Below are positions 1 to 64,000 of a DNA stretch of 64,000 nt, piece by piece. Position 1 is the stretch's first letter; every line of letters begins with the position of its first letter. The stretch covers positions 162,130,001 through 162,194,000 of the forward strand of contig NC_042997.1 of assembly GCF_006345805.1 (NCBI RefSeq), in the 5' to 3' direction. Both the position numbers and the translations under genes were made by a program. Source of the stretch: Octopus sinensis. Taxonomy: Eukaryota. The notes beneath the pieces were generated by a model that searched no databases, was not told the origin of the DNA, and was given only the letters and a program-made list of their open reading frames with translations.

Positions 1-546
1 AATGTTAAAGAGATAATTGACTGGAGTAAAGACATGTAAATAGTGTATGCTTTTAAACTAGTAAAAGTTATTCTGTCAAGGCCGTGACAAAACATTAACA
101 GCTGGCTAAATGTGAGAGGGAGAAATGAAACAGCTTACCAATAGCTGCCAGTGATGGCAGAGAGAAAGAAATTGCATGTTTTCTTTATGTAGCCAGAAAA
201 TGGCTTACTGACTACTACTCATAGATTGACTAAAATAGCAAACAGAACTAAGATGAAACTAAAATCTGCATAAGATTATTAAGGGGTTAAGGAAAACATG
301 TAATGTAAAAAAAGCAATTGTAATATAACAAAAATATACAATTTTTATTTAAATTGTGCAAGATGTATTTTCATTTGAAATCTCATCATCTATGTTTTCT
401 TTTAATTATAAAATAAATGAAATAGCTTTCCTTCAGCTGTCTTTTCCTTCTGTTGCTAAAAATAACTGAAAAAAAATCTATTTGTCTTTTGTTTGGTATA
501 AAAAGGTTTATGTATGCTTTATTATTCAATTATCTTTGTATTTCAG

Positions 547-711
547 TTATGGAATGAGTTGTGTGACCTAATTGCAAAACATCCTGACAAAGTAACTTCT
601 CTAAAAATTGAACCAATTATTCGACAAGGTCTCAAATTATACTCGGATCAAATTGGAGTCCTTTGGAATTCAATGGCTGATTATTACATTCGAGGTGGAC
701 ATTTTGAAAGA
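547..711 (+). CDS. XAB2: XAB2 exon (window exon 1): [11 protein letters not shown]...RGGHFER
   Basis: tttcag acceptor, gtaagc donor, phase 0/0. Confidence 0.93.
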
Positions 712-3700
712 GTAAGCAAAAATATATTTTAATTCCTATCAACAATTTCTTTTCTTTAATAACAGATATTGTTTTTTCTTTAAATGTCAAGGGGGATCCT
801 TAGAAGTAGTAGATAATTTCTGTTACACAGACAACCAAATTAGCAGTGGAGGAAAATGCTCTGAAAGCATACGGCTGGGCAAAGTTGAGAGAGCTATTTC
901 CTCAGAATGAAAGACAGATTGTATGAAGCTATGCTACATAATGGCAAAATGTGGGCTGTGAATGCAGTTCATGCAAAGACTTGATACATATGAAGCCAGC
1001 ATGCTCTGCTGGATGTGCAATGTCAGTGTGCATGTACTACAAAGTGTTAATGTGTTGAGGTAAAATTTGTTTATAAGAGGTATCAGATGTAATGTCTGGG
1101 AGAGAAGACTGTGCTGGTATGGTCATATGATGCATATGGATGAAGGCAGCTGCATAACAAAGTGCTAAACTCTAAATGTGTAGGGAACCTGTGAAGGAAG
1201 ACCTAAGATCATGTGGAATGAAGTGGTGAAAAATGCTTTTCAGTTGTTAAACTTCACAGAGGAGATGACAAAGGACCAAATTGATTAGCAATTTATTGTG
1301 CTTGAGAAGACCCATCCAGCTAAGTAAAATTGAGGCCATAAAGACACCTCTTTTATGTCCATATCCCTGTCAGACCTCTCCCCCCTCAACCCATCATCCT
1401 AACACCTCTCCCTCCTTCCACTTATGTTCTCCTCTTGCTGTAATTCCCTCCCTTCTATCTCACAATTTCCTTCACACACTCACAGTCCTACATGCACTCA
1501 TGTCCTTGTTGAATCTCATCCTCAACATATCCTCCTAACACCACCTCCCACTCATTGTATCCACTTGCTACATTCTCTTTCCCACCTCTCCATCTCCTGC
1601 TTTCCTTTCACAATCTCAAACTCACTCACTCTATCCAACCTTTAGTTCCACTTCATTTACAAACACTTCCTAGTTACTTGAGTGTACTACCCCCATCACA
1701 TCTTCATCATCTCTCTCTCTCTCGCTCCCCCTCCCTCCTTCCCCCTCCCTCTCTCTCTCTCTCTCTATCTATCTGTCTATCTAGTACCCATGTTTCTCCT
1801 CTGCTGCAAAACTCCTGTTTCTGTCCCTGTATTCATACTCTAACCTCTCCTCACCTAGCACAAAGCACCTCTCTCAATACACCCAGCTCAGTTGAGAAGT
1901 CTTGTCCTATCTGCAAGTTATCTGGTAACCTCACTGCTGCTGGTGCTATGTAAATAGAATCCAGTATACCCTGTAAAGTGGTTGGTGTTACAAAGGTCAT
2001 CCAGTAGTAGAGAGTATTGCCAGAGCAGATAGTAGAGCTTAGATAGTTAAAATTTAAAAACTTTGGTAGTTATGGATGTTTAGTTAACTAGGAAATATTC
2101 ACCAACCTGTTCTTTTGATGAAAAATACTTTGAAATATTGTATTTCTACTTATTTATTTATTTAGTTTTAAAGTAAAATATATCATTATCATCATTGTTT
2201 AACGTCCGCTTTCCATGCTGGCATGGGTTAGACAGTTTGACTGGAACTGGTAAATAGGAGAGTTGTGCCAGGGCCCTTTCTTACCCCAACCACTCCAAGA
2301 ATGTAATGGGTGCTTTTTTACATGTCACCAGTGTGGGTGCCATTTACATGACACCAGTAATAGCCATGACTATGATTTCCGGTGTCATGTAAATAGCACC
2401 CATGCTGATGACATGTAAAAAGCACCCGTTACACTCTTGGAGTGGTTGGCATTTGAAAGGACATCCACCTATAGAAACCATGCCAAATCAGACTAGAACT
2501 CAATGCAGCTCACCAATATATAATTGTCATAATTGGCTTATCATCTTTTTTTGTTCTGTTATATTTTTATCTAACGTTTCTATAATGCTGCATTTTAAAT
2601 TTCTTTTCTAACATTTATAAGTGGAAGATCTTTATATGATTTTTACTTAAAAATAAATTCTTTATATCAGGCTCGTGACATCTATGAAGAAGCTATTCAG
2701 ACAGTCGTAACAGTCAGGGATTTTACCCAGGTATTCGATGCATATGCTCAGTTTGAGAAAAATATGGTTAGTGCAAAAATGGAAGCAATGTCTGATTCAG
2801 GAACATCTCAAGAAGGTAACATTGTGTTTATTTATTTATTCAACAACTTATTTATCAACTAAACTGTTATCCCTCTTAATATTTTTAAGACTTGTATTAG
2901 GTAGCAAGCTGGCAGAATCATTAGTACGCCAGGCAAAATGCTTAGAAGCATTTCATGTTTTTATATTCTGAGTTCAAATGCTGCCAGGGTTCCCTTTGTC
3001 TTTCACCCTTTTGGGATCACTAAAATAAATACCAGTTGAACACTGGGGTTGATGTAAATGACTTACTCCCTCCCCTGAAACTGCTGGCTTTGTACCAAAA
3101 TTTGAAACCAATATTTTTAAGACTTGTGAATATTATAATGCTTTTTTGTGTGGAGGAGTTTTGTATTTAGAGATTTATTATCTAAACCAGTGGTTCCCAA
3201 GCCTTTTATTTAAATGAGTTTTCTCACGGACCCTTTTTCAAATGCTTGTCCTTATGTATTTATATATGAAATTTTGAATTTAGTTCACAGATCCCCAGTA
3301 CTACCTTTACAGACCCCAGTTTGGGAACTACTGATCTAAACTTTATAAACAGTCTATATTGTGTTGATAACCAACTGTTAAAGAAATTACTATAATAACT
3401 GTTAGAATACAAATCCAACATGAGTTTCTTGGCTCTCTTAGTAAGAAATTAGAGTTGTGAAAATACTTTTGTTCTCAACAGAAATATGTATTTCCACTGC
3501 TTTATTGGTATTTACTGTAGTAACAGCACCCAACTTTTCTCATCTTTGCTGACAAAACTAAGTGGGATATATGAACTGAACATGTCTTCTTTAAAACATG
3601 TCTTTTTTTAAATATTTTTTGAAAAGCTTCTAAATTTGTTTGTTATCAGAGATTAATTTTCTGTATCTAAATGGAAGCATTTCAAAGTAGAATCATTAAT

Positions 3701-6700
3701 GCATTTTAGAAAAAGTCACCTATGTTTCAAATGTTAACTTGAGTGCACTAAATGCTGGTAGTATGGAAGCTCTAATTAAGAATCATACTCTATCAGTGAC
3801 TCAATATATCAATTATATATGGTCCAAATATCTGTGATTCAGTTTTGGATTTCCAGTCTTTATGTTGAAATGCAAAACATATATGCTTAAAAGAAATATT
3901 CAACAATTTTCAATAAGTTAACATGATTCTGCATCTTGTTCTATTTTAATGGAGAAATTATGATTTTTGTTCTGTGATATTTAACATTTTTGTGAGCATA
4001 TTTCTATCGATATACATATATACTGCCTTTGTTTCAATTAATCTTTAAAATGATGAAGAATTTGGCAAAATAGCTTTGTCATTATTAAGCTGGTGTCTGG
4101 AACATAAATTGGCATGGAATTTTGATGGAAGATTATTATTTAAGTTGCTTTAAAACAATCAGTTTGTGTCATAGAACTAAGAATGGTCTCAGGCAGCACG
4201 GTATCAAAAGGGTTTAGATGATCTCTTCAAAATATTCTGACAATTTATGTATCAGTCTAGCATTCTCTCCTTTTATCTAATTATCAGATGATCTTGATGT
4301 TGAATTACGATTAGCAAGGCTGGAACACTTGATGGATAGGCGTCCTCGTCTCTTGAACAGGTAATGATCATAACCATCTTCATTTCTCTTTTAACTCCTT
4401 TACAACACTATAAAATACAGCAACTTAATTACATGTTTTGAACTTAAATTAACATTATAATGTAAGCATTGGGAAAAATATGTTCCTTTTGAATTAGCAA
4501 ATGTCTATTTATATTACACATAATACAAAGACTACTATAATATTTGAAATAAAAATATGCTTTAACATATCTGTAACTTAATGTCAAAATACATGGTATG
4601 TTTTTAATTTAACTCTTGACTCTGAACTACTTTGGTAAAATGGATCAAATGAATTCACTCTCCCAAATGTTTGCTTAGCGCCTGTTTAATAGTAATGTTT
4701 TCCAGTTATAGATAGACAATTTTCGCATGGTTCATTGAAATGAAATTTGGATTTGCAACCTATAAATCCAGCAAATCTAGTAGTTGTCATCTATCAATAA
4801 TAGAATTCAGTGACAGATTACTTAATTCACCTAGCAGAAATAAATATATAGCATAAAAAAATAAACTGAAAGTTAAATACCTGCCATTGCTAAAAAAAAT
4901 ATTAATTTTATTTGTTGCTTATAGAATGTATATTTTAAGGATATTAAGATCTGATAAACCTAAAATCAAGCAAAAATATCAAATATTTGGAAATAGAGAT
5001 AATAATGCTTTTAATATCATAAATTATAATGTTTGATAAAGCGAAGGAAAAGTGATCTAATAACTATTAAGTCTTATTAAATACTTTATATTTTTAGTGT
5101 ATTACTACGTCAGAATCCACATAATGTCCATGAATGGCACAAAAGAATAAAACTGTTTGAAGGAAAACCTCGAGAGGTATTTCTTTTTGTTTTTTTGGTT
5201 TTCTTTACATTTATATATTCAATATTATAATTTGGTTATGTACCAGAATTAAGATTCTGTAATTATTAACTCCTATTTTACATTCAATTCATGAATAAGT
5301 TTCATCCTCTTAAAAAAAAGAGACATAGGAGATGATAAAATATTCATACCCAATATTAATACTTTCACTAAGATATATTTATGTATGTATATGTATGCAT
5401 GAATGGGAGCCAGTCAGGTGGCACTGACCACAGCTACTTGACTCAACAAGTTTTCTCAATCATATCTTATCACCCAAGTACTCTTAAATGAACCAGACAT
5501 GCAACACTGGCATCAACCATGGCTGATATCTCACTTTAGTTGCCGAGTCTTCTCAGTCATAGCATATCTCCAAAGGTCTCGGTCTCCTGTCATTGCCTCT
5601 ATGAGGCCCAATGTTTGAAGGTCATGCTTCACTACCTCATCCCATGCCTTCCTGGGTCTATCTCTTCCACAGTTAAGGAGTGGCACTTCCTCACACAGCT
5701 GTCTTCATCCATAAGTAACACATGACCATACCAGTGCAGTCATCTCTCTTGCACACTAAATTTGATGCTTCTTATGCCCAACTTTTCTCTCAGGATGCTT
5801 ACACTCTGTCATATATGCACATCCAGCGGATCATACTATCTTCATATACATATGTATATATATTAAATAGCCTCAGGCCGACCAAAGCCTTGTGAGTGAA
5901 TTTTGTACATGGAAACTGAAAGAAGACTGTCATATATATGTGTATATTTGTGTGTGTGTGTGCGCCCCCACCATAGTTTGACAACCAATGTTGCTGTGTT
6001 TACATTCCCATAACTTAGCAGTTCAGTAAAAGACACTGACAGAATAAGTACTAGGCTTACAAAGAATAAATCCTGTGGTTGATTTGTTTGACCAACTGTG
6101 GTGCTCCAGCATGGCTACAGTCACATTACTGAAATAAGTAAAACAATAAAAAAAACTATACATGGCTTTATCAGAGAAGATAGGGCAACAACCATCACCT
6201 TGTTACAGGGCTTCTGACATGAGTTTGAGTAAAGAGAAGAATAAACCACAACTCATGAGTTATCTTCAATCTTGAAAATCTGACTCAAATGCATGCAACA
6301 GAATGGACTCTGTTAAAAGCACCCAAAGCTCGGATTGTTTTTTTAAACCAAGTGACTGATTAAGTCTACCACACTGTTTCCATTTACACAATTTCAAATC
6401 TATTTTAATAAATTGACACTAAGTATAATGAGAAAAAAAATGTTGTAAGAAATATATATTTTTCATTTTGAGTATTTCTTAAATTCTCGTGATTATCTTT
6501 TATTGGTAGGTTATCAACACTTATACAGAAGCTGTCCAGACAGTGGACCCAAAACTAGCCACTGGAAAATTATACACTCTTTGGGTAGAATTTGCTAAAT
6601 TTTATGAAAATGCTCAACAAATTGATGATGTAAGTATCTCTTTCTCATGTTTTTATTAAAGAATATTAAGTTTTTTTTCAAAATCAAAACTTTTAACTTT

Positions 6701-9700
6701 TTTCTTGTAAGAGAAAGAAGTATATTGCTTAATTTCGACTGAGGTTTATTGCTTGCACCTGTTTTGTCTCCAAGGAAATAAATAAATAAAATTAACCATG
6801 TTGAGAATTGAACTTAAAAAATATTTTTAATCTGCTTAAAATCATCATCATCATCAACACGATTATCATCTAACATCCATATTCCAAGTTGGCATGGATT
6901 AGACAGTTTGACTAGATCTAATGTGTCTGAGGACTTCATTGAACACTAGTGTCTGCTTTGGCATGGTTTTTATGGCTGAATGCCCTACCTAACACCAACC
7001 ACTTTCCAGCATGGACTGGGTGCTTTTTTTGTGCCACCTGCATTAATGAGATCACCATGCAGCTTGCAGGACTTTGATCCCTAAGGGAGATGGTAGGGTC
7101 AGTTTCATGCTATAAGACAAGGGGAATTATGGGAGAATGGGACAGAGCAGGTACCTCAGAAGGATCTGCATTGATACTCACACCTACTGGGAGTAATGAG
7201 TGGGCAGAGAAAGAGAGAATGATCAGTAGGGGCTGCAAAACATAGATAATGGTGATAAGTTGACCAGGTGATCCCACAAGGCTCAAGCTGAGTATACGTG
7301 AGTCAGTAGGTGGTTTGCAAGGTTGTATGTGAAGGTGAATGAAGGGTGAGGAGGTAAACTGTCAAAATGAGTAGGGTTGAAGGGTAGATAAAACATGATA
7401 TGAGGTTCTCAAAAAGACACTCCCTCCTTGCAAGCTGAGTTCTGGAAATGCTATACTTTAGGTTCTCCACCCATTACAGTGACTCCCCATCTAGGCAGTG
7501 CTATGCCTGCCTCTTCCCACCACCCCAGCAACTATAATCTTTTTATTATTGCTGCTCATCTCCCCAAAACTCTTCTGTATCCCTCTATCTTCCTCACAGC
7601 CTAATAGTAACAAATACAATGTATTGATAATGTATGTATAACATTCTCGTAAACATTCTTAACTGTAGTGGAATCTCAAGTGAATTTTCTGCCTATTATT
7701 ATGTAAATGGTTTATTTTTAACTGCACTCTTATTGTGCAGCTAAAGATCACTGTCTACAACTGAAGCAAACCATATTCTAGCCTCAATTGAAATGTATTC
7801 ATCCACTACTGTAACACACATACAATCTTCAGGTTCTGTAGTCTCCCTGATTGTTGTCTGGTTCAATGCCAAGAGCATCTCTACTAACTCTTTAGAAATC
7901 TCTTATCGGTTCCTCCCTCACCAAATTGGCTCTAGAAATGCCAATAATGCCGTTATGTTTGCTGCCTAATTTGCTTCAACACTGCATGGAAAATGTAAAG
8001 ATGTTCTCTGAATTCTTCCTTCCAAATATTCTTTGTCTTATCTCACCACCTTGCACATACAGCTGCTGAGTGTGAAATTTTCTCTGGCTATCCTCATTAA
8101 AGGAGACCATCCTAATAATTCGGTAAAGATTTACAGTCTAACACACAACTACTGCCCCACCAATTTGCCTCATCCACTGTCATCTCTTCTGTTGCTACAT
8201 TAGTTCTTGCTCTTCTGACCTAGTAAGTTGTGTATCACCTCCATCAAATTTATACACTGAACTATTCCCAAGATGGTAGAGCAAACATTATGTGGTTCAC
8301 AACTTGTTAGAAGTTGCAGCCAAATTGCCCTCAGATTACACACATTGTAACAAATGAGAAAACAGGCTGGTCAATTTCTGGAATGCCTTTTGCTCAAAGG
8401 TCTGCTAAATAAATCAAAGCTAACATCACTTTCATGTATTTTACCAGTCTGAGATCCTAATTTATCATCCATTTGCAGTTACAAGGTTAGGTGAAATATT
8501 GAAGGCAATAGAATATTTAATATTAATATTTATAGACACCAACATGGCTATGTGGTTAAGAAATTTGCTTTGAACCATGTAATTGGAGTTAGGGTTCTAC
8601 TCCATGAACATTGTCAGTTAATGTTCTATACTATAGTTGTGAATGAAATTTGGAAATTAAAGTGTGTGTGTGTGTGTGTGTATAACAAGTTTTTCTTGCA
8701 CTATTTTTTTCTTCTCTCCAGACCTTTCCTCTTTCTGATGATGAGCCATACTCATAATGTTACACCCCTCATCTTTTTTCCATCTTAAACTGAGAGTCAA
8801 CCTAATACATTGACTGTGTACATCGTATTGGCTTTTGTTGTTCTGCTTTCATTTTTATTTTCAATTTGCCTCTGTGTGTGTGTGTGTGTGCACGTGCGTG
8901 CGTGCATGTTTGTGTGAGTGAGTTCATATTTCCTTCATCTTTACTTGTATTTACTGACTGTAGACAATGAACAGCCTCTCTAGGCAGTGTCATTAGCTTG
9001 CAGTCAACTACAAAAGCACATTCAGCCTTCTTCATATGTCATAATTCATTGTACTTTCATTGCAGACTCATTCAAACACTACCATATGTTTCCAATTCAT
9101 TGCATAACTATATCCAGGTTGTTCATTGTTTGATTGACTGCAGAATTATTACCTTGCTTGGAAACAAGTGACAGATAGTAACAGAAAGAGCATCTAGTCA
9201 TAGAAGATTAGCTTCAATGAATTCCTTCTCACCCATTGCAAGCATGGAAAATTGGATGTTAAAAACAATGATGATGATACTATTAGCATGATTTAGTGAA
9301 TACTGTTTGTTATCTCATTGCTGTAAATTATTCTGTTATTGTGTTATTCTAGGCTAGAATAATCTTCGAGAAAGCTATCAAAGTACCATTCAAACACGTT
9401 GTAGATATTGCCTCAGTTTGGTGTGAATGGGCTGAGTTGGAAATTCGTAATGAGTGAGTAAATCATATTTAAATTACCTTCATCTTATTATCATCATTAT
9501 AATTCACGTGATCACTATTTCTTAATATTGTCATGATATTCTTATCTGAATCAAGAGTGCTAACTGAATTATTCTATTTCATTTCTAGAAATTATGAGAA
9601 TGCTCTAAAATTAATGCAAAGAGTAACTACACCACCTTCACGGAAAATTTCTTATCATGATGAGGTAAGTAAACATCGCTGGTTATTGAATTTGTTAAAG

Positions 9701-12700
9701 ATGGATTGAGAACATCACAACTCAGAGAAACTGCATTTGATACTAGTGAGAAAGAAATCTTTCTTTCAAATGAGATTCTAGCAGACTTCATGAAACTAAA
9801 TAACTAATCCTCTACAAGCCTGTAAGGGATCCTCCTTTTGGCCATTTATCTTACTAGAAATATTAGTCTTGCCTCCATCAGACCACAATTAAATATCTGT
9901 AAAAAAGGATATATTGGATAATGTGGTCTGAAAAGAAAGACATGTTTCTCATTAGATGGACTGTCTTTGATCATTGGTTAGCATAATTCAGGTTGACCTG
10001 GACAAACAACTTCTTTGTGGTTATAGAACTTGCTACGAATAGCAGCTAAATATCCCACATGTCACACCCTGTTACTAAAATGAAAGAGAGAACACACTAG
10101 ATAAAATACTATTGCTTTAATAAAATAAAAAAAACAATAGTCATGATTGGAATGTCTTTCTTTATAGATCAGAGCTGACCTGCATCAAAGCAACAGCAAT
10201 AAAAAAGTAACTTGATTTTAGCACAAAAATATGCATTGTGTAATTAATATTATTATGAATATACCTGAGAAAAGGGATGTAGATAATATTGAGGAATTAA
10301 TGAAACTATGTATATTCTATTATAAATATTACTTTATAAATGAGGTGCAGGGTTAAGAAGCTTGCTTCCCAACCATGTGGTTTGGGGTTCAGTCCCACTA
10401 CATTAACCCTAAACCAACCAAAACCTTGTGAGTGAATATGGTTGATAGAAGCTGAAAGAAGCCTATTGTGTAAATATATTTATATATAAGCATTTCTAAT
10501 ATTTGTTTGTTATGTGCATAAATGGAAGGAAATGGTTGTTAAAAAGTACCATTATTTTAAGAAACATCCAAATGGTAAGTTGGCTTAGAGCATTTATTAA
10601 TTATTGTTAAATTTTCAATTTCTAATGTTCTTCATACCTATTTTATAGACTGAAACAGTCCAAGATCGTGTACACAAATCACTAAAAGTGTGGTCATTTT
10701 ATGCAGATTTGGAAGAGTCATTTGGTACATTTAAGGTATGTTAACATTAATTATTACTTCTCTTTAGAAGTTGGCAAGCTGACAGAATCATTAGCATGTT
10801 AGGCCAAATGCTTTGCAGCAATCCTTCCAGCTTGAAATTCAAAACTCAAATTCCACTGAGGTCATCTTTGCCATTCATCTTTTCAGGGTTGGCTTTGTGC
10901 CAAAATTTGAAACCATTCTTACTTCTTTTTAGGATGATAGATTGGTAGTATCCTTAGACATCAGACTAAATGCCTTGTGATATTCCTTCCTACTCTTTAC
11001 ATTCAGAGTTCAAATCCTACTAAGGTCAGCTTTACCTTCAGGGAAGTATCAGTCAAGTACTTGGGTTTATTTAATTGAATAACCTCCTTCCCTTTAAAAT
11101 TTCAGGCCTTGTGCCTATGTTCGAAGCAATTATTACGTATTTCTCATTTTCAAATTTTTTGTGTCAGTGTGGCTCTGAAAACTTATGTAACAGACTATTT
11201 TCATTTTTCATTATTTGTTCTCTTCTACATTTCATTCCTCTTCCACATTGGCTATCATCTAGAATCTTCCTTGTAATTGAACTTCTGAGAATTTCCAAAT
11301 GATTTTGGTTGCTCATTTAATATGGAATCATATTTTGGTAATTGCTTGAACCAAGGATAAAATTCTCTACTCTCACAGAACTCAAGATTAATATAGTTTA
11401 ATTCATTCTCCCGCCTTTTTGAAAATATTTTATAACAATTTATTGCATTTAAAATCAATAGTATACATACTTTTTAATATACTACATAAACTTCGCTCAT
11501 ATTTTATAAGATAACAGTTTAATATAAGGTGTGCTGAAAAGTTCCTGGCTTTAAGGGTATCTTGAAAAGCCTGGTTGGTGGCTCACCTTTCAAGTTCTTT
11601 TACAGGGCTTTGAAAAACTGAAGGACCACTGCAATAAGTGTGTAAATCTGAGAGGGAAATATTTTGAATAAAATCATAATTAACTGATCCTCCTGTATTT
11701 TCTTTTACCCAAAGCCAGGAACTTTTTGGCATCCCCTCGATTGCAGCTCTAAATATGAATCTTGTGTCAAATGTCATTTTCATTTATTTTCTTTTTAATG
11801 TAATATTTCAGAGTTGCAAAGCTGTTTATGACAGGATTATTGATTTAAGAATTGCTACACCACAGATTATCATCAATTATGGCATGTTTCTTGAAGAGAA
11901 CAACTACTATGAAGAAGCATTTAAAGTAATTTTTTTTTTTCATGTTTTAATTCCTGTTATTGACTGTCTAATTATATATGCACACTAGGGCGATTACTTT
12001 TTTCAAGTCAAGTAAGATCAAAGTACCAGAAGGTGAACTTTATGGTATAATGACAAAAAATCATAATCATTTCTTTCTTTGACTCAAAAAACTCCCCCAC
12101 TGATTACAATATATTTAACAACACTTTTACTACGGGCATGCATATATTGTTCAAGTAATAAGACATACTATTATGCATTGTTAATGTAATAAGTCAAGCT
12201 TAATGCAACAGCAGTTTTCAAAGATCTTTGTTGGTTAAAACAAATCACAGATCCAATTTTTCAGAAGACCTGCAATCTTATTTCTCCATTATTTTTACTG
12301 CACATTCAGCACATAAGTTTGAACACTGAACATCTTGAATTAGTGATTCTTCAAGATTCCTTTCAAACTTTCAAACATTTGCTTGCTTTAGTATATCCAG
12401 AAGCTGCTTCTGAAAGTTTCTGGTAGGCCATGCTGTCAAGCCTTTGATCACAAAACCACATTTCCATCCAGTTTCTGCTGATAAAACAACACATTGTAGA
12501 ATTTTTCTCTACTTTGTGGTAGAAGCATGTATGTGAGGATGGCCAAGATTGCTCGTGAATTCCAACATGCATTGCTAAGTCTAGGAAGTTCTCTAAACTT
12601 AATTTCTGGGAAAATGCTTTGTTGCTGATAAAATCGGAAAGCATGACCAAGTTCATATAAAAACCAAAGTTCATCTTTCCAACCTGAATTATCATCCATT

Positions 12701-15700
12701 TGAAGTTTTGCTTTGCCTTGTTTCCATTCCGCCACTAAAACCTCATAGTTTATCAAATAGTCTATGAACAGATATGATATATTTGGTGATGAAGTTTTTT
12801 CTTTCAGTGTATCATCCATCACATGTTTTAGGAGGCAGTCTAACACATGATGTTGGCAACCAATGTATTGAGGTGCAGGATATCCATGCTTTACAAATTC
12901 GTTCTGATGTTGAATGACCTTTTCAGTATGTGTTTCCTGTATTTACACTACATGTGTTTGTCATGATCATGTTGATTGCTGATCACAATTAGTAATCATC
13001 CAAAACTTCCTTTAGTCCCTGAAAAATGTTATCTACTCAGCCAATCTTCAGTGCTGCTAATCTAATTTCTCTTGTGTTGTTTTTCACTACAACAGCTTGT
13101 CTTACTTTACCCTTCATAACCTTTCCATCAATATGGAGCAGCCACTGGTCATATTTTAAAGTTTCTTTTAGTTCCTGCTTCATCTATGCAGCCTCTCTCA
13201 TAGAGGCTTTGTACACACCTGACTGTGATGAAGTGGGGAGTAGTACTCCTTCCTCTCTCAACTGTTTGCAGATGTTGGCTGCTTTATGACTGCTTAAATT
13301 CTTTTTTTCTTCAGCAAGTTCATTGCTCTCTGAGCTGAGTGATGTTGTTTAGAGATGCCAACTTGTTCGTCTATTGGTAATGTGGTTTCATCTGCAGAAT
13401 CAGATGATGATGATGATGATGTATCTGCAAGAAGTTGGGCACCTATTAGTGACATCAATGCATACAAAAAAATTTGTGTAATATTTGAGAATTTTTTACG
13501 CATGTTACTTTTACCTGCTTCAGCATATGGGAGAAACGCTTGTGAAGTTGAAGCTGACACTCTTGATGAGGAAAGTGTTCACTTTGAAGGGTGAACCATA
13601 GCTAACCAAGATGTGGTGTAGTCAGTTATACTGCCACTTTGAATTTGTGTACTGTAAAAGTCGTTGTCTTCTTTAGATAACCAGCTGCCTTGTTGATTAG
13701 TAATATCAAACAAATCTTCAAAATTTTGACCGGGTTTCAGAAATTTCAAATGGGTATCATACCTTGTCAGCAGAGTATTTACTTTTCTTACAACAGACTT
13801 TAATGTTATACACAGAAAATCAACTCCTTTAAATGTAATAAAATAGTCTGAAGTACTAATGCTGAATGTAATGCGAGTTTGAATAAGACAATGTAAGGGT
13901 GATGCAATTGAAAATAGAAATAGTTGACGGGGGAGATTTTTGAAAGTTTTAAAAAAAGTGAATTGCTAGTCACTGTTTTCTCATTATTTCTCATAGCAAG
14001 TCACCCAGGCCATGTTCAATTTCAGAAAAAATTTAAAAAGTCATTACTCTGATGTCCACACACTTTTATTCATTATTTGGCAAGAAAATTAATCTTGCCA
14101 AATATAATTGTTATTTTTTTGATTTGCTTCATTAGCTTAATGAGGGTGTAATGTTGAAGGTGTTGAGGTGATAGTATATATCTTTTAGTAAGAAAATCTA
14201 TGAATAAATTTTATTAATTGATGGTTATCAGAGTATAAGGCAATTAATAGAGAGACAATATAGCCATGTATTTTGGAAGTATTATCTTTGCTACACCAAC
14301 ATGTTCTTTGGTTCACAGAACAACTCCATGATTTGTAGTAAAAGACTAACAACCAAAGATTAGGTCAGGTGTGGGAGGTATGCAACATTGCTGCATTCAC
14401 CATTTATCAGTATATTCCTGGATCCTCCTGGGTGACCTGCCAAGTTGAGTTCAAGTCATTCCTCATCAATACAGCTAGATCCTCAATGAAGAAAACATGA
14501 CAAGCAGGGTCTAACCCTGAAAATCAAGCAACATGGCCATACAGTCTAAGCTGGCACTCCTAAGTCATACAAGTAACTGGACACGTCACAGTTTCTGAGT
14601 AAAGGATACAAAATCCAACCAATGGTAGTTGGATGCTAAATCTGAGCAATGGTAGCCCATAATCCTGCAAAGCATCTTGGTACCAAAGGAGTTCAAGCAG
14701 CTCCTAAGGGCCCTGGACAGTATCCAAGTCTCAAAACTGTGGAGGGGGTCAGAGAAGACCAGAGACCTAAAGACCCAAACCTTTATCCTCTACTGATATC
14801 AACAGCACTAAACAACCAAAGAATAATGATTATAGTTTGTGTATGTATTTATTATCGCTAAAGTATTTGTTTGTTCAGGTAGCAGAGTTTGACTTTCTAT
14901 TTTATCAATATTATGGAATACTAATTAATATTATAAAAAAATTTTTTAAACTTCAAGCTAAATTTGATATCTTTTAACCCTAATTTTATTTGTGATATTA
15001 AATATATTAAAGATCAAGTATCTTTAAATAATTCTAACTGCTATTGAATAATTCTTATCAGCTCTTATTAGGTATGATGATAATGATGATAATGATGCCT
15101 AATAAGAAGTGATAAGAATTATTCATTAGCAGTTAGAATTATTTTAATGTTTGGGTGTATTACAACTCATTAGAAAAAGGTAAAAGTACAGAAATGACGC
15201 AATGATAGCCAAAAGTGCATAGTAGATAGGATAAAGTACAAGAAGGCAGAAAAGTGAAGAGTGGAAGAACCACAAAGAGGAAAGGGTGCATAGACACTCT
15301 TCCATGCTAGTATGAATTACATTATCTTTCAGAGGCAATGTTTTACAGTTGAGCCCTTTCTGTTGCCAACTCTTTTAGTTGCTCTTTACTACATGCAGTA
15401 ATGCAGTATACCTCTTCTATAATCAGGATACACATGGAAGGATTCTATCATTGAGAAAAATATACAGACTTAACATGTTAACACTTTCATTACCAACCTG
15501 GCTGAAACTGGCTCTGGCTCTGAGTACAAATATCTTGTTTACATAAGTTTTAAATTAAAATCTTCCATCAAACCTTAGTCACAGTTTATGTTCCTAACAT
15601 CAGCTTAATGATTACTAAGTTATTTTATTAACTTCTTTGTTATATTTAAAGTAATTGAAAGAAACACAGAGCATCTCAAATTATGGTTTACTTCTTAAGT

Positions 15701-18700
15701 AAATTTCACAGTTTTACTGGAAATTATTTCACTGAACTAGTAAGAAAAACTCAATTGACCGTGATAGGGTTTCAGCTTAAGTGTGTTAGCTACTAAGTGA
15801 TGCTTAGTATAGTTAGATACTTTTCTGTTTGTGCTATATTGAAAGACCAGCCAGTTTAAAAAGCAGTTCTTTTCTGAGTTCAGCATGAATATTGTGATGT
15901 TATGGCTTATTTCATTGAGTTAAATGTTGATTGTGAATATGTAATTTTTATCGCTTTTACTTTCAGGCTTACGAGAAGGGAATTGCATTGTTTAAATGGC
16001 CTAACGTTTATGATATATGGAATACATATTTAACAAAGTTTATTGAAAGATATGTAAGTAGAATTCATTCATTTGGTGTATAAATTCTATTTGGATATGA
16101 AAAATATATTCAGACTTAAACAGTTTTCTGTTGATGTATTTTCAATTGCTTGAGAAATAATTAGCAAAGCAAAACCTAAGAGAATATGCAATATAGATGT
16201 GACTTTTGTGTGGAAAATTGTCTAGATAATTCATATAGTATTTTGTGTGGCTCACATAACATGTTGCTTTTCTACTTTTTAACAAAATAACTCATATTTT
16301 CCATATTGGGGTAGCAAAGCATAATGTGAAAGTTTGAATCCAGATAATGTCCCATATTGTGTGTGTGTGTGTAATGGATTTCTGTTTTTCTCCTATTATC
16401 ACTCAATTTTCAATGTAAGTGAAGGTCCAGAGCTAGTTGAAATTATAATTGCTTGCTAGAATAATTTATCCACCACAGATACTGATTCTAACCATAGCAA
16501 AACATCACCATCTTGAATGAACTTCCCAAATTAAAAACCTTTAAATGTCATATTTTTAGATTAAAATGTATATTGTTACATTTTTTTATTTGCTTTTCTA
16601 CAGGGTGGTAAAAAACTTGAGCGGGCTCGTGATCTTTTTGAGCAATGTCTAGAAGGATGCCCACCTAAATATGCTAAAGGTAAGCTTTTGCCATTGTACT
16701 TTATAGTAAAAAAATTTTAATCGGCTATCTTATTTTTGTTTGCTTCAAGTATGTCTTAAATAGAATAACAAATGTTTCACAAATATTCATGGATTATTTT
16801 ATTCAATATACAAGATTTCATATGAAACTGTTTTGCTATTACATGGTATTGAACCTTGGATGGGGCATTATGCCAATAATAATAAACATACGCACTGGTT
16901 CAGTCCTTTATTGTTATTGTTAGTTATTCCGTTAACCAAGTTATCGATCAGCTGTTTTTTACTAGTTTTTCAAACTCATATGTTAAACACTTTGGTCAAA
17001 CAGTTAATCGTTCAAATGTTCAGTATTGTTCGTGTTGTCATTTCTTTTTTTGTCAAATAATTATTTCATTGCATTGTTGCAATCTCTACTTCCATTTCTT
17101 TTGAACCTATGTTCCAACATTGGGATTCATCCAAGATCTATATAAGTGTGTGTTTATACGTAAGTGTGGGCATCCATGTGTGTGTGTTTTAGATACTGAC
17201 TATGTCATTTTTCATATACATAAGATAGCGGCTTTGGATTTCTCTTTGTCTTTTTCACAAACACACATGTTCATCCATATAACATTTCTTTCAAAGACAG
17301 TTAACTGTCTTCTTTGTTTGATAAATGTTGCAAACGAATTTTGCAAACCAAATACAAATATGAACTATTACATGGTAGTTATAATACTTATCATAATGAG
17401 TGGTACATAACTAAAAAATTTTATCTACTTGCTTATGCAGTTAAATAGTTTTACATAATTTAATTGCTGCAATTCTTTTTAGGAAACATAAATTAACAGT
17501 CCATTTATTACATTATTAAACCATTTTGGCTTCTTTAGTTTTGTATTATACTCTAATTTTTTGCAAATATAATAGACGTGTGCCGGTGCTGCAAAAAAAG
17601 CACCCAGTACACTCTGTAAAGTGGTTGGTGTTAGGAATGACATCCAACTGTAGAAACCATGTCAAAACAGACGTGGATCTTGAACAGCCCTTCAGCTGGC
17701 CAGCTTCTATTAAATTGTCCAACCTGTGCCAGGATAGAAAATGGACATTAAATGATCATCATAATAATAATAACAACTAACGATATTATGAAACTTTCAA
17801 TTCTTACAGATATCATATTGTGATAGGCACAGATATCATATACTGCTCACTCTAATTTTCCCTGCCTGTACAAAGTAGATTCCACACAATGTAGTGGTTA
17901 ACTAGGAAAGATATTAAGCTATAAAAATAATTATTCTAATGGAAACAATACTTCACTAAGTAAAATTAAACTAAAATCATTCTTTCATTAGAAAGTTTAT
18001 TGTTATGATTCAGCTCATTTGAAATTAAACATACTGCACTGTAAATTAAATATACATATTCTCTACTTTCTCAAAAGTATTTTGTTGACACATTCTATGA
18101 GAAATAATCTTTATTTGTTAGTAATTGCATTTTTTTTCATGTAATGATAGATTATAATGAATTTGTTTGTGTTACACTGCTTATAAACACTGAAGTTAAA
18201 CTTCAGAGATAAAGTCATTCCTACAATCTCAGTTATTATTTAAAAACCTTTTTCTTTTTTTTGTTCCCAGCTATTTATTTGCTCTACTCTAAATTAGAAG
18301 AAGAACATGGCCTTGCTCGCCATGCAATGAAGGTGTATGACAGAGCAATTGAAGGTGTACTTGAAGAAGAAAAACATGAGGTTTGAAATTTTTTTAACTT
18401 ACCAAAATGACTTATTTTTCCTTTCTGATAATTATTGATTTCTTAAAATGAATAATTCCAACTTTAACTAGTGATCTAACAATTACAAATGAACTTAACT
18501 TAACAAGAATTTGGTTAATTTTTGTCATGTTTTTCTCAAAATTTTAAAATATATTTATATATATATATATATATGTATATATAATCTTACTCCATATTAT
18601 TTTTGCACAGATGTTCAACATTTACCTCAAGAAAGCAGCTGAAATTTATGGTGTGACTCACACTCGAAGTATCTATGAGAAAGCTATTGAAATATTACCT

Positions 18701-21700
18701 GATATTCAATCCCGGTATGCCTCATTCTTTCATAGATTAAACTATTGATTTAAATTCTTCTGTGCATTATTTTTCCTATTGTTTCTTCCAAAATAATGCT
18801 TCCTAGGGAAGCATTATACTGTTCTGTCTTCATTGCATTTTCTTTTCACTTTTTTTACCCATGTACAATACCTGGGAAGCTTGTGTTGTGCATTATCACG
18901 TAGTCATGTGTTCAAATTTTACCTCATCTATTGAAGCAAACCTCTAGGCAAGATAACATTGCTGTCCTTTCTTCTGTCTATTTTACTATGAAAAATAAAT
19001 ATCTGTTTCATGATTGAACAGTTAGTAACTGAAAAATTATTCATGTGTGTAAAATAAAAAGTATCTTCTCTTTTCCTTTTTTTTCCCCTTTTTTTAAGAA
19101 TATCTTACTGGTATCCAAAACATTAAACTACATGGCTGCTATTTTCTATTATTTATGACATATCTTTTTCAATTTTTCATCAGAGAAATGTGTCTAAGAT
19201 TTGCTGACTTAGAGCGAAAACTTGGGGAAATAGATCGTGCCAGAGCTATTTATGGTCACTGTTCTCAAATGTGTGATCCTAGAGTAAGTATTTGAAACAG
19301 TTGTAATTTACTTTTATTTTGCATTTTATACTATTTGTGGCAGTTTTCTTCTGAGATTCAATAATAAATATGATGATTAAAAATTAAGCCTGTTTATCAT
19401 GTTGGCTGGTGGTTGGAAGGTTTGCATATGCAGAAGTATGATGAAGCCACCTCTTGAATTTTTTTTTTTTATAGTGATGTAAAATGAAATACATATCAGG
19501 AATAAACTGTGAAATTTGTTGATTATTAAATTCAACACACAGTTTAGTAAGACAAATTTTAGGATTAGAATGAATTAAAAATAGAAAATGAATTGAGAGA
19601 ATTCTCAAGCATAGACAATGGATGTTAAATGATGATGATGATGATTTGGGGTATTTAGGATTTTGAGTTTGAAAACAATTTTAGTTATGTTTAAATATAT
19701 TAATTTTTGTGCATGAAAGACTGGAAAAGAGGGACATGATATTTACATGTGCTCAAAAGGGGTATGATGAAGCAGTTGTCTTATGAGTTCTCTTCATGAG
19801 TGTCTAAAATCAAATATATTAAAATCAGAAAAATAATCTATTAACCTACTCTTTCAGCTTCTTATTGAATTTCATAAAAAAAATTTCATCTTAAATTTGA
19901 ATTTTCATATTGGAATAGTGCAGTTGATAGTTTTTGCTCAAAACCCTTCTTAAGATATTATTATTTGTTATTAAGGCTGCAAGCTGGCAGAATCATTAGC
20001 ATGCTGGACAAAATGCTGCTAAGCATTTTGTCCATCTTTGTGTTTTGAGTTCAAATGTCACCAAGCTTGACTTTGCCTTTGCTCCTTTCAGGGACAATAA
20101 AATAAGCACCACTTGAGCATGGGATTGATGTAATTAACTAATTACCTCCCTCAAAAATTTCAGGTCTTCTACCTATAACAGAAAGGATTGTCACCATCAT
20201 CAAATAATTCCAATTTTTCTAATCCAAAAACACAGTTTGCAGAAAAAGTTTTTACACAAGTCATGAGAATGCTTGTGTTGTAATTCTCATCTCACAGATA
20301 AAATGAAACAAAATCAAAACATAGAACGTTGTTTCAAACTCATCAGTCTTTTCTAGACCAAGATAGACATCAGAACGGCAATGATGGTGTTTTACATGAT
20401 TAAACCTGAAAGTTTTGAAGTACTTTTTAATGCAACATATATTTTCACAAAAAATTAATTTTGGATTCTTAACTAAATATTTGAATAAAGTTGTATAATC
20501 ACAGTTGACTTTTATTCTATTACACAGATTACGCCAGACTTCTGGAAAACCTGGAAAGAGTTTGAGATTAAGCATGGCAATGAAGATACTGTGCGTGAAA
20601 TGTTACGAATCAAGAGAAGTGTACAAGCAACTTATAACACACAGGTATGTCAAATTGAAGATTTTATTTCACACTTGATTTAATTTTTTTATTGTTGTTC
20701 AATTTTCTGTAAACCATTTTTTTCTTTCCTTTTTCATTATGTTTAATTTTAATTTATCTTGTTTTCTTAGCATCAGCTTTTAAGTTTGAAATACTAAAAG
20801 AATTCTTTAAAGCTTTGTGGCATCTGAAAACCTGTAATGATTTCTTCATGAATTTTTGAAAAGCCTTATGATTTTTAAAGAAAATTTAGAATTATGGTAT
20901 TTACTTATCTCACAATAAATTAATACAGTTTAGCAAATCCATATGATCCAAATATCCAAATATGAATACCAGATTTTATTCTTACCTAGTCACTCCCACT
21001 TATGGCCAGCACATTATTAATTAATAAAATTTATTTCTAAAATCTAAATAACTGATAAATAAACAATAGGCTGTAAATTGGTGGTTTAAATGCTGGCATA
21101 AATAGAAGAGTTAGAAAACTTGAGTAGTTGTTTATTTCTGATGTTTTTGTATTTCACAGCCAGAGTAAATATGTTTATGAAACATGGATTTGATTCCATA
21201 TATCTATTCATAGCCTTTGCTATACTAATATGCACAGTTATTAATCCCTGGTTGGTCACCTTGCTCTATTATATGAATGAAGTTCTACTACTCAAAAGTT
21301 TGTTTACATTTTTAATAAGCAGTTACAGGCTACTTTCTTTTTTAAGCAATTTTAAAGAGACATTTGAATCTTAAAAAAGATGCTATTTGATTTAGTCCTT
21401 AGTCCAAGCTGTTTGATACTCTGTTGTTTAACTGTAAGGCTTCATTTCATATCAAGATTAAAATGTATATTTATTAGAGATTATTGGGTTTCATACTATG
21501 TACAAGGAGTTGCTGAAAAGTTCCTGGCTTTGGGTAAAAGAAAATACAGGAGGATCAATTAATTATGGTTTTATTCAACATATTCCCCTCTCAGATTCAC
21601 ACACCTACTGCAGCAGTCCTTCAGTTTTTCTAAGTCCTGTAGAAAGAACTCAGAAGGTTGGGCCTCCAACCAGGCCTCTGTAGCAGCAATCACTTCCAAA

Positions 21701-24700
21701 TCAGAGTGAAATTTCATTCCATTGTGATATTTCTTCAGTTGTGGAAAGAGGTGATAGTTGGAGGGGACCAAGTCAGGAGAGTAAAGTGGGTGATCAACAA
21801 ATTCAAAGCCAAAACCGCATATTTTCCATGGAGTTTCATGTGCTGGGTGTACTGGTGCGAAAACAAGACACCACAGCTCAACTTCCCACAGCATTTCTGC
21901 TTCAAAGCTTCACACAGTTCATCCAACAGGAACATGTAGCATTCTGCGTTGATGGTGCAAGCTTTTGGCAGGTATTTTATGATGAGTACTCCATCTTTGT
22001 CCCAGGACACTGAAGCCAGAATCTTTCTAGAAAGAGGGTAAAAATTTAAAAGGAAAAGACTGACTGCATATGTAATCTTAATTCTGTTAAACATAAGTGA
22101 GTATGATGAAGGTGAAATCAGGTATTCAACAAATAAATTTGTAAGCGTTAATCATAAAATCTTCATATATGGCATTAGGAAGGACATTCAGTCATAGAAA
22201 CCAAACTGATATTGGAGCTTGCTGTAGTCCTGCCACTTCTCCAATCCTGTCAAACCATCCATCCCATGTCAGTATGGAAAATGGACATTACATGATGATG
22301 ATTTTTTTTTACATAATTTATATAAATGACAGGTAGTGGATTGGCAGAAACAGTATCCAAGGATTTACTTTTACCTATGTTCTGAATTCAAATGTTCTTC
22401 ACATTTTTGTCATCAATAAAATACATTCCAGCAAAATATGTATTAGAGTCATTTCAATCAACTAAACACCATCTTTATAAATTTGTGACTTTGAAATCAT
22501 ATAAAATATGAAAAACTTCAATATTTTCTATTTTTACATTTTTAGGTTAATTTCATGTCTGCTCAAATGCTAGCTGCCACAAATACAAAAGGAGATGAAC
22601 CAAACACTGGTAAATTTTGTCATCTTATCCTTTTTCCTTTCTTAACAATTAACTTATTTGTGAGCTTATTTAACAAGTTACAAAATATCTTATTTAAGCT
22701 TAAGTAAAAATTGGAACCTGTGATCTCAAATTTTCTTTATTTACTTTCTAGCTTCATACACACTCCAAAGACAGTTTCGTCACATACCTTCATTTTCATT
22801 CTAATACTATGTTCTTTGGTTTGATTCCATGAGTAAAACACTCAAAGTAATCAATTCCCATAGAAAATACCATCACCTGTACAGTAGGTTCTTAATATTT
22901 CATTGCATACATTTCCAATGGTTTAATAAAACTAAAAATACATTATATTGATAAAAGTATGAAATATATTAAGTGACAAAATATTCAGCACATAACAAAA
23001 ATTAAAATGTAAAGTATGTACTTTAATTTTTGCTCTGCATTTTAAGTTGTTGTCTAGTTTGTTAATAAGATAGAAATTAACATGTGTAGCTTAAAAATAT
23101 GACTTGTTTCTTCTCCACAAAAAACTTAATAAACTGCAACTTTTGATAGTTACTCATATCACAAAATATTTTTTTATTATTATTTTCAATTGGCACAATG
23201 ATTGTATAGGGGGTTCTTTTATTCCTGTGTTTTTAAGGGTACGGCAACCTGCAACCTCTCTTGCATAATAAAATGCATCGCATTAACATTGTAGTATTAC
23301 AGAAACCATGCCAAAATAAAAAATAAGGTGTGACCTCCTGGTTTGTCTAGGGAGACAGCAACTCCAAATAAGAACTCAGATCATAACAATCCATCTAACT
23401 CATGCGATCTTGGAAAGCAAATGTAAAACGATGGGTTGTTGTTGTTTAAAGATATGGAATATTGACTCCAAAGTCATCAGTTCAGATTTTCAAAAGACAT
23501 TGTGTTAAGCTTGTAACCAAGGTAGCTTCTTTGCCAAATAGTCTTCTATGTGTTTGCTTCAGCCAACAAGGAACTTTCTAAAAAGTAATTTAACTTGCTA
23601 GAATTACTAACCAAATCTCCTTCAGATTCTGCCCATCTTAAAAAACAGGCAAGACTCATTGGATAATGCAGTCCTAGGCTTATTATACCTGATAAAAAAA
23701 CAGATGAGATGGTCACAGTTGGATCATCTTTGATCATTGATCTGCTTTTTCAATGTTGACCAGGAGCAAAATAACAATTTTGCTTGGTCCAGTTTATCTA
23801 TGATCAAAAAGAAAAAAAAACTCCACTCCTATATGACAGCTGAGAGGATAGGTATCCAGCTAAAGAAACTATTGTTTCAACAAATAAACGATTCCACCCA
23901 TGCAGGTAAAATTAAAGGAATTTAAATTAAAACAAATATAATCTAAAACTATTAATTACATTGATAGCATTATTTCTTACACCATGACTTTGTATATTTT
24001 ACATTTTTTAAATATTTTATGACTATATTTTATGTTTTGTTTATAATAATTTACCAATGAAGAAGTAAATGAAATGAAGAAACTTGAAGAGAAGGCCCGT
24101 CAACTCGCTGAAGAGGCTGTCTCAGACCAGATCAAACCAGACAAAGGAATCTTGTTTGTGAGGTAAGCTTTGTCATTCTATATTTGCCTGTTTTGTTCTG
24201 TGTCTTGTGTTTTGTAGATATAGTATATTTTCTCCTTTCAATTTTTAATGTTTATTTTAGTGGGTAATGACAAATTTTTAAGTTTGCTTGACATTTTATT
24301 AGTATGAAAGGGACTAAAATTTCATCTTCTCTTTTCTTCATAATTGGAGCGGATCGTATGTTTTTGGAGTAGTTGTTACTTAATAGATTGTTACTTAGCT
24401 TGATCATTTCTTCATGGTTGGTATCACAATCACTACTTATATTCTTTGCTTGATAAGCGAAAAATGATAAGTTGGAAAACTTTAAATCTTTTTTCCTAAA
24501 ATAGAATAAACAGAATAGGGGTAGCAAGTGGTGGTGCTGCAGCGCAGTCGTGAGTGGTATGGTGGGGAGCCTCTTCTTCCATGTGAGTCACACAGACACA
24601 GCCGTAGCCGCACAACGACGATGACGCCACCACCACGGATAATAACATCAAAACATACCTTAGGAATGAGAACCCAGGTTCAAAATTTCCTCAAGACACC

Positions 24701-27700
24701 TGATGAAGGCTGGAGGGTATATCAGCTGAAATGTGTTAACAACAAACAAAATGAGGACAAATATCTGTCAGATGTAAATAATGAATCAGAATTCTGTTCA
24801 CATAATTAGTTTGATCGGTCAAAGTTTATTATAAACAACACAAACACTTTGTAATTTAATAGCTTTCAATGTGATACCTGTTAAACAGAAATTATTTTTA
24901 TTTAAGGAAAATTTAATAAAATCTAATTGTAAGTGAAATTATGCTAAATACAACTGAATTGAAAACCTTTTCTTCTTTTGGGTGCAAATTTTACATGAGT
25001 AGAAGCTTTTTTTAACAATTTTTATCCTGAAAATCACCTGCGTGAATTACACAGGTGCACAAATTACATGGGTTTTTACGATAAGTGAAAAACTATAAGT
25101 TGAAAAACTTTAAATCTCTTTTCCTGAAGTAGAATAAACAGAATCTATGATACTACTTCCAATTCTTAAACAAAAACTTTTTCAACTGAATGTCCTATCA
25201 ATGATACATAACACTTACATAAATACAATTTTTAAACATTTTATCAACTAGCAAGAGGAAATATCATCATTTAGCATCCTCTTTCCATGCTAGCATGTGT
25301 TATTTCTGTTTAATTACTTGGCTGTGAAGTTCTCAAAAAAAAGTATTTTTATCCTCAGTAAAAGAATAATTTATTCACATTAACAGGAGCAACACTACAG
25401 ATGAAGACTTGGGAGAATATACCAAGACAACGAATCCTGATGAAATTAATATTGATGATGACTTTGATACTGATGAAGATGAAGAAATTGAAGGTTCAGT
25501 AGCTAATTTTTCATTTTCTAGTTTTATTAAAAAAATCTATATTGATTCTGTTTTCATATACAGACCATGAAATGTCACCATAATTATCTAATTTAATTTG
25601 TATGTTGTTCAGTGGCATCAATTTAATATATTAACCCTTTAACATTCAAACTGGCCATATTCTACCAGTTTTATGTTCAAATTGGCCCCATCCTACTGCT
25701 CACATTTACCCTACAGTGTCATTCTAAAAAATAAACTATCATGTCATCAAAATCTTGAAGCTACAAGATAATGCATGATTAATTCAAAGCTGTGTGAATA
25801 AATAAGCATAACATTTGAAAGAATAATTTGAATGCTAAAAGGTTAAATTAAATAAACTTGGAGAAGTTACTGACTTCATTGACAATTAACAGGTCTGAAT
25901 CTAAATAGTGCCTGGGATGATAAAATTATTTTCAAGGAACAGCATTTTTGTTTTTACTTGGTCATAATTTTGTATATATGTGTGTGTGTGTATACACACA
26001 CACATGCATACATATATATGTAAATGCATCTTTGAATTAATATTATAGAACTGGAGGAGAAGTTTCAGGTGTGGAAACAAGGATTAGAATCGAAGGGCCT
26101 CAGAGTCAATCTAGCTAAAACCAAAGTCGTAATCAGTAGGAAGGTAGACAAATCACAAACACCTTCAGGTAGATGGCCCTGCTCGATCTGTAGAAAAGGT
26201 GTAGGTAGAAACTCTATAAGATGCACCAAGTGTAAGCTATGGACACATAAGAGATGCAGCAATGTCAAAGGAAGGCTAACTAGGAAGATGGTTTTTGTAT
26301 GTGGCAGATGCTCAGGAACAATAAACACTGAAAATGCTCTGAGACCAACTTCCGTCACTTTCCAGGGAGAAAAACTAGAAATAGTTGATAGTTTCCGTTA
26401 CCTAGGTGACCAAGTCAGCAGCGGGGGCGGGTGTGCTGAAAGTGTAACTGCTAGAGTAAGAATAGCTTGGGCAAAGTTCAGAGAGCTCTTACCTCTGCTG
26501 GTAACAAAAGGCCTCTCGCACAGAGTGAAAGGCAGACTGTATGATGCGTGTGTACGAACAGCCATGCTACATGGCAGTGAAACATGGGCCGTGACTGCTG
26601 AGGATATGCGTAAGCTCGCTAGAAATGAAGCCAGTATGCTCCGATGGATGTGTAATGCCGGTAGTTGAAAGAAAAGTTGGACCTAAGAAGCATCAGTTGT
26701 GGTGTGCAAGAGAGACGTTTGCGCTGGTATGGTCATGTGGCGAGAATGGATGAAGATAGTTGTGTGAAAAAGTGCCACACCCTAGCGGTTGAGGGAACCT
26801 GTGGAAGAGGCAGACCCAGGAAAACCTGGGACGAGGTGGTGAAGCACGACCTTCGAACTTTAGGTCTCACTGAGGAAATGACTAGAGACCGAGACCTCTG
26901 GAAGTGTGCTGTGCGCGAGAAGACCCAGCAGGACAAGTGAGTCCATAACCCGTGGCCTTCTACATGGGATGGAGCCAGCCTACGTATGCATACCTTCCCT
27001 TCTTGGGACACAAAACTCTACTTGTGAAGACATGATGAGGCAAGTGAGGATCAAAATCGAAATCGATCAATGGAAATTGCGGATGTGCTACCAGTGCCGG
27101 TGGCATGTCAAAACTCTGCTTGTGAAGACCCGTTGAGGCAAGTGACGATCAGAATCGAAATCGATCAATGGAAATTGCAGATGTGTTACCAGTGCCGGTG
27201 GCATGTAAGAGAACTTTCCGTTTCGCGACCGTTGCCAGCACCGCCCCGTTTCGTGTCCGTTGCCAGCCTCGCCTGGCCCTCGTGCCGGTGGCACATAAAA
27301 AGCACCATCCGTTCGTGGCTGTTTGCCAGCTCTGTCTGGCACCAGTGCGGGTGGCACGTAAAAAGCACCCACTACACTCACGGAGTGGTTGGCGTTAGGA
27401 AGGGCATCCAGCCGTAGAAACACTGCCAGATTTGACTGGGCCTGATGAAGCCTTCTGGCTTCACAGACCCCAGTAGAACCGTCCAACCCATGCTAGCATG
27501 GAAAACGGACGCTAAACGATGATGATGATGATGATGATTATAGTCCTGTTGTATGTAGTTGTTGTGGACACAACCTGTTGTTGCTGTATAATTAATGCAT
27601 TACTCTGGGGGTTTTTTTTTGGGGTCCACCAGGGTTCAGTACTCAGCCCCCTCCTATTTATCATAGTACTCCAGGCAATTACGGAGGAATTCAAGACAGG

Positions 27701-30700
27701 CTGTCCCTGGGAGCTCCTCTACGCTGACGACCTTGCTCTTATTGCTGAGTCACTATCAGAACTGGAGGAGAAGTTCCAGGTGTGGAAGGAGGGTTTAGAA
27801 TCAAGGGGCCTTAGAGTCAACCTAGCTAAAACCAAAGTACTAATAAGTAGAAAGGTAGACAATCCACAAATATCTTCAGGAAGATGGCCCTGCTCGATCT
27901 GTAGAAAAGGTGTAGGTAGAAACTCTATAAGATGTACCCAGTGTAAGCTATGGACACATAAGAGGTGCAGCAATGTCAAAGGTAGGCTAACTGGGAAGAT
28001 AGTTTTTGTATGTGGCAGATGCTCGGGAGCATTAACCTCCGAAAATCTGCAGAAAACAACTTCCGTCACTTTCCAGGGGGAAAAACTAGAAGTAGTTGAT
28101 AGCTTCCGTTATCTAGGTGACCAAGTCAGTAGTGGGGGTGGGTGCGCTGAAAGTGTAACTGCTAGAATAAGAATAGCCTGGGCAAAGTTTAGGGAGCTCT
28201 TACCTCTGCTGGTGACTAAAGGCCTCTCGCTCAGAGTAAAAGGCAGACTATATGATGCGTGTGTACGAACAGCTATGCTACATGGCAGCGAAACATGGGC
28301 TGTGACTGCTGAGGACATGCGTAAGCTCGTGAGGAATGAAGCCAGTATGCTCCGATGGATGTGTAATGTCAGTGTACATACTCGACAGAGCGTTAGCACC
28401 TTGAGAGAAATGTTGTACCTAAGAAGCATCAGTTGTGGTGTGCAAGAGAGACGATTGCGCTGGTATGGTCATGTGGCGAGAATGGATGAAGATAGGTGTG
28501 TGAGAAAGTGCCAATCCCTAGCAGTTGAGGGAACCCGTGGAAGAGGTAGACCCAGGAAAACCTGGGACGAGGTGGTGAAGCACGACCTTCGAACTTTAGG
28601 CCTCACTGAGGAAATGACCAGAGACCGAGACCTTTGGAAATATTCTGTACGTGAGAAGACCAGGCAGGACAAGTGAGCCCAGCCCACTTATGAATGCCTT
28701 TCCTCCCTTGGACACAAAGACCGGTTGAGGCAAGCGAAGTCGATATAGAACCTCATCCGACGACAGACACCCATGCCAACCCCCCATGCTTGCGAAGACA
28801 TGTTGGGGCAAGCGAAATCGAAATCGAAGTCGAAACCGAATTGAACCAGCCAGGATCCCTGGCCTGGTGGTACGTAAAAAGCACTATCCCACTCGTGGCC
28901 GTGGCACGTAAAATACTCCAATGCGACCGTACGACAGGCACCCATGCCAACCCCCTTTGCTTGTGAAGACATGTTGGGGCAAGCGAAATCGAAATCGAAT
29001 TGAACCAGCCAGGATCCCTGGTCTGGTGGTACGTAAAAAGCACTATCCGACTCGTGGCCGTGGCACGTAAAATACTCCAATGCGACCGTACGACAGGCAC
29101 CCTTGCCAACCCCCTTTGCTTGTGAAGACATGTTGGGGCAAGCGAAAATCGAAATCGAATTGAACCAGCCAGGATCCCTGGTCTGGTGGTACGTAAAAAG
29201 CACTATCCGACTCGTGGCCGATGCCAGCACCGCCTCGACTGGCTTCCGTGCCGGTGGCACATAAAATACACCAATCTGACCGTGGCCGTTGCCAGCCCCG
29301 CCTGGCACCTGTGCAGGTGGCACGTAAAAAGCACCCACTACACTCACGGAGTGGTTGGCGTTAGGAAGGGCATCCAGCTGTAGAAACATTGCCAAATTAG
29401 ACTGGAGCCTGGTGCAGCCTTCTGGCTTCCCAGAACCCCGGTCGAACCGTCCAACCCATGCTAGCATGGAGAACGGACGTTAAACGACGATGATGACGAT
29501 GATGATAATAATAATAATAATAATTGTGTACAGTGCTCAGGTGCACTACAACTCATCTAAAGTGTATATATAATCAGGTGAAGTTTCGGCGGATTTCGGA
29601 AAGCATGAGGGCCTTAAAAGATGCAGTGTCATGGCAGTCAACAACTGACGCAGGCAGTTTATTCCATGCTTCAGCAACTCTGAGCGTGAAAAAATGTTTC
29701 CGAAAGTCATGGGAGCTGTATTGTTTTCTGACTTTGTAGGCATGTCCACGTGTGTTAGACACATGGAGGTCAAAAAGGTGTTCAGTGTTGTTGTTGGTGA
29801 GGTGGTTGATAACTTTGTGGGTGTTTACCAAGTCCGTCGCCAAACGCCGGAGCTTCAGTGAATCCATGCCCAGGGAAACAAGGCGCTCAGAATATGGTAG
29901 GTGTCTGATGGAGGGTATGCGTTTGGTTGCACGTCTCTGGACAGATTCCAGGAGGTCAATGTTCTGTGCAAGATAGGGGTTCCAAACTGATGATGCGAAT
30001 TCCAAGTGTGGTCGTACCATAGCTGTATACAGTTTTAAATAGATGGCTGGAGAGCGGCTAACAAAAGACCTGCTGAGTGATGCCAAGACACCCTCGGCCT
30101 TCCTGACAATCTTAGAGATATGCTTTGACCAACGCAGATCACTGCTGACAGTGATGCCTAGGTCACGCTCGCAAGAGGATTTCTTGATATCAGTGTTGTG
30201 GAGGGTATGTGAACGCAGGGTTTTTTCTCCCAAAATGCATGGTGGTACACTTGTCCACAGCCAGTTTCAGTTGCCAGTCTGTGATCCATTGCTGCATTGT
30301 GTCTAGGTCTGATTGCAGGAAAGAGTTGTAGACATCAGGATCTGTCCTCTTGATTTCAAGGTACAGCTTGATGTCGTCTGCATATTTCAATACTGTGGCA
30401 TTCTTTAAATTGGCATCTATGTCGTTAATGTATGCCACAAACAAGAGGGGGCCAAGGACAGATCCCTGTGGTACACCCGATGACATCTCATATGGTGTAG
30501 AGTGCTGTCCTAGAACTGTGACTACCTCCTTTCGGCTGAGGATGAAGGATTTCAACCAGTTAAAAAGGTCATCCCCCACACCCATTGCAGAGAGTTTCAC
30601 CATAAGCCTTTTGTGTGGCACAGAGTTGAAAGCCTTAGCAAAGTCAAGGTAGACAACATCCACCCATGAGCCACTGTCAGTAATCTGAGTAATGTCCTCA

Positions 30701-33130
30701 AGGAACTCGACAAGCTGGTCACTGCAGCTGGAGTTAGGGACAAATCCATATTGTGAGGGTCGGATGAGACTGTGAGAGCTCCAGAAGTTCCAGAGTGTTT
30801 CTCTGACACACGATTCCATCAGTTTTGCAATACAGCTAGTGAGACTGACTGGGCGATAGTTGACAGGTGATGTGCGGTCGCCCTTTTTGAACAGAGGAAT
30901 GACACTGGCAGTTTTCCACTGCTCCGGAGTAGCACTATTGTTGAGACAGTACTGGAAGAAAATAGAAAGCTGGTGTAAAAGGAAGTGCCTGCCACGTTTG
31001 AGAAGCAGGTATGTAACTCCATCGAGACCAGGGGAGGCATAGTGTTGCGCTTATTTTGAAGGTGACGTCGCAGCATTGCAGGTGTAAATTCCATAGTTGT
31101 TATGGAGTTTGCTGTTAGTGATGGCGAAGATGGTACATTTTGACTTTCAACAGTGAATATGTTTGCATAGCACTCGGCAATGAGTTCTGCGCATTCCTTG
31201 GGGTCGTCAGTGATCTGGTTTGTGTGAGGGTTGCGAAGAGGGCCCACTGGAGAGTGAGGTCTCTGCTTTGAGTGCACATATTTCCAGAAAACCTTGCTGT
31301 CAGGATTGGCTGCTATGCACTGTTCAAATTCAAGCACTGCTTTTTTTGTCACTTGCTTGAGATGGTTGGAGGATTTATTCCGCTTCTTCCTGTTGGTGTC
31401 TGATTTATGCAACCTGTATTCCCGTTCAGCAGTCCGACGTTCCCTCCTGGCAAGTCGGACCGCTGAAGTTTCCCAAATTGCCCTTTTGGGGCGGTTCTTC
31501 TTTTTTTGTTTACGTGGCACTGATGCTGCACATGCTGCCCATATTGAGTCCAGGATACTCTGGAGTATAGTATTCACATCTCCAGAGTTGTAGAATTCAC
31601 GCCAGTTTGGGTGCTGTAGTTCAGTGTGGTACAGGTTCCAATCTGCTCTCTTCCAATCGAAGGAAGCAGATTGGAGATGGTTCAGGTTTTTGTTGCCCGC
31701 AAGAGCCAGATTGGCGATGATCATAGCATGATCAGAGTCACCTAGAGGTTCCTCCGTAGTGCAATTGATAACCGCTTCAGGAGTTGTGGTGAAGAGCAGG
31801 TCCAAGGTGTTGTCGCCTCTTGTTGGAGAGGTGACTACTTGTGACCAGTTTGAGTCCAGCACAAGCTCAACAAAATCGTTTGCACTCTGTGGCCAATGGA
31901 AGGTCTCCCAATCGATCTCAGGATGATTGAAATCGCCTGCAATAAACACATAAGTGGCTGTTTTCCTGGCAGCAGCTCGGAGGACATTGCAAAGCTGTGT
32001 GTCCCGATGGTAACTTGGGGGACGATAAACAACGCCAAGCAGGAGTGTTGACATGGTCATACGCACGTCACAGAAAAAAACTTCTTCTTGTGATTCGTTC
32101 AAATCGGCACAAGGAATTACCAAAAATTTGAACGAACGTAGACCATCACACCACCACCACCACGCGTTAGTGCGGTCCTTACGGAAGAGGTTGTACCCCG
32201 TAATGTTGAAAACCCCATCACAGAGTAAGGAATGCGCCCATGTTTCCGTGACAGTGATGAAGTCAGGGTCAACACTTCTGACGTAGGCGTTGAACAAATG
32301 TATTTTGTTGCATAAACTGCGAGCATTTAAGGACAACAATTTGTACCCTGCTCGCAGTTTATGATGGTGTGTAGAGGATGGCAGGTTGTTCTGGCTTAGT
32401 TTCCCTGAGTTGCTGTAGTCTTTTTAGTTATTGTGGGTAGAGAGCACTCAGACCAGCTGGTATCTCTCTTCCACGTTTCAGCAGTCTTGACAAATCTCCA
32501 GATTTGTCCATCTTCCCGAAGACTGAAGCTTTCTTGTAGAGCTGAGTTCCTATTCAGGGAAGCCACTACACGTAGCTTCGGACGTACATTGGACGGTAAG
32601 TCTGGGCGTGTTCGGAAGGTGGTCCGATTTTCCCGCCCAGCTTTAACTGAGGCCAGATGGTAAGAGGTTGCCTCAGTGGGGTCCGTAAAAGACAACTTGA
32701 TGAGCCTAGGTTTTGGGCCAGGTCGTCCAAGGCGGATAGCACCCGTTGGGGGAACGCAGCCTAGGTCTTTGGCTGAGTTGGCAGCAAAAGCCTGAAGATC
32801 AGCCATGTCTTCTGGCACCCCAATGGCAATGACTTCATGGGTGGCAGAATCCGCGGTCTTAAATGCGACAAGAGGTACAGGTACAGGGAGGTTCTTTAGC
32901 AGAGCATTCCGATAAGACCCCTCATTGTGGAGTCCAACCTGAATGGTTGCTTTTATTCCTGCTACTTCCCCTTTTAAAGCACAGATCGATTGTTGCAGTT
33001 CTGCAAGAACCGCACTGGTCAATTGGTGTTGTTGTTGTTACTGCTGCTGTTGCTCTGGTTGTGGTTGATTTTGTTGTTGCTGTTGTTGTTTGTTGATGTT
33101 TTGTTGCTGCTGCTCTGGTTGTGGTTGATT

Positions 33131-33165
<35 letters not shown>

Positions 33166-34330
33166 CTGGTTGTGGTTGATTTTGTTGTTGCTGCTGTTGC
33201 TGTTCCGCTCCTCCACCTCCACGGGAGTGGCAGGGGAGACACAATCGTCGGTTGTGGAGGCACGCAGGCCTGACACTGAAAAGTCCAAGATTTAAGCTGA
33301 ACCATCTTCCAGAGTCTATCCATCATAGCATTATGATGGCTCTTTTTTTGGCCTGGGATCTTCTGAAAGTCCGTGGCACATTGGAGGCAGACAGAGATGA
33401 GACATGTCCCACATTCGACCCAGCGATTACGGAACGTATTTTCGGGTTCCATACAGATGTGGCAGGTGTGATTTTCTGGGCAGTGTTCTATTTTAGAGCA
33501 GCGACCAGTCTTATCGCATCGCCCGCTATGGATTTCACCATGGCGATTCTGTTGGTTCTGGTCATCCGTAGAGACAGAAAATGTAAACAACAATACGATA
33601 AAAGTAAAATATAAAATATTTGTTTTTGATTCGTTCTTTTTTTGTATATTCCTTGTTCTTAAATATTGCGTGTATATATACACATGTTTCGTTCTTTTTG
33701 TGTATATTCCTTTTTTTCTTAAATATTGCGTGTGTATACATAAAAGTATTTGTGCGTATAGACACGGAGAAAGTTTGTAAACAGAAATGAAATTTTTGAT
33801 TTTTTTGCAGTGTAGTCCGTCACATTAAATAGTGTGATTTATTTTCACTCTGCACGTATATACATGTGTGCTACAAGTATCTATGTATGTATGTATGTCA
33901 CTGCTTTATAAATTTTGGACGTACTTACTGTCGTTCAACGATTTCTTTTACCCTCAACTACACGTGGTGAATTCTTCCATTGTAGATCTGTGATGTTCCC
34001 CATAAACAAAGAAATATTATTTGAAATATAAGTCTTTCATGTGGAATAAATAAAATAAATACTGGGATTTTTAATATGTTGTACTACTATTTAAAAATTC
34101 TTAGTTATTTTTGTATTGTATTTTTTCAATACAAAAAAGACAGTAAACTGTCAGGCCATAATTTATTTGGATACAAAGTCAAACTTTTATATTCAAAAAC
34201 TCCAAAATTATGTTTGTTTCAATTGTCTTCTTTTCATTAATTTTTTGCAGAAGTGAATCTTCAACAACAAGCTGTTCCTGCTGAAGTTTTTGGAAGTCTT
34301 GCTTCTGAAGAAAAGGAAAATGATGAATGA
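547..34330 (+). CDS. XAB2: Pre-mRNA splicing factor SYF1/XAB2 (HAT repeats), 5'-partial, 19 coding exons in window
   Basis: Hand-spliced GT-AG exons give one 1905-nt frame with consistent phases. Recognisable XAB2 peptides include [69 protein letters not shown] and the C-terminal VPAEVFGSL. Confidence 0.96.
810..2030 (+). mobile_element. Old, decayed RTE LINE 3' fragment with CT-rich 3' UTR
   Basis: Degenerate match to the RTE C-terminus (WAKLREL..., LCWYGH); ends in the gtggttggtgt...catccag tail motif. Confidence 0.7.
2183..2480 (-). mobile_element. RTE 3'-end fragment (short, 5'-truncated)
   Basis: Reverse complement of the RTE terminus (catg...catgg...cggacgttaaac(gat)n). Confidence 0.7.
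2671..2815 (+). CDS. XAB2: XAB2 exon 2: [12 protein letters not shown]...SGTSQE
   Basis: tatcag acceptor, gtaaca donor, phase 0/1. Confidence 0.93.
2896..3109 (+). mobile_element. tRNA-derived SINE family A with 18-bp target-site duplication
   Basis: A-box/B-box head (gctggcagaatcattag...gagttcaaat); AATATTTTTAAGACTTGT at both 2878-2895 and 3110-3127. Confidence 0.85.
3188..3333. mobile_element. hAT (Charlie-like) MITE, 146 bp
   Basis: TIRs CAGTGGTTCCCAA / TTGGGAACTACTG and a perfect 8-bp TSD ATCTAAAC on both sides. Confidence 0.9.
4288..4360 (+). CDS. XAB2: XAB2 exon 3: [24 protein letters not shown]
   Basis: tatcag acceptor, gtaatg donor, phase 1/2. Confidence 0.93.
5098..5176 (+). CDS. 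XAB2: XAB2 exon 4: [27 protein letters not shown]
   Basis: ttttag acceptor, gtattt donor, phase 2/0. Confidence 0.94.
5470..5830 (-). mobile_element. RTE LINE 3' ORF fragment
   Basis: Reverse strand matches the RTE C-terminal region (MIRWMC..., [17 protein letters not shown]). Confidence 0.75.
5865..6150 (+). mobile_element. tRNA-derived SINE family B (5'-truncated)
   Basis: Homologous to the full copy at 52645-53020 (gaccaaagccttgtgagt, CA/TA middle, ggtgctccagcatggct tail). Confidence 0.75.
6510..6629 (+). CDS. XAB2: XAB2 exon 5: [20 protein letters not shown]...QQIDD
   Basis: tggtag acceptor, gtaagt donor, phase 0/0. Confidence 0.93.
6840..7560 (-). mobile_element. RTE 3' UTR and tail remnant
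   Basis: (cat)n tail, tail motif in reverse, and a GA-rich UTR complementary to the CT-rich UTR at 1340-1950. Confidence 0.55.
9353..9453 (+). CDS. XAB2: XAB2 exon 6: [15 protein letters not shown]...WAELEIRN
   Basis: ttctag acceptor, gtgagt donor, phase 0/2. Confidence 0.93.
9589..9664 (+). CDS. XAB2: XAB2 exon 7: [26 protein letters not shown]
   Basis: ttctag acceptor, gtaagt donor, phase 2/0. Confidence 0.93.
10649..10735 (+). CDS. XAB2: XAB2 exon 8: [29 protein letters not shown]
   Basis: ttatag acceptor, gtatgt donor, phase 0/0. Confidence 0.94.
10765..11145 (+). mobile_element. Two tandem decayed SINE family A copies
   Basis: Repeated gctgacagaatcattagc...ttcaaa heads and ggctttgtgccaaaatttgaaacc tails. 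Confidence 0.65.
11525..11739 (+). mobile_element. Mariner-derived MITE (215 bp), deletion derivative of the element at 21503
   Basis: TIRs ...gctgaaaagttcctggcttt / aaagccaggaactttttggc...; its 3' half is homologous to 21503-21625. Confidence 0.85.
11812..11925 (+). CDS. XAB2: XAB2 exon 9: [18 protein letters not shown]...YEEAFK
   Basis: tttcag acceptor, gtaatt donor, phase 0/0. Confidence 0.94.
12350..13700 (-). pseudogene. Decayed hAT-related DDE transposase (cc8K15.2-like family); element possibly about 11985-14010
   Basis: Fragmented frames give LHIDGK (first Asp), [12 protein letters not shown] (DTT..NTG-like), [12 protein letters not shown] (CxxH) and [12 protein letters not shown]; many stops and frameshifts. 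Family assignment is from memory. Confidence 0.6.
14380..14790 (-). mobile_element. Old LINE C-terminal remnant (RTE-like family distinct from the PHD-bearing one)
   Basis: Reverse strand reads [15 protein letters not shown]...[12 protein letters not shown]. Confidence 0.55.
15482..15686 (+). mobile_element. piggyBac-like MITE, truncated copy of the 42180 family
   Basis: Homologous along its length to 42180-42401. Confidence 0.75.
15967..16053 (+). CDS. XAB2: XAB2 exon 10: [29 protein letters not shown]
   Basis: tttcag acceptor, gtaagt donor, phase 0/0. Confidence 0.95.
16604..16679 (+). CDS. XAB2: XAB2 exon 11: [25 protein letters not shown]
   Basis: ctacag acceptor, gtaagc donor, phase 0/1. 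Confidence 0.95.
17575..17760 (+). mobile_element. RTE 3'-end fragment
   Basis: aaaaagcaccc...gtggttggtgttaggaa...catccaactgtagaaac tail motif. Confidence 0.7.
18271..18380 (+). CDS. XAB2: XAB2 exon 12: [20 protein letters not shown]...EEKHE
   Basis: tcccag acceptor, gtttga donor, phase 1/0. Confidence 0.93.
18611..18714 (+). CDS. XAB2: XAB2 exon 13: [34 protein letters not shown]
   Basis: gcacag acceptor, gtatgc donor, phase 0/2. Confidence 0.94.
19184..19283 (+). CDS. XAB2: XAB2 exon 14: [34 protein letters not shown]
   Basis: catcag acceptor, gtaagt donor, phase 2/0. Confidence 0.95.
19975..20190 (+). mobile_element. SINE family A
   Basis: gcaagctggcagaatcattagc head, gagttcaaat B-box. 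Confidence 0.7.
20528..20644 (+). CDS. XAB2: XAB2 exon 15: [20 protein letters not shown]...ATYNTQ
   Basis: acacag acceptor, gtatgt donor, phase 0/0. Confidence 0.95.
21503..22025 (-). mobile_element. Mariner (irritans-like) 3' fragment with right TIR
   Basis: Remnant frames [33 protein letters not shown]-stop; TIR TA|CAAGGAGTTGCTGAAAAGTTCCTGG. Confidence 0.88.
22546..22609 (+). CDS. XAB2: XAB2 exon 16: [21 protein letters not shown]
   Basis: ttttag acceptor, gtaaat donor, phase 0/1. Confidence 0.92.
24063..24162 (+). CDS. XAB2: XAB2 exon 17: [18 protein letters not shown]...KGILFV
   Basis: Weak tandem AAG/AAG acceptor (start 24063 or 24066), gtaagc donor, phase 1/2. Confidence 0.85.
24645..24785 (+). 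mobile_element. Truncated copy of the hammerhead-bearing element (decayed core at 24695-24736)
   Basis: Homologous to 57250-57390; CTGATGA-A-GGCTG..CAGCT-GAAA but lacks the CGT of stem III. Confidence 0.8.
25387..25493 (+). CDS. XAB2: XAB2 exon 18: [36 protein letters not shown]
   Basis: taacag acceptor, weak gttcag donor, phase 2/1; contains the conserved NPDEI motif and acidic tract. Confidence 0.9.
25635..25842. mobile_element. piggyBac-like MITE family 2
   Basis: TTAA|CCCTTT...AAAAGG|TTAA ends; homologous copies at 60695 and 61635. Confidence 0.8.
26047..27538 (+). mobile_element. RTE LINE copy 1 (5'-truncated; RT C-terminal part with PHD insert, 3' UTR, (GAT)n tail)
   Basis: ORFs 26069-26668 and 26665-26940 (about 25-nt deletion frameshift) with [35 protein letters not shown] motifs. 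Confidence 0.93.
27621..29506 (+). mobile_element. RTE LINE copy 2 (5'-truncated; uninterrupted RT from QGSVLSP to stop 28676; expanded 3' UTR)
   Basis: [20 protein letters not shown] insert, FRYLG, WYGHV motifs; (GAT)n tail. Confidence 0.95.
28768..29222 (+). repeat. Tandem repeat in the RTE copy 2 3' UTR (units of 171 and 159 bp plus a partial third)
   Basis: caccc(a/t)tgccaacccc recurs at 28768, 28939 and 29098; the length difference comes from GAAATC-like hexamer copy number. Confidence 0.9.
29574..32399 (-). pseudogene. CR1 ORF2 (APE endonuclease + reverse transcriptase), split by four small frameshifts near 32165, 32123, 31043 and 30204
   Basis: Motifs SLNARSL, VTETW, YRPP, GDFN, LDL, SDH (EN); [30 protein letters not shown] (RT); [21 protein letters not shown] (CR1 C-terminus). 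No in-frame stops after frame correction. Confidence 0.92.
32396..33565 (-). pseudogene. CR1 ORF1: Cys8 PHD-like finger, polyQ/NQPQPE repeats, coiled coil, RRM-like domain
   Basis: CHIC..WVECGTC..CLQC..FQCQAC; Q-rich frame in register with [30 protein letters not shown]. One TAA at 33038-33040 and 2-3 inferred 1-nt deletions; the start ATG at 33565 is inferred. Confidence 0.75.
33630..33745. repeat. Two ~58-bp tandem units in the presumed CR1 5' UTR
   Basis: ttcgttctttt...tatattcc...cttaaatattgcgtgt occurs twice. Confidence 0.75.
34251..34330 (+). CDS. XAB2: XAB2 terminal coding exon: [26 protein letters not shown]-stop
   Basis: ttttttgcag acceptor, phase 1, TGA at 34328-34330; matches the conserved XAB2 C-terminus. 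Confidence 0.93.
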
Positions 34331-34351
34331 AAAAAAACATTTATTACTCAA

Positions 34352-34357
34352 AATAAA
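34352..34357 (+). terminator. Probable XAB2 polyadenylation signal (very short 3' UTR)
   Basis: AATAAA 21 nt after the stop, followed by a GT/T-rich downstream element (tgtagttttgttttggtgttt). Confidence 0.6.
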
Positions 34358-34419
34358 TTTTATATAAATTTGTAGTTTTGTTTTGGTGTTTACTCTTATT
34401 GTTTTACCTTTTGTGAACG

Positions 34420-34780
34420 TGCCATGCCGGTGGCACTTAAAAAGCACCATCTGAGCATGGCCAATGCCAGTGCTGCCTGACTAACACCTGTGCCAGTGGC
34501 ACGTAAAATGCACCATTCGAACGTGGCCGATGCCAGTGCCACCTGACTGGCACCTGTGCCAGTGATATGTAAAAAGCACCATTCAAGCGTGGTCAATGCC
34601 TGTGCCATAAAAGCACCCACTACACTCTCAGAGTGGTTGGTGTTAGTAAGGGCATCTAGCTGTAGAAACCTTGCCAAATCAGATTGGAGCCTGGTGCAGT
34701 CTCCCAACTTGCCAGTTCTCAATCAAACCGTCCATCCTTTAGAAAGTGGATGTTAAACGACAATGATGATGATGATGAAG
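34420..34780 (+). mobile_element. RTE 3' UTR/tail fragment with ~66-bp tandem units
   Basis: Repeated gtgccagtggcacgtaaaa(a/t)gcacc units, tail motif, (gat)n. Confidence 0.8.
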
Positions 34781-35380
34781 AATGCATGTTAAAGCTCTCA
34801 GAATTAACTCAGTTGGTTATGTTTCAGAGCCTACTGAAAACATTTGGTATCATTTCACTTCGCTTGCAATGTTAACCTTCTTGTAAGGGCTTCAGGTTTA
34901 AACTTCCAGTTTCTTCTTTACTAAAAATAGTAACAAATATGTCAGGTGGTGAATAATATTTTGGAAATTCTTATCCAGGAGATGCATCAAATGATCCACA
35001 GGAAATAATTTATTTTGATTTTAATATCATTTTTGTTTTTCATTTAAAATCTTTAGCATTATATATTTAGTCTTCTTCCTCCTCCACCTGAACATGTGTG
35101 TGTGTTTGTGTCTCTTCACTATAACAATGTCGCTTGATGCATAAATACCAGATTTCTCATGTATCATTTGGTAAAATGGTTTGATGTCACTACAGTCGAT
35201 GCCCAGAAGGCCTCTGATTTCAGGTTGGGTGATTAAAAAGTACATATCCCAACCTTATGGTTTTAGTTTCAAACTTACCATCAGCACTTTGGGCAAGTCT
35301 CAAATATACATCTATTTATGCTGAAATATATTTGTTTTATTGTATACAAAAACTGTCCTCAAATACCCTTCATACCCTGT

Positions 35381-35381
35381 A

Positions 35382-35436
<55 letters not shown>
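35381..35436. repeat. (TG)n(TA)n microsatellite
   Basis: Seen directly. Confidence 0.95.
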
Positions 35437-35438
<2 letters not shown>

Positions 35439-35530
35439 CGTAAATTTATCAGCTGCTATTTCCAGTAAACATTAGTACCTTGTTGTACCACTACTCTCTC
35501 TCTATATATATGTGTGTGTGTATGTGTATG

Positions 35531-35564
<34 letters not shown>

Positions 35565-36002
35565 TAAAACATATATATACATATGTATTTGCATTTATCT
35601 TTACACACACGTGTGTGAGAGTGGTGGGTGTCTGTCTGTGGTCACAGCAAACTGGTGCACTTTTGATCATTTATATATATGCATATATGTGTGTGTGGGA
35701 GTGATGAAAGATATTCCAGCTGTGACCACCTTGTCCTTTGTTCAAGCATGGAACATGATGAACCTAGGAATACATTATCTAATGGCACAAACATAGCGCT
35801 GGGACAACCAAAGCCTTGCAGTGGATTTGGTAGTTGGAAATTGAAATAAGACCATCTCATAAATATCATCATCAGCATTGTTTTAATATACTGTTATGTC
35901 TTCAAGACTTTGAATATCTCATTGCCAATAATGTCATGACAATGTTGGAGTGTGCACAAGGGTGTAGAATAGTATTATCCAATAAATATTTGGATATGGT
36001 TA

Positions 36003-36396
36003 TCTCTCTCTATATATAAAGCTGAAGTTGTCTGTGTATGGCAGGTTTGGTAGCCTTCAACTAACACTATCTCTTCCGAGACCTTGCAGCGCAAGTTAAC
36101 CAAAATTGAGAGTTTGATAGAAGAAGGCTTGCTTTTCCTTCCGTAGAAGAAAAAATTCAAATTGGACCATGTTAACACCAAAAATTATTAACATCAAAAA
36201 GGTGCTTTTTTTCTATGAAAATCCCTATCTTTTACGATTTTTTGACTGCTGTGTCGCCATTTTTCGGTGTATTTCAACCAGAAAAATGTTCACTTAAAGA
36301 GAATAACAAGCTACATAATGCAAAATTTTTACTTTTCAAAAATTCTAATTCTAAAGGGTCGCAACAAACCCGAGCAATGCCGGGTGATACTGCTAA
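36003..36396 (+). mobile_element. Non-autonomous Helitron
   Basis: A|TC...TATATATAAAG 5' end, subterminal hairpin CCCGAGCAATGCCGGG, CTAA|T 3' end. Confidence 0.75.
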
Positions 36397-36753
36397 TCTA
36401 GAATAAGATTTTGCAGTATTAATATGTTCATACGGAACACAGAACATGCTTCATACTATGCCAAACGTATATCCAATATTAAACTAACACAGTAATAATC
36501 CAATACAAACAATCAATACTGTCAACTGCTGACAGGTCACACAATTTCTTTATTTTATTGAAATGCATCAGTCCACTTTTGGTCACGTGGGGATGGTCAG
36601 GATCCTTCCACAACATATACACTTTTCCATGCTTGCATGGATCAGATAGAATTTGTTGAGTCATTTTTTCTATAGCTAGGTGCTCTTCCTCTCACCTGTT
36701 TAAAAACAAAGTAAAATTTTTCTATGGTCAGTCATCTTTTCAAGGGGACACAT

Positions 36754-36784
<31 letters not shown>

Positions 36785-36935
36785 GAGTTGGCCCAGGGCT
36801 ATAATAGAAGACACTTGCTCACTCACAAGGTTTCACTTAGCATAGACCTATAGTAGAAGGCACCTGTCCAAGATACCATGAAGTGAGACTGGAGCCAAAA
36901 ACATGTGGTTGGGAACCAAACTTCTTTACCACACA

Positions 36936-36970
<35 letters not shown>

Positions 36971-36989
36971 GCTGTAATATTAACACTAA

Positions 36990-37220
36990 GAGTAGCAAGA
37001 TGGCTGAATTGTTAGCAATCCGGGTGAAATGCTTACTGGTGTTTCGTCTGTCGTCACATTCTGAGTTCAAATTCTACCAAGGTCGACTTTGCCTTTCATC
37101 CTTTCGGGGTCGATAAATAAAGTACCACTTTCGCACTGGGGTCAATGTAATCGACTTAATCCCTTTGTCTGTCCTTGTTTGTTCCCTCTATGTTTAGCCC
37201 CCTGTGGGCAATAAAGAAAT
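36990..37220 (+). mobile_element. SINE family A, well preserved
   Basis: A/B boxes and the central gtcgactttgcctttcatcctttcggggtcgataaa domain (resembles Meta-type SINE cores). Confidence 0.85.
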
Positions 37221-37223
37221 ACA

Positions 37224-37450
37224 TACAGTTCTCTTTTTAAGAGATGAGGAATTATGTACATTATTTACATTTGACAGATATTTGTCCTCATCTTGTTTGT
37301 TGTTAACACAATGTTATGGCTGATATATCTTCCAGCTTTCACCAGGTATCTTGGGGAAATTTTGAACCAGGGTTCTCATTCCTTAGGTATTTTTCTGAAA
37401 TGTGTTAACAAACAAGACGAGGAGAAATATCTGTCTAATGTAAATAAATA
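37224..37450 (-). mobile_element. Hammerhead-bearing element, decayed core, with an inverted fragment of its own 3' region
   Basis: Minus strand reads CTGGTGA-A-AGCTG..CAGCC-ATAA-CATT; 37396-37450 repeats the 3' part in + orientation. Confidence 0.8.
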
Positions 37451-37913
37451 AATAAATATTTACACTAATTATCAAGATGATCATAATTGATTAATAAATT
37501 AAATACTGTCATCTTCATTCTCTTAGATACAAGTGTGTGTGTGTGCACGCACGCGCATGTGTGCATGCTTGCGTGTGTGTGTTTATTTGGGTGAATTTCT
37601 GTGACTGCCCAACATAATACAATTAGTAGTCAAATTTCCCTCAAATCATATATAATAAATTATTGAAAGGACACATTAAACATTGCAATCATACAGTCTT
37701 CAGACAGATAAGTATTAAAAATAGTAAAACCAGAAATATCCCATCTGGAACATTTTTGGTCAGGGAAGAATTTAAAATCACCATTTGAAACACATATATA
37801 ATGTGAAATTCACTTTTGTTTTACTTTAAGGAAATATTGTATATTGTAAAATGTCAAAATAACTTTCTGTACTTTTATGATTTTGTCACTGACACTATTC
37901 CACATACATGCAT

Positions 37914-37944
<31 letters not shown>

Positions 37945-38389
37945 TGCATACATGAATACATACATACATTCTTATACTCTTAGTATTACAGGTAACATGT
38001 GACCCAGTACAACCTGTCACATGGTCGGGCCACAAGCAACTAAACTGGCAATTCTGCCAAGCCTGCTTGATTAGGAGGGCAGCTTTTGATGAAACAAAAT
38101 TTATCAAAGGGTAGATGAACTCAGTAGAGTCTACAGTCACTCAATGGCTGAGGGTGAGAGACCCCCACCAAGCTCTCATTTAGATATCTCTCAAGGAGAA
38201 GGAAATTCCGAAATAGCATCTACCTCATTGCAAAGCCAGAGACCTAGGTCTTGCTTGTTTCTGGACTACTTGGCTTTAAATTACAATATGGGTATTGCTA
38301 ACAGTCATTGTCTTTAACAACTATGAATAAGATGCGTAAGCAATGGTCATATTTGTCTATGAGTTGACAGCTGCCATGCATTTGTGTGA

Positions 38390-38420
38390 GTGTGTGTATG
38401 AATATATATATACATATAAG

Positions 38421-38461
<41 letters not shown>

Positions 38462-38518
38462 ATATATACATGTATGTATATATATATATATATATATATG
38501 TGCGTATATGTATGTATA

Positions 38519-38550
<32 letters not shown>
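38390..38550. repeat. Compound (TA)/(TG) microsatellite into which the mariner inserted
   Basis: Seen directly. Confidence 0.95.
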
Positions 38551-38551
<1 letters not shown>

Positions 38552-39829
38552 CAGGTCATCCTATAAGTTCTGTCCTTTTTTAAAATTGAATGAAATTTAA
38601 TAGTATTTTAGAATGTATAATGGAATTAAAAATTATTTTTATGCATTTGTGTACATTTAAACTAATTAAATATTATTTTACAGAATAATAGAATTAAAAT
38701 TTCTTTGATTAAAACCCTTTCTAACATGGAAGTATCCAAAGAGCATTTGAGACACATAATACTTTATGAGTACAAAAAAGGAAACTCTGTAGCCAAAGCA
38801 ACTCAAAACATGCACTCAGTTTATGAGAAAGAATGCTTGAATGAAAGAACTTGCAGAAGATGGTTTGCAAAATTCAGAAGTGGAGATTTCAACCTTGAAG
38901 ATGAAGATGAACAAGATGTCCAGTTGAGTTTGATGATAAGCTCCTTGAGGCATTACTTGAAGAAAATCCTACATTATCAGTTGAAGAATTAGCAATAAAG
39001 CTTAGTTCAAACCATACAACTGTTCATCATCATCTTCAACAACTTGGAAAGGTTCCTAAACTTGGAAAATGTGTGCCTCATGAATTGTCTGAAAGCAACC
39101 GCAAACCCCAAGTTGACATCTGCTCTTCTCTCCATTCTTGTGAACTCATTTCACCCTTTTTGGATAGACTTGTGACTGGTGACAGAAAATGGATCTTCTA
39201 TCAAAATGGTAAACGTCATAAACAGTGGCTTGGTAAAAGGGAAAAAAGCTCAACCACAATTGAGAAAGGAACTTCATGGAAAAAAGATTCTTCTCTCTAT
39301 CTGGTAGGATTGCAAAGGAGTAATTCACTTTGAATTGTTACCACCTAATGCAACAATCAATGCTCAAGTCTACTGTCAGCAATTAGAGTGTTTGAACCAA
39401 GCTTTGAAGAAAAAAAGACCTGCTTTAGTGAATCGAAAAGGAGTGATGTTTCATCAGGACAATGCGCACCCCCACACTACAAAGATCACATCACAGAAGA
39501 TAGAAGAGCTTGGTAGGGAAAAAATTCCTCATCCACCTTATTCTCCCAACCTTGCTCCTTCAGACTACCATTTGTTTCATAGTTTACAGGATCATTTGGA
39601 GGACATAAATTTCACAAGCCAGGAAGAGGTTGAAACTGACATTTCAGAGTTCTTTGCTTTGAAACCAAAAGAGTTTTACATAGATGGGATTAAAAAGCTT
39701 GTAAATAGATGGAAGGAAGTCATAGATAATCAGGAAAAGTACATTGATGATTAAATTTCAATTAAATATAACATTTGATCACTTGTTTTCTTTATTCAAC
39801 ATTCGGACAGAACTTATGAGATGACCTGA
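38551..39829 (+). mobile_element. Full-length mariner (1279 bp), transposase pseudogene 38726-39754
   Basis: 25-bp TIRs TCAGGTCATCCTATAAGTTCTGTCC with 2 mismatches, TA flanks; motifs VPHEL, TGDRKW, HQDNAHPH, YSPNLAPSDY (D,D34D type); frameshifts and a stop. Confidence 0.95.
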
Positions 39830-40241
39830 TATATATAGTCAACAGATGCGATCCAGAGATTTTCTGATGATGGAGGCTCATCTTATCCAATGTTGATAGC
39901 ATCCATTACAGCCACATATTGTGATGAATTACATCTACCAACATTATCATGGATCTCCGAGCCCCCAGAAACAACTGTTGTACTTATAACACCTTTCTTC
40001 CACTCCTTTTATTTTCTCTGTCATTTGTATTCTGTGTAAGTTGAATCTATCAATATAAATATCTATATATTTATTGATAAATACTCATTGTCTGAAAGCC
40101 TCCACCTTTTGTTTTCTCTCATTTTGCATGTTTACATATATACATATTTTGTAGTTCATGCCCAAGCTGTTACATTTAATATATTTAATTTGTTTTCCTG
40201 CATAATTGCCAATATATGTCTGTGTATGTGTGAGAGAGAGT

Positions 40242-40468
40242 ATAGAATATATAATTTTATAAGTATGTTTATAAAACCATATTGAGGGAAAAAAGTGAGT
40301 CTTTTTTCAGACCAAGTCATATGCTGAAAGAGGACATCAAATATCACAAAACTACCTCACTAGTTTTGTGCCATTTGGTGTCTTGGCATGTGGGTTGGCC
40401 TGTTGTAAGACTTGCTTTTTGCCTTTAATATGATTTCATAAGTATACTTATAAAATTATATATTCTAT
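40242..40468. mobile_element. Small fold-back/MITE-like element with 25-bp inverted ends
   Basis: ATAGAATATATAATTTTATAAGTAT at 40242 and its reverse complement ending at 40468; no clear TSD. Confidence 0.5.
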
Positions 40469-40672
40469 TAATTTTTCACCTTAATTGGTTATTACATGCT
40501 GACTACCTGATAAAATCAAATATAGATTTTATCCTTAATTTCAACGTACATATATATATATACATACATATATAACGGGAAGCTTTATGAAAATAGACAA
40601 AAGACGAAGGCAGGTGGGAAACAAACAAACAATTGTATTAGTATGGCGCTCAGGAAATATAAATAAAACAAG

Positions 40673-40710
40673 TCTTTAACGTTTCGAGCCTACGCTCTTC
40701 AACAGAAAGA
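40673..40710 (-). ncRNA. Minimal type-I hammerhead-like motif with variant core (CUGUUGA)
   Basis: Stem I UCUUU/AAAGA, core CUGUUGA plus extra A, stem II GAGC-GUAG-GCUC, GAAA, palindromic ACGU stem III, GUU triplet. Confidence 0.65.
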
Positions 40711-40881
40711 TACACAGAGAGAAAAAAAACACAGAAAGAAGGAGAGAAAAAAAATGCGTGCAGTAACTAACGAATCAACATGGCGATCTGATTTCGGCCA
40801 GAGGTCAAAGATCAAACATGAGACGCGAGAGCGAAATAAGGGGAGATAATAGGGTTGATAATAGGGTTGAATGACCAGCTA

Positions 40882-41190
40882 TTAGTGCGTATGAGAGGTC
40901 TGGACGTGTGTATGTATAGGGTTGGTGTATGTATTAGTATGTATAAGGGTGTGTGTGTGTGTGTATGAGAGAGTATTAGTGCATATGAGAGGTCTGGACG
41001 TGCGTATGTATAGGGTTGGTGTATGTATTAGTATGTATTAGTACGTATTAGTATGTATAAGTGTGTGTGTGTGTGTATGAGAGAGTATAAGTGCGTATGA
41101 GAGGTCTGGACGTGTGTATGTATAGGGTTGGTGTATGTATTAGTATGTATTAGTACGTATTAGTATGTATTAGTTGGTGTATGTATTAGT
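40882..41190. repeat. Three-unit minisatellite (~95-115 bp) with nested GTATGTATTA decamers
   Basis: gtatgagaggtctggacgtg recurs three times. Confidence 0.9.
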
Positions 41191-41292
41191 ATGGCACATC
41201 ATATATGATGTGATGTGTAAAGTCGTGTGGTGTAGTGTGGAGAGAGGAGAAGAGGGGGAGGGGGAGAAGAGGGGAAATATATATGCATATAT

Positions 41293-41325
<33 letters not shown>

Positions 41326-41419
41326 CACATGCATACACACATACATACATACATACATAGATGGAGACAAATACATAATAAATTCAAGAAAAACTTCATC
41401 ACAAAGAACAGTAGATAAC

Positions 41420-41830
41420 CCAGATTTTATCACTTCATTAAAACACACAAAAATAGCACCACGATCCAGATTAAACCCATTGTCTCCAGCGTGGGAGGAC
41501 CTCTATATAAAATATCCCAGTTACTTTCTCTCATCCTGAATCCTATACTCTCCACCTTTCCTGGACACGTCAAGTACTCTGACAAAGTCATCAAAAGACT
41601 GCACCAATTGCCCTTAGACCAACTTAGGTAAAACAGATATGCCTTTAGTCTTGACGTTGTCTCAATGTATACAACGATGCCAGCACACCCAGTGGTCAAC
41701 CTATTGACCGACTGCATAATAGCATTCGACATCCAATGCTTCAGACTTACTGCAGCTGATATGCATCAACTTTTGTTCATCATCGTGGACAATACCTACT
41801 TCTCTTTCCAGCACCATATGGGTGTTAGCT
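41420..41830 (+). pseudogene. Penelope-like element reverse transcriptase fragment
   Basis: IKPIVSSVGGPLYKISQLLSLILNP, SLDVVSMYTTMP and NTYFSFQ..MG match PLE RT motifs; internal stop and deletion. Confidence 0.8.
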
Positions 41831-42179
41831 GTGCTCTATGGAAACATGAGATTTTTAAGCATAAGTCAAGAGCAACCTGATTAACAATAAATTAGACCTA
41901 AGGGTATCATGTGTACATAGTGTTACCCCTACTTTTAGATATTTTTAAAAATAGCATTTTATAGTGTATTGTACTTGAACTGAATTAATGGAAACTTTAA
42001 AAATTTTTTACTGTTGTATCTAATTATACTTTTGCTCTAGTATTATATATATATAATTAATCAGGTGATATTCAGTTATATGAGGAATTATATTGCATAA
42101 GTTAGTGTACTACATGGAGTTAGTATACTATCCTATGAATATTCCTACCTAGTTAGTCTAACTTCATCTTAGTAATTAA

Positions 42180-42401
42180 CCCTTTTGATACCAACCCGCC
42201 TGAAACCGCCTCTGGTTCTGTAATACAAATGTCTTGTTTTCAAAAGTTCTGAATAAAAATCTTCCACCAAACCTTAGTCACAATTTATGTTCCTAACACT
42301 AGCTTAATGATGACTACATTATTTTACTAACTTCTTTGTTATATTTAAAATTATTTGAAAGAAACACAGAACATCCCAAAAGAAATATGGTAACGAAAGG
42401 G
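42180..42401. mobile_element. piggyBac-like MITE family 1 (222 bp)
   Basis: TTAA|CCCTTTTGATACC...GGTAACGAAAGGG|TTAA. Confidence 0.88.
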
Positions 42402-42409
42402 TTAAATTA

Positions 42410-43030
42410 ATTATTCCTTTCTATAGTGTTCCACCCTTCTGATCATATTATTCTTATAAAGACCTTTATGCAAGTAGTCCTCCTAATTATGTACCCCCAG
42501 GAAACTATATTATCATGTATATATTAACACTGGAAACTTTACAACTTATATTATACCTCTTAGCTTATAATTAATATATAGTTAGCATGTCCTATCACCC
42601 CAATATTCCTTTAGTAAATACCAGTGATCAGTCTTTATAGATACCACCTAATAAATAAATAATTAAATAAAATGATAGAATTATTAAACAAATTCTATAT
42701 AATCTTCTCTTTCTATTGATGAAAATATGGTATATATACCTCATCATGGGTTTAGTAATTAAACTATTTATTCCTTTCTATGGTGGTCTACCCTACTGAT
42801 CATAGTATTATTTTTATAATAGCTTTTATGTAAGTAAACCTCCTAATTTTGTACCCCTAGAAATTTATATTAGCTTGTATATAATAGCACCAGTAACTTC
42901 ACAACTTATGATATACCTCTTAGGTTATAATTAATATATAGTTAGTATGTTCTATCGCCCCAGTATTCCTTTAGTAAATGCCAGTGATCAGTCTTTATAG
43001 GTACCACCTAATAAGTAAATAATTAAGTAT
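42410..43030. repeat. Diverged direct duplication (~260-bp units, 358-bp period)
   Basis: ttattcctttcta...ccagtgatcagtctttatag...ccacctaataa at about 42410 and 42768. Confidence 0.85.
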
Positions 43031-43469
43031 ATGTTTCAAAAATTATCGTGAACTCATGCTGCGGAATAGTGGCAATGATGAAGGCAATAGGCAATGTTAT
43101 TTTACTTAAAACTGGAAACAGGATCTTGTACGCGGTTAACTGAAAGTTCTAGTTCATTTTCTTTCTTTTGCTAGCCTATTATGTGGTGTGTTTATTCTCA
43201 GAGAATTTATGGTGGTAATAGTGTCTTCTGATGTCTATTTTTCAGTACATGGTGAGGTGTAAGCCAAGCCCTTGTTATAATTATGTATATAATTATAAAA
43301 TATTTGTATAATTAAGTATATGAATATGAGGATAGCCCTGCATTTAAATTGATGTAATGATTGCATTGTTAAATTAAATTGAGCTGCTTGAAACTGTTGT
43401 ACTGCATCACCTCTGGATATCCTGTTGCTTATTTCAATTATATATATGTATGTATATATATAATAAAAT

Positions 43470-43686
43470 AAATGCGCCCTTTTAAAGCCTAGCCAGGCTC
43501 ATGGGCCTGGTTTCCCGGTTTCAATGGCGTATGTGTTCCCCATTTTTGCCAGCTGAGTGGACTGGAGCAATGTGAAATGAAGTGTTTTGCTCAAGAACAC
43601 AACGCATCACCCAGTCCAGGAATCGAAACCACAATCTTACGATCATGATACTGAAACCCTAACCACTAAGCCACGTGCCTCCACAT
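43470..43686 (-). mobile_element. tRNA-derived SINE family C
   Basis: Minus strand has A-box TGGCTTAGTGG, B-box GGTTTCGATTCC and a gtgttcttgagcaaaacact core. Confidence 0.75.
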
Positions 43687-43687
43687 G

Positions 43688-46600
43688 TCATCATCATCAT
43701 CATCATCATTTAGCGTCCGCTTTCCATGCTAGCATAGGTTGGACGGTTCAACCGGGATTTGGGAAGCCAGAAGGCTGCACCAGGCCCAGTCTGATCTACG
43801 GCTGGATGCCCTTCCTAACGCCAACCACTCCGTGAGTGTAGTGGATGCTTTTTACGTGCCACCGGCACAGGTGCCAGGCGAGGCTGGCAACGGCCACGAT
43901 CGGATGGTGCTTTTTACGTGCCACCGGCCACGTTCGGATGGTTCGCTTACATGCCACCGGCACTGGTATCACAGCTACAATTTCCATTGATGTTGATCGA
44001 TTTCGATTTTGATTCTGATTCTCACTTGCCTCAACAGGTCTTCACAAGTAGAATTTTGTGTCCCAAGAAGGAAAGGCACGCATAATTGGACTGGTTACAT
44101 CCCAGGTTGAGGCCACGGGTTATGGTCTCACTTGTCCTGCCGGGTCTTCTCACGCACAGCATACTTCCATAGGTCTCGGTCTCTAGTCATTTCCTTGGTG
44201 AGACCTAAAGTGCAAAGGTCGTGCTTCACCACCTCGTCCCAGGTTTTCCTGGGTCTACCTCTTCCACAGGTTCCCTCAACCGCTAGGGTGTGACACTTTT
44301 TCACACAACTATCTTCATCCATTCTTGTCACATGACCATACCAGCGCAAACGTCTCTCTTGCACATCACAACTGATGCTTCTTAGGTCCAACTTTTCTCT
44401 CAAGGTACTTACACTCTGTCGAGTATGAACACTGATATTACACATCCATCGGAGCATACTGGCTTCATTTCTTGCAAGCTTACGCATATCCTCAGCAGTC
44501 ACGGCCCATGTTTCACTACCATGTAGCATGGCTGTTCGTACACATGCGTCATACAGTCTGCCTTTTACTCTGAGCGAGAGGCCTTTTGTCACCAGCAGAG
44601 GTAAGAGCTCTTTGAACTTTGACCAGGCTATTCTTATTCTAGCAGTTACACTTGCAGCACACCCACCCCCGCTACTGACTTGGTCACTTAGGTAACAGAA
44701 ACTATCAACTATTTCTAGTTTTTCTCCCTGGAATGTGGTGGAAGTTGGTCTCTGTGCATTTTCAGGTTTTATTGCTCCTGAGCATCTGCCACATACAAAA
44801 ACTATCCTCCCAGGTAGCCTTCCTTTGATATTGCTGCACCTCTTATGTGTCCATAGCTTACATTTAGTGCATCTTATAGAGTTTCTACCTACACCTTTTC
44901 TACAGATCAAGCAGGGCCATCTACCTGAAGGGATTTGTGGTTTGCTTGCCTTCCTACTAATTAGGACTTTGGTTTTAGCTAGGTTGACTCTAAGGCCCTT
45001 CGATTCTAATCCTTGTTTCCATACTTGAAACTTCTCCTCTAGTTCTGATAGTGACTCAGCAATTAGAACAAGGTCGTCAGCATAGAGAAGCTCCCAGGGG
45101 CATCCTGTCTAGAATTCTACCGTTATTGCCTGGAGAACTATGATAAATAGGAGGGGCTGAGGACTGAACCTTGGTGGACCCCTAACTTTATCCTGAATTC
45201 TTCACTGTACTCGTTGCCAACCCTCACCTTACTGACAGTGTCCTTGTACATAGCTCTCACTAACCATTCATCTATCCCTAGTTTCCTCAGTGACCACCAG
45301 ATAAGGGATCGGGGGACCCTGTCGAAGGTTTTCTCCATGTCAACAAAAGCCAGGTACAGGGGCTTATCTTTGGCTAGGTATTTCTCCTGCAGCTGTCTTA
45401 CCAGGAATATAGCATCAGTAGTACTTTTCCCTGGCACGAACCCAAACTGCATCTCATCTAAACTATCTCTCTCTCTAATTAGTTGGGCTGTCAGTGTGCA
45501 CGCACGACAGAGTGTAAGCACCCTGAGAGAAATGCTGGACATAAGAAGCATCAGATGTGGTGTGCAAGAGCAACATGTACTGTGGATGGGTGAGGAGAGA
45601 TGTGTGAAGAAGTGCCGCTCCCAAACAGTTGAAGGTATTAGGGGGAGAGGTAGACCCAGGAAGACATGGGATGAGGTAGTCAAGCATGACCTCAGAGCAT
45701 TGGGCCTCACAGAGGCAATGACGAAGGACCAAGATCTCTGGAGATATGCTGTGACTGCAAAGACCCGGGCTGCTTCCTGCACCAGCTCCACATAGCCCCA
45801 GCCTGTTCAAAGTACCTTGGATTTCAGAACAACACACTGTGCTTGAGGAGACCTGTTGAATCAAGTACATGAACATCGAAATAAATATCAATGGAAATAG
45901 TAGTCGTGATACCTGTGCCGGTGGCACGTAAAAAGCACCATCCGATCGTGGCTGATGCCAGCGGCGCTTTAACTGGCTTCCGTGCCGGTGGCACGTTAAA
46001 AGCATCAACTGATCGTGACCACTGCCAGATTCCCCTGGCACCTGTGCCGGTGGCACATAAGAAGCACCCACTACACTCATGGAATGGTTGGCGTTAGGAA
46101 GGGCATCCAGCTGTAGAAACACTGCCAGATCAGACTGGAGCCTGGTGCAGCCTCCTGGCTTCCCAGACCCTGGTCGAACTGTCCAACCTGTGCTAGCACA
46201 GAAAACGGACGTTAAACGATGATGATGATGATCCTCTCCGAAACCTTCATTACCTGATCCAACAGCTTGATACCCCTGTAGTTATTTGTATCTAGGGCGT
46301 CACCTTTACCTTTGTAGCAGTTGACTATTATGCTGCCACACCAGTCATTGGGAATGACTCCTTCGTGTATCACCTGGTTAACTATACGGGTGACTAGGCT
46401 ATAGCCGACACTACCAGATATTTTGAGCATCTCTGCAGTAATTCTTCATGGGCCTGGGGCTTTCCCTGTCATCATGCTTCTAATTGCCTTAACTACCAAG
46501 GTACTGTCAACTCGGATAGCTGGTCCCTCTGTTGGGTCGACATTCGGCAGACTCTCTTTATCCCATTCATTTTCTTTATTCAGCAACCTTTCATAGTGGC

Positions 46601-47036
46601 GTCTCCAAACCTCTCTCTTTGCATCTTCATTTAGCGCAAGTGAACCATCATCCATGCGAACACATTTCTCTCCTACCACATCACAATTCTCTCTCACACA
46701 CTGTCTTGCAACACGAAATACCTCACGTATTTCATCGTCACGGTGCAGAATATTGGCAAATTCTTTCTTATCTGCTTCCCCTCTGGCTAAATACACCTGC
46801 CTCCCTTCTGGCAGTCTGATACCCTTCCCTGCTACCACCGTTCTTCCAGTCCTTCCAAGCCTGTTTCTTTTGTCTAATAGCCCTGTCAACAATATTGTTC
46901 CACCACCACGTTATTTTGGGTCTTGAGGGGACTTTGTACCAACCACAGATGTGGTCAGTGGCTCTCAGCAGTTTGTCCCTTAGAAACCTCCAGTTATTTT
47001 CTACCCCATGTGAAGCTATATCCCCTTCTATTTCGT
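43688..47036 (-). mobile_element. RTE LINE copy 3 (5'-truncated, about 2.6 kb net), interrupted by a nested RTE
   Basis: Frames from WWWN..., KAPGP, NYRGIKLL, QFGFVPG, VDMEK, YADD, PHD insert to KTRQDK-stop at 44128; (cat)n tail at 43688. Confidence 0.93.
45489..46232 (+). mobile_element. Nested RTE 3' fragment (different subfamily) inserted antiparallel into copy 3
   Basis: Splits KVSER|..AQLIRER of copy 3; has its own ORF end, 3' UTR and (GAT)n tail. Confidence 0.9.
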
Positions 47037-47080
47037 CACACACACACACATATATATCTACATCCATTCATATATATATA

Positions 47081-49130
47081 TCATCATCGTTTAACGTCCG
47101 CTTTCCATGCTAGCACGGATTGGACGATTTGACTGAGGTCTGGCAAACCAGTTGGCTGCACCAGACTCCAATCTGATCCGGCAGAGTTTCTACAACTGGA
47201 TGCCCTTCCTAACGCCAACCACACTGAGAGGGTAGTGGGTGCTTTTGCGTGCCACTGGCACAATTGCTAGTTAGGTGGTACTGGCAATGGCCACACTCAA
47301 ATAGTGCTTTCTATGTGCCACCTGCACAGGAGCCAGCCCAGCAGCACTGGCAACGACCTCGCTCGAATGTTTTTTTTTCACGTGCCTCCAGCACAAGTGC
47401 TAGTAAGGTGATGCAGGTAACGATCATGCTTGAATGGTGTTTTTAACATGCTATCGGCACAGAGGCCAGCTTGTTACTCTGGCAATGATCTCACTTGTAT
47501 GATTCTCTTAACATGGATGCCAGTCATCGAATTTGATTTCAATTTCACTTGCCTCAACAGGTCTTTGCAAGCAGCGCTTAGTGTCCAATGAAGGAAAGGC
47601 ACGTATAAGTGCACTGGTTACACCCCTGGCATAAGCCGCAAGGTTATGGTCTCACTTGCACTTGCCGAGTCTTCTCAAGCACAGCATATTTTCAGAGGTC
47701 CTGGTCACTAGTCATTGCCTCGGTGAGGCCCAAAGTTTGAAGGTCATGCTTCACCACCTCATCCCATGTCTTCCTGGGTCCACCTCTTCCACAGGTTCCC
47801 TCATCTACAAGGGTGTGGCACTTTTTCATGCAGCTATCCTCAACCATTCTCGCCACATGACCATACCAGCACAGTCGTTTCTCTTGCACACCACTTCTGA
47901 TGCTTCTTAGGTACAACCTTTCTCTCAAGGCACTAACACTCTGTCGAGCATGCACTCCACTGTCACAAAATGCATAGATCCCGATAATATGAAAAGCAAA
48001 CGCAAGTATGCAGTTAGAAATTTGGAAGCAGGAATGTCTGCAAAAGTGAAAGCATCGCATTTTGTTTTCCTGTTTTATCATAGTATAGAGTTTCTTTTGA
48101 GGAATAACACATTACACATCCATCGGAGCATGCTGGCTTCATTCCTTGCTAGCTTACACATGCCCTCAGCAATCACGGCCCATGTTTCACTGCCATGTGA
48201 CATGGCTGTTCATACACATGTGTTGTACAGTCTAACTTTTACTCTGAGCGAGAATTTGTCGCCAGCAAGGGTAAGAGCTCTGTGAACTTTGCCCAGGCTA
48301 TTCTTATTCTAGCAGTTACACTTGCAGCACACCCACCCCCGCTACTGACTTGGTCACCTAGGTAACGGAAGCTGTCAACTACTAGTTTTTCTCCCTGGAA
48401 TGTGGCAGAAGTTGTTCTCTGCGCATTTTCAGTGTTATTTATTGCTCCCGAGCATCTGCCACATACAAAAACTATCCTCCCAGGTAGCCTTCCTTTGACA
48501 TTGCTGCACCTCTTATGTGTCCATAGCTTACATTTGGTGCATCTTATAGAGTTTCTACCTACGCCTTTTCTACAGATCAAGCAGGGCCATCTACCTGAAA
48601 GGATTTGTGGTTTGCTTGCCTTCCTACTTATTAGGACTTTGGTTTTAGCTAGGTTGACTCTAAGGCCCTTCGATTCTAATCCTTGTTTCCATACTTGAAA
48701 CTTCTCCTCTAGTTCTGATAGTGACTCAGCAATTAGAACAAGGTCGTCAGCATAGAGAAGCTCCCAGGGGCATCCTGTCTTGAATTCCTCCATTATTGCC
48801 TGGAGAACTATAATAAATAGGAGGGGGCTGAGGACTGAACCTTGGTGGACCCCTAACTTTATCCTGAATTCTTCACTGTACTCATTGCCAACCCTCACCT
48901 TACTGACAGTGTCCTTGTACATGGCTCTCACTAGCCATTCATCTATCCCTAGTTTCCTCATTGACCACCAGATAAGGGATCGGGGGATCCTGTCAAAGGC
49001 TTTCTCCATGTCAACGAAAGCCAGGTACAGGGGCTTATCTTTGGCTAGGTATTTCTCCTGCAGCTGTCTTACCAGAAATATAGCATCAGTAGTACTTTTC
49101 CCTGGCACGAACCCAAACTGCATTGCATCC
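47081..49130 (-). mobile_element. RTE LINE copy 4 (5'-truncated, mosaic, contains a 153-bp foreign insert)
   Basis: ORF 48239-49132 with QFGF, YADD and PHD insert; tail at 47081. Confidence 0.92.
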
Positions 49131-49670
49131 AAGCTGATAAATATTCATATAGATCCGTGCAAATCCATATTTTGCAAATTAAATATATCTAAACTAAAAC
49201 GTATGCATTGACATACGATGGGCAGTCAAGGAAATGTAGTTAAGAAATATTTTTGTAACTTGTTTTAGGAGTTTATCCCACAATGCAGCACCTTGACTTA
49301 GTGTTTTTTTTTACCTTAATCTTGGCTCTAAATTCTTGGAAGCAATATTTGGGCAATAGCTCCTCCAACAGGCTTCCATACAGTTCCTTTTCTTGGTTGG
49401 TAGATTTTATCCTAACCACCAGACTCTTGAGTGGCTTTAGAATAGTCTGTTGCAACCATTTGGCCTAAGTCTCCAGCTTGAAGACAACTTCCTATCAACT
49501 GCATCACTTTTGAAGGCTGTGGAAGGATTCGTGGACCCTGCTTTTTATCTTCTGACTAAATGATGTGAAAAACTAACAAAAAGGGAAAACAAAACAAGCT
49601 TGCGCACGCACATACACAAACACACAGCTGCATATGCAAAAGCAGAGAGGAAAGTAAAGATTCTATCACT

Positions 49671-49861
49671 AAATGCAATGTTAATACCAGTTCGAATGCG
49701 CTAAAAACACGTTCGGACTTGCAAATAAGCCATTCGCCGTGTTTTGTAATTACACCATGTCTACAACGAGAAATTTTCTCCATGACAAAACACGGTGAAT
49801 GGCTTGTTTACAAGTCTGAACGTGCTTTTTGCATGTTTGAACTGATATTAATATGGCATTT
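49671..49861. repeat. Long imperfect inverted repeat (~80-bp arms, 31-nt loop)
   Basis: Arms 49671-49750 and 49782-49861 are reverse complements with scattered mismatches. Confidence 0.88.
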
Positions 49862-50299
49862 TTACCCATCACTGTTTAGCATACCTACCCCATAATTTAT
49901 CACTATAACATAAAATGCAACTTTTTTTTTTATCTAAATAATAGGTTTACTGTTTAAAAGTTGTACAAGAGCCACTTTATAAATAGAAATCTGGAATACA
50001 ACATTTATAAAAGAGATAGATAAAAACAACTCAAAGTATTTAAGAAATCTGGGTTTATTAACAGTACAGTCTTGTATTTTTATTATAGGCGTGGTTTTAA
50101 ATATAGTCAGCAGCTATAACTTTTCCTTAGTTTTACATGTTGTTTAGAAGTACGAAGAAACGCATATAAAGTCCTTTTTTTTTTTTCTAGGGATATTTTG
50201 AACATAATTATCTAATGTGTGTCCTTCCCTTTTTAAAAGGCAGCTGCTTGTATGAATGTTTAACTGCTGTTTCTAGCAGAGAAGTGACCACATAGAGGT

Positions 50300-51300
50300 T
50301 TCCTCGTTGACTCGCGGTTTATTGGTTACATGTAAGGGTAATAACCAATAAAAAGTCACTTACGCATATAAAGTTTTGACATGTTATACATCTAATTTTC
50401 TTTAGTTTCATATTATCGATATTTAGGGGAATTTTGTTTCAACTATGCATAATTTATAGCTGAATAAAACACGACGACCGAACTAAATTCATAGCCAAGC
50501 AGCTATCATCTACTCACCTTTCTAGGCGTTTCATTTCACAACTGTCATATAACAAACTATATATTTACATAATAAATTACTCAGAGGTACTTTCACAGTT
50601 TAGAGACAACCGGTAACACTATATACAAACTAGTGTGGACATTACTTACGTTTCAGATAACGATACGAAATTTGTAACTAATTCAAAAGAATTTTTTTTT
50701 TTAAATTGACAAATTTTACTTTTTTAAAAAGAACGCTTCTTCAACAAAATGTGAAAAAGTAAGTTACTTATTGTTCTGAGATAATTTGTTTTGAAATTAC
50801 TTTTTTTCTTTCTAATAATTATGTGTATGATGTTAATTTTTTTTTCCTTTTTTGCATGACCTTATACACATCTCATAATGGCTATTCTATTTTTTTAAAT
50901 CCTAATAATTTTATGTCGTCAATTATAATTCCATTTGCACCTCGAATTATGATTATATATATTGTCAAACTTAATTGTGCGCTTTCAGTTCACTGCTCAC
51001 CTCGAAAACCCCAGTTGCGATGTCTCTGTAGTCGTAGTCCAGTGTAGCTCACTGGTCTTTTAATTACATAGTGTCTAGTTGCCAGGTTATACGCTGCATT
51101 GAGTGTTCTGTTGCGGGGAGTTGTGTGTTGTTAGGAACGCTATTGAGCTTATGATTAAAGTATGAACTTTTTTTTCCCTTCTTTTACTTTAATATTCATT
51201 GTGCTTTTTAACACACTGCTTATCATAGGGGAAACAGGTACACCGCCCTCAGGGTCTATGGGCTGCGAGGATTAATTACGGAGTGATCGAATTGCCATGT
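50300..51300. promoter_or_regulatory. Possible (bidirectional) promoter region
   Basis: Relatively CpG-retaining, largely TE-free; inverted CCAAT pair at 50318-50352; divergent splice donors. No TSS evidence. Confidence 0.3.
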
Positions 51301-52342
51301 TTGATAAAATTAAAATGGGTTTTCAACTTTTTATACTTGCCCAACGTCTGACAAAGAAAGAAAAAAATTCGAATGCAAACTATTTTACTTTCTCGTTAAA
51401 ACGTGTGGGTGTATTATCATAAAAATTTCGTTTTTCTCTTTTTGGCGGGGGTGATTTGTCAGTTTAAGAGTCACCTCTTTAACACCTGCACATGGTACTT
51501 AATAACTTGAGTGAAGTTTACTCTGACCTAATCATTAAGATTCGGTTCTCCGGATTCATATTTGGGAGGGGATAGTGTTGGTTATATCAACCCCCAATAT
51601 TTGTTCTTTATATTATAAATCCCATGGGTATTTTTCATTCGGGCAATAATGAGGACGTAAGTAATCGACACTAGGTATTTGTTCGGTGTTCTAATGAGTC
51701 TCTCATCTACTGACCCTAATTTTTTTTTTCTAATATAAGTGTGTAATTATTTCCTAACATCGACACACGGCCTGAAATTTGGGAGAGGTTGGGGGCTAGT
51801 CGATTATATTGATACCAGTATTTTATTCTTTAAGGGATGAAAGACAAAATTAATTTGAACTTCGAATATAAAGAGCCTAGATAAACACCTCAAAGCATTT
51901 TATCCGATGTTCTCACGAATCTGTCACTCCACTGTTACAACATGTATAGATCCCGATAATATTGAAAAGCAAACGCAAGTACGCAGTTAGAAATTTGGAA
52001 GCAGGAATATCTGCAAAAGTGAAAGCATCGTATTTTGTTTTCCTGTTTTATCATAGTATAGAGTTTCTTTTGAGGAATAACTTATTTTTAGCTTTCAGTT
52101 CAGTAACGTGTTGTTATTCTCTGTTGGGAGAACACATAATATTTACTTCGGCATTCCTGGCCCTGTTCTCAAGTAAGATCTGCAAGGATGTTTATACAGT
52201 GAACATCAGAAACCGTATACAAAAATTAAACCTTTAACTGGAGAATATTGAGAATTATCAGCGGGGACTTTCTTAAAATCGACATAAATTGAGCCTTAAA
52301 CTATTTAAAAAATTTGTTATATATATATATAATATATATAAC

Positions 52343-52476
52343 GTTAGGAAGGGCATCCAGCTGTAGAAACACTGCCAGATCAGACTGGAGCCTGATGCAG
52401 CCTTCTGGCTTCACAGAGCCCTGGTCGAACCGTCCAACCCATGCTAGCATGGAGAACGGACGTTAAACGATGATGA

Positions 52477-52481
<5 letters not shown>
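52343..52481 (+). mobile_element. RTE extreme 3'-end fragment
   Basis: cgttaggaagggcatccagctgtag...ccatgctagcatgg...aaac(gat)n. Confidence 0.85.
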
Positions 52482-52526
<45 letters not shown>

Positions 52527-52644
52527 ATAAATGACAGAGAAGTAGTTTGATAAGATTTTATTTAACAAGAAAATTCTAATATCATGACAAATTGTTTCAT
52601 AACTTAAAGACATGCAAATAATTTATATCATATTTAATATAGGC

Positions 52645-53020
52645 TTAGGAGTGGCTGTGTGGTAAGTAGTTTTCTTACGAACCACATCGTTCCGGGTTCA
52701 GTCCCACTGCATGCCACTTTGGGCAAGTGTCTTCTACTATAGCCTCGGGCCGACCAAAGCCTTGTGAGTGGATTTGGTAGACTGACACTGAAAGAAGCCC
52801 ATCGTATATATGTATGTGTGTGTGTCTGTGTTTGTCCCCCCACCATCACTTGGCAACTGATGCTGGTGTGTTTACGTACCCGTAACTTTGCGGTTTGGCA
52901 AAAGAGACCGATAGAATAAGTACTAGGCTTACAAAGAATAAGTCCTGGGGTCAATTTGCTTGACTAAAGGTGGTGCTCCAGCATGGCTACAGTCAAATGA
53001 CTGAAACAAGTAAAAGAGTA
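52645..53020 (+). mobile_element. tRNA-derived SINE family B, full length
   Basis: A-box TGGCTGTGTGG, B-box GGTTCAGTCCC, core, CA/TA middle and ggtgctccagcatggctacagtc tail; partial copies near 8545, 10345, 36785, 61455, 62835, 63430. Confidence 0.85.
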
Positions 53021-53218
53021 ATAGATAAATAAATTTACATGTCTGCATTAATGCACAGTGCTAAAAAGCCTTCAAAATAATGTAGAATTTAAGCTACGTC
53101 CATTAGATTCCGATGAGCCATCTATAAGGTTAAGTGCTTTATAGATGTGAAACCATTGGTTACTCAATCACTGGCCATATAATTAATTTCCTATAAAAAA
53201 AAAATATACACACATATA

Positions 53219-54126
53219 CGAGGTGATATCAAAAGGTTTCTGGACTAGTTATGGTGAATAAAAAAATAATTCATTTTCTTAAGTTCAATATTTCATCATC
53301 TCCTTCAAAATAGTCACCTTGTGCAGCAGTACACTGGTCCCAGCATTCCTGTCACTTTTGGAATCTGGCCTGGAAGTTGTTTTCCATAAGTGAATCGAGG
53401 ACCTTCCGCAATTCGCTTTTGATCTCAACAATGGTGTTAAAAAATAGCAACCTTTGAGCAGTATTTTGGGAAAGAGATGGAAGTCTGCAGGTTCTAAATC
53501 TGGCAAATAGAGCAGGTGCAGAAGTGATACCATGTTGCTTTTGATGAGAATGTCACAAGTGAAAAAGGCCCAGTGACAAGGTGAAGAATCCAATTCTTCG
53601 CACTCCACAGATCCAGTCACTTTCACTGAATGTCCTCCTTCGAATTCTTCAAAATGTCACAGTAGAACTCTCAATTGATGGTCTAGTCCTGAGGGTCGAA
53701 TTTTCGATGCACAATATTATATTTCTAGGGGTGATGCTCATGGAAGGTCTTTGAGGTTGCTCATTGTTTTCCATGGACGTTCTTCTGCCTTTGACGCACC
53801 CGTGTCACTCAAAACATTGCATACAACTCATTGCCTTGTCACCATAAGCTTGCTGAAGTGTGGTTAATGTCTCTGCAGCAGACTTCCCAAATTTATTGCA
53901 AAATTTCACATTGGCTCTTTGTTCCTGTGCATGACAAAATCACGGACTACAGCATACATGTGATCACAAAAATACAAATTTCACAACTTGCTAAGTAAAC
54001 ACAGTGATGTCACTATGCACACTACCTCAGGAAGGTCATTGGTAGCTCTCACTGTGTACAGAACCATATTCTGCCATCTGTTGGTGCACTACATAACTAG
54101 TCCAAGAACTTTTTGATACCTCCTCA
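53219..54126 (-). mobile_element. Internally deleted mariner (irritans-like), 908 bp, both TIRs present
   Basis: TIRs TA|CGAGGTGATATCAAAAGGTTTCTGGACTAGTTAT and inverse; remnant YLPDLEPADFHLF. Confidence 0.85.
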
Positions 54127-54418
54127 TATATATATAGCTATGCACGCACAAGCACACACACACACACATATATATGTATAAATTTAAGTCGGACTATATG
54201 GATTCAATTAATTCAGAGATACTCAAAAAAAAAAGTTCCTTAATGTATCATTTTACAAAACATAGAATATTTATTATTTATTCATAGTTTATTAAGCTGT
54301 GAAACAATTGTTGTTAAGTATGAATATCTAATGGTAAAAATGAATTTTATCATAGTATATTTCTCTGTTTATAATTTTATATTTATATACATATAAACAA
54401 ATAGCAACAGATTGCTTG

Positions 54419-54647
54419 TGGTTCACTACAGCTGTTTCTGATGTGTTTTTTATTGATGAATAGAAGTGTTACATCATGTACAAGAAACTGTTTTCATCAG
54501 TTGAATACATGTAAGAGTCAAAATTGGCACTTTGTACATGTATTCACCTGATGAAAACAGTTTCTTTGGGGGGGTTTTTTTGCATGATGTAACACTTCTG
54601 TTCATCAATAAAAAAAAAACCATGTCTGAAACAGGTGTAGTGAACCA
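54419..54647. repeat. Long fold-back inverted repeat (~100-bp arms)
   Basis: tggttcactaca... pairs with ...tgtagtgaacca; the inner 32-bp stem has one mismatch and a ~21-nt loop. Confidence 0.92.
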
Positions 54648-55104
54648 GCTTATCATTCATCTAATTCAGAACCTGTGAGTTGCTTATCATTCGCCAAACT
54701 CGGAACTTCCGATTTACTTGGATCTGGAGTCTATTGAGTGTAGTACAATAGGTGCAGTGTTTATACTTGTGTGTGACCTTGAACACTCGTATATTCAGTT
54801 GACCATTTGTGATTGTATACTCAGCCTGAGTTTAAATCCATCTTTACTTTAGTAAGTGTGTATTTGTCTTCAAATATTGTTTGTACACAATAGCGGTATC
54901 ACAAACCTGATCTTGGTGCTTTACTATTTACGGATCTAATTCACTTGAATCCTGAAATTTTTTATATATACATGTGTCTGTGCATGTGTATACACAAACA
55001 CACATATGTATATTTGTATGTATCTATGTGTGTATGTATGTATGTATGCATGTGTGTGTGTAATACATCAAAATATAGCAGTGGATATACATCATATATA
55101 TATT

Positions 55105-55250
55105 TGTTTCTAGGCCTGAAATTATGGGGGAAGGGGTCAGTCAAAAAGATCGACCCTAGTACAAAACTGGTACTTTATCAACCTCCGAAAGGATGAAAGG
55201 CAAAGTCGACCTCGGCTGAATTTGTATTCAGAATGTAAAGGCAGACGAAA
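55105..55250 (-). mobile_element. SINE family A fragment
   Basis: gatgaaaggcaaagtcgacctcggc core in reverse. Confidence 0.7.
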
Positions 55251-56173
55251 TGATATAAAGTTAGAGATCTCAATACAATTAAGTAGAAACCAAATATTTC
55301 GTCCATGCCATAAAAACAGTTAAATCCTGAAACTAACTAGGTTCTATCTTTACAAAGAAGTATTAGACAATCAATAAACATGTGTATACAACAAGATCAT
55401 AGATTCTATGAAGTTCTTCACTTTAAAAAAAATATCTACTTTGAAGGGGATCCTACTTTTTAACACACAAATAGATGTAATTGGTGTCTCTATAGCATTC
55501 TTATTACAGAAAAATGTTTTATCTTTGAATATTCTTGAATATAGAATTCAAAATATTTTTTTTTTAAATGTTTATCTCTGAACATCCTAGATATTAGAAG
55601 TATCTAAAAATATATCCTACTTGAAGGAAATTCAGCTTTATTATAATACTAGCAAATGTCAACTGTATAGTTGATATTTCAAGTTTCAACTGTATAGTTT
55701 TGATTCATAGTTTAGAAAAATGTTGGCTAGATCATTATTTTTGGACATCCTAAATTAGCATTATAAATAAATGAATTTTTATCAACATATAATGTGTGTA
55801 AATTATCTCAAGACTTCATACATAAGCAAAGAACTCTATTTTGGTGGGAGAGAGATGTATGTGTAAATAGGAAATACAACTGGTGAGTTGTTACATTTAA
55901 TTTATTTAATTACATCATGTTACATGTGTTCTGGTGAAGTTTAAGACTAGATTATACAATCTAGTCAAGGTAAGATTTCTAAGCCTTCAATTCATCAGAG
56001 ATTCATACTGAATGGGGATACTGGCCAGCTTTTCTTTATATAAGAGGAAGATATGGATTCTTTATCTCTTGTATAAAGAAAAATTGGTATTGTTTAGTAA
56101 AGCCATTCAATACAAATCTCTAATGAAATGAAGACTTAGAAAACTTACCTGGCCTCGATTGTATAATTCAGCC

Positions 56174-56630
56174 AACCTGTTGAGTCAGGTGAAGTCATTG
56201 TTGTGGCTGATGACAGTACTGCCTGACTGGCACCCATGCTGGTGGTACATAGAAAGCACCATTCAAGCATGGTCAATGCCAGTGCCGACTGACTAGTCCC
56301 GTGTCAGTGGCACATAAAATGCACCATTTGAGCGTGGTCATTGCCAGTGCCACCTGACTGGCTCCCATCCAGTGGCATGTAAAAAGCACCATTCAACTAT
56401 GGTCAATGCCAGTACCACCTGACTTGCCCTCATACCAGTGGCACGTAAAAAGCACCCACTACACTCTTGGAGTGGTTGGCATTAGGAAGGGCATCCAGCT
56501 GTAGAAACTTTGCCAGATCAGATTGGAGCCTGGTGCAGCCTTCTGGCTTGCCAGCCCTCAGTCAAACCACCCAACCCATGCCAGCATGGAAAGCAGACGT
56601 TAAATGACAACGATGATGATGATGATGATG
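56174..56630 (+). mobile_element. RTE 3' UTR/tail fragment with four ~66-bp tandem units
   Basis: Four copies of ctgact..g(c/t)cagtggcacgtaaaaagcacc, then tail motif and (gat)n. Confidence 0.85.
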
Positions 56631-57075
56631 AAACTTGCAGGTTGTGGTTGGAGCATGCAGTGAAATAATCAAATAATTTATGAACCTCCTCTCAATGTAC
56701 TCTGTGATCTTTATAACTATGGAGACCAATAGAAACAAACTTGAGTTATAATACACAAAGTTCTTTTTGCATTTTTTTCCTTTTCTATGTATAAGGAAGC
56801 ACATGGTAAGCCATTCCTTACTGTCCTTTCAGTGCCTCCTATGAGAACAGAATGACAAATGTAAATGATATCAAACTGAACCAAAAGGTTGTTGAAATGG
56901 TTTGATCAATTTACACATGATTGGTGGCATGATTAGATTATAAATATTTTTATATACAGTGTATATTATAAAATTCATTGTAGTAAGCTTACAATTTATT
57001 ATGCATACACTGTAGGAAACAAACAAATATAAATAAATCTTATCCAGAATAGCAAAATATATTTACATTAGATAA

Positions 57076-57388
57076 TACAGTTCTATATTTAAGAGATGAG
57101 GAATTATGTACATTATTTATATTATTTACATTCGACAGATATTTGTCCACAGGCATATGGCATAGTGGTTAAGAGCACGGGCTACTAACCCCAAGATTCT
57201 GAGTTCAATTCCAAGCAGTGAACTGAACAATAATAATAATAACAACATTGAAAAATACCTCAGGAATGAGACCAGGTTCGAAATTACCCCAAGACACCTG
57301 AAGAAGGCTGGAGAGTATATCAGCCGAAACGTTGTGTTAACAACAAACAAGATTAGGACAAATAGCCATAGAATGTAAATAATGTATA
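57076..57388 (+). mobile_element. tRNA-headed SINE carrying a hammerhead motif (57152-57388), preceded by an inverted copy of its own 3' end (57076-57148)
   Basis: A-box TGGCATAGTGG (57158), B-box GAGTTCAATTCC (57201), (AAT/AAC)n linker, hammerhead core, inverted terminal segment. Confidence 0.85.
57293..57338 (+). ncRNA. Minimal type-I hammerhead ribozyme motif (Penelope-type)
   Basis: Stem I GACAC/GUGUU, CUGAAGA plus extra A, stem II GGCUG/CAGCC, GAAA, palindromic ACGU, GUU triplet; predicted cut after 57333. Confidence 0.78.
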
Positions 57389-57729
57389 TTTACATTGTTT
57401 ATTTTCTAGAAAGAGATTTTATACATCTTTCTTTCTCTCTTTCTCTCAGTATATACAGTGTCCCTAAAAACTACCTATACACTTGTACATATCTACATCT
57501 ATAAGTGTATAATTTACCATCAGGTTTCAAAAAGATCAAAATATTACCTCTATTACAGGACTAATAACCCCTGGGCAACTACCTGTGTTTCATTATAATG
57601 ATAATTATGTACTGATATGTATATGTGACCCAAAGCTTCTCTTCTGTTACCCTCTCTCACTAAGTTTGTCAAACTTATAGAAATTTTGATTACTAATAAT
57701 TTCAAGAACGAAACAGCAACTCATTAACT

Positions 57730-57805
57730 TGCTGAAACCCAGGATTGATCCAGAGTTTTTATATTTTCAGTCTAAAACTCCTTCAACCATCTAAATTGGC
57801 TTCAT
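57730..57805 (-). pseudogene. tRNA-Phe(GAA) pseudogene or tRNA-Phe-derived fragment
   Basis: Minus strand TTAGACTGAAAATATAAAAACTCTGGATCAATCCTGGGTTTCAGCA aligns to eukaryotic tRNA-Phe 3' half with CpG decay; 5' half degenerate. Confidence 0.65.
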
Positions 57806-58483
57806 AATTTGTAGTAATATTTATTTTCAGTCATTAAAATGAGAATATTTTCTTAATGTATACTAAATTAAATACATTAATTAATGGGTAGAGGTAAAAC
57901 TCATTTCAAATTAAATAAATAATTAGTAATATAAAGTTTTATATCTTTCTTTTACGTGTTTTTAAATGTTTTATCTGAAGTCTATATATTTATATAAATA
58001 ATAGAACAGACATTTCGCTTTTGCAGACTCTTTTTAATACTGTCAGGGTTTTGTTGACACGCCCTACAATTCAGCTGTCACCTCAACCTACTGAAATACT
58101 AACCAATACTCACACACATCACATACTTAAATAAAGGCTAAGTTGAACAATGTATTATCTGACATTTAAATAACAATATCATCATGATATTGTCAACTAC
58201 AACTTATTTGGGACTACACAACAAGCAATGAAGCTTACTTTGAACCAACGACAGAAGGCCTCTCCACAAGCAATGTTGCAAATTATAAAAATATACTTTG
58301 CAAAATATAGTCCTATATAAACATATGATAGCACATACACATATGCATATCTGGTTGTATAGATTGAGCTAAATTAAAAATATATGATTAAGGTGTGGTT
58401 ATTTAATATGTCAAATTGGAGTTGACTTGAACTTGTGGCAACTAATCCATAGAAAATGGATCCATAAAATTATATATTTTTAT

Positions 58484-58755
58484 GAAAATTGTAGTTGCGA
58501 TACCTGTGCCGGTGGCACGTAAAAAGCACCATCTGAACATGGCCGATGCCAGTGCCACCTTGACTGGCTTCTGTGCTGGTGGCATGTAAAAAGCACCCAC
58601 TACACTCATGGAGTGGTTGGCATTATGAAGGGCATCCAGCTGTAGAAACACAGCCAGATCAGACTGGAGCCTGGTGCAGCCTCCTGGCTTCCCAGACCCT
58701 TGTCAAATCGTCCAATCTGTACTAGCATGGAAAATGGATGTTAAACGATGATGAT
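58484..58755 (+). mobile_element. RTE 3' UTR/tail fragment
   Basis: gtgccggtggcacgtaaaaagcacc units, tail motif, (gat)n. Confidence 0.85.
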
Positions 58756-58942
58756 ATATATATATATTTTTAACTGTATAGTAATATATCATAATGATAT
58801 TTTATTCTCTGATTTGAAGTGATAATTTTTAAATACAAACAAATGACTGAAAAATGACGAGCTAACCCTGGCCAGATTCAAACCCACAGATCAATGCATC
58901 TGATTTGGCCAAATGGTCACCCATCAATTTCAGCCAAACTTA

Positions 58943-58982
<40 letters not shown>

Positions 58983-59949
58983 ATCCTTATAGTGACTAAC
59001 AGAAAACTTCCTGGTAGATAGTTTTCTTGTGAGTACTGAAAATGAAAATTATTGTTTTTTTCTTTTATTACCATAGCAGTAATGGATGATAAGGATGTAT
59101 TAAAAAGTGGTGGAGGCTTTATATTGGACATAAAAACCAACAATAACACATAATGAAATGAAATAGTGTGTGTTACAATGTTTAATATTTATGGAATAAT
59201 TATGGTACATATATCAAACAATGTTTCTCGTATAATCAGTAGAGGAAATAACTTTTGTATACCATTCAGACATAAAAGAACATAAACTTAGTTTAAATTT
59301 TGTATTGTTTAGATTGACTTGATCTGTATTTATGTTTTGTGACTTAAGCAATTACATCATGGAAGATCCATTTTAGCTATATAAAATGCTATATTCACTT
59401 TCCATTTATTTCTTGTGTCAAATTTTCATTAGACTGTTTCAATTTGGTCACTGATGCAATTCTGATTTTGTTACAGCTCTGTGACTTGGTTATTGATACA
59501 GTTGTATTAACAACCAGGTTGTTTACATTCTCTGCAAAAATATATTCTGTAGCTCTGCCCCTTCAAAGACCAATTGAAATAAAAACCCTTTACTTGAAAA
59601 ACAGATAAGGGTTGACAACGGGAAGGGCATCCAGCTGTTAAATGGTATCTTAGCAAGTCTGTTCCACTCTGTTACATACACCCAGTGGAACTGAATTCAC
59701 ACACATTCATATTCAGCCATGCATTCTCATATTTATAGTCATCCAAATACATATAGAATCACTTGCTGTAATTATAAATAATAAAGCCATTCATAATACA
59801 CACAGAAAATATACGTGTATTTGGAACTTCAACTTATACTAGCAACAAGCCAACAAGAAACTTATATGCGTTCACTTGACTTGCTATAAATAGCAATCAA
59901 ATTTCCCTCTGTCATCTTTAGAAAAAACATCAGATAATTAGACTGGAGT

Positions 59950-60018
59950 GTAGTATTAAGATGATGATGATAATAATAATAATAATAATAATAATGATAA
60001 TAATAGTAATAATAATAA
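59950..60018. repeat. (TGA)/(TAA)n trinucleotide tract (tail of adjacent minus-strand SINE)
   Basis: Seen directly. Confidence 0.85.
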
Positions 60019-60019
60019 T

Positions 60020-60520
60020 CCTTTCTACTATAGGCACAAGGCCTGAAATTTGAGGGGAGGGGGCTAGTCAATTACATCAACCACAATATGCAACTGGTAT
60101 TTAATATATCGACCCTGAAAGGATAAAAGGCAAAGTCAACCTTGGCAGAATTTGAACTCAAAACATAGCGATGGCTGAAATACTGCTATGCATTTCACCC
60201 AGCATGCTAATGATTCTGCCAGCTTGCCACCTTAATAATAATGATCCTTTCTACTGAAAGCACAAGGACTTGGAATTTTGGAGGAGGGGACTAGTTGATT
60301 ACATCGATCCCAGTGTTTCACTAGTACTTAATTTATCGACCCCCCCCCCCCAACAGGATGAAAGGCAAAGTCGAGCTTGGTGGAATTTGAACTCAGAACG
60401 TAAAGATGGGCGAAATATAATAATAATCATGATATTGGTTTCAAATTTTGGCACAAGGCCAGCAAATTTCTAGGAGCAGAATAAGTCAATTTAATTGACC
60501 CGTGTTCAAATAATACTTAT
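60020..60520 (-). mobile_element. Cluster of SINE family A copies (60020-60235 and 60245-60410 on minus; partial + copy 60432-60520)
   Basis: gaaaggcaaagtc..aatttgaactc cores. Confidence 0.7.
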
Positions 60521-60694
60521 TTTATCTACTCTTAAAAGATGTTGAATCTCTCTGGTGATATGTCTGCTCAATCAGAGTTAACTTTATGCTAAACTATAAC
60601 AACCTCTACCAACAGTTTTAATGTCAGTCTATAACTAGGTTGTTTCTTTATAAGTTTGTGTATCTTAAATGACAGCACTACTCAAATACCTTAA

Positions 60695-60865
60695 CCCTTT
60701 AGCAATTAAACTGGCCATATCTGGCCCCAATATTTTATCTGTTTTATGTTCAAACAAGCCAGATTTGCCCTTTCACACCTAGAAGGTATGAAATAATACA
60801 TGATTTCGAAAATGGTGAGAATTATTAAGCACTACATTTAATGGAGTAATCAGATTGCTAAAGGG
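60695..60865. mobile_element. piggyBac-like MITE family 2 (shorter variant)
   Basis: TTAA|CCCTTTAGCA...TGCTAAAGGG|TTAA. Confidence 0.85.
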
Positions 60866-61234
60866 TTAAGTGTGGAGTCCAGGCGATCAGAGCAAGCTAA
60901 GCGCTTAGCAATAGATTGTGTCTCTGACACTTCCAATAGTCAACTGAAACTTACGATTTATAGTTAAAGTACGCTGCGCTACTGAGAGAAAGAAAAATGT
61001 CCAGAATGAAATCTTTATCTTCTTGTTTCAGTCATTTGACTACAGCACTACCTTAAAAGATTTTAGTTGAACAAATTGACCCTAGGATTTGTAATTTTTT
61101 AAAGTCTGGTACTTTACTCTTGGTCTCTTTTACTGAATAGGAATGTAAACAAACCAGCACTGGTTGTCAAGTGGTGGTGTATGCACATGCACACACACAC
61201 ACATAATGGACTTCCACACAGTTTCTTATTTCTT

Positions 61235-61455
61235 TATTGCCCACAAGAGGCTAAACATAGAGGGGACAAACAAGGACAGACAAAGGGATTAAGTCAATTA
61301 CATCGACCCCAGTGCATAACTGGTGCTTAATTTATCTATCCTGAGAGGATGAAAGGCAAAGTCAACCTCTGTGGAATTTGAACTCAATTCGTAAAGATAG
61401 ATGAAATACCACTAGGCATTTCGCCTGGCATGCTAATGTTTTTGCCAGCTCGCCG
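61235..61455 (-). mobile_element. SINE family A
   Basis: Reverse complement of the 36990-37220 type including the tail. Confidence 0.8.
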
Positions 61456-61634
61456 CCTTCCACACAGTTTCTGTCTACTAAATTCACTCACTAAAGTATT
61501 TGTTGACCCAGGGATATAATAGAAGACACTTGCCTAAGGTGCCACACTGGAACTGAAACCAAAAGCACGTGGATTACAAAGCGAGCTTCTTAACCACACA
61601 CCCATACTTGTGCCTCATGAGAAACTAGGTTTAA

Positions 61635-61849
61635 TCCTCTTATGCATTTAAACCGGTCATATCAGGCCCAAATATTCTATCTGTTTTATGTTCATACCAA
61701 CCAGTTCCAGCCTCTCACCGCTGCACTACAATGTCATTCTAAAAATATACAGTCACATATTCAAAATCTCAAAGTTACAAGGTAATGCATGATTAATTCA
61801 AAATAATGTGGATAAATAAGCATCACAGTTGAATCTGAATGCTAAAGGG
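61635..61849. mobile_element. piggyBac-like MITE family 2
   Basis: Homologous to 25635-25842; ends tgctaaaggg. Confidence 0.75.
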
Positions 61850-62330
61850 TAAGTATAATGACAAAATGATATCGCAACTGGTGTTCAGTTTTGACAAGTT
61901 TCATTTGATTAATAGACTCTATTGTTTATTTCTTAAATTTATCTTATATTATATTTTCAGTAATATCTCAGGTCTTTGAGTTGAAAAACACATTTTCTCT
62001 TTTTCAGATGAAGAGACTACTCTGAAACATGAAATTCCTTTTGTGTCTTCATGGCGTATGAACTTGTATTTAACTCATGAACTTTACTTTAGCCATGTTA
62101 TGTTAAGAGCATTACTCACCTGATAACAACACATATTTGCACAGGACTCATACTCTAATGTCCATTTAACAAGTGTAACATCTGACACTCGAAACTGCAG
62201 GAACCAATTGAATATAAAGATCAATAAACTGATCAATATTTTAAATATATCTGCAACAGTAAGTTATATTTATTTCTTTTATGATCACATTTTAAAATAT
62301 TCAGCTTTGTTGTCACCTGTTAGAAATAAT

Positions 62331-62707
62331 GGATCTTTCCGGTTTGAACAGCAGTTTTTTAAAATAATTTCCATGTAACTAAACACTTTTAAACTTCGTA
62401 TACTGGTAGAATGTGTTTATAAAACATCTTTTTCTCTTGGCTTTATTGAGAAAATTCTATAGTTGGTTTTTTTTTTCTTCAATTTCTGCAATTTCAACCA
62501 ATCAGTGACGTCTGTTGAGGTGAAAACATTCTGTGCCGTATAAATATGTCCCTCGTTTAAGAAACAGATTGGGTTTATTTACATTTCTGAAGAAAAAAAA
62601 GATACCCTTCCCCCCACCCCTAACCCTAACTAACCCTGGGTCATAATTATGGGTGACAATTTCATATGACACTGCTAGAAAAACTGCTGTTCAACCCGAA
62701 AAGATCC
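62331..62707. mobile_element. MITE with 29-bp TIRs, 8-bp TSD and internal telomere-like repeats (Merlin-like, tentative)
   Basis: GGATCTTTCCGGTTTGAACAGCAGTTTTT and inverse with 2 mismatches; flanks GAAATAAT/GAAATAAC; CCCTAACCCTAACTAACCCT at 62618. Confidence 0.82.
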
Positions 62708-63555
62708 GAAATAACTTAATAGACTCAAGCTATTTTTTTCTTGTCATTCTACAGATGTGGTCAATCATCAATAAGCCAGCTAAAACTGGATTTTGGTAGT
62801 AATTTGACTGAAAATTATATTGACGAAAATGTGTGTGTGTAAGTGATTAAGAAGCTTGTGTCTTGGGCAAGTGTCCTCTGCTATAGCCCCAGGTTGCCCA
62901 AATCCTTTTGAGTAGCTTGATAGATAGAAACTGAAAGAAACCTATTGTGTGTGTGTATATATGCTTATGTCTCCTAGCCTTGACATTGCATGATAGTTGT
63001 AAATGTGTGTCACTATCAAGCAAGCTGTGTCATTCATTTCCAATATTCTGCATAAACATGTCTGGCTATGGGGAAATTTTATCTTCCTCAGAAACAGGTG
63101 AAGGTTGGCAACAGGAAGGATGATGATGATATGAATATTCATATATTTATTCAGCATCTATTTTTCCATCTTAGTACAGGGACTTATTTGATGCAGTATT
63201 TAGTGGTTGGATGCTCTTTCTGTCATCAACCTGCACTTATTTCTCATGTAAAGGATTCCAAGTGCAACTATGAATGTAAATTTCATGTCACCAATTGTAA
63301 CAAGCAAAGCATGGTTTGCCAATATCAAAGCACATTTGTACAACTGTGTGCACATATGCATGTGCACACACATACACACACACACACACACACACGTGCA
63401 ATGAGCTTCCTCTAGCTTCTCTCTATCAAATTCATTCACAAGGCTTTGAGTGATCCAGGCCTATAGCAGAAAATACTTTTGCGGAGTGCCACTCAGTGAA
63501 CTGAACTTGAAACCACATGGTTGCAAACTTCTTAGCTGCATAGCCATGCCTGTTA

Positions 63556-63589
<34 letters not shown>

Positions 63590-64000
63590 ATAAACTACTC
63601 TTCAGTTCTGGAACTGACAAACTGTCATGAAAGGGTACCCAGTCAGTGCATTATAATTCTGATTGTTTCTATCTGTAAAAACCATTTCTTCCCTCTCAAG
63701 AAAAACAAAGCAAATGTAACATAGTCAACAAAAAAGTATGATTGGCAGTTTGTTTCTGGTTAAGTGACCTGCACAACCCATGATAGCATGGAAAAATATG
63801 TAAACTGATGATATATTTTCATGCATTAGCTTACAGAAATGTACTCTAATATCTGCCAATGTTTCCTGGTTTTTGTTTCTTCAAATTCTTCATTCTCTCA
63901 TCTTCAGCTTAACTTGTATCATTTCCAAATACCAAGAATTCCAAGAATTATTAATCACTTCCTATCTTATGTTGCTAAAATGTTATCTTTCAAAATTAGT

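Follow-up and report, generated by a model that had tools for sequence, protein, structure and literature searches.

A candidate −1 ribosomal frameshift signal at the ORF1/ORF2 junction of a CR1-like LINE in Octopus sinensis and its relatives

The translation of ORF2 from a bicistronic LINE RNA has been settled in only a few models. A CR1-like LINE copy found in Octopus sinensis, in which ORF1 ends on a slippery heptamer and ORF2 lies in the −1 frame, raises the question of whether ORF2 in this family was reached by ribosomal frameshifting, as a preliminary description of the sequence had proposed. The window analysed here is a stretch of 64,000 nucleotides (contig NC_042997.1 of assembly GCF_006345805.1, forward-strand positions 162,130,001–162,194,000). 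Coordinates given below are positions in the window, and the element and all of its features are on the minus strand.

The LINE copy and its affiliation

The window contains one copy of this LINE family. Its body (29505–33793, an extent taken from the alignment to the copy L001 and not from a defined 5′ end) shares 93.5% identity across 4.3 kb with L001, a full-length copy in Octopus vulgaris (bases 5177–9497 of L001, GenBank accession number OX597842.1). ORF1 appears in the list of open reading frames as two segments. The N-terminal segment (32922–33683), which includes a Cys/His zinc-finger-like stretch, is in a different frame from the C-terminal segment (32396–33022), and the two are separated by a CAA/CAG-rich tandem repeat (33023–33204). 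The C-terminal segment consists of 208 codons and a stop, ends in TQGN, is 81% identical to an O. vulgaris hypothetical protein and is homologous to ORF1 of the relatives L002, L004/L005, L087 and L092. Neither ORF1 segment had a match in Pfam.

ORF2 is in three parts. The first (30819–32339), delimited by Pfam and the alignment to L001, carries the AP-endonuclease domain (Exo_endo_phos_2, E 5e-14; Exo_endo_phos, E 9e-9) and includes a short out-of-frame stretch arising from two compensating indels, detected in the same alignment. A frameshift mutation puts the second part (30190–30819), the reverse transcriptase (RVT_1, E 4.6e-31), out of frame with the first, and the frame changes again in the third, the C-terminal region (29574–30233), which is collinear with an intact 737-aa ORF of L001; the limits of these two parts are those of the open reading frames. 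The 3′ UTR (29485–29573) ends in a microsatellite tail, (ATT)n(ATC)n, at 29485–29524, with no poly(A). With ORF1 split and ORF2 broken in at least three places, the copy is dead.

The best named protein matches were CR1-derived proteins of birds and turtles (33–38% identity). As in vertebrate CR1, ORF2 comprises an APE and an RT and the 3′ tail is a microsatellite. PHD-like and coiled-coil features in ORF1 of the relatives may be a further likeness, seen as a PHD match in L087 (E 6e-4, below the cut-off) and as weak coiled-coil matches only in L004 and L089. Unlike vertebrate CR1, the lineages with a heptamer formed a clade of their own in a quick neighbour-joining tree, sister to the group holding the bird and turtle sequences. 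The label CR1, used from the outset, is apt if taken broadly, as CR1-like. The bird and turtle proteins were unusable as a source of vertebrate CR1 junctions, as they are chimeric gene models of fragments. A single octopus relative of ORF1 (P0001) was found in the protein database, where the endonuclease query gave 11 matches, and an exact-sequence look-up of a window ORF gave none. No relatives were found in the bacterial and archaeal genomes and viral contigs scanned with an endonuclease alignment.

The ORF1/ORF2 junction and its conservation

In the window copy, ORF1 ends ACT CAG GGA AAC TAA, with the heptamer G GGA AAC (32399–32405) in the ORF1 frame and the stop codon TAA (32396–32398) directly 3′ of it. 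The −1 frame opens at 32423, 18 nt 5′ of the heptamer and 25 nt (about eight codons) 5′ of the ORF1 stop, just past a TAA at 32426–32424, and it continues without interruption into the endonuclease domains. The start of the ORF2 frame and the linker between ORF1 and the endonuclease (32340–32423) contain no ATG, and none is present in the ORF2 frame ahead of the LNARS and TETW catalytic residues. The heptamer, the −1 phase opening some eight codons upstream and the lack of an AUG before the catalytic N and ETW motifs were all as the preliminary description had read them. The motif GAACAACCTG lies 8–17 nt 3′ of the heptamer (32382–32391) and was also found at the ORF1/ORF2 junctions of distant families.

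The junction was compared among lineages that share homologous ORF1 and/or ORF2, most of them represented by single metagenomic contigs and some decayed (L085, L092). The O. vulgaris copy retains the heptamer GGGAAAC, the TAA stop and the phase. Five more lineages, whose endonucleases are as little as about 30% identical, also have G GGA AAC in phase at the end of ORF1, namely L002 (GTG GGA AAC TGA), L004/L005 (CAG GGA AAC TAG), L089 (TCG GGA AAC TAG), L092 (CAG GGA AAC TTC TAA) and L056, where the stop follows 15 nt later. Other X XXY YYZ sequences were found at the junctions of L087 (TCA AAA AAC TGA), L090/L091 (TCA AAA AAC TGT, with the −1 frame opening two codons earlier), L086 (A AAT TTT, stop 3 nt later) and L085 (C CCA AAA). 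The conservation check suggested at the start thus found the heptamer either kept in relatives or exchanged for another canonical one. The stop adjoins the heptamer in five lineages and may be TAA, TGA or TAG. One candidate informant, L003 (P0013), was set aside because its contig begins 200 nt before the endonuclease and includes no ORF1.

An in-phase heptamer was present at 11 of the 12 representative junctions, and in the phase control across these 12 there were 13 heptamers in the ORF1 phase versus one in each of the two wrong phases. Within ORF bodies, in-phase heptamers occur at a base rate of 0.94% per codon. The probability of all six short-overlap lineages having one by chance is about 8e-8 under an assumption of independence that is not fully satisfied, as the four to six GGGAAAC lineages share ancestry. 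Identity per column was 5–7 of 7 lineages in the heptamer versus about 3 of 7 in the flanks. The conserved Gly-Asn at the C-terminus of ORF1 is encoded by GGA-AAC, and this conservation could be partly at the protein level.

In every lineage the ORF2 frame begins upstream of the heptamer. At the 11 representative junctions where the overlap is short or moderate, no ATG was found in the ORF2 frame ahead of the endonuclease motif, and none lies near the ORF1 stop in that frame in the window copy, L001, L002, L004, L087, L089 or L090. There are exceptions. L088, which falls within the heptamer clade, has an ATG 30 nt past the ORF1 stop and no heptamer near that stop, its one in-phase TTTTTTA being about 270 nt upstream, and L092 has ATGs in the ORF2 frame. 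These two suggest that ATG-based expression of ORF2 is possible within the heptamer clade.

Because the same kind of heptamer is found at the same spot in about ten related families, the most likely reading of these sequences is that −1 frameshifting yields the enzyme of this group of LINEs as an ORF1-ORF2 fusion, and the site in the window is probably the fossil of such a programmed signal. In an active element, ORF1 would be translated and the majority of ribosomes would terminate at the stop directly after G GGA AAC. At the heptamer some would move back by a single base, so that the Gly tRNA pairs anew with GGG and the Asn tRNA with AAA, and would read on with CUA (Leu) into ORF2. The product would be an ORF1-linker-endonuclease-RT fusion, made at a fixed low ratio to the ORF1 protein as in retroviral Gag-Pol. 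The evidence is computational: the sequences show the heptamer, its phase, the lack of an ATG and the retention or exchange of the heptamer across the clade, while the shift itself and its frequency are inferred. The fusion first proposed for the window copy gains support from this comparison, and neither an indel private to the copy nor an in-frame AUG, both named beforehand as speaking against it, was found: the phase recurs in the relatives and no short-overlap lineage has such an AUG.

Downstream structure and the adjacent stop codon

The perfect 15-bp hairpin with a 23-nt loop that had been described downstream of the heptamer is present (32311–32363), and was recovered by both inverted-repeat search and folding. 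Its arms (32363–32349 and 32325–32311) are 100% complementary over 15 nt with 23 nt between them. The 3′ arm is formed by the N-A-R-S-L-C codons of the endonuclease, and the 5′ arm, located in the poorly conserved linker, matches these codons exactly. A perfect repeat of 15 bp in an element of 4.4 kb is far beyond chance, and the fold of the 131-nt region (−33.4 kcal/mol, z = −4.2) was equalled by none of 200 shuffles. The hairpin begins at +36, 35 nt past the heptamer as the earlier caveat had it, and the intervening bases form no stable structure. Since stimulatory structures usually start after 5–9 nt, this spacing is too wide for the usual role.

Covariation in the hairpin was judged on the two octopus copies and L002. 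The only hairpin difference between the octopus copies is an A-C mismatch in L001, at a CpG site and uncompensated, so the compensatory changes that had been sought were not seen. In L002, 11 of the 15 positions are able to pair, and folding did not find this hairpin in the other lineages bearing the heptamer. Minimum-free-energy folds of the 60 and 100 nt after each heptamer contained no shared stem, and no lineage had a stable structure 5–9 nt 3′ of the heptamer. Only the octopus copies (z = −6.0 for the 100 nt downstream of the heptamer in the window, and −4.8) and L004 (z = −2.9), which has a moderate stem at +11 to +14, stood out. The weaker CCUGC/GCAGG pairing noted earlier can form, between 32385–32381, 13 nt past the heptamer, and 32351–32347, overlapping the 5′ arm of the hairpin. 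It does so only when the 15-bp hairpin is cut off and was therefore rejected as a stimulator (about −6 kcal/mol, z near 0). A search of Rfam gave nothing above threshold, and the hairpin gave a chance-level miRNA-like match (E 0.7).

The idea that the hairpin drives recoding was not borne out, as it is specific to the octopus family as well as distant, and comparison of the lineages suggests no more than an accessory role within this family. A better candidate for the stimulator is the adjacent stop codon, and we infer that this 0-frame stop, and not a conserved RNA structure, may be the stimulator common to these lineages. An umbravirus-type −1 site of a plant virus depends on a 0-frame stop close by, and all three stop codons serve where a sense codon does not (PMC5009743). 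The position of the stop just 3′ of the heptamer is similar here, and the interchange of TAA, TGA and TAG fits. The umbravirus-type site differs in belonging to a plant RNA virus, in having its stop 3 nt away rather than adjacent, and in also using long-range RNA structure.

Alternative explanations

The hairpin could nevertheless be an essential recoding stimulator in the octopus family, either at a distance, where a leading ribosome stalled on it would keep the following one waiting at the heptamer, or by serving as a platform for entry at a non-AUG codon. Its perfection and great stability argue for this, as do a 5′ arm that is free to evolve and yet exactly matches constrained codons, and the weaker version in L002. 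We consider it unlikely, given the 35-nt spacing, the absence from other lineages that keep the heptamer, the non-compensated CpG change as the sole difference between the octopus copies, and the fact that only ribosomes that have already shifted would reach it. Less likely again is that ribosomes enter ORF2 past the ORF1 stop, through non-AUG initiation or termination-dependent reinitiation, and that something else, for instance the Gly-Asn C-terminus or a site bound by RNA or protein, accounts for the conservation of the heptamer. Coupling or reinitiation is what published work on LINE ORF2 translation favours (PMC3894237, PMC2881922), the ORF1 stop is tightly conserved beside the heptamer, L088, a member of the clade, has an ATG after its ORF1 stop, and the conserved GAACAACCTG hints at an additional RNA element. 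However, this does not predict what is conserved, which is not one sequence but the pattern X XXY YYZ (GGGAAAC, AAAAAAC, AAATTTT, CCCAAAA), always in the ORF1 phase. At 11 junctions there is also no ORF2-frame ATG between the upstream stop and the catalytic residues, and the opening of the ORF2 frame upstream of the heptamer in every lineage also points away from reinitiation.

Slippage of an RNA polymerase or reverse transcriptase on an A-rich run, rather than of the ribosome, is very improbable as the source of the frame change. There are runs of 6–7 A at the junctions of L087, L090 and L077, but the commonest site, GGGAAAC, with three G and three A, is too short for known slippage, and the heptamers keep strictly to the ORF1 phase (13 versus 1 and 1), which is a ribosomal signature and not that of a polymerase. 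The copy in the window is dead, with ORF2 in three frames, ORF1 split and compensating indels in the endonuclease, and the junction phase might in principle be an accident of decay, a private indel beside a chance heptamer. This is refuted by the comparison and retains next to no probability, as phase, heptamer and stop recur in the second octopus copy and about ten related lineages.

Comparison with known systems and significance

The −1 frameshifting favoured here would draw on a familiar signal. G GGA AAC is the −1 frameshift site of PEG10, and the heptamers at these junctions are of the same X XXY YYZ kind as those of retroviruses, LTR retrotransposons and PEG10. As in the retroviral and LTR sites, a gene for a structural RNA-binding protein precedes an enzyme gene that is in the −1 frame and has no start of its own, and by analogy a Gag-Pol-like fusion would be expected. 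Unlike those sites, the host element is a non-LTR LINE, there is no pseudoknot or hairpin at 5–9 nt, the 0-frame stop usually abuts the heptamer, and the overlap is just 13–58 nt. G_GGA_AAC and A_AAA_AAC rank among the most shift-prone heptamers (PMC5009743).

Among LINEs, ORF2 depends on the translation of ORF1 both in SART1 of Bombyx, by UAAUG stop-start coupling, and in human L1, by unconventional initiation, and a downstream RNA structure modulates ORF2 efficiency in SART1 (PMC3894237, PMC2881922). The octopus LINE resembles these in its bicistronic RNA. In both, an AUG coincides with the ORF1 stop or follows it and the ORF2 protein is made separately, whereas the octopus LINE has no AUG and a heptamer in the ORF1 phase. 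A −1 frameshift was previously inferred for the Dictyostelium LINEs TRE5-A and TRE3-A, which belong to another LINE clade and host. No published GGGAAAC frameshift in CR1 or another LINE was found in a literature search that was thin in subscription journals. Frameshifting is unmentioned in reviews of LINE biology and translation (PMC3894237, PMC2881922), and a large review of recoding includes no case of LINE ORF2.

What these lineages share is a simple, conserved and classical signal that is found clade-wide at the ORF1/ORF2 junction. We tentatively suggest, at somewhat less than even confidence, that an old CR1-like clade known from octopus and metagenome contigs makes its endonuclease-RT solely as a −1 fusion, with the abutting stop replacing a pseudoknot as stimulator. 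If −1 frameshifting does operate here, it would represent a Gag-Pol strategy in a LINE and, with the stop as stimulator, a minimal signal, heptamer plus stop, acting on animal ribosomes, and would supply examples of −1 frameshifting from animal genomes with no obvious downstream structure. It would also offer another solution to the translation of ORF2 and to the retention of the enzyme on its own RNA. The ORF2 protein would be covalently tied to the ORF1 protein, with consequences for stoichiometry, cis-preference and particle assembly.

The CR1-like element and its ORF1/ORF2 junction

A single non-LTR retrotransposon copy was located at 29505–33793 on the minus strand of the window by alignment to L001, an Octopus vulgaris chromosome record (GenBank accession number OX597842.1). 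It is 93.5% identical over 4.3 kb to the full-length copy at L001:5177–9497, and no further copies of this family were found within the window. ORF2 has an AP-endonuclease domain (Exo_endo_phos_2, E 5e-14) as well as one for reverse transcriptase (RVT_1, E 4.6e-31). Among named proteins, the best matches are CR1-derived proteins from birds and turtles (33–38% identity). The 3′ terminus is an (ATT)n(ATC)n microsatellite, without poly(A). The element appears to be CR1-like, the clade name being taken from the best matches and a rough tree. The window copy is dead: ORF2 is broken into three frames (32423–30819, 30819–30190 and 30233–29574, minus strand), a conserved endonuclease stretch is garbled by two compensating indels and ORF1 is interrupted at a CAA/CAG tandem repeat. 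This CAA/CAG-rich repeat (33023–33204, minus strand; periods of 3 and 51 nt, 2.7 copies) separates a zinc-finger-like N-terminal part of ORF1 (32922–33683) from the C-terminal part; these parts do not share a frame in either the window or the O. vulgaris copy.

Immediately 3′ of the LINE tail, approximately 100 nt are part of a short repeat with at least eight copies in the window (29400–29484, 27434–27542, 43688–43791, 46133–46232, 47080–47173, 52383–52479, 56521–56629 and 58662–58755; 83–95% identity), probably a SINE or other interspersed repeat that adjoins, or was hit by, the LINE. A 385-aa ORF at 27519–28676 (plus strand), in which a Cys-rich finger accompanies the C-terminal portion of a reverse transcriptase other than that of the LINE, is a fragment from another retroelement family.

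The junction was found to be as set out in the preliminary description. ORF1 terminates in ACT CAG GGA AAC TAA, with the heptamer G GGA AAC at 32405–32399 and the stop at 32398–32396 (minus strand), and the -1 frame is open from 32423 and runs uninterrupted through to the endonuclease with no ATG ahead of the catalytic N and E residues. Downstream is a hairpin that starts 35 nt past the heptamer and whose arms (32363–32349 and 32325–32311; 23-nt loop) are complementary at all 15 nt. The predicted fold of the junction region has an energy of -33.4 kcal/mol (z = -4.2). An indel private to this copy as the source of the phase was ruled out, as the O. vulgaris copy has the identical GGGAAAC-TAA and phase, also without an ATG.

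Heptamers at the junctions of related elements

Relatives were gathered via contigs encoding homologous proteins and one JGI metagenome scan, which used an endonuclease N-terminus alignment as the query and returned 80 loci. Identities are for the 120-aa endonuclease N-terminus relative to the L001 copy unless stated otherwise. The octopus family was sampled by two copies, and most relatives are single metagenomic contigs, some decayed. ORF1 ends in GTG GGA AAC TGA in L002 (83% identical), CAG GGA AAC TAG in L004/L005 (57%), TCG GGA AAC TAG in L089 (37%) and CAG GGA AAC TTC TAA in L092 (ORF1 32% identical), while L056 (29%) has GGGAAAC 15 nt ahead of the stop and an in-phase A AAA AAC farther upstream. 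In L087, which has a homologous ORF1, the end is TCA AAA AAC TGA. Among loci with a related ORF2, L090/L091 have TCA AAA AAC TGT and their -1 frame opens two codons earlier, L086 has A AAT TTT 3 nt ahead of the stop with the -1 frame opening immediately before it, and L085, a decayed copy, has C CCA AAA within the overlap. ORF2 occupies the -1 frame in every one of these loci. The overlap spans 10–58 nt save in L056 (157 nt), and no locus except L092 has an ATG in the ORF2 frame ahead of the endonuclease. Another relative, L077, departs from this arrangement, its overlap having a seven-A run out of canonical phase (L077:480–540).

The overlap windows of 12 representative junctions contained 13 heptamers of the X XXY YYZ form in phase with ORF1 and one in each of the other phases, the latter two arising from the same single A7 run. 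Within ORF1 and ORF2 proper at these loci, the background in-phase rate is 0.94% per codon; at that rate, the presence of a heptamer in each of six short-overlap lineages has p ~8e-8 if they are independent, which overstates the case because the GGGAAAC lineages share ancestry. For these related lineages we consider conservation rather than probability to be the point that counts, and the seven heptamer columns are identical in 5–7 of seven lineages, with flanking columns near 3/7. Where AAAAAAC, AAATTTT or CCCAAAA substitutes for GGGAAAC, the pattern is kept and the sequence is not, which argues against a purely protein-level explanation or sequence-specific binding. The heptamer is thus conserved among relatives, as GGGAAAC or in another form, and this comparative evidence makes it likely that an ORF1-ORF2 fusion is produced by -1 frameshifting, as originally suggested.

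A quick ORF2 tree built by neighbour joining placed the heptamer lineages in a single clade, whose sister group includes the bird and turtle proteins along with many metagenomic families. Because L089, the deepest branch, carries GGGAAAC and so do crown members (octopus, L002 and L004), this heptamer is probably ancestral. The junction strategy is evidently exchangeable, since L088, nested inside the clade, has a -1-frame ATG 30 nt past the ORF1 stop, near which no heptamer occurs (L088:635–690); one in-phase TTTTTTA lies ~270 nt upstream of this stop. In more distant families (30–35% endonuclease identity) ORF2 occupies the +1 frame and an ATG lies 7 nt past the ORF1 stop, a conventional stop-restart layout.

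A motif, (G)AACAACCTG, was observed at the junction of very different CR1-like families (window 32382–32391, minus strand; L001:6629, L002:761, L056:965, L014:1673, L015:1507, L024:1184, L029:711, L043:1486, L045:2371 and others). It lies 8–22 nt past the heptamer in -1 families and directly after the ORF2 ATG in the distant +1-frame family, and as its frame relative to ORF2 varies it does not simply reflect amino-acid conservation. In the latter family, CAGGTTTCA pairs with TGA(AAC)AACCTG to form a hairpin around the ORF1 stop and ORF2 ATG (L014:1628–1690, L015:1462–1524, L024:1139–1201, L029:666–728, L043:1441–1503 and L045:2326–2388). The stem is invariant in all six sequences and hence gives no covariation evidence for or against it.

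Hairpin and adjacent stop as candidate stimulators

The downstream hairpin had been proposed to drive recoding. In the octopus family it is genuine and strong, with z for the 100-nt fold containing it at -6.0 (window) and -4.8 (L001). Within it these copies differ only by one G-to-A change, uncompensated, at a CpG of the 5′ arm. Pairing is possible at 11 of the 15 positions in L002 (two as G-U), where the fold is unremarkable (z ~0). When minimum-free-energy folds were compared, no equivalent and no stem at a fixed distance from the heptamer was found in the other lineages, of which L004/L005 alone have a moderate stem (+11 to +14). A ribosome on the heptamer cannot reach the octopus hairpin and meets it only after the shift. 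We conclude that the hairpin is not the conserved stimulator, leaving the proposed role unsupported, although a modulating role specific to this family is possible. The 5′ arm, in a linker free to vary, is the exact complement of the constrained NARSLC codons, which may point to selection or templated mutation. A second inverted repeat was seen inside ORF2 (31637–31675; 17-nt arms, 88% complementary, 5-nt loop).

The one feature that accompanies the heptamer across lineages is the 0-frame stop, which abuts it in five lineages (TAA, TGA or TAG) and is one codon off in two more. A plant virus -1 site needs a stop 3 nt downstream, where any stop works and a sense codon does not (PMC5009743). This co-occurrence and the viral precedent lead us to propose the stop as a candidate stimulator: slow decoding of the stop while Asn-tRNA occupies the P site at AAC would favour the slip, the evidence being conservation.

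Relation to known frameshift signals

The putative LINE signal would work in the same way as that of PEG10 and the Gag-Pol signals of retroviruses and LTR elements, but departs from classical -1 sites in one feature, as minimum-free-energy folds show no structure 5–9 nt past the heptamer. For ORF2 translation, two LINE reviews confine themselves to reinitiation, IRES, UAAUG coupling and 2A peptides (PMC3894237, PMC2881922), and the non-LTR elements in a large recoding review are HeT-A gag, TART and L1 only. No report of a CR1-type GGGAAAC site was found in a literature search with most subscription journals outside its scope. A heptamer with an adjacent stop and no structure is possibly a variant of the -1 signal, and the -1 frameshift reading of the junction is directly testable.
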